Below are positions 1-64,000 of a DNA stretch of 64,000 nucleotides, piece by piece. Both the position numbers and the translations under genes were made by a program. The notes beneath the pieces were generated by a model. It ran no database searches. It worked only from the letters and a program-made list of their open reading frames with translations, and was not told the origin of the DNA. This DNA comes from Guillardia theta CCMP2712 (taxonomy: Eukaryota > Protista > Cryptophyta): contig NW_005434644.1 in the NCBI RefSeq assembly GCF_000315625.1, forward strand, positions 575,377-639,376. Reading direction: 5' to 3'. Every line of letters starts with the position of its first letter. The stretch's first letter is position 1.

Positions 1-1715
1 CCCTGACACGCATCAATCCTGTTTTTGCCCTTGTCCCCAAGTGAATTATCTACTTGACACCATCTGATGTCTCCTCAGGATGGACTCGGAGCTCAGATAG
101 TACTTGGCGATCAGGCTACCAGGATGAAGTCTGGATCAGCTTTGCCTCTCTCTTTCGCTTTTTTTCTGTTTCTCTGCATAATCCTTGCAACTGGTGAGAT
201 AGCTTCGTCTCATCGCGTCTTCTCTATCTAGTTCTCATGCACTCGTCATGCAGGACATGTTGCTGAGCATGATAACGAACATTTCGGGCTTCCAGACACG
301 AGTCGTGAATTGGCCAGTCTTGACGTAACTGTATGAGATTCAACATCGCGGCTTGCTGATTTCTGTGAATCAACAGGAGATAGATCTACAGACACACAAG
401 GCGCTTCATGCTGCCGCCGTTGCACATGCCATTCACAAGCGAGTGCAGCAGCTCTCGGATGGTCGACCGATCAATCTTCCAGTGAGCAACGATCGTGAAC
501 GCCATCGTTGCTGATCTTGTGCCTGTTAACGAGATCAGGTGATCCCTAAGAGTCCTCCTGTATGTAGCGCTCCTCCTTCCATGCGCTTCTGCAAGTCGGT
601 CACTTATCCCGTCTATCGGCCGTCAGCAGATCATACCTTCGCAGAGGTTCGCACCCAATTGCTGCTGCCCCATCGTTGACCGGCAAGGCAGCTCGACTTC
701 GATTCTCATGCCGTTTACAAGAAGATTGTGCCGCACATGCGAATTTCCGAGAAGTGCTGCTGATTCTCGGAGCCTCTCACTCCTCTCACCTGAGATCGTG
801 CAGACATTTTGAGCTCCCTATCATCGAATCTTGTCGGACCAACTTCCGCGAGTTCCTCTGTGAGTCTCCTTGAATGTGGCAGCTGAGCCCTTGGTGATGG
901 CTGCTCAAGGTCTGCGAAATTTTCCGAGGTGTTGTCACGTGGGCTTGTGCAACAAGTATGGTGCGCCAGAACCTGTTCTGACGGCGTCGGATCTGTTGCC
1001 CACCGTGATGCTCACTTGGCGCACGTACTTCCAGAGCTGATCCTACGGCAGGACGATCGGCCTACTACTGTCACGTTTGTGAATGGCTCTCAGGACACCA
1101 TGAGAGTCGAGATGGGAAGGAACGACACGGTCAAGGTGAGCCGCCTGCAGGCCCTGGGTCGGGAGTTCTCAAAGCTTCACGGCAGGTGAAGATGGCAGAG
1201 GCCGCATGCCTCGAGGTCAGAGCTTCGCTCCTTCCTCTCCGATCTTCTACGTTGCAAGAGTGTCTGATGCCAACGGCAGTACGTCAAGACCTACACTCCG
1301 CTCTTCGATTGTCGCTCCTGGTGCACTCAGCTCCTGTCCAAGGACTGCCTCTACATGCTGTCTCAGGTGAGATCGCGCGCGGGCAGTTGCTAGCATGAAT
1401 GCAAGGGTGAGACTATTTGTGGCAGGATTGTGAGAACTTGTGCTGGGGAGTGCATTCCGAGCGCTGCGCGTCAAGGGCACTGTGAGTAATCACTCGTTGA
1501 TACACTTCCATCTCCTTCAACATGTCCAACATCATCATTCATCTCCTTCCTGGCATGCTATACCGATGGATGAGAAGCTGAAATCCAGCTTTATTAGGTA
1601 TCAGATTGCAACAGGCAAGGAATCAAGCTCGCCGAGACATCCAGGCCCTCTGAATCTCTCAGCATTCATACTTGTCTTTGCTGTTTACTGGCTCAACGCC
1701 AAGTTCTTCTCTTGA
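1..1715 (+). CDS. Multi-exon Cys-rich protein with hydrophobic C-terminus (5' end unresolved); Frizzled-CRD-like motif
   Basis: Manually spliced exons give ESCRTNFREFLCLRNFPRCCHVGLCNK and DCRSWCTQLLSKDC...DCENLCWG. The C-terminal LSAFILVFAVYWL resembles a TM or GPI signal. Confidence 0.45.
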
Positions 1716-1785
1716 TAGATTCTTCAAGGCCCAGGGCCTGTCTTAACTCTACAAAGGAGTGAAAAACCACAGATGCTTTTAGCCT

Positions 1786-3605
1786 TTACCTTTTGCTGTC
1801 TCGGCAAACAAGTTCGATCTCCTTCGACAGTTCATCTTTCATCATGTCAGAGCCCTGGAACCCTCAACCCTGCTTCTCAAAGCACCTTTTGTCATCCTGG
1901 AGAGGCTGGATGATCTCCAAATTTGAATCGTCCCCCCACCCAAGCCCTGCGATGCATAAGCAGTGGATCATCATCACTCTGCGCTACCTCAGACGAATCT
2001 TCAGACACGGTAGCCAGGCACCAGGGGCTCTCAGGATTCCAGTTGAGATCCTGGATGGATCCCCTGCTCATGCAGTGTAAGGTATCCGGTGGCGACAGGC
2101 AACTGCAGCACCTGTGCCCTACATGGTTGAAGATCAACTCAACATTCGTGTCAACAGTTGAACCGTTGACAGCCATAGCCTGTTCCTTGTTCGTATCCCA
2201 GAGCTTCAAGTCGCGTTAGGGCGGAGTCCCACGAGCTCTAGACTGGCAAACTCACCACCACACAGCCGTCCTCGCCACCACTCGCAAAGTAGTTAGGAGT
2301 GAGAGGATTAAATTCCTTGACCACCCGTCAGCACACGGAGCAGGACGTTTCAGCCTCACCAGGCAAGTGACAGCTGCCGTGTGACCGGAGAATGATCTGA
2401 TGTAGCAGTCCTTGCTCTCAGCGGAGAACTGTACATAGTAGATCAGCTCACTAGGCTCAAAAAGGCGATAGCATGCCTTCCTCTTGTCATACAAGTAGAC
2501 GACTCCTTGAGAATCTCCAGCGAGCAGGCTGTTCAAATCAAAGGCGCTCCAGTCTAGTTCCGACAAGGCATGGGTCAGTGAGACCATCTCCCTCCTTCCG
2601 GAGCAACTCACCGACGCAATGGAAATCATTGTCGTTCTCATTGAAAGCAGATGCAACTGGAGCCTCAGGGGCGCGGAGATCCCATAGCCTGAGAACGTCC
2701 CTCAGGATCAGCCTCGAGAGTCAGGGCAGTCACGACCCACCTGATCGACTTGTCATCCCCGGCCGAGCAAAGTTCCTGCGAGCTCTTGGGCTGGAATTTC
2801 ACTGCCTCTACAGTGTCTGTATGCCCATTATCGCCCTTGAGGCTGAGAACACCGTTACAGGCCAGAGACAACCGGGTCAATCGCTCGACCTCTGTATAGG
2901 GCTCAGTGCTTTCTTCCCATCTGTTCCACTCTCCAAGGATTGAACGTCCCAGATGAGAACGTTCCCCTGCTGGTCGCCGCTGCAAGAGACACAGCAAGAG
3001 GTGAGGAGAGAATGCGCAGGTGTCGGGGACAGGGAAGAACAAACCTGGCCACCATCATAGCCGAGTCGCATGTATCCACAGCGAAGCTGCTCTCACAAAC
3101 GCCATCCTCGTGCCCTTTCAACACGACCTGGAACGAGAGTTAGGAGCTACCAAGATGTCATCGGAGGGCAGACCGGATCCTTGTCCTTTGGGGAGGAAGG
3201 GTCGGATATGTCCCAGATATGAAGATCTGAGAGGTCTGACTTTGACAGGAGCAGATGCTTGCACGTTGGAAAAGTCCTCAGCCGATTCACCTCAGTGTTC
3301 CGAGGTGCCTTGATCTTGCCCAAAGTTTCCATGTGGGGAGACGGTTTCGATTCATTGAACTGCGATATGCGAGAGAGATCGGACTGATATTCACTAGGCA
3401 CCTTCACTTTGCTGATGATGATGTGGTTTTTCGTGTTGCCTCGCTCGCTGAAGCACATGATCTGGCTCAGATGCTTTTCCTCCTTGGACAACACGCTAGA
3501 CCAATGAACGCATGGAGACGGCACTTGGAGGTTATGGTGCGTGAAGAAGTCATACACCAGTGGAATGCTTTTTTTCCACTGCAGGTATTTCGAATGGTCG
3601 TTCAT
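1786..3605 (-). CDS. WD40 histone-binding protein, MSI/RBBP4 (CAF1-C) family, MSI4/FVE-like
   Basis: KYLQWKKSIPLVYDFFTHHNLQVPSPCVHW matches the CAF1C H4-binding domain. WD repeats include LKGHEDG, GHTDTVEAVKF...LCSAGDDKSIR, FSGHTAAV and WNPESPWCLATVSED. Confidence 0.85.
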
Positions 3606-4131
3606 TTCCCGTGCTGTTCTTCCCCTTCAGAAGAGCCTGGATGGATCGCAGCAGGAGCTCAACGATGAATCTGGTTGCTAACAAGCTGTATCCTCCTCTT
3701 TGAAGCCAACAAAGCCTCAATCCTATTTCCTCTTCTCTTCTTGCCTCTGCTCCCCTACCCTCGTTTAGCCCTCTCCCTGACCTCCCGTATCTTTTCTCGC
3801 CCCTCTGCCCTTGTTCTCCTCCCTTTTCTTTCCCTCTTTCCCTCTCCTCTCCTCTCCTCTCCTCTCCTCTCCTTCTTTTCCCCTTACAACTCAAGCACTG
3901 GTCCTGCCATTCCGCCGGCGCCGTAACCAGATCCTGGTTTTACTCAACAAATTTCCCGCAAGTCCTGCACATGCAGATGGCCCGACAGTAGCGACACATC
4001 TCACGCGTTGCAATGCACGTCTAGCAAACGCCGAGAGCGTTCACTGTCCTCCTCCTCCAACTACAGGTTCGGAGACATCACGCCATTGCACATCCCTGCC
4101 TGCAGCATTCGAAGCCTCGCTCCCCGCGAAA

Positions 4132-5512
4132 ATGAAGGTCGTTACAACCCGCGATGAAGCTTTCCGCATTGTGAACGGAACCCAGAAACATGTGATCCTT
4201 TACAAAGGAGACATGGAGGAGGAAGTGGAATCTGGCATTACGCTGCAAGCATGCACAGAAGATGGAGTCGAGTATGCGGAGCTGACGGTGGTCGCTTGTT
4301 GGCTCGCGAATTCCAGTGGAGCAAGCCAGAGGGTGATCGACGCGTGTGGATGCAAGGACGCGATCGAGCTGCAGCACCTCCTGGATGAAAGCCGTGCCAT
4401 GAGACTTGAGGACAGTGAGGCAATGATGGTTGCTCAGGTATCCTTCAACAGGCTCGTCTCAGCAACTTCCTTCGAGTCCTCGGAGTTCTGGAGCAAGATG
4501 AACGCGGAAAAGATCCCCTCCAAGAAGCATCTTCACCCCAGTTTTATTGGCGTGCTCCAGGGATTCTGGCAGCAGCGACTGAGGTTCAGCATGCTGGATC
4601 TTGGTTGCGGGGACGGGCACGTTGCGTTGCAGCTGCTGGAGAGCGCGGGTGAGCAAGAGGCAGTGCTTGATGTGATGGGTGTGGACGTCTGCGAAAGTGC
4701 GGTAAAGAGCGCACGTGAGATGGCGGGGGACAAGAAGATCCCGGAGTTCCGGAGCTCGTTGGATCATTCCACTATCTCCTTCATTGCGCAGGACGTGACC
4801 AAGCTGGATGTTTCCTCCACACACGGCTTGTTTGATGTCGTTTTGTGCCAGTTGGTGATTTCTGTTGTTGGAGGAAAGAAGGAGAGGAAGGTGTGTAATC
4901 TGTATAGCTGCTACATGCTCTTCATACTGAGCATGTGTCAAGGCGCTTCTACAATGCATCTTCTCGCACCTCAAGGAGGGGCATGCCATGCTGTTGTCTG
5001 TCTCGGGGGCCTCGGAGCATGTCAACGAATCGTACAGGTTCGTGGGAGGGCAGCATGAGCTGGTTGATTGACCCGCCACCAGGAAGATCTACGAGGAGGA
5101 TGAGGGCTTGACAGGAGAATACAGGTCTCAGTGCTCTCGTTACCCACGCTCTTGTACTGAATGCGCTCCTGCAGATCATACTTGAGCAGGGGATCGGAAG
5201 GGCAGGTTAGCATACAAAGTCATTGGGGTTGCATGAACATTGATACACGACACAGGTGTTATACATAACACACCATTTCACAGAGGAGGAGATTGTATCT
5301 CTTTGCAAAGAGGTAATTCCTTGTGTGTGATGCACGCTACAATTTCATCATTCTCAGATCCCACAGGTTGGTTTCTGCAAAATAGCAGTGCACAAGGAGA
5401 TTGAAAGCAGCTCCAGAAGACCTAAAGTATACACTCACCCATCTGTGATCGCATTCTGTAACAGAATCACTAGGAAAAGGCTATCTTTTTGTATGTCATC
5501 GCGTATCGTTGA
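4132..5512 (+). CDS. Class I SAM-dependent methyltransferase
   Basis: Motif I MLDLGCGDG, VMGVDVCESAV and FDVVLCQLVISVV. Spliced C-terminus ends ...FLYVIAYR*. Confidence 0.8.
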
Positions 5513-5626
5513 TTGATGAAAGCCTGCCTCACCTCATGCGAATCTGTTCTGATAGTGTGTATGAGACGATAGCACACACGAGATTCAAAATATTTTGGGG
5601 TTTTACTGTTCCAGTACACGAAATGT

Positions 5627-5797
5627 TTACTCGTAGAGGGACTTGGTGTAGGTGGCGGTGGCCGCAACGTAGGCATCACGGGCAGCCTTGTAGGGGCCGG
5701 TGGCGAGCTTGAGCTCGTTGGCAGCCTTCAAGTAGGCATCGCGGGTGGCGCGGTAGGTGGTGGCGTAGTCCTCAAGGTCGAAGAGAAGAGCGAACAT
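5627..5797 (-). CDS. 56-aa Ala/Tyr/Thr-rich helical peptide, candidate cryptophyte ejectisome (Tri/ejectisin-type) protein
   Basis: ATG at 5797 to TAA at 5627. No A-ending codons, and all Tyr are TAC, Thr ACC and Lys AAG. Internal repeat YRATRDAY/YKAARDAY. Coding status is well supported; the family call is an inference. Confidence 0.6.
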   Translation of the reverse strand: MFALLFDLEDYATTYRATRDAYLKAANELKLATGPYKAARDAYVAATATYTKSLYE

Positions 5798-6661
5798 TCC
5801 TGTTAACAAGGATCAACAACTTTACACTTTCATTGAGTGATTACAAAGAACACAATTGGTGGAACAGAGTCAAACATCTGAAGAGTATGGGCAATCAACT
5901 AAGGGTTGACAGCATCATTCCATCAGCATCTCAAGCAACAGACGCAGTTCAAAGGGTTCATCGCAATGCCGCAGAGCATGTCTATGGGTTTCGAACCTGC
6001 TGGTGTGGAGTGTGGGTTCCCTCTGCCGCTTTTATTACCGCTCGTTCTATTTCCGGTGGCACTACCCTACCACTCCTCTCCTGACCCGGCTTTCGTTCTT
6101 TCGGCGTGATTGGTTTCTCCACTAAATGGAAATTTTCCCTAAAACTATTTCTTATCTTCAATTTTATATCTAATTATTGAAATATTTCGACAGCATAATG
6201 TCAAATAGTGATACAATTCAATATCGTGTGGTAGAGAACCAAACAGTTTAATCACCCACCCCACAAGAAAGTTCTATATTCGGGGCATGTCAACAAATTT
6301 ACTCAAAAAAGTGAGAAAACATAAAAAAGAATTCTTTTTTATTTTCTTTTTAAATTATTTTTTTATTTTACAGATACAAGAAGTCAAGGAAACAGGAGAG
6401 GTGAAGAGGCGGCTCCGCCGATGCATATTTGAGGTAGGCGTGATGGCGAGGGAGCGGGAGGCCGATGATAGCAGATGATGGAGAGGAATTCGGTGATTAA
6501 GTGTGTTGTGACTTGCATGGGAGAGAGAGCGATCCCATTTGTTTCATTGAAAGACTCCTTCATCCATTCCACATAGCTACAAACTCTTGTTCGCCCTCTC
6601 TACTCCTTGATGAAAAGCCTCACGCAGGACACCTGTAGCAAGAGGCTTCAAGTGTTTCAAG

Positions 6662-7433
6662 ATGCAGAACCTGGTGACCTAAGTTGAAAATCATTGACGT
6701 GCATCTTAAACTCCGCCTCCGTGTGTCGTTGCAGGGGTTCATGGCAGCAGCACTTGCCGTGGTGGGAGTCTGTCTGTTGACAGTTGGGATCTCCAGAGGA
6801 GCCATAAGGCAGAGTAACAGCATCGTTGAGCTCCAGAGAGGTAGGTCAAAGGTACACATGCAACGTGCCTCTGACCCTTCCCTGGAGGCTTTCGTCGTCA
6901 ATCGCGCTTGCAAGCTTTGGACTTCGACACGGTAACAGTGGGCCCTTACGGTAACTACGACGCACAAACCTGGTACTTCCATCCGAACGGAATGTCACGC
7001 GATCAGGTTGCACTAGCACACATGCATGGACATTTTGATTCATCTTGCCAATCAGGATGCTGTCATCTATCAGGGGATCACCAATCAAAATCAGGAGGAG
7101 GGGCGTCTGGTCCCATGGGACTGGTCCTTTGCTGTTGTCGATCCTGCTTGTTCCTTGACAGTGTTGTCGCAGGAATGATGTGATTTACCAGCAGACCGGT
7201 GACGCTCCCGTGAGTTTATACTATCTTCATGTTCTTGTCCTTGACTTTGAAAGTACGAGCAGCCTGTCGAGGGACGCTTGGTTCCTTGGGACTGGTGAGC
7301 GGCATATCGGTACAGAACCTGCAGCTGACCTTGACAATGTAGGGATGACGTTATGTATCAAGACGTCGTGTCTGAGAGCTCGCAACAGAACGCGAATACT
7401 ATCCCTCAGGACAACGAAGTCATGAGCAAGTGA
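6662..7433 (+). CDS. Hypothetical protein with N-terminal hydrophobic segment
   Basis: Exons MAAALAVVGVCLLTVGIS, ALDFDTVTVGPYGNYDAQTWYFHPN and DDVMYQDVVSE...MSK* are bounded by GT-AG introns. Confidence 0.5.
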
Positions 7434-7564
7434 AGTTCTTTCACTTAAGCATTCATAGTTACAGGATGATTTGGCTATAAGCAGAGAGGAAGCTGAATTG
7501 ATAAATCATTATCTTTCGCAAGGTATTGCTGCTCTAGGGTCCTGAAGCTCCTTGGGAGGAAACA

Positions 7565-8938
7565 TCAAAGTTGAATGCTGTTCTGATCTGGTGTGGGGTC
7601 ATCGTTGTTAGTTCCTTCCAACTCCTCCTGCAGTCCCTCATCAGTCATGGTCTGCGAACTTGAAGTGACGCACTCGCTCAGCTGCCTCGATGCAAGGTCG
7701 CATGACAGGATCCAACCACATCGCTTTCCTGTAACACTCCGCAGCGGTGGTCTCGTCGTCTGGGGCACTCGATCATCGGCAGTCAACATGCAGTTAGGAG
7801 GGGAAGGTCGAACCACGGAAGTCCATGCAGAAGGACCCGTAGCTGTAAAGTCTGCGTGAAGTTTGATGTTAGCCGTCAGCGTCGCCTTCACATATAGAGT
7901 GCAGGCTCACAGCTCGAAGTAGTCCGGGGCTATCTCGAGACCTTTCTTGTACAGTTTCTCGGCCTCATCGTGCTGCTCCTTCCCCTCCGAGAGGACGCGC
8001 GCGAGCTCCGCAAGAGTCAGGGGCAGACGTCAAGGTTGGCCGTCACCATGTGAAGGACATCCGGGTGGTTGGGTTCCGAGGCATGCGCGAGCTTGAGGTA
8101 GGACTCAGCCTTGTCTGCGTCTCTGAGAGGGCAGCGAGTCAGTTGACTCGCCTCCTAAGCGGCTGCTCTCGCCTGTACACAGCATAATGCAACCAGGCAC
8201 AGTTGCAGAGGCACTGGACGTTCCCCGGCTCCTGCAGCGACCTGAGTCAGAGCGCGGAGAGCGAGGGGGCGGAACGAGGGACCCAGTCCAAGATTCTCTC
8301 GTAGATCGACTCTGCCTTTTCGTACTCTCGGTAGAGCCGATGGATCAGGCAAGCATAGTCTGCATTGGCTGCGATGTGCTGCGGACAGAACTCGATCGCT
8401 GCTTTCAGCAATTTCTCAGCTCCGGTCCTGTTCATCTTGAAACGATTTCAGGATGGGAGCCCGCGCTCGAAGTCTCCTCACCTCTTGGTACAGCTGCATC
8501 GCGACTTCATGGATCTCTGTAGCAAGCCGGTACCTGGCAGACTCGTCCAGCTCCTGGTGTGAAGATTGGTCTGGAGGGTTCCCGCTCTGTCTGTCTGAAA
8601 GCACCGCTTTAGCGAGGGGTGGTGCTTGCCAGAGCATAACCTGAATCGTCGCCGACAGCGTCTGAGGTGATTCTCTCGTTGCTCGTGTTGGTAATGTAGT
8701 CAGCGAGGATGATCTGCTCCCTCCTCTCCCCATCCACGTTGTGCTTCGGCTTCGACATGATCAGGATGTATTCCTTCACCACCTCGCTCTCACGATATCC
8801 TCCTCGAAGCCGCAAACCCGGCTGTCCCTCCCGCCATGGCGTCGGCACGTGCCTCAAGAGGAGAACACACTCCATCTGACATGCATGCATGATCGTCCAG
8901 CAGCACAAGAGCAGCCAGCATACGCTCCTCCCCACCAT
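7565..8938 (-). CDS. TPR-repeat protein with signal-peptide-like N-terminus and LRLRGG motif
   Basis: TPR-like segments AEKLLKAAIEFCPQHIAANADYA, EKAESIYERIL and DEAEKLYKKGLEIAP. LRLRGG is encoded at 8798-8815. Confidence 0.7.
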
Positions 8939-8998
8939 CCCCTACACTCCCCTCAGCCCATTTTTGCTGTCCGCACCGGCCTCATCCCCACCACTGCA

Positions 8999-11519
8999 AT
9001 GGCCGAGGCAGTGGCTGAGGTGGCGCTGGGGGAGTATGCTGCCGCAGCCGTCTGCATGATCCTCGCGGCTCTTGTGCTCCTCTTGGGGTCTCGTCAGCCT
9101 CCTCCCTCAGCTCGCACATGGCGAGATGGCGACAAGGACGGGAGGAAGGACGAGGGAAGGATCGAGCGAAGTCAAGGTGGAGCCAAGAAAGCTGACGTGC
9201 CGCTGGTTCGCGAGCATGGGAGGAGCCTCATGCCGCGACCCTCTGCCAGCATGCCAGCGTTAAGCTCGTCGAGGAGCATGCGCTCAAGCTGGCGGTCGGG
9301 ACTCGCTCAGGAGGAGGAGGACGTGGGAGCGGCGAGCTTCTTCGAGGAGATGCTCAAATGCCTGGGGTTCGAAGACGCCGGCGACCATGGCTTCGGCTTC
9401 TCCGTCAGCTCCAAATCTCGTCCCCTTCCTGCGGATTTTCCTCTGGTAGAAAAGATCCGATCCGACCTGATCGCCTCCTCCTCCCTCGCCAACGGCGATC
9501 GGATCTTGATGGTGGACTCGCGCAACGTCGCCGGCATGCGCGCCAAGGAGGTGAAGAGCCTCATCAACCAGTCGGACTTCAGGATCAGCCTGTTGGTCAA
9601 GGGGAACGAGGGAGGAAGAGGACAAGTCGAGAGGCAGGTGGTTCTCTACCGAGGGAGGGTCGGAGTGCTCAGAGCTTTCTTCACCAACTACATGCTGAAA
9701 CACACGAGCAGGTTCCAATCTACACCCATGGTATGTCTTGCTCTCTCTGCCTCAAACCTCCCTCCCTCCCTCCCTCCCTCCCTCCCTCCCAGTCACTCTT
9801 CTTACTGTTTGCGCTTCTCTAACTGCATGCGACCGGCAGGGACAGGAGATCGCTCAGGTCTTCCGTCTCTTCATGACTCTATCAGATCAAGTAGCATCCG
9901 CGGACGAGCTTGTCTCCCTCCTCCAGCACAGCATCTCGGCCCGCCCCAAGGGATCGATCCAGAAGTCCATCCTGTCTCTCTTCAAGGTCCTCGTCGTCTA
10001 TCAGGCGACCGAGTGCCTGCATGCCTCCAGCGTGGACGTGAGCCCGATGAAGGAGAGTGACCGAATCTTTTCCTCCAACTTTTCCACCAGCAACGGGGAC
10101 GCGACCGACGCCTCTCCTCTTCGCATGTCGATGTTGGAGCTCCAGAGGTCCCAGGTGGGAGCATCTGCCAGGTTGGACCATGCTGCGTTCCTGACTTCCC
10201 TCCAGGTGACGGACAACCTGCGTAAGGAGATGGAGAGGCTGCAGGAGGAAGCTGGCGCGAGGGAGGCTCAGCTAGAGGCCACGCGCAAGGAAGTACAGCG
10301 GCTGGCCGAGGAGTTGAACAAGGCAAAAGGCCTCGTTGCGGCCTTGCAAGCAGAGGATCAGGATGGGGCACACAGACAGGCAAGACAACAGGAAGAGGAG
10401 AGGACTAGGTTGAGGCTAGATGATCTTGAGAGCGCGATCAACGAGTTCGCTACCTGGTCGGAAGATTTCCGCTGCCGTCAGTTTGCGATGATACAAGACC
10501 TGCTGGTCACTCGGGGTCAAGATCGTAACGCAGAGGAGCCATCGAACCCACAGGACGAGCGAGATGGAGTCCCTTCGCTTGCCACCCGTAGCCATGAGGC
10601 AGAGCTCCTCGACCTCTGCAGACGGAGCTTGGCGGAGATGTGCGAGTCCATGAGGGGGAGGAGGGAGGAGGGAGAGGAGGGAGACGTGCTGCTGGAGATA
10701 GGCTTCCTCCTCCAGGAGCTTCAGTTCACCTTGGAGGAGCTGCAGGGCAGCGCGTGGGCAGCGGAGGACCTCCGGCTTTTCCTGGGCGAGACTTTGGAGG
10801 CGTTGATGACTGCGCACACCAAGTCGTTGAACTTCATGTCGAGGTCAGACTTCATCCTCTCCAAGTTGAAGTTCTACAGGAGGAGGAGGAGCGCGTCTCT
10901 CCATCGGATGCAACAGACGCCCGCCCCCGGCATCCTGCACAGCCGCTCCATCAGCGAGATCGATCGGTCGCCCGCGTGCCTGCTGGAGGAGATTCCGAGC
11001 GATGAGCGAAGGTCTTCCACCGAGTTCTCGCAGGAGGGGGAGGACAGCCTCGTCGAAGTCCTTGAGAAACTCTTGACAAGCATCAGCAGCGACAACGATG
11101 CGCAGAGCGAGAACGGTCTGCCTCCCCCGGAGACCTCCCAGGCCTCGATGTTCTCATCCTCTCAGACGAGCGCTGGAGAGGGGAGGGGGGGCAACGACAC
11201 GGGTGGGGAGGATCAAATCGAGACTCTCCGTCGCAAGGTTCTCGCCATGGAGCAGATGATTCACTTCAGGGAGTCCTCCTACAACTTGCTCCTGCACTTC
11301 TGCTCGAGAGAGCTCAGATTTCTCCTTGGAGTCCCTTCCTCTCCCTCCTCCCCGTCCCCCTCCCCCTCCTCCTCTCCCTCCCCTGCTCCATCACTGTCAC
11401 CTTCTCTCGTGGAGTACGATCCCAGTCATCCGACTGAGTTTCCGGGGAAGAAAGCTCTAGAAGACATGTTCGAAGTTCTCAAGAGGCGAGGAAACCTGAT
11501 ACCTGGGCATCAGATCTAG
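8999..11519 (+). CDS. Hypothetical protein: N-terminal TM, PDZ-like segment, coiled coil
   Basis: Long ORFs 8741-10060 and 9738-11519. TM segment AAAVCMILAALVLLLG, PDZ-like LANGDRILMVDSRNV, and an E/Q/R heptad region. Confidence 0.6.
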
Positions 11520-11666
11520 CCAGCCTGCCGACTTTATTGTTTCTCCCCCTCCTCCTCCCTACTCCGTTGGAATATCCGAATTCTGAATAGATCTTGTTTC
11601 TCTCCCCTTCCTCTCCCCTCTCTGCCCCCTTCCTTCTACCCCCGTCAAACTCTTCCCACCACAACT

Positions 11667-13320
11667 TCACGACTTGTTCTTCGACAAGAACTCGAAGATA
11701 GAGGAGAAGTCTTTCTCGCCGTAGCCCTGGAGGCTCGGAGTCTCACATGGAGCTTGCAAACAGTGACAGGGCAGACTGACCTTGTTGTGCATCACCGTGT
11801 ACACTTGAGCGACTGCTGACCCGATCGGTAGTGGCATCTTTGCTGAATTCACGAAGTGAGTGTTAACAGATGGCTCGAAGAATCAAAGCGATTTGGTAAA
11901 GGAACAAGGAAAGAAAGGAAAGGAGAAGGGGCGGGGGAAGGGGGAAGGCAAGGCGGAGTAGGAGAGAGGAGCGGGTAAATCTTCAGAGAGCAGCAGCAGC
12001 ACAGGATGCAAGGGACAAGTCCTTACTGTCCGCAGCAGCCTGCAGAGCCAGGAGAAGGTCCTTCAACATCAGATCACTAGCAAACCCTCCCGTGTACCCC
12101 CGGCTGGACGGGACGCCTTCCATCACTCCGGGGCAGGGGTTGTACGTCTCCGAGGACCAGCAGCGCCCCGAGCTGCTGTTCACCACGGAGGCCAGGACGT
12201 GAGGGTCAATGCCCATCTGCCTGCCGAGGTTGAAGGCCTCGCTGACAGCGCTCATAGAGATGCCGAGGATCAGGTTGTTGCAGATCTTAGCCGCCTGCGT
12301 CTTCCTCAGCCTCGTCCGCTCCCCTTGCTGGCCTCACCTGACCGTTGCCGCTCTTGCCGCAGTGGATGATGTTCTTGCCCATGGCAGAGAGGAGTGGACG
12401 GGCTCGCTCTAGCGCTCGCTCCTCTCCTCCCACCATGAACGTCAGGGTCGCATTCTGCGCTCCTCCCGTGCCACCAGAGACAGGAGCATCAATGAACTCA
12501 TGCCCAGAGCTGTAGCAGACGGCTGAAAGCTCGCTTGCGTAGTTTGACTCGATCGTGCTGCAAGGAGGAGCGGGGTGGGGGGCAGGAGAAGCGATCAGAA
12601 ATCAGGAAGTGGTGCAGAGCGTAATGGGAAAGGAGGATAAGAGAAAGAAGATACCAAATCAGTAAAAGAACACGGAGGAAACCAACATCTGAACCTGCAG
12701 TCGATGTAAAGAACACCCCTTCTTCTGCTTGCGAGCAGACCCTCGTTGCCACAATACACCTCCTTGACATGGCGGCTCGATGGGAGCATGGTGATCACGG
12801 TGTCCGCACTCCCTGCGAGTTCGGCGGGGCAGCTGACAGACGTTGCTCCTTGCTTGCAGAGCTCATGTACAGCATCGACGTTCAAGTCGAAGACGTTCAC
12901 TTGATACTTCGATTTCAATAAGTTAGACGCCATCCTTGCGCCCTAGAACGAGGTCAGCAACTGCAGAGGAGCATCCGAACACTGCAGCCTTCTCTGCCCC
13001 CTCTAACCATCCCGAGCATTATGTTCTCTGGCTACTTCCTTCGATAAATAGTCAGCTCGACTACTTCTGAACCTCCACGACGCCCTAGTTGACCTCGCCC
13101 ATGATGCCCGAGTATCCCCGACAACCCCCACAATTTTGCTATAAAGACTGGCTTCATCCACAAGATCTCCCCGCATGTCTGCCGCATGATAACTTCAGGC
13201 ACATCTTTATCTCGATGTATCCTCGTATCTTCATGATCCTCCTCCTCCTCCTCCTCCTCCTCCTTACGCGCGCTCTCTCTCTCTCACCATTTTGCCGATG
13301 CCTACGAAGCCGATCCTCAT
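11667..13320 (-). CDS. HIBADH: 3-hydroxyisobutyrate dehydrogenase
   Basis: Exon 1 [11 protein letters not shown] splices to GARMASNL. Further motifs: [52 protein letters not shown] and [10 protein letters not shown]. Confidence 0.92.
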
Positions 13321-13736
13321 TGCCGCAACTCCCGCAACTTGGCTCTACCCCACCACCACTACCATGGTCATAACTGACTACCCGTCCACTCATCAGAGTT
13401 CTCTATACTACCCCATTGTTTAAATGAATATGAACGGGTTCTTGAATTGAATTGACCACCCACCCCCTCAAATTGTGATCACCCTCCATAGAGGCACCCG
13501 TTTGCACAAACTTTCGGGCGATTTTGGCAAGTAAGGTCTGGTACTAATGTTTACTCAATATTCCCCACCCCCGGTGAATTGCAACTCTCTGGGGTGCAAG
13601 TACCCCTACCATATCACCCCTTCAGATCCAACATGGATCACGGGGTAGGGGTGATAAGTCGGAGGCCACTGGAAAAGGTAGGGGTGTAATACATCAATGG
13701 AGGGGGTCGGGGTCATCAGTGATGTAAACCAGAGAC

Positions 13737-16700
13737 ATGGCAGACCGTAGTTGGTTCTGAGGCGGGCTGTAATTCTTCAAGAGTGGTGAACGTTGCACGC
13801 CAGCATGTTCAACATGGCGTGTAAGCAGCAGGTGAGGAGGGGGAGGGCGGCTATCCTAAGTATGCCTTGTCCCCGTTGCGTGTTTGATGGTTTGGAGAAG
13901 AATCGTTGTGGATGATCTTCAGGATGAGTAGTGTGTTGAACACGCCAACAAAGTATTCGCTCTGTACATTGCAAGGTTTTGAAATCGAGAGTTCTCTCAT
14001 TTATGTTGCCGCAATTGAATTTCAGTGCTTCAATGAAGCTCGTTCTGTTTTGCCATGCTAACAGCCTGTGATTTATCTCTCGTCTGCCTTGTTGTACAAG
14101 CTGTCAATGACTCTCTGACTCTCTTGCAGGCACTGGCGGATATCTCCAACACGAGGAGCCCGAAGGTGGGGAAACCTTCAGCACAAGGCCGTGGGCGGCC
14201 TGACAGCGACGAGACATGTGGAAACATATCAATCGAGGAAGACGAAACGATCATGGAGACGATTGAGAGTCTCAGGGCGCTTGGCTTCTCCGATGAGGAT
14301 GTGAGATGGGCAGTGGAAGAAGCGAAGTCGAAGCTGGAGGCGAAACGCTCGGACGTAACTTGTGACGGGACCTCAAGGGTGGATGAATTGCCGGGGATCG
14401 AGGAAGCTATCAGCAGGCTGTCACTGTCCAGCCATGCCGAGCAGGCAACCCCATCGCGTTCGACGTTGAGGGCAGCGAGGGACACGTCGGAGCCACAGAT
14501 CGATCGCGTGTTGCCCCTTGTGTTGCCCGGGTTGAACACTTGGGACATTGCCTTCCTCACCTTCAACGTCAGCACGAGGTGGAGGAAAGTTTCCGATGAA
14601 TGCTTGAGAGTGTTTCAAAGTAGCAAGGACGAGGAGGACGAGGATGCTGCTCCTTCACAGCTGAAGAGGATTGATCCACCGTGCTTCGCCGCAAAGTTCC
14701 CTTGGGCTCGTTTCCTCGCCCAAGGAGGCTTCAAGCAAGTGTTTCTTGTATACAATGAGGAGGAAGCAAGGAAGGAAGCTGTCAGGTGCATTAGCGAGCT
14801 CTGCTGCTGAACCCGCAAGTGATGAATGTTGGCAGCGTCATGGACCTTAGCGGGATGAGAGAGATGGGGAACATGCGGACAGCCGAGGCTGAGGTGTCCG
14901 AGCATGCTCGTGCAGGGAGGAGGTGATGACGTGAAATTTCTTGCTTCCTGCACCATCAGGTCCGACTCGCCTTCCTCCTCTCCAACTTCGTCAGCTCGGG
15001 CGTCTCCCCACACTTTGTCCGGTGAGATAGTATGGGAGGTGGAGGGGGGGTGTAACCTTATGATATTTCAGCACGTTCCAGTTTCTCAGGACGAGTTGTC
15101 CTCCTCCCGCTGACTGGGGATGCGAGGAGAACCAACAGCCGCAGGTGAGGACTCGAGCAGTCGCTGGTGCCGCTCAGGGAGGCCGCAGGGAAGTCTGTCG
15201 AAGTACCTGGAGGGGGGTAGGAGGGCCCAGCCGCGACGGAGCAGGAAGAAGGTGGCTCACGGCGACTTCCAGTACATCAGGTGGGGAGGAGGTGGACGGC
15301 AAGGAGGTTCGCTAAGGTGCTGGGATGCAAGGATGGAGTTCTGCACGGAAGGAGATCTCGAGCTGGTGGTCCGGCAGCACCCGCACCCTCCCGCCGATGT
15401 GACGTCAGCCGTCTCGTGCTCCTGCTCACCTGGCTGCTGCAGGTCGTCAGAGATCTCTTGCTACAGATGGCCAAGGCCCTGCAGGTGCTCCTACCTCCCG
15501 CCTGTTTTCGGCCCCCGATTCCCCCCCTTCACTCTTTTCCACTCCCTCCTCTCTCCCCGTCACTCTCGCTCTCCCCCTGTCTCCACATTAGACTTCTCAC
15601 TTTTCCTCCTTCTCCTTTCCTTTTCCGCTCTTCCTCTGCCGTTCTCTGTCCACATGACTTGTTGTGCAGGTTGTGCAGGAGAAGCTCCACATGCGGCACT
15701 ACGACGTGAAGCTGCTCAATTTCTTTGTCACGACACCCCAAGACTCGGACAGGGAGGAGCCAGGAAGGAGGGGCAAGGGAAGCGACTACTGGGCTGTCAA
15801 CCGGAACCGGGTAAGTCTCACTGTCATGTGAGCGCAGGTCTCACCTTGGCACACCCTCAGCTGATCGTGAAGCTGGCGGACTACGGGACAGCAGACATCG
15901 ACGAGGAGAGGATGGGGGAGAGCATGACAGAGAGGTGGAGGAGGGAGGAGGGAGGGAGGGGCCATGACGATGCAGCAGACAAGTCACTACCTGGGAGAAT
16001 GTCCTCCCGGAGTTCTTGATCTTTGGCAGCAGAGCGCGCCAGGTAAAGGAATGGTGAAAGTGAAGAGGTCATGGGAACCGGGAGCACAGGAAGAGTATGT
16101 GAAAGAGATGGAAGAGGGGTGTGGAGGGAGGGACGGAAGGGGGTGGTCACAAGGTTGATTGGAGTTCCAGGACTTTTCCTCTGATGTCCATGGGCTCGGA
16201 CTTTGTCTGCTCCATCTTGTCACAGGAGAAGTTCCGTACGAGGAGATGGTGATCCTTTCCCCCCATCCTTCCTCCCATCTTCTTCTCTCCCTCCTTCCTT
16301 CCACCTTCCTCTCTCCCTCTCATAGTTTGGTCCCTTCCCCCTTCCTCCCAAACCCTTCCTGCTTGTGATAGGAAACGTTTCTAGCTGGAGGAGCTGTGCT
16401 GCCCGCCCGAGCTTGCCGGCAAGCTCCGCAGCGCGTGGGGAGCAAGCAGGAGGGGAGGGAAGAGCGCAGGGGAGACGATTGACTACAGGTGGAGGACGCG
16501 GACATGGACGGGCAGGCAGGGTGACATGCACTTGGCAGCGAGGTGAAGAAACTCTTGGACCAGAGCGACGAAGACGACAACTTGCTGGTCGACACTCTGT
16601 ACAGAAACCTCGTGCTCTTTGGGGAGCAGTTGGTCGCCAAGGTGACCTGCCGTGTTCAAGGCGCCGCACGGGCTAACCTCTTCCTCCTCCTCCTCCTCCT

Positions 16701-17213
16701 CCTCCTCCTCCTCCTCCTGGTTCTCCTGATCCTCCTCCTGCAGAAGCACACGGAGAAAGATGGCCCTGTGCTCAAGACTCTGAGGTCTGAGAATGGCTCT
16801 ACCTGCCCTTCCGCTCGTTGACTGCTAGCAGGACCTTCTTGAACGGGCCGGGGAAGAAGAGGAAAGATCCTGTCACCTCCTCCTCTGCTGACGTGCAACT
16901 GCCCTCTCAGGTGGGCGAGCGACGTAGAGCAATTCTCGATCTTGTCAGAGAGCAAGAAGAAGAGTACAGCGATCCAACGAGCCCAGCAGGTTCCCTTGTT
17001 GGGAGAGGAGCGTGCAGCCTACTGATGCCGCACCCACTGCAGGTTCTTCGGACGATTCCATCAGGGGAGGAAATCCTGTCTCGCCTCGTCGTCCTCGGTG
17101 CTGGGAGCGGTGCTGGTGGATGCGATGCCAGGGATGATTCTGTTGCCGCAGATGGGAAGGAGAGAATGACTGTCCGTGAGTTGACCCAAGTCCTCTCAGG
17201 GACCAGCAGCTGA
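13737..17213 (+). CDS. Ser/Thr protein kinase with N-terminal UBA-like segment (start uncertain)
   Basis: Gly loop LAQGGFKQVF, MEFCTEGDL, catalytic loop HYDVKLLNF, VKLADYG, PPEF and SDVHGLGLCLLHLVTGEVPY. UBA-like IESLRALGFSDEDVRWAV. Confidence 0.85.
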
Positions 17214-17261
17214 TGTCGTTCGACTGTCCTTCTTGTATTCAAACGTGTAAAGTCGCAAACC

Positions 17262-19203
17262 TCATCTAGCTCCTCGCCTCTCAGTTGCCCGAACTCCAAG
17301 GGGGGATGTGCGGAGGCATGCGAGGATCGTTCTCCTTCAGCTTCTCCGGCTGCACAACATGCCGGCTTCAGCTCACGTCAACAATGCAGAGGTCGTCAAC
17401 CTTGAAGTCGTCTGCCATGGAGAACTCGGAGATGATGCTTGCGTTGTACTGCGGCACCTCTGAGAACCGCCTGCTGCGTATCAAATTCGATTACCTGAGG
17501 ATACGCCCTGCAGAGTCTTCGTGCCCTCCACCTGCGCAGGGCATTCAGTCTCAGGGATGGCGACGAGGGACGAGACTTACTGTTGCAGGGCTCCTGTGTA
17601 GGGCTTGGCTCCGAGGTTGATCATCTGGTTTCTGGCAAACTATCCGGGCGTCAGCCACAAGGACGCCTCAGGAGGGTCGAGACCTGAAGACAGAGCAGGA
17701 CGAAAGAGACTGTCCCCAGCACGGGCTCGTTCCAACCCCAAGTCCTTCACACAAACAAAGTGAAAGATCTGTTTTCCAGATGCCCACGAGTCATACCAAG
17801 ATCCCACTTCTAACCATGTCTCTAAGTCCTTGGCATCCGCCACCTCCGTAGTGACGAATTGCTGCAATCACAAGTCAGTAGCAAAGGACTCGCGAGCGCG
17901 TGACATCACCTCATTGAACCACAACGCAGTGTTGAGGTCGAAAACCATCGGAACGGAGATCAAACCAGCTGCTACACTGACCACGATTCCTTCGTTCCAA
18001 ACATGTCAGCGTCGAGCCGTTAACAGTTCTGTCAACCCGTCTTGTAAGGCATGGTGAACAAGCCGAGACCACGTGAGTTCGACTCCTCAATCTCGAACAG
18101 GCGCTGATGTGCATCATCCCAAGTGACCTGCAGTATGTTCACCTTGAAGCCAGTGTTGGTTCGGGGAGTGACCTTGTCCACAGCCATGATCTCTCTGAGC
18201 AACCTCTCCTTGCATGCTGCAGAATCTCCCTTCGCTCATGGTCATGATCGCATTGAGCATGTATAACAGCAGTTCGCATCTACCTTGGACGTGAAAATCA
18301 AGAGCTGCTCATTGGTCATCTCATAATATGCTCGTGGCTGCGCCTGATGAAATTGGTTCAACCACAACCCAGACAAGACGCCTTGTCGTCCAAAATAGGG
18401 CAGCTCACCTTTGCCACCTCCATAGGACATCCAATGTCTTCTGAATTGCTCTGAGAGGAGCTGAATGGCCGTCTTTGGATGCACGTAAACTGGAGAATCA
18501 AAGCCCTCGGCTGAACCTATCGGGTGCACTTCAGCTAAATCTAACAATGCAAGACTGCAAACAACTTTGTATTGTTGGGAAACAGCATGGAAGTGCAATG
18601 ATCGCTGCAGCTGCAGCAAAGATGTCCATGTCAATGAGACAACATCAAACCATAGAGAGCCTAACCACGCCAGGGGCAGAGAAGGTGAGTGCCCTGGAAG
18701 TTGACAGGATTGACTGCGGTTAAAGTCAATTTTTTAGTACAGAGTCAGAATTGAACAGCAGTGAAATGGTTACATAAATACAAACAACATCACCCCATCA
18801 AGCAAGCTTAGAGACGATTTCAACCATATGACACAACCTCAATCTTGTAGAATCTCAAGCAGGCAAGGCTCAGGACGAGTAAAGAAAGAGAATTGATCAC
18901 GAGACAGGAAAGCAGAATCACAGGGCAGAACAGGAGGAACTAGAGGATCATGTGACAAGGGAAGGGAAGGTACGGAGCGATGCGAAAGATGAGTAATGAA
19001 GAAAAAGCTCTCAGGAAGCTGAAGTGGGCTGGCGATGTAGCCAAGGTGATGGAAGTGTGAAAGAGTTGTAAGAGCAAGAACACGGAAGGCAAGGATGAGG
19101 AATGAGAACGACGTGGGATTCTGATTCATGGAAGATACACAGAGGAGGGGATTCGTCTTGCCTTAGCCGCAGGAAGCAGCCGCTGCACCCGCTGCGCCAG
19201 CAT
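17262..19203 (-). CDS. Conserved-type two-TM mitochondrial protein with WxxEP motif
   Basis: Presequence-like MLAQRVQRLLPAAK. Spliced exons give YYEMTNEQLL, ERLLREIMAVD, VAAGLISVPMVFDLNTALWFNE and DLETWLEVGSWTWGWNEPVLGTVSFVLLCLQFARNQMINLG. Confidence 0.65.
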
Positions 19204-19234
19204 GGGCGCTGGTTTACTAAGTTTGAAAGCCACC

Positions 19235-19915
19235 GGTGGTGGGCCCAGTTCATCAAGAGTGGGTAGGGTTCTTGTTGTAGTAATGGAAATCCCAGGGTGG
19301 GTGCGGGCAATGTTCAGAAAGAGGGGTACTGTAGATACCAAAATAATGTTCATAGCGGGGGTCCTTTGGTATCAAGAACCTTGAAGGGGTAGGAGAGTTT
19401 GATACAGGGGGTAAGGGTTATTGGGGAGGGGGTAGGCGATCTATATGTCGAAGTCGTGGTACTGATGGAAAAACAAAATACACTCTTTAAAACAAATTCA
19501 TTACGATATTGGAATAAAATATTATATAGGCGCATTTTATGCATTTTTGTACTGTCAAAAGTATATTCCAGTGCTTTATGGAATTTATTATTATTATTAT
19601 TATTAATCTTTTATTTTTCAGTGAGCTCGGGACCAGTTCAAGTCGGGCCACGCGGGCGGGCTGCCGGGGCCGGGAGGCTGAAATTACAGGTACCCCTGGT
19701 CTACAGGGTTCATACAGTGGTACACCCACCCTCAGATTCTGTGGGTGTCCGATATTTTGATCACCCGTCATTTGTACTACTCTCACCCCATCTATTACCC
19801 TCAAACAAAATTCACTGTGTTGTTTATACCCCTCCTTTTCCATCGATTTGTGAGTACTACCCGTCATATAAGTACCCACCCGAATTTACACACCCTGACT
19901 GTAGCTTGCGCCCCT
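19235..19915. promoter_or_regulatory. Divergent intergenic region with mirror-oriented GGGGT / ACCCC motif arrays
   Basis: GGG(G)T[A/G] recurs over 19260-19435 and [T/C]ACCC over 19690-19895. The region lies between ATGs at 19203 (-) and 19946 (+). Confidence 0.55.
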
Positions 19916-19945
19916 GTCCTGGAGACCTTTCGCTCCCTTTGCTCA

Positions 19946-22702
19946 ATGGCGCCAAGTCGCCAAACTATGACCATGCTAGCGCTGGGAGGTGTTCCCGCAA
20001 TCATCATCTTCATCTTTCGACTTCTTCAGGCGATCAAGGTCTCTCGAAAACGAAAGGACCTTGAGGAGAAAGCGCACAAGCGGAGGAACGAATCGATGCA
20101 ACAGATTGAAAAAGTAGTTGCACTGTCCAAAGAAGGATCCAATGATGAGCCGGGCGATGCTGTCACCAACATAGCGTACAAAGACTTGAAAGAAAAACTC
20201 GAAACAGGACAGCTCGCAGCTTATGATGTTGTGAACGCCTATCGAAGAAAGGCCGCTTCATTGCACAAAGAATTGAATTGCCTCACCGGATTCATTGAAG
20301 GTGCGCTTGAACAAGCAAAGGTAAATCCAACAGTTGCAAACTGTTGACATTCACCGACCTAACTTCAAATTCTCAGACTTTAGATTCCCTAAGAACCTCA
20401 GGCCAGTTGAAAGGCGTTCTTCATGGCATTCCTGTCAGCGTGAAGGAGACGATCCTTCTCAAGGTAAGATGGATGCTTTCCTTGGCGGTAGTTGATGGAG
20501 ATGGCGAGCAGGGTTACGACAGTACAGCAGGTATAGCAAAACGATGTGGAATACTTTCAGAGGAAGACAGCGTCGCCATTGCTGCAATCAAGGTATCCTT
20601 ATACAAACTTTGTCTATCCTACATAGAACTTGCAATGAAGAAACTTATTCAATGTTCTTTGTTATGTCTTCAGGAAGCCGGAGGCGTTCCATTTTGTAGG
20701 ACTAATATTCCTCAGACCAACTTGTCCTACGGATGCAGGTCGTTTGTCGCATTTCCTGCCTTATTCTAGTTTCACATTTTGAGCAGCAACCCAATCTACG
20801 GAGCTACATGCAACCCCTTTAAGAAGGACAGAACATCTGGAGGATCTTCAGGGGGTGAAGCAGCCTTGATCTGTTGTGGGGGTTCAGTCCTGGGCATGGG
20901 TACCGACATAGGGGGGAGCATTCGTGTTCCTGCAGCATTTTGTGGCATTTGTGGTTTCAAGCCATTTTCTGGGTCGCGCATCGTGTTATTTGAGTGTGAA
21001 TCTCATACTGCATTGCCTCGCAGGAGAATATCTCGGAGAGGATCTTTTTCTGTTCTTCCTGGGCAGACAGGAGTAGCAGCTTCCTTTGGGCCTATGGCAA
21101 AGGAAGTAGATACAATTGCAGCAGCAATGTCAGCGTTGGTTACCTATTCGAACAAGTATGATACATTCGTGGTAAGAGATCGTGTTCGAATCATACGACT
21201 CAGTTGCCTGATTTTTGCCAAGGCTCCAATCCCATGGAGCTGGGATACATACAATGCTAGCTCAAAGCTCAGAATCGGATACTATGTCGCGGATGGCTTC
21301 ATAGCCTCAACTCCTGGTGAGTTTGCTCCCGCACCGACATCCCAGTCATACAGAGAGGCAGCGTGTGCTCGGGCGGTCAGGGAGGCTTGTCATGCGATGA
21401 GAGCTCGCGGACATCAGATTATCCCCTTTAAACCACCTCATGCTATCAAGGTATCGTGATTTCATGTTTCAGTTCGATAAGCGCTGAGAAGTATACCAGT
21501 GCTTGTTACTTTTTATCAAGTTGTTGACTGCTGATGGAGGGAAATCCGTACGAGTTGGCATCTATTTCACTACTCTATTGACAGAATGTCTTGTTTAGGT
21601 CTTCGAACTTCTCCAAAACGAGACAGTAAGAACCGATGACTCCCAACCCCCCCCCCCCCCTTCCCAGCCCCCCTCCCCCTGCGATTCATTTCGATTAATA
21701 CAGGTAGATGGAAGTTTAAGAGCCTTCGTAGAAGGGGTGAGAGTGTCTGGATCATTCTGGACTGGAAAACTGCTGCCAAAAGCTCTAAGGAGACAAGGGA
21801 AGAAGCGAGTTGCGGATCTGCTGGAGTCGCAAGGAATATGCTCGACAGATGAGCTTTGGAAAGCGCAGGTACATGTACTTGCTTGAAAGTTTCCCGTTCA
21901 CTCTTTGTCGTCCAGTCTGAGCGGATTCGGTTGCAAGCCATTTGGGAAAAGGCATTCAAAGAGGCCGGCAAGTTGTTGCATATGAGATCGTAAGGCTCCT
22001 TATGCTGCCATCAGGAGTCGACGTCTTGATATGTCCTTCACATACGATGCTTGCGCCCAAGCCGAATGTGGTGGCATCATCTGGTGAATACACAGGGAAA
22101 TAGATGAAATGTGAATTGAATTTCCACATAGGGATTACTTTGTGCTATACGCAGATTTTCAACTTTCTCGATTTTCCAGCAGGTGAGCATGCTCATCTTG
22201 CATGCCACTAATGTACAATGAACATCCTTTGCCTAGGAACTGTTCCAGTTGGTACTGCCAATACAGAAGACGAACTGGCAATGGAGGTCAGTACAAGAGA
22301 TCAGTACGTCAACCGTGAATCGATGCGGGTGTTCACAGGACTGGCCACACAATACGTTGAAGGAGCAGTTCGGCGATGACTTGCAGAGGATGATTGATTC
22401 TAACTTGTGAGATCGCGAATGTGATGTTCTGATTTGAATGACGTGTTTCGGTATGTCAGGGTATACGGTGAACAGCATGATGCGGTGGAGGCAATCGTTC
22501 GTTCTAACTGTCAAGGCATTGTTGGTCTTCCCACGGCCGTGCAGGTCAGGAGCGTTCCCGTGTGGGTTTCATCCGTCATGCTGATTTTTGCTGCTGGAAC
22601 TGGCAGTGTGTCACCTTGCCATGGAAGGAAGAACTCTGCCTACGAGCCATGCGAGAAATTCAATCGGCTCTTGGCAAAAATGTGCCGACACCTTGCTTGT
22701 AA
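19946..22702 (+). CDS. Amidase-signature enzyme, fatty acid amide hydrolase-like
   Basis: N-terminal TM followed by LHGIPVSVKE, GVPFCRTNIPQ, GGSSGGEAAL, GTDIGGSIRVPAAFCGICGFKP and GLPTAVQ. Confidence 0.9.
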
Positions 22703-23914
22703 CTTCACTTTGCCGCGCAGCCTACGGAGCGCCGGGCGGGGCCTGCCAAATGTGAACTTACCCGCTGCCAGCTGACCGTGGGTAGTGCCGAGCCGCATCG
22801 GCCAGTAAACTTCATTATGTGGCGAGTCGGTACCATACTAGCCTCGCTTCAACTTGCCAGTGCCGTGATCATGCCAGCGACACACCGGCGTGAATAAACG
22901 TGCTGCCAGTCACCGAATACGGTCCGTCTCATCATGATGGTGCCGTACGCGGTAGCAGCCACTGCTGATACGGCGTGCATGAGCCGCCTGAGCGGATACT
23001 AAATCGCCACCGACTCATCAATGACCACAAAGTCATCCTACTCCATAGTGCTAGGAATCGTCACTACCGTCGAGTCGACTCGAACTTTTCACGACAGGGG
23101 GGGACCTGATACCATGAACGGGACCCTTGAAAGCCGAAATCACTGAATCAACCGTTTCGAAATGCCAGTTTGGAACAATTGGGAACGATCCGACATTCCT
23201 CAGTACCTCGAACTTCAAACCAGCGGCGGCGACAATCATGTGAGCCTCCGGCTGCCGGCCGCTGAGTTCCGAGTATCAGTGGTTCAGTGGGCAACACGGT
23301 AGGCGGGATGAGGGTTCCGAGTTCAGTTGTTTGTATGGCCTGTGCGACCGAAAGTGCCTCGGATCGGAAAGAGTCTTGAGTCAGTTTTGCTCTGCCACCG
23401 ATTGTCCTCTGTCGGATTCTGAAAGTTTTGACTTAACTTTGAGTAAAGCGTTTTCAACCCGGTGCTGCCATCCGGGCCGACCGCCCGGCCGCCGATCGGA
23501 TCATCGATCGGATCATGGCCGCTCAGGGTGCCGGCCCGGGGCGACAATCGGAACTCCGGCCCCCGGGGAGTCCGCCGCCTCAACGAGGGCCCCCGCGCCG
23601 GTTGCCCTTTACTCCGGGTATCATCGTGACCGTCGGACTGAGGCCGGGCTCCATCACCGTCGTCGGACTCGGAGTCAGACTCGAGTCACGAGGTCGCAAT
23701 TAGACTCAGTCCTCGGACTCCACTAGCCTAGTAGCCGAAGACGCTTTAAGATGATCAAGTACCGGAGGCCCGAGAGGCTTTACAATCCATGATCCCCTGA
23801 AACTTCTTGGGTCGAAGCGTTGCAAGATTAGACCTCCGCATCTCCCTCGTTTATAATCTTGTACGCGCGCTCCTTATATCATAATACGGTCTCGCTCCTC
23901 TCCTCCGCATCTCC

Positions 23915-24340
23915 TGAACCATGCCATGCTGTTCGGTGACCTTCGTCGACCTCGGCCTCTCTCGCGCCCTCCCCTCCTCCAGTCCCCGTCCTTCTCTCAA
24001 GCTCTCCCCAGCACAGCGGGCATTCGTCGACGCCAACAAGCCCTCCGACGGCAGGAGAGCGACTGAGCTCCCGGCAGGAGCAGTGCGAGTGGAGTCGCGG
24101 GGTGAGGAGCTGATTGCGGCAGTGCTGGAGGCGAAGAAGCGGGGAGTGCGACTACAGGAGAGCAGCAGGAAGCAGGGGATGCTCAAGAGAAGGACGTGGT
24201 TGCTGGACGGCGGGGATAGCTCACCGGGGGGATCCTTCAAGGACGTTACAGCAGCAGCAGGATCGTGGAGGGATTGAGGAGGGAGAGTATCGAGATGAAA
24301 GTCAGGTGTATAATAGGCAGCACGTGTGTAGACATTGAGA
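23915..24340 (+). repeat. Left arm of 426-bp inverted duplication (partial gene copy)
   Basis: Reverse complement of 24780-25205, with about 4 substitutions seen by eye. Confidence 0.95.
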
Positions 24341-24356
24341 CATTAATACGGTGAAT

Positions 24357-25199
24357 CTAAGTGAAAATTTTCGCTGCATTTGCCTTAAGATAGTCGATAT
24401 CAGACACATCAACACTCAAGTCATGTAGACAACCTGTAAATAGTTGCTGTGCCATCGGGTAGGAAAACGACCTGTTGTGAGAAATCTCTCTATGAATGCA
24501 TCGCTTTAGAATCATGATCTGTTCTTGCATCAACACGATCAACAAGCACCTGTTCTCGAGAGTGTCGGTGTTTTCTTGGAGCAGCAGCGTCGGATGCACC
24601 TGCCCTTCTCATGACTTTCTCAAAACTTCCTTCAGCCATGTAAGACTCGCACTCCACCGGCCTCCTCCTCTCTATGAATCTGAGAGACTTTCATAAGCAT
24701 GAAACTGCAAATCAATCTCGAATAAAAGTAATCAAGCCAAAATTTACAAGGCACATTAGATTAAGTAGATCATTCATTCTCTCAATGTCTACACAAGTGC
24801 TGCTTATTATACACCTGACTTTCATCTCGATACTCTCCCTCCTCAATCCCTCCACGATCCTGCTGCTGCTGTAACGTTCTTGAAGGATCCCCCCGGTGAG
24901 CTATCCCCGCCGTCCAGCAACCACGTCCTTCTCTTGAGCATCCCCTGCTTCCTGCTGCTCTCCTGTAGTCGCACTCCCCGCTTCTTCGCCTCCAGCACTG
25001 CCGCAATCAGCTCCTCACCCCGCGACTCCACTCGCACTGCTCCTGCCGGGAGCTCAGTCGCTCTCCTGCCGTCGGAGGGCTTGTTGGCGTCGACGAATGC
25101 CCGCTGTGCTGGGGAGAGCTTGAGAGAAGGACGGGGACGGGAGGAGGGGAGGGCGCGAGAGAGGCCGAGGTCGACGAAGGTCACCGAACAGCATGGCAT
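24357..25199 (-). CDS. Hypothetical multi-exon protein
   Basis: ATG at 25199. Plausible GT-AG exons continue through the spacer between the repeat arms: FMLMKVSQIHREEEAGG, VHPTLLLQENTDTLEN and CLHDLSVDVSDIDYLKANAAKIFT*. Confidence 0.55.
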
Positions 25200-25205
25200 G
25201 GTTCA
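24780..25205 (-). repeat. Right arm of 426-bp inverted duplication (5' part of the intact gene)
   Basis: Reverse complement of 23915-24340. Confidence 0.95.
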
Positions 25206-25686
25206 CGGTTGAGTTAAGCCGCAGCGGCGTGAGGCGGTCTGTCCGCGCCGCGCCGGTGCGTCCGCGCCGCGCCGGTGCCGCCGGGCGCAAGTTAGCCTAC
25301 CGTACGGTAGTACAAGCGGCCTAGCGTCTAGAGCTGATATGGTCTAGCGTTTAGAGCTGATATGGTCCTCAGGGCCTAACTCAGTTTACGACACGACTGA
25401 TCCGATGACCGTCAGATGGTCCCGTGGCCAGTCAAAACCCCACTGGCTCCGGTCACGAGGAGGCCTGACGGTCAAGCAGCCTCGTGTCACAAGGCGTCAA
25501 AACTCTTAGCCTGGCACGTGGCGATGGTACCGGGTCACCGGGTGACCGACAGACTCAGTTGACTAGGCGGGCCTGAGTGGTTGAACAGAGCAACTGCCAA
25601 GTGAGGCAGGCTCGGAGTGGAATGATGAATCTGCGTGATCGTTCCTCCATGCTGCAGTCGGGAGAGAGAGAGACGAGAGGGAGACG

Positions 25687-27104
25687 ATGGCTGCAACTCT
25701 GATGGCATCGTAGAGCATCCAGCCAGTGTCAAGTGAATCTCCTCTGTTGCACACTTCGATCAAGCCCCGCACATGTCGCCAGAAGATATAGCAAGGAGGG
25801 AATGCGCTCGCCTCGAAACGTGGAGTGATGTGGATCAGAGATCGATCGTCGTCGATCCGTTGAAAGGAGGGATGTCCAATAGCATGTTTGTCTGTCGGTC
25901 CGCAGGTACTTTTCCTTTGCATGCGCTATCGGAGGTTGAGACGATTGCCAGGGAACATGGCGGTAGTTCGATTTTTCGGTCAGATGGGAGGATTGATAGA
26001 TCGGAACGAAGAGGTCCAAGTGTTCCTCGAGATGTCACGGAGGAGACTGGGCCCGGCATGTCTGGGGATGATATACTCCGATGAACAACAGCCCTCCCCT
26101 CCTGCAAGTGGCAAGGCTGAGAGCGAGGGCCGCCCGGCTGCCTTGCCCATCGGACGCATCGAGGAGTTTCTGCAAGGATGGAGGACCCTTGAACCCAGCG
26201 ACTACCGCGACGACGTCATGATCGGGACGATTGTGACGAACATGAAGAAATGGCACCAGACTCAGGTGCAGTCGGTGACTTGCAAGCCTCGCATCCTCCA
26301 AGATCTCCGTCGCATGCTCCGCAAGATCGCTTCAAACGATGGCGAAGTGTTTGAAAAACTTGCAAGTTTGGGGTATGAGGGCAAAGCTGACGTTGTTGGA
26401 CAAGCAACCAAGTTCGTTGAGGTTGGTCTTGCTTGTTTAAGTCCTCTTCCTCAGTGCATGTCTGTAGGAATATGCAAGTATGACCTTGAGAGAAGAGGAG
26501 CTTGGCTTCTGCCACAACGATCTCCAATATGGGAATGTCATGGTGAAAGAATCGACGAAAGAGCTCACGTTCATCGATTTTGAATACAGCGGGTACAACC
26601 CCATCTACTGTACGTCCACCCTTTGTTTCGACCAAGTCTCACCGTGGGACTGCAGACGACATGGCGAACTTTTGGTGTGAGATGGCGGCTGACTACACAG
26701 AGGGCGTCTATGGGTGCGGATTCCACCAGCCTCTTGGCCCAGAAGGGTTTCCCAGCGAGGAGACGCAAAGGGCAACCGTGAGACGCTACCTGAGCGCAGG
26801 AGGAGAGAAGCCGAGTGAGCAGGAGATAGAGCGTTGGAGGTCCGGTGTTGCATGTCGCCGGATGTCGCTGACTGTCTGGCAGGATGCAGGCTCTCCGTTG
26901 GGTGACAGCAAGCCACCTCTTCTGGGGGCTGTGGGGGCTGCTGCAGGTGACGTCAGCTTTGCTCCGGGTGTTTCTGACATGCTCTGGTTGAGTTAGGCCG
27001 AGAATGTCTCGAAACCGTTCGAGGAGGGTGAGTTCAACTATGTGCTATATGCTGAGAACCGCCTGTCTGCCTTTCAACGTGATTGGGGCCTAGCGGGGCA
27101 ATGA
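25687..27104 (+). CDS. Choline/ethanolamine kinase
   Basis: [17 protein letters not shown], Brenner motif [12 protein letters not shown], choline kinase motif [19 protein letters not shown] and SHLFWGLW. Confidence 0.9.
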
Positions 27105-27118
27105 GAGGCTCTCTCTAT

Positions 27119-28938
27119 TCATATGAACTCGGAAGAGAAGCTGCGGGTGCGGCTCATGAGCGAGTGTGTACGGCTAAGATCCTGCGATGTGTCGTCGTCT
27201 ACCAGATCGTCTTCATCTTCTTCTTCATCTCCGGCCGCGATCTCCTCCAATCTTGCCTGCAGCCGCTCAACAGTCGCCTGGTCGTGCGTCTCGATCGCTT
27301 TCTTCAGCTCCTGCGCGATCGCCATCACCTCCTCCTTCTTCTCCTGGTCTTGTCGGAAAGCTTCTCGTAGCTGGAGAGCTTTCAACACGTCCTCGCCCTC
27401 ATACAAGTGCTCGTTCCTCGGAGTCAAGAGGAGGTGAGGTACAGTGCCGCCTCGTGGCGTCCTTGTGAGCATCTGGAGAATCTCACGAGGGGAGTGTCTC
27501 ATTTTAGAGTCCAAGGGCGTCCTCGACATCTCCGGGATGTATCGCTGCAGGCCCACATCCCACTTCTCGCTCCGCCACGTCGACACCTTCCCAGGCTGCG
27601 CCGTCGCGTTGTTGTACGTCCAGATTGTGCCTTTGGGAGCTGTCTTCTCGGCGATGAGCCCGAGGGCATAGGAGGCAGCTCGTCGGACTTCAACCTTCTC
27701 GTCTCCCAGGGATTTCTTGAGAGTCTCTATGGCCTCATTGCTGTTGATGGTGCTCGTCATGCCCAACGCATGACACGCGACCAGGCGGATCTCCCAGTCC
27801 GGCCTGCCCTTGTCTCGGGCCCATCGCTTGGAGTACTCTTTCATCATGATCAACTTCTCCTGCACGCAAGTAAGAGAGCTCACAGTCAGATGTCACCCAC
27901 CAGAACTTCTTCATCTCCCTTGACTACAACTGCGTCTAGCGCATTCAACGCTTCCTTGCGGACCTCTGCATCTCCGTCTGATAAGGCTTCGACCACATGG
28001 CTCACAGGAACAGGCGCTCCTCTCACAGAGTTCGCCGCAATGGCAGCGATGGCGCGGGCTCGGCAGGTCGGGTCCACGTCCTTTACGTGCTTGAACAGCT
28101 CGCTCATGGCAATCGCGTCCCCCATGCTCATGCAGCGGCCCAGCACCTCCATGGCGTCTGCTCGGATGGCAGGAGCCTCCGACCGCATCGCCTCCACGAT
28201 GCCGTCTCGTATCTCCACGTATCCTTCATCCCGCAGAGCCGCGTCGTCCGTTTGGCTGCTGTCCGCCGCACTACCATGCTCATCGCGCCCGCTGCTGGAG
28301 GTGATGAAGCGGTCTGGGATGTCGGAGGAGCGGGAGAAGCCTGTCATCGGTCTTGTCTCCTCAATCACCACCTCCAGATCCTCCCCGAGATCATGAAACT
28401 TTGAGTTTCTTGGCTCGTAGATGCTCCGCTGCTCCCCCATTGGGCTATGACGAGGACTGCTAGTTCTCACCCTCCCTCCTCCCTTGTGCTCTTTGATGAG
28501 AAACTCCAGCGCCCTAGCAGCTGCCTTGCGAACCATCCACTCGTCATGCGTCAGGAACCTCAAGGCGCCGGGGGCAAGACGGAGGTCGCCAGCTCTAGAG
28601 ACGTAGGGGATGATCTCGAGGAGGGGGAGGACCTTGATCCACTCCCCTGCATGCCGCTGCAGCAGCTTCAGCAGCTGGTCGATGAGGATGCTGTTGTGCT
28701 GCTCGTCTCGCTTCCCCACGGACCTCAGGGTGTCCCTTGCCAACCGGATGGCGTTCTCGTCGGAGCAGCTGGCGGAGATGAGCTTCTGCACGGCTCCTGC
28801 GATCTCATCTCTGATGCTCGCGCGAACCTGCGGCGACCGCATCCCCACACAAGGAGAGCGACCGGCGCTAGTCCGCTCCTGCCATGTCCTCCAGGCAACT
28901 GTCGGTTCGTCCGTTACAACCGGTGCTGGCGCAGTCAT
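27119..28938 (-). CDS. HEAT/ARM-repeat protein (likely more 5' exons up to about 29930)
   Basis: Repeats LTHDEWMVRKAAARAL, LSDGDAEVRKEALNAL and LGDEKVEVRRAASYALG. Confidence 0.75.
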
Positions 28939-30250
28939 GCCGCACTAGTATCGAGACCCTCATACAGCTCTCTCACCGGACGGTTTTCTTGGCTGGTTTT
29001 CTTGTAGGAAGTTTCTTGTCATTTTTAATGATTCACGGGGCAGTTCTAGGTGAAGTAGACATGGCCCTCGCCGACAGGAGGACCGGCAGGCCAGATTCGA
29101 TCAGAACCATGCAGATTTCGGCTGGTTCATCCTCGCACCATTCATCCCTGGTCGCGTCGCTGTGCTCGATGTTTCACACCTGGGCTCACATGAGCATAGA
29201 GTGAGGAGGAGGAGGAGGTTTGTAATGTCACCTTGGGCTCTTCCTCGTCCAAGACTTGGGCCTGATAAAGTCAAACATCGCAAAATGTCATCAGACGGAA
29301 CAGGCGAACATAGCCGTGGACATCACCAGTACTTCCCATCGAAGATCCTCTCCCAATCCTCCGGCGAGATGGGATCTTGCTTTTTTCTTCGCTCTCTTGC
29401 TCGTTCCTTCTCTCTCCTCTGCAGCAAGAAGCGGTATCAGAACAAGGAGCAAGACGCCAGCACTTTTCTCACCGCTGCCTCCCGCATTGCCTGAAGCTTC
29501 GCAGCTCTTCGTTCGATCTTCTCAGTTTTCTTGCGCCTTTCCTCTTCCTCCAGCTGAGAAGATGTCACAATCTGAAAGCAGAAACGGTGCGGAAGACCTT
29601 TTCTCTCTTGATACGTCGCTTCATCTGTTTGTTCTTGTAGGACTCGAACTTGTCGTTTCGCTCTCGCTGCCGCCTTTCGCGTTCCGAAGCCTTCTCTGTT
29701 GTCGTCCTGCCCCTCATCTGATCACTTCAACCAGTTTGACGGCTCCTCATGCAGCAGATGCATGGCAGCGATGAAGAACAGAAGCGTCGACTCACCTATG
29801 ATGTACATCCCGCGGGTTGAAGAAAGTCTCAATGTTCTCCATCGAAGTCTTCATGTTTGTCCAAGCGTCCTCACTGAAGGTTGTCTGGTCCCGAATCAAG
29901 ACGGGTAGGGCAGCGGCAGGAGAGCCGGGCGTACCTTGGATCGAGACGCTTTATAGGCCTTGTCCGCTTGTTTGCGGAATTCCTTGGCGTACTGCCATGA
30001 GTCCCAACTTGCGCCTGAAGTGAAATACAATCACATCTCTAGTCACAGCCTCCTCTTCCCCCACCAGGATCTTTCGGATCGTAATGGGTTCGAGGACCCT
30101 GATCCTTCTCCTCCTGCACAGAATCCTCTGTGCTCGACTCGCGCTCCTTTCCTTTGAAAACGTCAAGCCAGGGCATGGGGGGTGCAGGTTCATACGCTGA
30201 GGTGGCCTGCTGAAGTCTGGTGTGCTGTAGCAGCTTGGTTGAGGCAGGAC

Positions 30251-30886
30251 TCACGTCAGGAGAGAGAGACGTCTCACCTTCGCTGCGGCGGCCTGCTCGC
30301 GCTGGTCTGACTTGAACTTGTTTGACTGCACCAGAGGGATCAAGAGCGAAGTCCCAGCAGCGGCCCACCTCCGTATCCCGAAGAAGCTCTCTTCAAAGTC
30401 TCTTCTCTTCACGGGATCTTTCAGCGTTTCGTATGCATTGTTCAACCTTGCCGTCATGACCTGTAGAACATTACCTTTGGTGTCTCGTCAACGCAAGGAA
30501 TTCTTAGGCAGACCTGCGCACTGGCTTCTTTGCCCCTGTTTTTGTCAGGGTGATATTTCAAAACAGCCTTCCGATATGCTTTCTTGATCTCAGCATCGGT
30601 TGCTGTTCGCTACTCAACAAGTAAGTCCCAACTGTGACCAGAGAGACAGAGTGCAGGAGGGGAAAGAAATGCGGATCTCAGTGCAATTCGTCATCGCAAC
30701 GTGACGATGTCTAAACGAACATAGAGGATGAAATTTCGTGACAAGCAAAGTCACCTTAACGCCCAGCACTTCATACCAGTCTTCTTGCGCCTGTCTCAAT
30801 CCCAAACATTGCGATTGCGACAACATCAACCAAATAATCAATACCGATGCCAACAAATGCTTCGGCCGAATGATTGCAAACGACAT
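30251..30886 (-). CDS. DnaJ-domain protein with signal peptide (3' extent unresolved)
   Basis: DWYEVLGV, ATDAEIKKAYRKAVLKYHPDKN and LNNAYETLKDPVKRRDF. Confidence 0.8.
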
Positions 30887-31443
30887 CTATCGTTTCAATG
30901 GAGACTGAAGAATGCACCGACCGAACAGTCCTCAGTCATCAGCACTGATTGAACTTCATGATGAATCGGCTTAAATTGTCCATCTATTTGTTTCCTTCAA
31001 GGGAGCTTCTCAACAGAATCCCGTCCTTCAGCCTCGGATTTCGAAGTCAACGGCCATGGTGGTCAGCTTGACGACCACGATGCTCATTCAGAGACTGGAG
31101 GAGACCCTCTGCTCACAGATCTCTCTGATCTCCTTCCACACGCGCCATTTCCCCTCTCATCGCATGCCGACTATGTGTGGTCCACGCGCTCGAACCCAGC
31201 AGATCCGCATGGCAGAGTTCTCACGACCCTCCCCGTTGCTGGTTAGATCCTCCCAAGAGCTGTCTACCTGGTTAGATCCTCCCGAGAGCTGTCTAGCTCC
31301 TTCATCTCTCCCTCCATCTTCCCCCTCCCCCTCCCCCTCCTCCCCTCCCCCCTCGCAGCATGCGCCTCAGCGTCACTAGCCGCATTTCGCAGCCATAGAA
31401 AGTCCGGGTGGGGCTATGAGATTTATTCTCCCCCAAAAACGCC

Positions 31444-33847
31444 ATGGCGGCCGCGTACAAGCGTACGCACAGGTGAGGGGGGAGGAGGAGGGGGGGAGGG
31501 AAGAGGGAGGAGAGCAAGGCATGCTCTTCCCAGTATGTCTGAGATGATGGGGATGAGGGGATGGGATGTGCTGCCACTTCCTCTACGTGAAGATTCTCCA
31601 CGCTGACTTTCCCTCTCCTTCTTGACTTTCAGCGCAATGAACAGCAGGGTCTTGGTGAGTGGAGGGAGCCTTGAAGAAGAGGTTGGGGACAACTGCGATG
31701 ATATTGACTTGTTTGTTTGTTGCTGCCAGATCCCTGCCTTCGCTATCTCAGGCGGGAAGGTCGTCGGCGGAGGAAGCTTCCCGGAAGATCCTTTCGAGGC
31801 TGTGAAGACACTCGGACTTGTTGGTGAAGTTATGGTCTTTGATCAAGATGCCGAGGAGGGGAAGGATGTGAGAGTTGTCAATATCTGCCCATGTCTCTGA
31901 CAGCACTGCAGAACTCAACCAACGCAGCTGTGCTTGACGCTCTCCTCGATCTGTTGCCGTATTCTCCACGCCCAACTATAAGCAATTATTTGATGATTGG
32001 CATTGCAGATGCAGACTCAGAGGAGGATTCGTGACCAACGAGAAAGTCTATGACTGGCTTGACAAAGGAGCCACTCAGGCAAGCGAAAAGATTGATGTCT
32101 GTCCTCGCCATGAGCGTCTTGTCAGGTCATTGTGGACTACAAGGAGAGCAACATGGGTTTTCTCGATGGTGTTCCCAAGGAAAGAATCACGCTGGCGGTC
32201 AAACTCAAGTGAGCTACCTCAACATAATCGTCGAGCTCTCACTTCCTCCTCTCCCTCCTCCTCCGCAGCGCGTCTGGGAGTGGAGAAGCTATTCTTTCCG
32301 ACGGCAAGTCACTGAAGGAGGTGAACCGACTGAGAGTCAAGTTGTTGATGACATACCCACCAGGCCATGTCTGAGATCTCCTATTACGCGAATCGTGATA
32401 CCTCCTGACCCCACTACCCGCCCTTGTCACTGAGGGCATCACAGGGGTCGTCCTTCAGTTCGACCACGGTTTTGACCGCAAGGTGTGACGTTTTCAGTTT
32501 CCCTTGGCTGCTCTGCGGATTGAAGTTTTTACCTCAAGGTCGTCGAGTCAGCGAAAAGCCTTCTTGAGAAAGGAATGATGCTCAACGTGCTGAACCCACC
32601 GACGACTGATGATGTATCTTCGCTTCCAACCCTCTTGCCTTGCACGGACTGACCTGATTGTTCTTGAAAGATTGCTTTCCTCGACAGTCTTGGCGTTGAG
32701 TCGATCCTGGGGACATGTTTGCAAGACGGGTCCATGACGATCCCCGAGGTAGGTAACGTAACTCAAGTCAGAGGGAAGTAAGTCTGGTCCCCAGGCGTTG
32801 AAAGCTGTCTTGGTCTCTGACCGACCCGACGGTCTGATCCCAACAGTGGTGAGGAGAATGAAAGCGAACACGAACGTTTGTCTCATGCTTGTCAGGTGGT
32901 CGACGAGGATATGGTCACTCTGGGTCTCTGCTATTCCAACCTCGAGAGCTTGGCGGAAGCGTTCAAGAGATCGGTCGGGGTGTACTGGAGGTGAGTTACG
33001 TTTCTCCTCATTCTTAGGATCGCATGACAAACATTCCCGGCAGCCGGACGCGAGGCCTGTGGATCAAGGGGCTGACTTCAGGAGCGACACAGGTGGACGT
33101 CTGCTATCGCAGCTGGCAAGTTCGTGACCGCCTTGCAGGAGCTGCTGCGGGTTGACTTAGACTGCGATCGGGACTCAATGCGGTTAGAGCCCTCTCTCGC
33201 TCGAGGGTCGGTATTGACTCCTGCTGCTCAAGCTTCGTCGTCCGACAGTCAGGATCTGGTTTCTGTCACATGGAGCAGGTGGACGGGGGCTAGAGGGTTG
33301 GGCCGATATGACGGATATGTTGTGTAGATGTCATGTTTTGGAGAGGATCATGGGACCTTGGGCGCACTTATGCGGACCCTCATTGATCGGAAGAACAATG
33401 CTCCAGCTGGATCATACACCAAGAGATTGTTCGACGACGATGTCTTGTTGAAATCAAAACTTCTGGAGGAATGCGAAGAGCTGCTCGCTGCCAAAGACAA
33501 CAAGGAGGCATCAGTTCGCTGCTTGTCCTCGTGCTCGTTCTCACAGATCCAATCAGGTCGCATGGGAAACTGCCGATGTGATCTACTTCGCCTTCGCTGC
33601 ATGCGGTTACCTCCTCATGCGTCGTCTCCTGCTCTCCTCACTCGCCTGCAGCCCGTCATGGTGTGGATCTGGCCAAGGTTCAACGCAATTTGTCAAGAAA
33701 AGCTCTGCGTGTACGAAGGTCGCTTGTCCTTGTGCTTGTGCTTTGAATTGCATCATGACTGTCATGCTCAGACGCCCGGGTAACGCGAAGCCGCCTGGCT
33801 GGAAACCTGGCGACCCTTCGCCAGATGCGGGGCAAAACCCAAAGTGA
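31444..33847 (+). CDS. hisIE: Histidine biosynthesis protein: degenerate HisA-like N-domain + PR-AMP cyclohydrolase (HisI) + PR-ATP pyrophosphohydrolase (HisE)
   Basis: Spliced: LIPAFAISGGKVV...DPFEA; SDRPDGLIPTVVVD...YWSRTRGLWIKGLTSGATQELLRVDLDCDRD...GFCH; APAGSYTKRLF...KLLEECEEL...VAWETADVIYFA...RRPGNAKP. Confidence 0.88.
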
Positions 33848-33909
33848 AGAGGGAGAGAACAGCGCAAGACTCGCTATCAGCTGGAGGAGATGGATTGCAA
33901 AGAACACTA

Positions 33910-34257
33910 GATTAAATCTTTGTTTTCAACTTGCTCACCAGACCAACAATACTTTCCTACATCAGTCCCTGCAGTGGAGCTGGTGTGTTTGCTGGGATAC
34001 CGGCTCCATGCGCGGTCGACATCCTCCACCTATCACAATAGAACCTAGCCAGCATCATGAGCAAAAGGCAGATATTCGGAGCGAAAGTGAAAAGAGCATG
34101 GTACGGTCAGGGAACAAGATGGTGAATGATGTTGTTATAGATTATGTGATGTGATGTGATGTGATGGTTATTACGTGCAGTTTGATCTTTTCCCGCCAGC
34201 CATCTCGTCGTTTCCTGCATACATCCCCTCCCACTGCTGCGCCATCTTGAACGCCAT
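33910..34257 (-). CDS. Possible small hypothetical protein
   Basis: ATG at 34257 (MAFKMAQQWEGMYAGNDEM) lies directly downstream of a promoter-type motif array. The second exon is uncertain. Confidence 0.3.
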
Positions 34258-35045
34258 AGCAGGGATCCCGACCCCGAATCAGGAACCCAGGGGTGGTTTT
34301 GCCCAAGGGGTAGTTTGTGTATGGGGGTATTTCTCCGCATCATGGTGCTATGGTTGGAAAAAGGTGGGGTACAACTATTTTGAAAGAGGGGGTTGTGGTT
34401 CGATGACCAACCCAGAGGGGTCGGGTAGAGAGTTCCTAAAACGGGAGGAGACTGGGAACTTTGTAGGGTAGTCGAAGAGTTGAGCCTGAAAATTATAGGT
34501 GGGGGTGTTTCTTTACCCCTTCTACTCAGATAAATTTAATCTAAAATGAGGGGGTAATGTACTATTTTATAGGGTACTTCCCAAAAGATGGGGGTGAGTG
34601 TGGCGCAGGGTTGTAAATGTTGACAGCGCCGCATGGTGGCAGGAAGAGACAAGTAGGAGGATGGAGAGGAGGAGGAGGGGCAGGAGGAGCAGGAATGTAG
34701 GTAAAAGGAGGTAAATTCAGAGAGGCTGTTCAGAGAGACGAAGATGGAAGAGAGGGAGAGGAGGGGGAGAGGTCGATGAGGAATTGAAGGTAAACATGTG
34801 GAATCGGAGGAAATCATGAATGTGGTGTAAGAAACGAGCAATGTGAGGAGATCACTAGATTTTATTTCAATTGTGAGTCTGAAATTGTCGAACGAAATCT
34901 GGTTCATTTAGGTCCCAAAGGAGTTGAGGATCAAAGAAAGGGATCAAAGAAAGAGTTCAAAGTTGTGGAAATGAACGCTACTAGTTTGCACAATCTGGAG
35001 TTACCACTGTGCTTTCTCTTTTTTTGACTTTCCTCATCGTTCAGG

Positions 35046-36460
35046 ATGAGGGCGACAATGGCCAGTGAGGAATCAAGCTTCAGCAGGAATACAAGAGCAT
35101 TGCGAATCGCACTGCTCTCCGCCACCTCTGTTGCTTTGTTGGCGATCCTGGCCATCACTTTCTTCACTTCTCCCAAGGAAGAGGTATTATCGTGCACGCA
35201 GTCGTCCAGGGATGATATGCAAGAGCGCTGAAATCTTGCCGCTTGCAGGCTCATGCACAGGAGCTCATGTACGGGGGCCCGCTTTCGTTCGACATGGTCC
35301 ATACCCACATCCTCAACATGAAGATGCGCCGCTCGCGGCTCAAGGAGAGGCTCAAGGAGGCCGCCTTGAAGAGAAAGGATAGAGAGCTTGCGCACGAGCA
35401 CGGCTTCACCAGTGGAGGAGCCAAGGTCTCCTTGCCTTCTCCCTGCGAACAAGAGCTGACCATGTTGCTTTCGCTGCAGATGGGTTCGACTCCTCCTCTC
35501 CAGCAGCAAATGTTCCAGCAGCCTCAGGGAGCTCCCATGTACCCCGGACAGCCTCAGATGCAGCAGCCCATGTACGGAGGATATGCTCCTCCTCAGCAGG
35601 TATGCGGTGGACTTGACGCTCCCCCTTAATCTGAATATTGGCTCAGCCGATGTATCAGCAGATGCCGCAGCAGCCCATGCAGCAGATGCCGCAGCAGCCC
35701 ATGCAGCAGATGCCGCAGCAGCCCATGCAGCAGATGCCTCCTCAAGGATACGGGCAGCCTCCACAGCAGCAGGTTTCGACTGATTCTCCCACTGCGCATC
35801 AAGCTGAGAGTGAAACTCAGATGTATCAGCAGCAGCCTCCCATGAACTACGAGCAGCCGCCTGAGGTGAATATTCTGAAGTGGTGAGACCAGAGCTGATG
35901 TGCTTGCAGGTCGAACAGCCATCTCCCATGTATGCACAGATGCCGCAAGCCCCAGCCTATGGGCAGGTTGGTTTAACTGCCTGTGCTTCGACGGCATCCT
36001 GACGTCCGTTGTTATCAGCAGCCTATGTATCCTCAGCAGATGGCCCCAGGCCAGGCACCCCAGCTCGCGCAGGTTGGTGGACTACCTCGTTCACCTTGGA
36101 CAGACTTGAGTCGGACTGATGGATGGCCATCGCAGATGCCTCCTGCTAACCCCTGGGGTGGTGCCCCCATGGCCGCTCAGGGTCTCACCCAGTCAGTTCC
36201 TGTTGATGGACCCACGGAGTCCAGCGCTGAGGACAAGATGCAGCAGCGTGCTCAAGCTGCCGCATCCATCCAGGTGATTGAAACTTTCCTCCCCCTTCCT
36301 GTATGGTCTCTTATGCTTCAAAGCCTTGTGACAACGTTTTGATGTGCAATATCTCATTTCTCCACGCACAATCTTTTTCTGCTCAGAGCTGACTATTGTT
36401 TTCCTTTGTTAGGCGTACGAGGCTTATATGCACGGAGCTGCCCCTGCGGCAAAGAAGTAA
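35046..36460 (+). CDS. Membrane-anchored Gln/Pro/Met-rich low-complexity protein
   Basis: TM segment IALLSATSVALLAILAITFF and QQPMQQMP repeats. The last exon reads AYEAYMHGAAPAAKK*. Confidence 0.7.
35657..35738 (+). repeat. Coding tandem repeat, 24-bp unit (QQMPQQPM), about 3.4 copies
   Basis: The unit gcagatgccgcagcagcccatgca is repeated. Confidence 0.9.
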
Positions 36461-36741
36461 CAAGCAGTACGCTAACTCGGACATTTCTATTCCTGATCAG
36501 CTGTTATTCCTTTAACCCTTTCCTCCCTCTCACGCTTACAGCAGTAAATCAACCCTTGAATCTAGTGTTCTCTGCAGATGCCAAATGTGAAGATGAAGGC
36601 AAAGGTCAAAGTGACCGCAACATAACAAGGGGCATATCACCAACGATTACCCATGTACTTAGACACAACCATATCTGTTTCAAAGCTTCCTACCCCCTCA
36701 CCCTCCAAATGTTCGCCCTCTTCTTCTCCATCGCCGACACC

Positions 36742-36987
36742 TCAGGCCAAGAAAGGTCCAACTGTAAACTTCTCAACGCATTTCACCCTGTTTGTCAAGT
36801 ACGCAAACTGGTCCACACAATAATCGATCCGCTGCTTGTTCTTGTAGATGTTCGCCCAAGTGTTCGCCGAGGCGCCGATAGGAGGAATCCAACCGGCAGG
36901 AGGGCCCGGGATGACAGTGTACGGGCCCTGCACCTCAGCTGACACTGTCTCTAGCTCCGAGAAGTGATGCCTCAGATTCTCAAACAT
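36742..36987 (-). CDS. Small hypothetical protein
   Basis: 81-aa ORF with protein-like composition, preceded by a CAG acceptor-like site. Confidence 0.45.
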   Translation of the reverse strand: MFENLRHHFSELETVSAEVQGPYTVIPGPPAGWIPPIGASANTWANIYKNKQRIDYCVDQFAYLTNRVKCVEKFTVGPFLA

Positions 36988-38050
36988 GCTGGAACAACCT
37001 GCCGAAACGAGTCAGGATGCTGCCAAGACACAAAATGCATAGAGCAGTAGACACTGTTCCGCGCAACACGAGCGCGATTATGTTACTTTCTAAGATGATT
37101 TAAACCATAAATTTTGATTGATACACAACACGCAAGCGCTTTGTACGAAATCAACCGCTGTCCTTGTGGAATTTGCTGCCCCGTGCATATCAATAAAAAA
37201 TACTCAATTCACATTGATCTCCAATCCAGCAACAACCTGAACTCATGTGTTTTGAACGCAGTATATAATGAACATAAACATCTTTCAGGCATCACACACG
37301 TAAAAAATCCTGGAAAACTGTTGAGAGTTTCCATCACACATCTAATGTTTCATTGATTGTAAGTCAGAAATCATTATGAAAAGTAGATCTGAACCAAACG
37401 TGGACATTCATGCCTCGATCTGTCCCCCTTTTCTCTCTCTCCCTCTTTCTCTCAATCGCGATGGCGTGCCTATTCGCTGTGACTCAAGCAGGGGCTACCT
37501 TCCTCTCTCCCTCCCTCTTTGTTCTGATGGATCTGATGCCCACATGCATCCTGATCTTTCTTTCTCACTCTCATGGTGTTTCAGTCTTCTCCTCATCCTC
37601 GGATTTCTCTCCCTCTTTCTCTCGCACAAGTCCTCCACGCTCGTACTAATGCATAACTTCCTTTCACCGCATTTAGCTACAGCAGTTACATGTCCGTTAT
37701 TTTTCTATGCGCCCTGAGCGGCGAGGCCCCAAGCCCCCGCCAGCCCGGGCCCGGTCAGCCGGATGCCCGGGCCGCCACGGTACCGTTCGCCCCCGCCGTG
37801 AACAAACATGATGTTTGTGTTCACGATTTCAAAGTTTACTCCTGACACTACCGTTCTGTACCACGGTATGATCGGCACTGTAATCTAGGTCAAATTGAAT
37901 ATTCGGGCGGCTCCTGCCCAGACTACTAGAATGGTTCCGACTCGGAACTTGATAACTTCCGAGGCAGGGCGGCAAGCGCGAGACCGCCGGCGCAGCAAGA
38001 CGCCGCCGAACCGTTGAACGGCCGGAAATTTCAGGAAGCTTGCCGTCAGA

Positions 38051-40693
38051 TCAAAGAAGCCCGTCAATAATAAGGGATCGATGTTCGCTGGCTATTCCTA
38101 GCTCCTCCAACCTAAATTTCGATCAGTGGAGGACCTCGTGGAAACACTGTCAAGTCAGCACCTGCTCTCATCCATTTCGCTCAGCTTTGCTCCATCCAAT
38201 GACTCACGTCGAAACAGATCAATGTACATGAGGAGACCTTTGGAGGTCAGTGCCTCACATACCTAATTATGATGTCAGAGCACTAAATCACTGCAGGCAG
38301 GCGATACACCTCTTCCAGCGTCATCTCCCGCAGTGAAGTTTCCCTCAGAGTCTCCGCTTGTGCAGGAAAGTCGTCAGAGTCTCCAATGTCAGCACTCCCA
38401 GCCCCTCGAGACGTTGAAGCCACCAGCCTACAAATCGCAATCAGACCATTCATACTCGCCTGTTCACTAAGGATGTCAAACCTTTCGGCTCCTCCATATC
38501 TATCCAGCTCAAGATGCAGCAGTTGCACTTGCAGCGCGAGCTTATCACGAATGTCTTTGAGTTTTGAACGTCCATCATGCCTTGAGCCACCGTCACATGC
38601 GCCGCCGCTTCCATGTGGTTCTGGCTCTCCATTCGCTGGGCCTGCTGTACATGGAGCCTCGGCACTAGACGTGTACATCTCATCAAGCGCATTATGCAGC
38701 TCTTCCATTTCAGTCAAGCCTTGATCAAGCTGCAGCAACATGAATCCGTAAGCACAGACAGTTCAAGTTACCTGCATCGCAACACTACGAAGTGATCGGA
38801 ACATTTCCGTGGATTGTTCAGCAGAACTAAAAACATGATGAGAGAAGCATCGTTCAAAAACAGTTGCAAAACTACCGGCCGACATCGAAAGCAGCACTGT
38901 TTGCACCTCGGATGAAATCGTTCGCCATGGGCACTGGCCTAGCACCGCTTGACTGGGGAGGAGCACTTGCCATTCCAGCAACCGCTGCACCGCAAGGGGC
39001 AACTTCGTCATCTCTTTGGTGGGCATTGTCATCAGCCTTTCCATTAACCGGACTTGCTCTCGGCGATAATCTGTGTGCTGTTGGCGACGGGGGATTGTGG
39101 ACTACATTGTGTTCTTGTCTCCATGCATGAGCATCTTCCCACAATTTTTGAAGTGTAGTGTCCGTGTCAAGCCCAACCCTGGGTTGGACTTCTGTCGTCG
39201 ATACATAAGAAGAGAAGATTATAGTGCAAGCATGTCTGCAGGGCAAATTGTCTGCCCACTGTCCCTCAAGCATCACGCCATCTGGCCATGTCCAAACTCC
39301 ATTTCCATGTTTCAAGTTGTTCTTGTATTCCCCATTGTATTTCCTTCCATCAGGCCAAGTATAAACCTTGTAATGAAAATCAATAATGCTTTCAGCAAAT
39401 GACACACATTTACCCCATGTCCATGCATCTTGTCTTTGAGATAATATCCTTCATATCTCCTTCCGTCCGCGTGGGTCAAAATACCAAAGCCAGTGCACTT
39501 GCTTTGCACCCACGCCCCACGGTATACACGACCATCACCCCATGCCATGTAGCCCTGGCCAGTTTGCATGCCATCCAAGTATTCGCCTTTCAATCACATT
39601 CACAACTTTGAAATTCTTAGATTCAATCGTTTTCGCACCTTTGTACATCGAACCATCCGGCCATGTATGCAAACCATGGCCATTCTTCTTATTGTCCTTG
39701 TACTCACCATCGTATTTTGCCCCATTGGCCCATGTGTAAATACCATGACCCTGCGCAGAATTTTCAATCCTCAACCTGGGCCTTTCAGATGCAATACCTG
39801 CATCTTGTCGTTGACATACTCTCCTGCATATCGTCTTCCATCCTTGTGCGTCAAAATGCCAAAACCGGTGCATTTGCTGTTGACCCAGTATCCTTCGTAA
39901 CGCCTTCCATCTGCCCAAGTCATCAAGCCATAACCGGTCTGTACTGAATCCACGTATTCTCCTTCGTATCTATGAAAACCACGTATCAATAATTCTTCCA
40001 AAGTCTCATGAATCCAAGCTGCACCTTGCGCCACTTGGCCAAGTCTGCACACCACGGCCATTCTTCTTGTCTTCTCTGTATTCACCTTCATAGCGTGCTC
40101 CTTCTGCCCAATAGTACACTGAAACGAGAATCAGGATATTATCCAACCCAATCACGCTTTACCCCCTTTGCCATGCATCTTGTCAAGCTTATACTCGCCC
40201 TGTACAATCAGATTACTTCCGTTTACAAGCAAACAAAGCAAGTTCTTTACCACGTATCTTCTTCCATCTTTGTATGTAAGGACACCCCTACCATTACATC
40301 TGTTTTCAAACCATTCCCCATCGTATCTCCTTCCATCCGCCCAAACCATGAACCCTCGGCCAGTCATCATGTCTTCTACCCATTCTCCCTCATATCTATG
40401 ATGCCGTCATTTGCATCTACCATCTTTCACAATGCAAATGAGACACTCACCGGCTCCCGTCACCCCACGTCTTGACATGATATCCATTTTTGGCCTGATA
40501 GTGTGCTCCTGTATGTGGAGCTGGGACGGGATTGGCCATCCTCCCAGGAAAATTGATGTAGCGACGTCAAGCCCGTAAGATACTGGCCTCCAATCCTGTA
40601 AACGTGTTCGTTATGCCTTGTACGACACGCCATACACATCATGGAATGTTGGCAAAGAATAACAGAACAAAAATGCAGTGCTACACCCATCAT
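38051..40693 (-). CDS. MORN-repeat protein with C-terminal SAM domain (start uncertain)
   Basis: Many YEGEW...GxG..TWxDG MORN repeats. The spliced C-terminus VCEALTSKGLLMYIDLFRRESLDGAKLSEMDESRLEELGIASEHRSLIIDGLL* is SAM-like. Confidence 0.85.
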
Positions 40694-42310
40694 TCACGCA
40701 AAATCTAATTCAGTTCCAAAAGATGCTACTGCTTGCTGCTGAAAGTGCTTGGGGTCAAGGTTGTGCATTGAAAAGTTTTAAAAATACGAGTGCAGCAGGG
40801 TTCTGTTCAAGATAGGCACACTACTCACGTGGATTCGATAAGGGAGGGGAAAAAATATTCTTGCTTGCTCGTTATACATACGTATGAATTCTACCAACTA
40901 TTATTGATCCACTTCCCTGACTTACATGTCCTGAAACCCTCAACTACCCTCCAAGAACATTCAACGACATAGCAGACAAACACAAACACTCATGCCTGTC
41001 AAGAAACCTTCACTCATACGATCCATGCTCCATGAGAATCTTCACGACCAATCACGACCTCTCAGATCTCTCTCTTCCTCTCAACTCTCTTCTCAGCATT
41101 TATCCAGCCTCCCTTCCCATCGTTCTCGGCATCAGCTTGGCTAGCCTAAGACGCTGTCCTAGGAAGCGAAGAAAGCCTAGCGCCCTACACCCTGGTCATA
41201 TTAGTTTATAAAGTTGGTACTTGGATAATATAAGTTTTAGATTCCTGGCACTTTCAAAGCAATCTTGGGGCGTTGAACAGAAACTTTTTATAGAAGATAC
41301 AAAATTGGCTGGGCTAAAATGAAATCTGGAGTCCATTATGTCAGATTTCACCTGACCCTTTCTGTCGTAGTCTCATCAGCATGTAAATAAGTCTACTACT
41401 CTTAAAATATTTTTGACAGTACAATCTAAACAGCGATGTCCCTCTCAAAATTTCCTTCAAAATACACTTTTGTTTTAAAAATTGTTATTAACTGTTGGCT
41501 TACTGCCGCAGCTTCTAAACTGCTTGTAAAACATTGAAATTAAAAGTTCAAATTTCATTTCACAAGATCGGTTTTCTCAAGTTCAGACGGTCACTGGCTT
41601 TACGGTCGCCGTCTCAGTCCGAAGTTCACCATCACTGAGTGCAGTTCCGGGGCCGCGGCAGCCCGGCGCCGCGGCCCGGGCCCGGGCCGTGCCGTGGCCA
41701 TCCGCCGATGATGATCGCCGGGATGATGCCGACCGTGCTGCAGTGCGCAGCCGCCGGCACGGTCGGCGGCCGGTCGCGCGCGGCGTGACTCTGGCATCAG
41801 ATTGGCAAGCCGCGGCCCTTTCAAAGCAAGTTCGAACTTCGGAAAGCCTGCCGGGCGGCAACTTGGCGGAAGTTCCGTGGCCCATGGCAGGCCGCTCAGA
41901 CAACTGACCCGCGCCGCATAATGATTAGCAGATTTATTATCAAAACATGCCAGCAGTCACTTTGAAGAGTCTCAGTCCCGGTCAGGCTGATCAAAGGCGA
42001 GAGTCGGAGACCATTTGCGATGAACGGCGAAAGCGGCTGTCAACAGCCTCAACATGCACGTCAACATGAGTCTGCAATATTTCGTCCGCAGCTGATGCAT
42101 ACGGGCGGCGGCAGGGACAGCAGTGACATCATTGCACTGTCCCGGCGTGATCGGACCAACTTGGGGCCATGCATTGATAGTCACTGAGGCGCCGCCAAGA
42201 CAACGTTCGGCCGCATTTGTCTCAAATCAGTGGCCGCAGCAATCATGAGCTTTTCTCAGTGATCACCCATACGATCTACTAAGCTTCCTGAATCCCACGT
42301 ATCATGTGCT

Positions 42311-44425
42311 TCACTCCTTGCCAGTTGAAACTGGGGAAGAATTTGGGAGGAAGAAAAGGCAGGCAAGCTTGTAGACGTTTCCTCGAATGCGGACAGAAGA
42401 CACGCCCCACCTGAGAAATGCAAATAAATGAGAGAGCTCTCGATGACCCTCGATCCTTACTCTATTTGGTTCCACAGCAATCCCTTCTCCACGATGGTAC
42501 AGTCAGCCTCTGGCAGTGGGACCTGAAAGGAAAGAGCTGAGGAAGGAAATACTGGCAAAGGAAGCTCGACCCCAGCCTCTTGGATCACAGCTTTACTGGT
42601 GGTTCTTGGTTTGAGACATTCGGCAAAGCGGTAAGTCGCCTGCGACACAGCAATCATGTCGGGAATGCAAAGAAGAATAGCTCCGCACAGGTTGTCCTTG
42701 AACATGATTTTCAAGCGAAAGCTCATATCGTTTGCGATCCCTGATCCGAGAGCAGTTAGGCCCTCATAGAAAGAGATGCACAAGCACCCCACTCGCTTTC
42801 ATTTTACCTGGTCTCAGCGTACATTGACTGTGTCTGCAACCGAACTGATGTCCAATACTGAAATTGAGGAGGGAGGTTTCAATAATGACCAGGGGAAACA
42901 TAGCTCAAGCCTAATATCAAATCTGCATACCTTTGCATCTGGCGATCTGTCTGCTACCACGGACAATGAATATTTGAATGCAGGTTCATTGCCTACCACG
43001 AGGGTCATGACATCTTCGTCAACTCTAAGTGACTTACTCAAGCTGAAAATGACACGAGCTTCAGAAAAAGCGTTGTGACTCTTGATGGAATATCTTTCCA
43101 ATCGAACAGGGCGAAGAACCTAGAAGGCAGGAGCACATCACTTTTATATGAAGAAAGATAGGTGATCCCAAGTCGGCCTCACCACGTGCGTCAATTTGGC
43201 TTCATCCTCTGTCGTTTTGCAGATTGCACTCCCCTCCAATCTCATCGAAAGGCCTATTTATACGACAAAATGTAACATCTTGAGAACAAGACAAGAGATA
43301 TTTTGCACCTTTATGCTCATAGCCCGTCAGTGATCTGGACTTCAAACTATTCCTCATACTGCTCGTATAAACCGACTGCCCTTCCAAAATTCGCATGATC
43401 ATGACCTACCCATAAAATTTAGATCGACATGCCATGTTAGTTTCCCCAATCTTTACAGGTACTCACCAGAACAGAAAACTTCGGTGGTTCAGCAGTAGGA
43501 GTGATTATTCCTGAGTGCACAGCAATGGCAACAAGGTCTGAATCGTCCGTGTAGGGCTCGTTGCCCCAAATTCTGCGTTCCTTGATACCCAAGTTGTCCT
43601 GCGTTCAAAATTCAAAACAAAGACAAAAAAGAAACGAAGGGATAGTTTTCATGGGTATGAAAGAATGAAAAAAATAAGAACAATGTAATATTCACAAGGA
43701 TGACAACCTGAGTGATATGCTTCGCTTCAATCTCGCAACGAACGAGATCCCCAGCTTTGAACCCACTGAGAGATTTGCCAGCAGTGTACTGCACTTTTTC
43801 CAGATCTGTTGAGAGAAACATATTACAAACATCCCTCTGGATTCCTTGGCTTCAGAAATCATAAGAACTATATACAATCCGCGCGTGCGTCTTGCTAGGA
43901 AAGGCACAAAAGGAGCTGGGGTGTGGGTGGGTGAGTCGGAGGCGGATCTTCTCAGCAACAGAAAAACAAGGTAAAATCCAAATAGGAATCGAGTAATATC
44001 AAGCAAGAGAGACTGCAAGGGCACTGCAAAGCAATCCCGCAAAGATTTCCACAACTATAACTCCTATTTGTACAATGTAACAACAAACACTTACTGTCAA
44101 TCTGGAGTTTTGGCGCCTCTGGCCCAACTCCTCCAGCAGCTCCTTGCGTGGCGACAGAGAGAGCTGTATCTCCTGTTGCAGTCTCAATGCCCTCCATCTT
44201 GCTATCCACCTCTCCAGCTGCAGCAAAAGGGAAGAGTTAGGGCATCGTAAAGCACCGCCTACATCAAGGACAGAAATGCAGTAGAGGGACAAAAAATAGA
44301 TGAGCAGGGGCGAGAACGCAACAAAGCGCCAAGACAAGTCATCCAGGTCCGATTTCCCAACCATCTTCGCCGGAATCCGTTACTTTGCTCCCATTCTCAG
44401 TCTTGGATTTCTTCTTCGGCGCCAT
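42311..44425 (-). CDS. Histone deacetylase complex subunit, Rxt3/HDC1-like
   Basis: IWGNEPYTDDSDLVAIAVHSG, YTSSMRNSLKSRS, NEPAFKYSLSVVAD and WNQIEWGVSSVRIRG. The start MAPKKKSK is NLS-like. Confidence 0.8.
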
Positions 44426-44624
44426 GATGTGCTGCGGCCAGTTACGAAATGTTTCCCAGGACTTCAAATAATTCTCCTAATTTTCAATTTTTATTCAAAT
44501 TTTTGACACAGTTCCAAAGCTAAAAAGCCCCTCAAATTTGAGATCCTTTCTGTAATTGTTGGGTTCAGTTTCGATATAAGATACCAAGTTTCAAATTTAC
44601 ACAAATAATCATAAATCTTTACTT

Positions 44625-45055
44625 AATGAATGGGCATGGGGTGGGGTAATGTCTCCAGGGGTAGCATCATTGGATGCCCCTGGAAACATTACCCTACCCC
44701 ATTCGAATCCTCAGAGAAGACAGGGGTGCGTATATCATAGAGTCCTGGGGTTCAGGTGTACTTCGAAAAAGGGTAGGGTATCAGATGATGAGGGTGGGTA
44801 GTGCCACAAGCATTCATTCACTCTCCAGCGCATGCTTGCCTTGAAAGGGGGTGGGTATCTTATAGAAGGGGTACTAAAATTTCATCACAGGACTTTGTTA
44901 CAAAATATGGGGTCACTTTAACCCATGATGACCAATACAAAGTACCGGTGATATATTACCCCCACCCCAAATATTTGGAGATTACCCCTGCTGATCCCCT
45001 TTTGTCCAGTGCGTCCTACCACCTACCCCTGGCACACATATAACGATCCCCCTTG
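44625..45055. promoter_or_regulatory. Divergent intergenic region with GGGGT/ACCCC arrays and a 26-bp-arm hairpin
   Basis: Lies between ATGs at 44425 (-) and 45061 (+). Inverted repeat at 44636-44702. Confidence 0.55.
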
Positions 45056-45060
45056 GAATC

Positions 45061-47068
45061 ATGCTGAAGCGATGCGCTCGCGACGAGATGCCGGTGGAGC
45101 TGAGTGAGCCCGTGGCCCCCAAGGCCCTCGAGCAATCGAAGACCATAGTCGAGGATGTGAAGTCAAGAGGGGAAGCGGCTGTTCGTCACTGGGCAGAGAA
45201 GTTCAACGAGGTCAAAGAGGGCGAGAGCCTCGTGGCTGACAAGGACGAGCTCAAGGCCGCCTACGATACTCTTTCCATTGATCAGCAGGGCGTTCTTACC
45301 CGCGTGGTGCGATACTGCCTTGATTGGAACCCCGAAGTTCTAATCTTCTTGTGAAAGGCCGACAGAATCCAAAAGTTTGCCGTCGCTCAGAGGGCTAGTA
45401 TTCAAGACACCGAAGTTGTGATCCCGGGCGGAAAGGTCTGCATTCCCTTGTCTCCGCATGGTGGAAGTGAATTTTTCACTTCCTTGCAGGCGGGACAGCT
45501 AGTAAGCGCAGTCGAGAATGCAGGATGCTATGCGCCAGGAGGACGCTACCCGCTGCCCTCCAGTGTTCTCATGACGGCTGTCACTGCAAGGGCTGCCGGA
45601 GTGAAGAACGTGTGGGTTGCGAGCCCTCATCCTGACCAGGTGCAGTGAATTTTTGATGTGTGTGATGGTTTCTGATGAAGGCATGAAGGTCACCAAGGCA
45701 GCTGCTCACGTTGCTGGAGCCGATGGAATGCTCAAGGTTAATTTGCAATGGTTGTGGTATTTCTGCATTTTAATCTTCAACATAGGTGGGAGGAGCTCAA
45801 GCCATAGCAGCCTTAGCGCAGGTAGAGGATGTAACTACATTGTACTTGCTCTAAGATGCTCTATGAAGGGAATAGGCAAAATACCGGCTTGCAACATCAT
45901 CGTGGGTCCTGGAAATCAGTGGGTTACAGCTGCGAAATCGCTCGTACAAGGACAGGTTGTATTCTTTGTGAAAATACCAGAGCGATGGTAATAGAATTTG
46001 AATGGGTCAGTGTGCGATCGACATGCTTGCTGGACCATCCGAAGTGCTGGTTATTGCGGATGAGACTGCAGATCCCAAAACAGTACTGTCGCGTTGCAAC
46101 TCTTCCGCTGGTTACTCTAGTCCAGGTTGCAGCTGATCTCCTCGCACAAGCTGAGCACGATGTGGAGTGGGTGGAAATCATTGCCATGCTCTTGTCTTAT
46201 GCATCTTCAGATCACGGCCGATCCTTATCACCACTCACGAGCCATTGCTCACTGCAGTGAACAGTGAGCTCAAAGTACAGGTATGAGATGAGCAGATTCG
46301 AATATAAGGTTGTGATTTTATGTAATTAGCTTGATGACCTTCCTTCGCCCAACTGTGATACAGCAAAGCAAGCTGTTGCAAAAGGGTCAGAGAGGCGCTC
46401 TGTTGTTCGACTCAATTGAGCCCCCGAGCAGATTTTGTGTTGTCACGAAGTCAATGGACGAAGCCATCGAAATCAGCGACCAGATTGCCCCTGAGCATTT
46501 GGAGATTATGACAGCCGACGCCATGCAGGCAAGTTTTTTCCAGCTTGTAACGATTGCTGTTACATTCTCTGTTTTGCAGGTCGGTATGAAATGTAACAAC
46601 TATGGCGGACTTTTCATCGGTCGATATGCTGCTGAGGTGGAGATTTCAAAAATTCTTCACGTCTCGTGATAGAGATGTCAGGTGTTGGGTGACTACGGGT
46701 GCGGTCCCAATCACGTTCTTCCTACTGGTGGAACCGCAAAGTGATTCCGATATCATCTCGCCCCGGTCATGCGAAATACTGACGTGATGGCATATAGGTA
46801 TACTGGAGGATTGAGCGTGCACACATTCCTCCGCATCAGGACTTGGATGCGTGTTGACAGTCAGGAACAGAACCAGCCGGTATGTTCACGGATCGCATAC
46901 AGTGTTGTTGTCAGGCACTGAACGAAATATGTGCAGGTGGTACAAGATTCAATTGCACTTGGTATTGCGGCAGGTCAACACTTTTGAAATGTTCTGACCT
47001 GGTTTGGTGCAGCACGCATGGAGGGATTGGAAGGACATGCTAGGGCTGCCGAAGTCAGGAAGCTATGA
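45061..47068 (+). CDS. hisD: Histidinol dehydrogenase (about 15 short introns)
   Basis: [71 protein letters not shown] and [10 protein letters not shown]. Confidence 0.95.
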
Positions 47069-48428
47069 GATCTTCAACGAAGACCATGCCCTCAATTTTG
47101 ATGACCCCATGGAGTGTAGGAACATTAGAATTGACACAGCAAGGAATTCTTTTTCGGTTTCCGTTTACTGAATCGACCGAAACAATTCTTTTCACGACCC
47201 CTAGCAGCGGCAACAGGACACAACAGCAAGATAATAACGAGACTTACCCGTGAAGGCTTGCAGGAACATAAGCCCCGTTGAGTTAGCATTCTTGTCCAGG
47301 ACAAGTTGCCATTTGCATATCTGTGCTGTGACGATAGTCTCCACCTCCCTCACTTACAGCTCCGACCGAGGTCGTCTTCGCCAACGTTCGAGCGGTGAAG
47401 GGACTGGCCCTTAAGGCTGGCACTCTCTGCCGCAGTGTCCGGGGACTTTCCCCAGAGGATGAAATCGGCCGTGAAAACACTCCGATGAGTTTGTTACCTC
47501 CGTAGCAAATCGTCCCACAACCTGTGAGAGCGGAAAGAAGGAGAGAGCAAACATCAGCATTTTCGCAATACAGGATGACAGCACGACGACACAGACATCG
47601 ACAACATGCTGCTAGGGAATCGTTTCAAGCTTCTTGTTTCGATGGCTCAAGATTTAGAGCCTTGTGTCCATAAGGTGCATCACAGCCGTAGCTCAGCATT
47701 TGTTTTGGCGTCACCAGCAAAGCTTCAGCCGTCAAATAAAGTTGAATGGGTAAAAACCCAAGCAACCCTGCAACATCCGAATGTCAGTGCTCCGGAACAG
47801 AGGAAGAAAGAGCAAGAGGACGATGAGGGAGGCAGGTGAGATAGCAGGGGGCCGATGGGGAAGATTCATCAACACTGAAGGGAAAGGTGACAGGGGAGGA
47901 GGAGAGACACATGGATAGAGGAGGGGGAGGGGAGGGGAGGGGAGTGAAGCACAATGTTCATGGGATAATTGTCGCACCATAGGACACAAGTTGCTCGTGC
48001 GTGTCGAGGGTCGGAACTAAATAGGCAATCAAAAATAAATTTAATAATAAATATATTTATCAAATCACATATAATGTTGTAAAACTGATGTTTCGACACA
48101 AAAATGCTACCAATTTGTAGAGGTAAAATATTTTCCCTTCAGTCGCCACAAATGGACTTTTTATTATTCAAATATTGATATCAATTCCTGAAATTCTGAT
48201 AATTTCATTGCAAATATATTGGCACACTCCGAAATTGGAACAGTACCGAAATACAAAGTAATAGCCTCCATCAATAGAACTGGATAGTACATGAACTTAT
48301 AAAGTTTTTTATGTATTTTAAAAAAAGATTAAGTTTTACAGTGTGGGAGGACGCTGAGGCGAACTCACATTTATTACTTCTTTTATTTTTGTTCTCCAGC
48401 ACATACAAAAGAAAGGTCTTCGGCTACC

Positions 48429-49621
48429 ATGCGCTCCTTTGCGCTTGCGTGTACTGCGGTGACGCTCATGGCGCCAGGATCCAGCGGCTTTCAGGGAGCC
48501 ATGCCGATCCTTCGATCTCAATGCCAGTCAGGAAAGCAAGTAGCCTGCATGACCTGCGATAGGGGTATCGGCAACTTGAGAATGAACGAGAATGTTGCAA
48601 AGGAGGGAGAGCAAGGACTCGTGATTGGACGAAGGGACATGCTCGTTCGAACCGGCCTTGCACCCCTCATTTTCGGCGCTCTTTTTCCTCAGAATTCATT
48701 TGCAGACATGACACTCAACAGCTTCAAGCGAGCATACTTTCGATATGCTCCTAGGATCGAAGAAGGCCGAGATTTCTTTGTGTTGGAAGTGCGATCATTG
48801 ATTGAGAAGGGAGAATGGGACAAGATAGCTTCACTTTACGAGCTTACATCCGTCGCACAAGTATGAATTCAACGAAAAGCGATAAGGATGACATCGTTTT
48901 GATCGTTCGCTTTGAACAGGAGGGCAGTTCCAAAAAATCAATTGGGCTCGACATTAAGCAATCTGCCCTTGAGCGAACCCTCTTTTTGCCAATGCAGGTG
49001 ATTGTCTTCAGTCAAGATAGATAGAATTTTCTCAAGTTGTGAATTTAGGTCTTTATCACTTCATTTGAAGAGAAAGGAACAGGTCCCAAGCAACGTAAGA
49101 TGAACGCACAGGTTTGTTGGTGACCTTTCGCCGTCTCGGTGTGAATGATTTACCAGGTAGACGAACTGATTCTGGCCTGTGACAAGATCAAAGAAGCTGT
49201 AGAAAAAAAGGATAAGCAGGTAGTAACCCTCACTTGCTCAGCTCTCTTCCTCCCTTCGCTTTTGCTTTCTGATTGATCGAGTGTCACTTAACTTCACTGC
49301 AAGGCTGCGTTGGCCGCATGGGATGAAGGGCGAGAGCACTTCAACAAGTACCTTCGCATTGCCAACAAGGGCATGACAATGCAGGCAGGCAACTCCTTGC
49401 CTGCATGTAAGATCTCAACAGGTAGCAGGTGAGGCAATTCGATCTGATCCCGGAGGACAGCAGCAAGTATGTCAGGACTCCGACCCGGCCTCTCAACACG
49501 TACGCTCAGGTCGGGAAAGCGACACAGGTGAAGATTATCTCCCTCGTTCGATGAACCCTGATTTCAAGAAATTTCTGCACAGCAATTCCAGTTCTGTGAC
49601 GAGAAAGGTTGTGTGAAATAG
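48429..49621 (+). CDS. Nucleus-encoded plastid thylakoid-lumen protein (tripartite targeting), possibly PsbQ-like helical bundle
   Basis: Signal peptide ending SSG|F (+1 Phe), a transit peptide, then twin-Arg GRRDML...hydrophobic...SFA. The mature part begins DMTLNSFKRAYFRYAPRI. Confidence 0.7.
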
Positions 49622-49659
49622 GCTTCAAGTGATAACGACTATTCTTTCGTTAATATACA

Positions 49660-52150
49660 TTCGGATCAGTAAAGATGAATTCTCATTACATCCCTGCATT
49701 TGCAGTGTTTTGAAGTGACTGTACTTCAGCTGGAACGACCGTTCGCATGCTTTGGGGGTTGCTGCGCCTCCTGGAGTGACGACAGTCTGAAAAGAATATT
49801 GTTGATTTGAGTTTCCATTGAGCTGCATATGCTCTCTAATCTCTCTTCAAACGACGTGTCTGTTCCTCTCGTGTGTGCTTGCATATCTTGTCCATTTCTC
49901 TCGCTTTGATCAATGTTCATCGCATCAAAGTTGCTATACTTGAACACGATCACGGGCTTCGTTTCGAAGAAGCTGTCATCCAACAGCATTCTGTTCCCAC
50001 ATTCTGTACAATGTATCACAGCCCTTCCATGCGATGTCTCATCGGCCATATCAACATCGCCTTCCATATCTCCATTGCCTTCCATGTCAAACTCGAGTTC
50101 GGATACATGGTTGTTGCCTGAAGTCAGCTGTGCAGCGTCCTGCAGCACCTGTGACAAGATGGGATCGTCCAACCCGATAAAGGGAGCGTGGCTGGGACTT
50201 TCCATGTTTGCTGCACTAGGACTGCGATGATTTGACGAGGGAGAGCGCGAACGACCATGGTCCCACTTGGAGTCTTCCAGATGATCTTCTTGTTCAACAG
50301 GGTTATCTTTAGTCTCGTCTGACACAAGATTGTACTTGATATCCGGGAGAGCAATGTCTTGAAATGCCGCGGATTTCCCTCGCTCTCGTCCTCCCTCCAA
50401 CTTCCCAACCTTGCACTGACTTGGTCTTTCAGACTTCTTGTCGTCTGGAAAAATGCTCGTGTCCAAACTCTGGTCTTGAGGTATCAGGTACTGGTATTCA
50501 ACAGACCCAAAGAAATCCAGCGAGTTGGGGGAGGAAACTTCTTCTTGGTCGACAGTCCCGTCCAACAATTTTGCTCGTTCGCAGTCCAGGAGCAAAGGCT
50601 CTGCGACATCTACTTCGAAGAAACTGTCCGACGACCCTAAGGATCTTGACCTTGATTTCTCTGAGGAGATGTCCCCTTCCTCTTCACAGCTCAGCACTTC
50701 CTCTTCCGTTGAACTCTCGATTGCTCCCCTTGCTGGTGCTGCTCTTGCCGTTGACCCTTGTGTCGGCATGTCTTTAGCGTTGCTCTTGATGCAGCTGCCC
50801 TGCACTCGAATGGCGTTTGCCCTGGACGCCCGCACGTCTGACAGGTCTTTACCCTTCCATTCCACTCGCTTCACGATCCTGTCAAAATGAATTAGCACAG
50901 GGCATGAGCTAAGACGGGCGGTGCTGCCTACCTTGCAGAGAAAGGTCTTATCTTCTCCTTGTCCTTGTTCATCCTGAAGTTTTTGATGTCTTGCAAGGAA
51001 AGCTCCATCTTGTTATTTCGAGAGACGTCGGGGTTATTTGTCAATTCAACTTGTTCAAGGTTCACCACAGCAACTTTCTTCTGCTGTCCTTGAGGTTTGG
51101 TGGGCTGTGGGTGAGAATTCAGGCATGTCCGATAACTCACGCACTGATTTACCTGAGATTCTCTCACTGGACTTCGTGGACAAACCAAACTGCATCAAAA
51201 GGATTATACGATCTTACAGGAGAAGACTCTAATCTGTTTACCTTGCTGTCTCAGGATCATCTCTTCCAGCTTGATTATTGCTACCTTGCTCGCCACTTTT
51301 CACCTCAGACTTGCTGACATGGACACTGATCTGAGGTTGTATGGCCAGGGCATCAGCAGACGAGGGAGTTTGATCGCCTGACGACGATCCGACGAATCTG
51401 TTTGCTTTCGGATCTCCTGATTTTGTAGCCTCCGCATCAGTTTGCGGCATCTGCAGCAGCGTCTCAGAGCTGACTTGCGATGCCTGGAGGTCTCACCCGC
51501 GAGGTGCTCGACTGCGGTCTCCTGTGCCTCGCCGAGTTCAATCGGTTCCTTGGGCTTGGCTGTTGCAGTCTGACGGTGGGAGCTGACCATGAGATCTCAG
51601 TAAGCCATCGCCTTTCCCATCCCGCAGCTTATCCTTACCTCGAGCAATCAGATCACAAGCTCGCTTCCCACCGTTGGGCGTGCCCTCTCGCGCCTCTTTG
51701 ATTCTTGGCCCCAAAGTCAGAGATGGACGTGTAGGATTGCAAGCATATTCACCTGGGGAAGTAGAGCGATTCTCTGTTGATCTGAAGCTCGTCGTCTCCT
51801 TCGCCATATCGTATCGTCAACTGAAGCTTCTCGTCTTGCTGCCCAACTGGGTCCCCCGTCAAGCAGAAGGACGGCATCGGAGCTCGCACAACTGTGAAAT
51901 TCCTGTTCGAGTGCGACATGGCAGCGATAGAATCTTTTGTATCAGCAAGTCAAGGTCTCAGGAAATACAGTTGTTGCCCTTCCAACGAACAACCGCTCGT
52001 ACAGACAAGTATCTGTGAGCCTTAACCGACATCTACAGGACAAGCGTCAATGTTCAGAAAAATCAAACTCTGTTCATCATTGGTTCGTGAACCAAGGACA
52101 AATGCAACAGCGCTATCAAGGTAAACTCATATCCTTGAGTCAGAGAATGT
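49660..52150 (-). CDS. Hypothetical Ser/Glu-rich low-complexity protein (ends approximate)
   Basis: 390-aa ORF 49726-50898 plus upstream exon-like ORFs; no recognisable domain. Confidence 0.5.
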
Positions 52151-53020
52151 GATAAGCATCAGTAAGTGTAGCAGGGAGATGAAGAGCAACGGCAGAGACG
52201 GAGCGCGCGCTCGATTGTGAGGAACTTGAATGAAGTGGAGATGAATATCAGCTACATCATGGCTGGTTCTTGGGTTCGTGATAGGAGAGAAGACAACAAG
52301 ACTCGAGCTGTGAAGGAGGCAGCATCTTTGTTCTTGCATCAACCTCTGACCTCCCATGATCTGCTCTTGCCCCACCATCGGACTCGGAGCCGGGACAAGG
52401 GGCCTACGCCTCGAACAAGAGTACGAGAAGGAAAAGTCTGCCTCGTTTGTTTGATAGGCCGATAAGTTTGGTTCTCGTCTTCTTCTCTTATTATTCTGCT
52501 GCTGCCGCAGAAAATCCCATCATGAGTCATTTATTTTACTCAAATTCATGTGACTCAACTCAGTGACTGTGTCCGGCCGCCCGGGGGGGCCGGCTCAGTA
52601 CCGGCATGCAGAATCCCGGAGTCTGATAATCTGGGACTCGCCGGATTAGCGGCGGGCCCGCCGCCGGCCTGGGAAGCCGCTGGCTCAGCGGGCCCCGGGG
52701 CGCGCCGCGCCACTGCGGGCGGCGGCCGGCCACTGCAGTGCCATCAATGTTTGTTTCAGGCTCAAAGTTAAGTGAAAACTTTCATCAGTACTACGGTACG
52801 GCGAGGACAAGCCGCTGAGCCTGGTGAGTCATTCCGGCGGACGCCGGAGTCCCGGGCCCGCCGAGCGGACGCGCGGGGCACCGTGATCGGACTGTGACTC
52901 TGCTGGGCCGCACTAGGGCAGGGCCGGGCACGGCTGCTACCGCCGAACTTCAAGTGAAAAGACCCCCGCGGCCCTACTAGGCTAGACTCTCCGGGACAGC
53001 ACACTCAGTGCCCAGTCAAG

Positions 53021-54863
53021 TCACGGACTCCCGGCGTTGTCACAGTAAAGAGGTGGATAGCCTGAGGAAGCAAACAACCAAGTTACTGCAGTGCGAGTGA
53101 TGATTCATTATGGTTTCGACAGGTTCGAAAGGTGCCGCGCAGCAACAGCAGCAATGTACCTCTTGCAAGTGACGTCGATGTTTCCTATTCTGACAGATCG
53201 TAAAACAATCATCAAATCATGTCTTGCCCTCTACCTGGCACAGAATGCCTTGAGAAATTCATTGGCGTTGAAACCTGAGATCTTGATCCACGCAGGGGGC
53301 ATTATCGTCGGCGTGTTTCCCCTTGTTCTCCACTTCGCCAGCGCGTCCAACAGACTAACACAACGATCAGGTGCGGCTTCAGCCCCTTCTACACAACCTC
53401 CCAAAGTCAAACAAGAAGAGGTTCTCCAGATTTCGCAAGCGATACTGAAGAGCCGAAGTAGAGACACCCAGGGCAAGTACGACGGTCCTGAACGTTGACG
53501 ATTCTCCACTTTACGTTGTAAAGGCGTTCAGTTGCTTGACGGCAAGGCTTGAAGGCAGCGTCACCTTGCGAGCACATCTCTAGCTTCGCGCTCGATCGAG
53601 TCGATGGAGGAGTAAGCGTTGCTCGAAGGCACTTTGACATGCACGCACTCCAAGCATGTCATGCTCAAGACACGTGGAGGTGCAACGAACCTGAGGGCCG
53701 AAAAGAATATCCAAGAGATCGACGTCGATATGCTCATTCCCGATGAACAACGAGGGCTTCGACGCTCGGAGACTGCAACTTGTCAATTGCTGGCAGTATT
53801 CATGGATCGATATTTACGTCTCAAGGAAGTCCAAGGCGATGCTCTCGTAGGTTGAAGCTGCATGTGCAAGAGCGCAATTTGAGTAGACAGCCCTGAGGGC
53901 ACGTCACGACTAGAAGCCTGGCTTGACCAATGAGTTCCTGATCGGAAGAGGCCTCCAGAATGGATATGCCATCTCCACCATGGCAAGAGAGTCTTTGCTC
54001 GAAACTTCATGGTTCCCTGCCATTGCTTCAGTCCGCAAACAAATCATGTCCTTCTGCTGACCAGGTGCCATTTGTGCTTCAAGGCAGTCAAAGAAATGAC
54101 TTGTGATCATGAGAGCTTTAAACACATGCTCACCCTTCCATGCGTACATTACCGGCTTGCAGTTAAAATGATCAGCGAGCCGAATGTCACCTGCATACCC
54201 AACGCCGCTTGGATCTCTCGGCTCAAGTTCTTGTCTGGCGTCTGCATCTCATCGGTCCCATGGTACGCTGCGCTGATGTCGCCATCACCGAAGCGCAGGT
54301 AAGCTCCACCCTAGTGGTCAAGGCATCAGAAACCTTCCATCGCTGTGGGACATCTCGAACTTTTTTGTTAGCGATCGCTTCTTGGATGCTCTCCAGCGTT
54401 CGATGAGTTCCCAGGCAAACCACGTGCTCGGCATATCGCGGAAGCCCGACGGTGAACCTGCTGCTGTTCGCTTGCAGCAAGGTTCCTTCAGAAAGGATGG
54501 ATGCAGTCAATCTCCAATCCTGTCCAGCTCAGTCAGCTTTCTTCTTCGCAAATTTGTTGATTTTCGTACGTCAGGTTCAAAAAAACTTGTCATGCTGAAG
54601 TTGTCGGATGCAGTGATAAGGACTTGGCGGTTCAATTTGCTGCCTGTTGTCAAGGATTCGATCTGGATGCTCAGGATAAAGGTGAGAGGAGGTCGGATGA
54701 ATTGAAATCTGAACTCAACAGAGTTGGTGTTGTCAGCCTTGAGCGGAAGCGATATGACAATGAGTGGCCGCATGTCATCATCACAGACTCGGTTGTTCTC
54801 AGTTTGACCATCAACAAGACTGACTATGGCGAGAAGCAAAATGAATGATATTCTGCTCATCAT
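53021..54863 (-). CDS. Secreted GT-D-fold (DUF1792-like) glycosyltransferase
   Basis: Signal peptide MMSRISFILLLAIVSLVDG. Spliced motifs: TLESIQEAIANKK-GGAYLRFGDGD...EMQTPDKNLSREIQAAL, LFIGNEH, HVKVPSSNAYSSIDSI and VVLALGVSTSALQYRL...LFDFGSLLDAL...TR. Confidence 0.7.
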
Positions 54864-55099
54864 GATTTCCCTCCTGATCTCAGAAGGTAAGAACCACTGT
54901 CGGGTATGGCAGTGAAGCGACGATGGCCGAGCCTGGCATTAACTAGGGCACAATGGCCGGGAGGAAACGGATCGATCCACCAGGACCTTCACATCGGCAG
55001 GCTGGGAAGTACAAGGAAGAGGAGAGCACAACTCGACAGAGAAGAGAGAAGGGGGGGGTGGGAGGGGTCGGAAGGGAGGAGGGAGGGAGGAAGGAGAGT

Positions 55100-56692
55100 A
55101 TGATCGAGCAGCTGGTCGGGGTTTGTCGGGCAGACATCGCGTTACGACGGTTACGCTTGATTCAGTTGGTTACAATTTCCGTTATTAAATCCCGAAGCTC
55201 GTATGACTACGATTGTCACGCTGGTGAGCCGCCGTGATCGCCTTGGGAGGCGACGCTGGCAGGGGATGCTGGGGAACCAGGCAGCGAACAGAAGGGAGGA
55301 GGAGGAGGAGGAGCAGGAGGAGCAGGAGGAGCAGGAGGAGCAGGAGGAGCAGGAGGAGGAGACGGTAGACAAGGAGGATCAGGGTAACAGCAACGTCTTT
55401 CAAACTCTTGCCGATGGCCTTTCAGCTACATGGAACAACGTTTTCAGCGAGTCTTCGGTCAAGGCAGCGGCGGAGGAGCCAGCAGGTGTCGGGATTGCAT
55501 TTTCGACGACTTCGATCCCTGATGGAGACGGAGTGGAAGCGTCTCGACTCGTCGTGGTCGGGTTAGAAGAAGGAGGCGTCGCTTTCGGAACAAGCAAGAT
55601 CGAGGTAGGACTTCACCTGCTTGTTCAACTTTCCACATGTGGCTGTGGCTGACTTGTGTGCAGATGGGTGACGTCCTTTTGAAGATAGGAAAGACGGAAG
55701 TGCACGACTGCCCCCCTCATGTCCTCGCAAGAATGCTCCTCGGGAAGCCAGGATCTGTCGTCTCCCTTGTTCTCCACCGCGTCTTGTACTGTCCCGCTCT
55801 CCAGCACCCGCTGGGTCAGAGCTGGACTCGGCCTATTACAGGCTATGTCAAGGGAGCCGTGCACAACAGGAAGGGAGCGAGTCGAGGGAGGCTCATGGCG
55901 ATGTATCCCAGCCATTCCCTGCCGGAGCCGCTAGAGGATGAGTTGGAAGACGAAGATTCGTTCAGTGATGCTGCGACCTCGCAGAAGCTGTGGCCGATGG
56001 GACTGAGCACCGAGGAGGTGAAGCAGATACGAGGAGCCGAGGAGGAGGAGGCCGTCGCTCCGACTGGACGCTACGTCTTCGCCTACAAGGTCAAGCTTGC
56101 TAGACGGCATCCGAGCAACGACTTCCTTGACGGCCAATCGCTCCAGAAGGTTCTGATAGCGGAGTTGCAGGCGTGCAAGAGGCTGGGGATGATCGAAGGG
56201 CCGGTTGTGCAGAGCAAAGTCAAGGAGTACTACAAGGGCGGATGGTGTCTTGTGTACTCAGGCCGGCACAACGAGCGGTTCAATGTCGTTGAAGCCCTCC
56301 TTGACCATCTGGCATTCGACGAGAAGAGCGCCAGGAAACGAACATACATTCCTACGTATCTCCTTAGTAACAAGGTCAGCCTCGCCTTCTTGGATGACAT
56401 GAACGGGAGCGCTCGGGAATATTCGCGTTATAACAAGGGGATGAAGGTACGAAGGGTCAGAACCAATGACTCGAGCTTCATGGAGGTTGTGCTGGAGAAT
56501 TCCGAGCACTTCTACAAGATACGGTCATGTCAGACGTTGATCGGAGCGATCAAGGAGGAGATGAACTCGTGGTATGAGGTGATCCGGGCAGGCATCGAGC
56601 TCTGTTTCGACGAGAATAGACCTAGCTTTATGCAGGCTCGTTTTGAAGCGATGGAACGAGCGCGAAACACTAAACGACTCAGTATCTTTTGA
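55100..56692 (+). CDS. Hypothetical protein with PDZ-like domain
   Basis: AGVGIAF...LVVVGLEEGGVA...GDVLLKIGK...LLGKPGSVVSL, within a 351-aa terminal ORF. Confidence 0.6.
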
Positions 56693-58079
56693 ATGAATCC
56701 TTCTCAAACTTCCAGCGCAACTTCCAGCTCCGCATACGCGTTTCCTGCGACTCATCGTCAGTTGAACGAGAAAACGGAACCAGCGAGTCTCACGCTGCTT
56801 GTCCTGGATTGCCTCGAGCTTCATGAGAAGCTGAGAAAGGCATAGGTCAACTCCACTTGTTGATCAAAGAAAATCGACCTGCTTCTCCTCTAGTTCTAGC
56901 TTTGCTATCTCCTTTTTCCTCTCCGCGCATAATTGATCTTCGTAAGCCACCCGATTCAGGTACGACTGTAACGGCTGTCATGCTGGAATGAGGGCAATGG
57001 TATGCAATCTCACATTGCTCGTCCTTATTTGATTTTGTTGCTTCAGTCGATATCTCATATGCATCGCGAGCTTCTCCCGCGCGTAGGTCTCATACTTGAG
57101 CTTCGCGGCTCGCTCTTCCTCCGCCAATCTTGCCCTCCATGCCTGCATGAGGTCAAGGGATGCTCACAAGGGGGACTACAAGAACCTCCTGCGCGATCGT
57201 TTGCTTCTCTTTCCTGAATTGTTGTACCATACGTCGTTTGCTCATGACCAGGTCTTGCCTTGCGCTCTACACTAAATCGTGAGCTTCCATCAAGACTTCG
57301 CCAGCATTTCTCACCTGGATCGAGGCTTTCCTCTGGGCTCGAAATAGTAGTTTCTGCTGTCTCTCGCGCTCCAGCTGCTGCTCCTCCTGTATCCTTTGCA
57401 GCTCTTTCTCCCTCGCGCGCATCTCATTCTGAGCTTTCAGCTTCACTATTTCTTCAGCCTGCAGCAGAAACACATTCATCGACTGCAATCTTTGACCAAA
57501 CCTTGATACCCTATGTTTCGTTTCTATCATGTTGTGACTCGCCCTAGTGAAGGATCAATCCACGCATTGCAAGAATGATGGGTCACCTCTGCGCTTCAAT
57601 CTGCAGACGGCGGATCCGATTTTGCAAGGTATGATAGTCCTCCTCTGCTTGCTTTCGCGATATCTTGGCTTGCAACAGTCGTCTTGGCTGCTTGCAAGAA
57701 ATCATCCAAACAGGGCAAAGGGGAGGAAGACTCCCACCTCACTCGAAGACGTTGAGTAAATGGAGGAAACGTTGGAGATGTTAGAGGATACGGAGCGACT
57801 GGACTGCGGTCTACCCATCACCCTAGAGGAAGGAGTTGCGGTACTCGGCCGAATCAAGTCCGTCATCTTGGTCATGTACGGCCATCCTGGCTCTTTCTGC
57901 TTGACAACCTTCCTCGATGAAAGTCTCTTCGAGCTCTGCTCCGATCGTGGAGTGCTGGCGTCAACAAACAGCATGTCATAGTGCTCATCTGGTCCACGCT
58001 TGGAGTAGTGCTCATAAGTATCAGTCGCCTCTGAGTTCGAGTCAATCAAGGCTAGCATCTCGACACCCTCTGCCGCCAT
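56690..58079 (-). CDS. Hypothetical coiled-coil protein (3' end approximate)
   Basis: ORF 57702-58079 plus E/K/R/Q-rich exons such as AEEIVKLKAQNEMRAREKELQRIQEEQQLERERQQK. Confidence 0.55.
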
Positions 58080-58815
58080 TCTGCTATTTCAGCTCTTTGA
58101 GTCTTGGGCTGATTCACGATACTTCCATTGTTAGCTGCAGGAACGATGTCAAGTCAAGTCCCAGGGCAACTAAAAGAAACTCTAGATGTGCAAATCCAAC
58201 TCCATTCCGTTGTTACTGCTGCCTCAGGCTAAACTCCTTCCCCCTCCCCCCCCCCCCCCCCCCCCCCCGGCGGTGTCTTTGGCTTCCTGACCTTCACTAT
58301 CTCAACTTTTGCCTGTTTGATTTGACTTTGATATATCTCTCTGTCATCTCTTCATTTTCTCCCTTTCGTCTCCCATCCCCTCGCCTCTCTTTTTCTCGCT
58401 TCCCCCCCTCAGTTGCTCGATCAGTTTAGCTTCTGTTCTTTGCTTGCCGCTCATACATCTTCCTCTCGGTATCTCCATTCTCCTCGGCGTGTTTGGTTCC
58501 CTTCTTTCACACTTCTCATCCCCTGCCTCCTGTCGCAATATTCTCCCTCCTCTCGTTCTCCCCTCCATGCTCTCGCATCGTATTCCGTTTTCCGTTTGTT
58601 TTGACCATCTGCCCCTACCCCCCTTAATTCACTACCCACCCTACATCTTCAAGTAAAACAACAGACAGAACACCCCTGCTGGTAGGCACTGAAGTTTCTA
58701 GGTGCCTAGTGTGATAGGTGGGGTACTCGCTTGGAATGGCTGGCCTGCTCTCTCAAAAGAGCAGATTTTCAAAAAAGATTTCAAAAGTTGACTGGCGGGA
58801 CATGGCAGCCATGGC

Positions 58816-61800
58816 GCATGGGAATGGAGGCCAGCGGCAAGAGCAGGAGGAGGCAGAGGAGGCAGAGGATGCAGAGACTGATAGAGAGGAAGAACAGGTA
58901 TGTCGGGCTTCTGCTTCACCCCATTGCTGTGTCTGAGGCATGCCCACAGGATCCAGCGGAAGCCCCTTTTAGGGCAAAGATCCGTACGGAGCAGAAGGAC
59001 TTGGAGAGGCTGCAGAAGCAGTTGAGCGAGGTGAAGGATCGAAATGCATACAGCCTCGCGGAGTTGAAGAAGAAGAGGAGGATGGAAGAAACTCTGAAGG
59101 CTGAGATAGAGGAACAGCTGGTAAGGCTCCGGAAAGCAAAGGAAGGACTCTTTGTATTTCAAAGCTGGAAGAGTTATCGGCCAGAGGAAACTGTCGCCCG
59201 AGTCCAAATTTCTGCAGGAAAATCGAAAACTGAGAGACGGCGGGAGGAAGTAGGGGAGATGAACAAGAGAAAGAAGGAGGAAGATAGGACTAAAGTTGTA
59301 CGAGATGTCTTCGACGAAGATGTCAAAATCACCTCAAAGGGGCAAAACCTTAACAGGCATGAGGTCAAAACTCTCCAATCAAAGATATCCACGTCTCGAT
59401 TTGACCCAGAAATATTTGAAGACTTTATCTACATCAGAGCTTTGGTCTGCCCTGTTTGCCCTGCTGGTAGTCTTGATCTGACAAGAGGCAGGTCAATTTG
59501 CGCGGAAAAGAGGTTCTAATTCCCATCTACAAGGAGGACATTCGATTTCCCCACTTGGCATTGGACAGGTTCCTTCAGAATGAAGGGTATTGGCTGAACA
59601 AGGAAGACTACAACCTAATTCTCCAAGAAGTGAAAGGACAGATGCTAGCAAAGGAGGAGGAGGATCGAAAAGCGCAGATGGCTCGCAAGTTTGTGCCATG
59701 GCCGGACCCTGCAAGGTACCCAGCAAGAGTGATGTACTGCCTTGATCTCAACAACCCGGTCCGCCTGTTTCTCATCGCCACAACTGAGTGGATTTGGTGG
59801 CCGAGGTTGGTGCTACTGTGCATCTTGCTGAACAGCCTGATGTTGGCGATGGATGACCCTGTGGAGAAACCTCCTCTGCCCGTCTCCCTGAGGGTGAGCG
59901 CAGTCTGCTCCATCTGCCTTCTTTGTGCGTTGTGATGCTTCGAAATGGCAGGGATTCATTCTCAACTCAGCGTCATACGCGTTCACGGTCATCTTCTCTC
60001 TTGAGATTCTCTTCCGCATCGTGGCGAGTGGGCTGTGGGGTCACCCCAACAGCATTGGAAGCGACGGTTGGAACTTTCTAGACATCGCAGTGGTGGCTAT
60101 CGGCTGGTTGGAGATTCTGCCGTTCTTCAGTGGAGGGCTGCAGCTGTCTGCCCTCAGGTGCTCATGTAGAAAACTTCATGGTTGGCTTTATTGACGTTGG
60201 TTTGCTCCTCAGATCCTTGAGGATTCTTCGTCCTTTGAGGTCTGCCGACGGCATTTTGGCCTGTCTGCCCTCCTGATGTGTTTTTCAGGGCCATCTCAAG
60301 GTTCCAGTCGATGCGAGTGACGCTGATCGTGCTCGCTCAGACCTGGAAGCCTCTCGCCGTCTCATTCACCGTCTGCATCATCATGTGCATCAACATCGGC
60401 ATCCTCAACGTCTGCCTCTTCCAAGGCCGGCTCAAGAGCAGGTGCTTCGACCTCGACACCGGCCTGCTGGTGCAGAGCAAAGTTCGCTCCTGTGACCTTG
60501 GCAGATCGATGCCGCGGTCCATCGCAGCAGGGACGTACGCTTGCGGGGTTGGCGAGCAGTGCCTGCCCGTGGGACGGATGTTCGACCCTCTGGCTGACTC
60601 GTTGAACTTCGACGACACGCTTTCTGCCTCACTCAAGATGTTCCAGATCTTCACGCTGGACAGTTGGGCAGACATTATGTACGCGACCATGGACAGCTGC
60701 TCTTTCGTCTCGTTCTCCATCTTCATCATCTTCGTCATGATCGGGCCGACCCTGGCGACCAACCTGTTCTTGGCCGTGATCACCCAAAGGCTCAAACTCG
60801 TCTCCAACGACCAGTACGTGGCCACAGTCTTCAAGGTAGAGAAGAGGATCCGCAACCCGCTCTTGTCCAAGGCCTTCTACAAGTGGTTCGCCCACTACAG
60901 GGCGACGGAGGAAGGGAACGAGGTGATTATGATGCAGAAGATCGACAAGAGGAGGCTGGGGGAAGTCAGGTCGGTCCTGGTCCGCCTTGGGTGCAGGAAC
61001 GGGCTGATGGAGGGGATCAACTTCGGCAGGGCCTTCAACACGTGGAAAGAGGTGTACCTGGTGCTCAAGGAGATGGAGAAGGAGGAGCTGCGGCTGGGAG
61101 TCGAGAAGGGAGAGGGGAGAAAGAACATCCTTGCGTTCCTTGTGGACAACTTCAGCCTGCTGAGGTATCGCATCAAGAATCTGATGAGAGAGCTGGTGTT
61201 CTCCTCCTCCCTCGAGAAGTTCATCGGCGCTGTTGTCCTCATCAGTACACTCACGCAGGCACTCGAGCATCACCCGGACAGCGTGCCAGGCAAGGCCTGG
61301 GTGAGTCCCCGCGGCTACCTGAGGTTCCATGCCGCCCTCAACGTGCTGAGCTTCGTCTTCACGGCTGTCTTCGTCCTCGAGCTCGTGCTCAAGGTCCTCG
61401 TGTACGGCATCGTCGGGTACATCAACAAAAGCCAAAACATCATCGACTTTGCCGGTATGATCGAACCTCTTTCAAGAGTTACTAACAGAACGATCTCCTC
61501 CTCCTCCTCCTCCTCCTCCTTCTGCCCCTCTTCCCCCTAAACTTCCGCCTCTCATCCTCCCACCTTTGCAGTGGTTGTCGTCTCCCTGATAGAGCTTGAG
61601 GTTCATCCCCTCCTTCCTCCTCCAGCAGCTCTGACCCTTCTTTCAGACCACCATCGCCTCTCTGCGCTGCCAACTGACAGCAGACAACAAGTACGCCTGC
61701 CTCGAGTACGGAGGAGGAGGAGCTTCCGTCCTCCGGACCGCCAGGCTAGTCCGCCTGGCCAAGTTGATGGGGAAGTTTCCGGTGCTGCAGATGCAGATCA

Positions 61801-64000
61801 AGGGGATCCTAGACAGCCTGGAGGGTTTGATCAGTATTTTCTCCCTCCAGCTCCTCTTCATCTTCCTCGGTGCCGTCCTGGGCCTCAGCCTCCTCGGCGA
61901 CAGCCTCCTAGTCCGCCCGACCGACCAGCAGACCTTCCAGTCCCTCCTCACCTACGGAGCTCGACTCAAGCTCTCGATCCCCCCATGGTCCAGTCCCCTC
62001 CCGGAGGTCGACGACTTCCCTGCCATCCTTGTCAACCTCAGCTCGAGCAGCACTGGCATGACCTACCTCGCCAGCCCCAGGCTGGGCTTCTCCTACCTCT
62101 CTGCTCCGAGCCACTTCAACACGACGACCGTGCGGAGCGGAGTCTCTCCTCGCTCCCCCATCTTCCCCTCCTTCCTGGGTGCCGTCCCTCGCACAAACTT
62201 CGACACTTTCTTCTCTGGTTTGTCCAGCCTTGCTCTTCTTCCTCCTGCTCCTCCTCTTGCCTCCTCGTACGACGTCCTCCCCTTCGACCCTCGCTCGTCT
62301 CTCGTTCCCTGACTCATCCTCTGTCGCTGCAGCATGTCAAACTGCCGTCCAAGTCATCTCGGGAGATGCTTGGTCAGCCGTCTTCATCCTCGCAGCAAGC
62401 AATGTTGGGCCTGCGATCGCAATCTTCTTCCTCTGGCTGATCTTTGTCGGCAACTGGATACTGTGGAACTTTTTTCTTGCTACCATGGTCGTCTCGTTCC
62501 GCAAGGAGACGCTGAGGACGGAGGCTCAGGAGTCGAGGAGGAGAGTCCTGAACGCGACGGGAGGGGTGGTGCTGTCTGAGAAAAAGCAGCTGAATGAGTG
62601 GGAGATCCTGACAGACCAGGAGAAGTTCCGCAAGAGAATAGAGAGGGTAAGTGTCGGTGAGAAAGGATGTAGGAGAGGAGGGGGAGGAGGGGGAGGAGGA
62701 GGAGGAGGAGGAGGAGGAGGAGGAGGAGGAGGAGGAGGAGGGGAGGAGGAGGAGGAGGAGGAGGAGGAGGAGGAGGAGGAGGAGGAGGAGGAGGAGGGAG
62801 GAGGAGGAGGAGGAGGAGGNNNNNNNNNNNNNNNNNNNNNNNNNNNNNNNNNNNNNNNNNNNNNNNNNNNNNNNNNNNNNNNNNNNNNNNNNNNNNNNNN
62901 NNNNNNNNNNNNNNNNNNNCCCATGAAGGGAGATGGTACACATACGGTGGTAGATAGAAGTTGTCATCCACACCTGAGTATGGGGAATGAGAGGTGTATG
63001 TGTAGGTGGTGGTGGAGGAGGTGGAGGAGGAGGAGGAGGAGGAGGAGCTGTAGTTCGTGGCAACTCCGCATGTACTGAACGCTACATGTCAGATGGCTGT
63101 AGACGGAAGGTCAATAGAGGAAGTGACCGACGTCATGCGTTACTTGTCCAACAAGGAGCTGTCGGAGAGAAAGAGGATGGGCGGCCTGCTGGCTCAGAAT
63201 GTATGCTCCTCTTCCTCCTTCTCTGACCGCCCCTCGTTCCTACCTCTCTCCTTCCCCATGTTTCCCTCTGACTCTGTCCCTCTCTGCTGCAGCTGCTGAA
63301 GCGACAGGAGATGTTCGAGGAGGAGCTGGCGATCGTCAAGCTGGAGGAGAAGCGAGCGCTGGTGGCGAAGCAGCCGGACATAGCGCAGAGGTGCCGGTTG
63401 ATGCAGAGTCACATCAACAAGATCATCCGGCAGACAGACGAGTCGATCCTCGTCCTCACTGCCCCGGACTCCCTGGGCTTCTTTGACTCCCTCCACCCCC
63501 TCCGCCTCTCCGTCCTCAAGCTGATTCAGTCCGCCGCCTTCACGCGCTTCATCAACCTCTGCCTCCTCTACAGCTGCGTCTGCCTCTCGCTCGAGAGGAG
63601 GTACATCTCCCTCCTCGAGAAGAACCTCGTCCGCCTCTCCAACCTCTGCCTCAACTCCATCTTCCTGGTAACCTCTCCCTCTCCTCTCCCTCCCCGCTGA
63701 CGCCCTCCTCCTGCTCCCCTCCAGCTGGAGTGCATCCTCAAGGTCACGGCCCTGTCCTTCAAGTCCTACTGGAAGGACCCGCTCAGCAAGGTCGACTTCC
63801 TCCTCGTCCTCCTGGGGATCGCCGACACCTTTCTCATCCTCAACGACCCCAACGGCCTCATTCTCAAGACCGTGACGTCGAGGAGCGACACGAAGCTGCT
63901 CAGCGTCGTTCGCATCTTCCGCATCGTCAGGACTATCAGGCCTCTCAGGATCGTCCTCTACAAGATCGGTAAGCGATCCCTCCCTCCCTCCCTCCCTCCC
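58816..64000 (+). CDS. Multi-domain voltage-gated cation (Ca/Na-type) channel alpha subunit; runs off the window end
   Basis: Domain I: WNFLDIAVV, S4 LRILRPLR, pore NFDD...FQIFTLDSW. Domain II: S4 VLRTARLVRLAKL, pore RTNFDTF...VISGDAW. Domain III S4: VRIFRIVRTIRPLR. Confidence 0.9.
62674..63047. repeat. (GGA)n microsatellite in a channel-gene intron, interrupted by a 100-N gap (62820-62919)
   Basis: Directly visible in the sequence. Confidence 0.95.

What the first reader, a model, noticed from the sequence alone, without database searches (positions are those of the whole stretch)
23915..25205. Gene followed directly by an antisense copy of its own 5' end: built-in hairpin RNA locus
Seen: 23915-24340 and 24780-25205 are 426-bp inverted repeats (about 4 mismatches) around a 439-bp spacer. 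The spacer reads as the remaining exons of the minus-strand gene (stop at 24357), so only the right copy is complete. The left copy covers the ATG into the start of an intron and begins about 16 bp past the stop codon. Inference: the 3'UTR is complementary to the transcript's own 5' coding region, giving up to ~400 bp of dsRNA. The left copy also sits behind a GC-rich island and could be transcribed convergently. This fits a young inverted-duplication siRNA or proto-miRNA locus, or a self-silencing gene.
Basis: partly seen in the sequence, partly recalled or inferred. Interest (0 to 1): 0.75.

Follow-up and report, generated by a model that had tools for sequence, protein, structure and literature searches.

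The report
Tail-to-tail twin copies of orphan gene
The inverted repeat is real, but each arm holds a complete copy of a small, intronless gene of unknown function found only in Guillardia theta and Hanusia phi, so this is an ordinary recent inverted gene duplication (or gene-conversion pair), not a gene with a built-in antisense tail.

Summary
Observation confirmed: 23915-24340 and 24780-25205 are 426-nt inverted repeats with 4 mismatches around a 439-nt spacer. The genome is Guillardia theta CCMP2712.

Each arm carries a whole 118-aa ORF (23921-24277 +, 24843-25199 -). This ORF belongs to a family with at least 39 matches in this genome. Start and stop positions are conserved across the family, and dN/dS is 0.4-0.6. 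Six paralogs are annotated at NCBI as 104-138-aa proteins; the five I compared match a single uninterrupted ORF exactly. Relatives occur only in G. theta and Hanusia phi.

The spacer "exons" are unsupported. That ORF starts with GTG, has 42% GC around it, and has no relative or Pfam match.

The locus is therefore two intact convergent paralogs, 565 nt from stop to stop. Flanks and spacer are unique in the genome. The same family forms other convergent, divergent and tandem pairs. Identity blocks on contig C10 start within a few bases of the ATG, which points to gene conversion.

A hairpin RNA would need read-through of more than 565 nt. I found no Piwi domain, no RdRP and no Dicer-type tandem RNase III in the genome.

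This scan already noted inverted pairs of an orphan small-gene family elsewhere in this genome (s1-439553). Interest is low.

The parts
23915..24340 (+). Left arm of the inverted repeat: 6 nt of 5' flank, the complete ORF, and 63 nt past the stop
23921..24277 (+). Left copy of the small orphan gene: intact 118-aa ORF including the stop. Ser21 is derived and Asp108 ancestral relative to paralogs
24341..24779 (.). Spacer, 41.7% GC, unique in the genome. It most likely holds the 3' untranslated and terminator regions of the two convergent genes. The gap between the two stop codons is 565 nt
24357..24599 (-). It has no paralog, no Pfam match, and every other frame of the spacer has 6-10 stops. Judged not coding
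24780..25205 (-). Right arm of the inverted repeat
24843..25199 (-). Right copy of the small orphan gene: intact 118-aa ORF including the stop. Arg21 is ancestral and Asn108 derived
23400..23914 (+). Upstream region of the left copy: 58% GC, followed by an A+T-rich stretch with TATA-like words at about 23851-23890. Unrelated to the right copy's upstream region
25206..25690 (-). Upstream region of the right copy: 61% GC, with exact tandem duplications of 19 nt and 23 nt. It is shared head-to-head with the plus-strand choline/ethanolamine kinase gene

Best explanation
The locus is a tail-to-tail (convergent) pair of two intact, nearly identical copies of a small intronless gene. The gene encodes a 118-aa, mostly disordered protein of unknown function and belongs to a family found only in Guillardia theta and its sister genus Hanusia phi.

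The pair arose by a local inverted duplication, or is kept alike by gene conversion between the two arms, or both. These same processes have produced tandem, divergent and convergent pairs of this family at other loci. Each copy has its own unrelated upstream region, and the two share a 565-nt A+T-richer interval between their stop codons, where the transcripts probably end.

Shown here: the repeat, the complete ORF in each arm, family membership, purifying selection on the family, transcription of paralogs, unique flanks and spacer, and recurrence of the arrangement.

Inferred: conversion rather than very recent duplication for this particular pair; that both copies are expressed; and that the inverted repeat has no function of its own.
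For: - Repeat geometry and the 4 mismatches.
- Each arm has an ATG-to-stop ORF of 118 aa.
- An own-genome profile search gives at least 39 matches on contigs C10, C151, C46, C86, C21, C49 and others.
- Aligned copies keep the same start and stop and are 103-138 aa long.
- dN/dS is 0.38-0.63 between distant paralogs.
- NCBI models GUITHDRAFT_102367, 147366, 110594, 110595 and 110596 equal single ORFs exactly.
- MMETSP transcript ORF P0002 is letter for letter the C10:238461-238811 copy.
- Among 1.84 billion representatives, 12 match at E <= 0.001. Every one that carries a source name is from G. theta or Hanusia phi; three ENA entries are unnamed. The best Hanusia protein is 120 aa and aligns over nearly its whole length.
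- In the tree the two window copies are sisters (distance 0.0056, against 0.42 or more to any other copy), and copies group by locus.
- Other convergent pairs: C10:237195/238817, C10:240759/242418 and C10:247832/248928, the last with arms running from 2 nt before the ATG to 2 nt after the stop.
- On C10, 100%-identity blocks start at the ATG and stop in mid-ORF. This mosaic pattern is the signature of conversion.
- The flanks and spacer of the window pair are unique in the genome and unrelated to each other.
Against:
- Names and sources of window-encoded proteins are masked, so I cannot say whether either copy is annotated.
- Without an outgroup genome, recent duplication and ongoing conversion cannot be told apart for this pair.
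- The protein has no known domain or confident fold, so the claim that it is a gene rests on ORF conservation, dN/dS and transcripts of paralogs.
Confidence: 0.8

Rival explanations
1. Functional hairpin or double-stranded-RNA locus. Read-through from one copy, or overlapping convergent transcripts, yields long dsRNA that is processed into small RNAs. These would silence this gene or its paralogs.
For: A transcript across 23900-25220 would fold into a near-perfect stem of about 426 bp. Convergent near-identical pairs recur in the family. The genome has a PAZ-like 883-aa ORF, a dsrm plus DEAD helicase, and one RNase III gene.
Against: - Both arms are complete genes with intact ORFs, not an antisense fragment.
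- Read-through of more than 565 nt is needed.
- The own-genome six-frame search found no Piwi candidate, no RdRP (though the RdRP model also rang in none of the control genomes) and only one single-domain RNase III.
- The PAZ match is below Pfam's cut-off, and no Piwi is seen even at E 10.
- The nearest paralogs are only 72-79% identical in DNA, which is poor for trans-silencing.
- The partner copy in the C10:247.8/248.9 pair is simply frameshifted, as expected of neutral duplicates.
Confidence: 0.07
2. One reading: the right copy continues by splicing into coding exons in the spacer, with the stop at 24357, so the left arm is only a copy of the gene's 5' part.
For: An 80-aa open frame at 24357-24599 on the minus strand ends 16 nt from the left arm. 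GT..AG words exist between the arm and that frame.
Against: - The in-frame stop at 24843-24845 lies upstream of the proposed donor.
- The family's C-terminus (S-F/W-K/E-D-V-T, then a stop 5-12 residues on) is conserved in most aligned G. theta copies and in Hanusia phi.
- The spacer ORF has no relative in the genome and no Pfam match, starts with GTG, and lies in 42% GC DNA.
- I searched the two pieces separately by reference. The joined spliced model was not built or searched.
Confidence: 0.04
3. Assembly artefact: a fold-back chimera or mis-join created the second arm.
For: Perfect-looking local palindromes are a known artefact class. No read data were available here.
Against: - The arms differ at 4 sites, and each arm carries one derived change.
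- Both flanks are unique and run without N gaps into ordinary genes: amidase on the left, choline kinase on the right.
- The same family has several other inverted pairs of differing ages on other contigs.
Confidence: 0.05
4. A mobile element with long terminal inverted repeats (foldback or MITE-like), in which the ORF is a chance feature of the terminal repeat.
For: The geometry fits: long arms and a short A+T-richer centre. The outer boundary is sharp. Elements that insert without target duplication have been noted elsewhere in this genome by earlier unchecked notes.
Against: - There is no target-site duplication.
- The spacer and flanks are single-copy.
- Spacers of the other pairs are unrelated.
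- The arm termini differ between pairs.
- The arm sequence evolves as a protein-coding gene and is transcribed and annotated as such.
Confidence: 0.03

Closest known systems
Small palindromes or inverted gene duplicates homogenised by arm-to-arm gene conversion (as in primate sex-chromosome palindromes and many multigene families)
   Same: Two complete gene copies in inverted orientation around a unique spacer, with arms about 99% identical. Identity is confined to a block with sharp edges. Sister loci of the same family show mosaic identity.
   Different: Very small scale (0.43-kb arms). The identity block is nearly limited to the ORF. Conversion is inferred for this pair, not shown.
Young plant MIR or hairpin-siRNA loci born from inverted duplication of a target gene (model of Allen et al. 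2004; cited from my own knowledge)
   Same: Inverted duplication of coding sequence with a short spacer. It could form a long hairpin if transcribed as one RNA.
   Different: Both arms are intact genes, each with its own upstream region. There is no evidence of a single transcript or of small RNAs, and no Argonaute (Piwi) domain was detectable in the genome.
Convergent gene pairs giving natural antisense transcripts (cis-NATs)
   Same: Tail-to-tail orientation with a short interval of 565 nt between the stops.
   Different: In a cis-NAT the overlap is between different genes' 3' ends. Here any overlap beyond the spacer would also be self-complementary, because the partners are paralogs.
Orphan small intronless gene family of G. 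theta and Hanusia phi noted earlier in this scan (s1-439553)
   Same: Small intronless ORFs restricted to the same two genera and arranged in convergent and divergent pairs. That note also judged them local amplification, not a mobile element.
   Different: I could not compare sequences with that note, so identity of the two families is likely but unproven. That note counts at least 84 genes; my profile found at least 39 matches.

Membership tests
Hairpin-RNA / inverted-duplication siRNA or proto-miRNA locus | Inverted duplication of gene sequence able to form a long stem | tested here: met
   426-nt arms, 99% complementary. MFE -1100 kcal/mol if transcribed as one RNA.
Hairpin-RNA / inverted-duplication siRNA or proto-miRNA locus | One arm is a non-autonomous antisense fragment within the transcript of the other (a single transcription unit) | tested here: not met
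   Both arms hold a complete ATG-to-stop ORF of the family's normal length, and their upstream regions are unrelated.
Hairpin-RNA / inverted-duplication siRNA or proto-miRNA locus | Small RNAs of a defined size mapping to the arms | not testable with these tools
Hairpin-RNA / inverted-duplication siRNA or proto-miRNA locus | Host has Dicer and Argonaute | tested here: inconclusive
   Piwi PF02171: 0 candidates. RdRP PF05183: 0, but the model rang in no control genome either. RNase III: one 277-aa single-domain gene. PAZ: 22.6 bits, below the cut-off, in an 883-aa ORF without Piwi. Dicer_dimer: 23.6 bits, at a dsrm-DEAD helicase. Six-frame, exon-by-exon searches can miss split domains.
Inverted (tail-to-tail) gene duplicate kept alike by gene conversion | Each arm contains a complete gene copy | tested here: met
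   ORFs 23921-24277 (+) and 24843-25199 (-). The family alignment has conserved ends.
Inverted (tail-to-tail) gene duplicate kept alike by gene conversion | The two copies are each other's closest relatives within a multigene family | tested here: met
   In the tree they are sisters (100/99 support) at distance 0.0056, against 0.42 or more to all others.
Inverted (tail-to-tail) gene duplicate kept alike by gene conversion | Identity block with sharp edges and unrelated DNA beyond; mosaic tracts among paralogs | tested here: met
   Window flanks are at shuffle level. C10 copies are 100% identical from the ATG for about 270 nt, then drop to 33-70%.
Inverted (tail-to-tail) gene duplicate kept alike by gene conversion | Conversion (not just recent duplication) demonstrated for this pair | not testable with these tools
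   This needs the orthologous locus in another strain or species.
TIR / foldback transposable element | Target-site duplication and repeated copies with shared termini at different sites | tested here: not met
   No target-site duplication. Spacer and flanks are single-copy. Termini of the other pairs differ.

The most novel reading that the evidence does not exclude
Convergent, near-identical pairs recur in this orphan family (at least four high-identity pairs on C30 and C10, plus looser convergent neighbours on C21 and C151). They might be a selected arrangement in which read-through makes long dsRNA that doses or silences the family. Guillardia shows no recognisable Piwi-domain Argonaute, so this would imply a non-canonical dsRNA pathway, perhaps using the PAZ-only 883-aa protein and the single RNase III.
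Probability: 0.06. Interest if true: 0.6.

Novelty: new member of a known kind. Interest (0 to 1): 0.2.

Why it matters
The main value is as a correction. What looked like a self-targeting hairpin gene is a pair of whole genes, so it should not be counted as an RNA-silencing locus.

There is modest value as a clean, young example of inverted duplication or gene conversion in a fast-evolving family restricted to Guillardia and Hanusia. It also records that identity blocks in this family tend to begin within a few bases of the start codon.

The apparent lack of a Piwi domain in the G. theta nuclear genome, if confirmed on gene models, bears on any small-RNA claim made for this alga.

Tried and rejected
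- Pfam on the arm ORF, the spacer ORF and all 13 aligned family members: nothing.
- PDB profile search: nothing.
- ESM Atlas: no usable hit.
- AlphaFold2 with the family alignment: pLDDT 58.6, with two helices only. I ran no fold search because the model is too poor.
- Rfam and tRNA scans of 22000-27000: nothing.
- The bacterial-type promoter/terminator scan is uninformative for a eukaryote.
- Similarity between the two flanks and between the two ends of the spacer: none.
- Similarity between the spacers of different inverted pairs: none.
- A link between the family and a Myb gene holds only in the C46 array.
- Literature on RNAi in Guillardia or cryptophytes: four searches and two readings gave nothing relevant.
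- The joined spliced model (arm ORF plus spacer ORF) was deliberately neither built nor searched. Its two pieces were searched separately by reference.
- The contig is not human, and it is not a virus or toxin locus.

Full report
**Observation.** The arms are 23915-24340 and 24780-25205, each 426 nt, 99% complementary, with 439 nt between them. It is the only long inverted repeat in the 64-kb window.
- The four mismatches are at 23981/25139, 24242/24878, 24316/24804 and 24324/24796.
- Identity ends abruptly. The 400 nt outside the arms and the 220 nt inside them align no better than shuffled sequence (z 0.1 and 0.5).
- There is no N run near the locus.

**Organism and setting.** The window is contig C30:575377-639376 of an 87.1-Mb, 669-contig assembly. 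Protein hits from paralogs carry NCBI names of Guillardia theta CCMP2712. This confirms a lead from earlier notes about ejectisome genes. The repeat lies between a plus-strand amidase gene (Pfam Amidase, E 4.5e-38) and a plus-strand choline/ethanolamine kinase gene.

**What the arms are.** Each arm holds an ATG-to-stop ORF of 118 aa: 23921-24277 on the plus strand and 24843-25199 on the minus strand. The arm runs from 6 nt before the ATG to 63 nt after the stop.

The ORF belongs to a multi-copy family:
- A single-protein six-frame search of the genome gave 26 matches, and a 13-sequence profile gave at least 39. They lie on C10, C151, C46, C86, C21, C49, C5, C84, C142, C212 and C665.
- The aligned copies share the start, several motifs (a hydrophobic L-V-D-L stretch, K-L-S-P-S/A-Q-Q-A-F/Y-x-D-A, V-R-V-x-S-x-G-x-E-L, and S-F/W-K/E-D-V-T) and, in most copies, a stop 5-12 residues after the last motif. 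Lengths are 103-138 aa.
- Between distant paralogs dN/dS is 0.38-0.63 at dS 0.7-1.7. The frame has therefore been kept open under moderate constraint.
- Six paralogs are annotated at NCBI as hypothetical proteins of 104-138 aa. The five whose sequences I compared are identical to single uninterrupted ORFs.
- A 119-aa MMETSP transcript ORF is letter for letter the C10:238461-238811 copy.
- A profile search of 1.84 billion representative proteins found only 12 matches at E <= 0.001. Every one with a source name is from G. theta or Hanusia phi, and three ENA entries carry no name. One is a 120-aa Hanusia protein that aligns over nearly its full length.
- The family has no Pfam, PDB or Atlas relative. 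Its AlphaFold2 model is poor (pLDDT 58.6), showing two helices in an otherwise disordered chain.

This fails on several counts.
- The C-terminus up to that stop is conserved across most paralogs and in Hanusia.
- The spacer ORF (24357-24599, minus strand) starts with GTG and has no relative in the genome and no Pfam match.
- It lies in DNA of 41.7% GC, against 61% for the arms, and every other frame there is full of stops.

I searched the two pieces separately by reference and did not build or search a joined model.

Both arms are therefore complete genes. The locus is a convergent, tail-to-tail pair with 565 nt between the stop codons. The two copies differ by two amino acids. By comparison with paralogs, each copy carries one derived change: Ser21 in the left copy and Asn108 in the right.

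**Origin.** The 6 kb around the pair is single-copy apart from the ORF itself. I found no target-site duplication and no shared termini with other pairs. Spacers of different pairs are unrelated. A mobile element is therefore unlikely.

In a maximum-likelihood tree the two window copies are sisters at distance 0.0056, and every other copy is at 0.42 or more. Copies group by genomic cluster. That pattern fits local amplification, concerted evolution, or both.

The arrangement recurs in the family:
- Convergent high-identity pairs on C10: 237195/238817 (arms about 1 kb, 88-98% identical), 240759/242418, and 247832/248928 (352-nt arms, 94.6% identical, 398-nt spacer, one copy frameshifted).
- Looser convergent neighbours on C21 and C151.
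- Divergent pairs on C10, C21 and C49.
- Tandem arrays on C46, C86, C10 and C151.

Several identity blocks begin within 2-9 nt of the ATG. On C10, copies are 100% identical from the ATG for about 270 nt and then fall to 33-70%. Such mosaic, ORF-bounded blocks are what gene conversion between older, diverged paralogs produces. Randomly placed duplication breakpoints would seldom fall so close to ORF ends at several loci.

For the window pair I cannot separate a very recent inverted duplication from conversion without an outgroup locus.

**The hairpin idea.** An RNA spanning 23900-25220 would indeed fold into one long stem (-1100 kcal/mol). It would, however, require read-through of more than 565 nt past a stop codon and across the interval where two convergent genes should terminate.

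Six-frame HMM searches of the whole assembly gave the following:

| Component | Result |
|---|---|
| Piwi | No candidate |
| RdRP | No match, but the model also rang in none of the control genomes |
| RNase III | One domain, in a 277-aa single-domain gene |
| PAZ | Sub-threshold match (22.6 bits) in an 883-aa ORF with no Piwi even at E 10; its nearest Atlas clusters are N-terminal Argonaute fragments at weak scores |
| Dicer_dimer | Borderline match that belongs to a dsrm-DEAD-Helicase_C protein, not a Dicer |

These searches work exon by exon and can miss split domains, so the absence is provisional. Even so, nothing here supports a canonical siRNA pathway. Rfam and tRNA scans of the region were empty.

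**Verdict.** Its core claim, a gene followed by an antisense copy of its own 5' end that acts as a built-in hairpin, is not supported.

The best explanation is an ordinary tail-to-tail pair of intact paralogs of an orphan family restricted to Guillardia and Hanusia, generated or homogenised by local recombination. An earlier report of this scan (s1-439553) reached the same kind of conclusion for inverted pairs of an orphan small-gene family elsewhere in this genome. My searches independently reproduce the G. theta plus Hanusia phi restriction, but I could not verify that it is the same family. Interest is low.

Noticed in passing
G000:C10:234745-244112 (loci L040, L041): This is a nested, partly eroded palindrome of about 7 kb centred near 238 kb. 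Arm pieces 234745-235608 / 241009-241872 are 97.5% identical, and 236557-237566 / 238452-239494 are 88%. It carries seven or more copies of the same small-gene family in mixed orientation, with mosaic 99-100% identity blocks that start at the ATG.
   Followed up: partly
G000:C46:377000-384800 (L013, L030, L046): This is a tandem array with a unit of about 1.5 kb. In each unit a family member (121-130 aa, plus strand) sits head-to-head, about 160 nt away, with a 214-aa Myb-like gene of SHAQKYF type (Pfam Myb_DNA-binding, 24.8 bits). The Myb partner is found only in this array and on the unplaced contig C665.
   Followed up: partly
G000:C54:418957-421608 (L048:2958-5609 +): An 883-aa single-exon ORF has a sub-threshold PAZ domain (residues 378-486) and no Piwi domain. 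Its nearest Atlas clusters are ArgoN/ArgoL1/PAZ fragments at a weak score of 0.79. The whole assembly gave no Piwi candidate, so G. theta may keep a PAZ-only remnant of Argonaute, or a very divergent one.
   Followed up: partly
G000:C71:246753-248834 (L050:1254-3335 -): A 693-aa ORF carries an N-terminal dsRNA-binding motif fragment followed by DEAD and Helicase_C domains. It is the source of a borderline Dicer_dimer hit, and its domain order does not match that of Dicer.
   Followed up: partly
window 25241-25278 and 25321-25367: Two exact or near-exact tandem duplications, of 19 nt and 23 nt, lie in the GC-rich interval between the right gene copy and the choline kinase gene.
   Followed up: no
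window 39267-40110: Three diverged direct copies (65-70% identical) of a 91-nt unit lie at a spacing of about 375 nt. This is probably a repeated domain inside a gene.
   Followed up: no
G000:C10:248582-248929 (L041:6582-6929 -): The partner of the annotated gene GUITHDRAFT_102367 in its own convergent inverted repeat is frameshifted after about 42 codons, so it is a pseudogene arm.
   Followed up: yes
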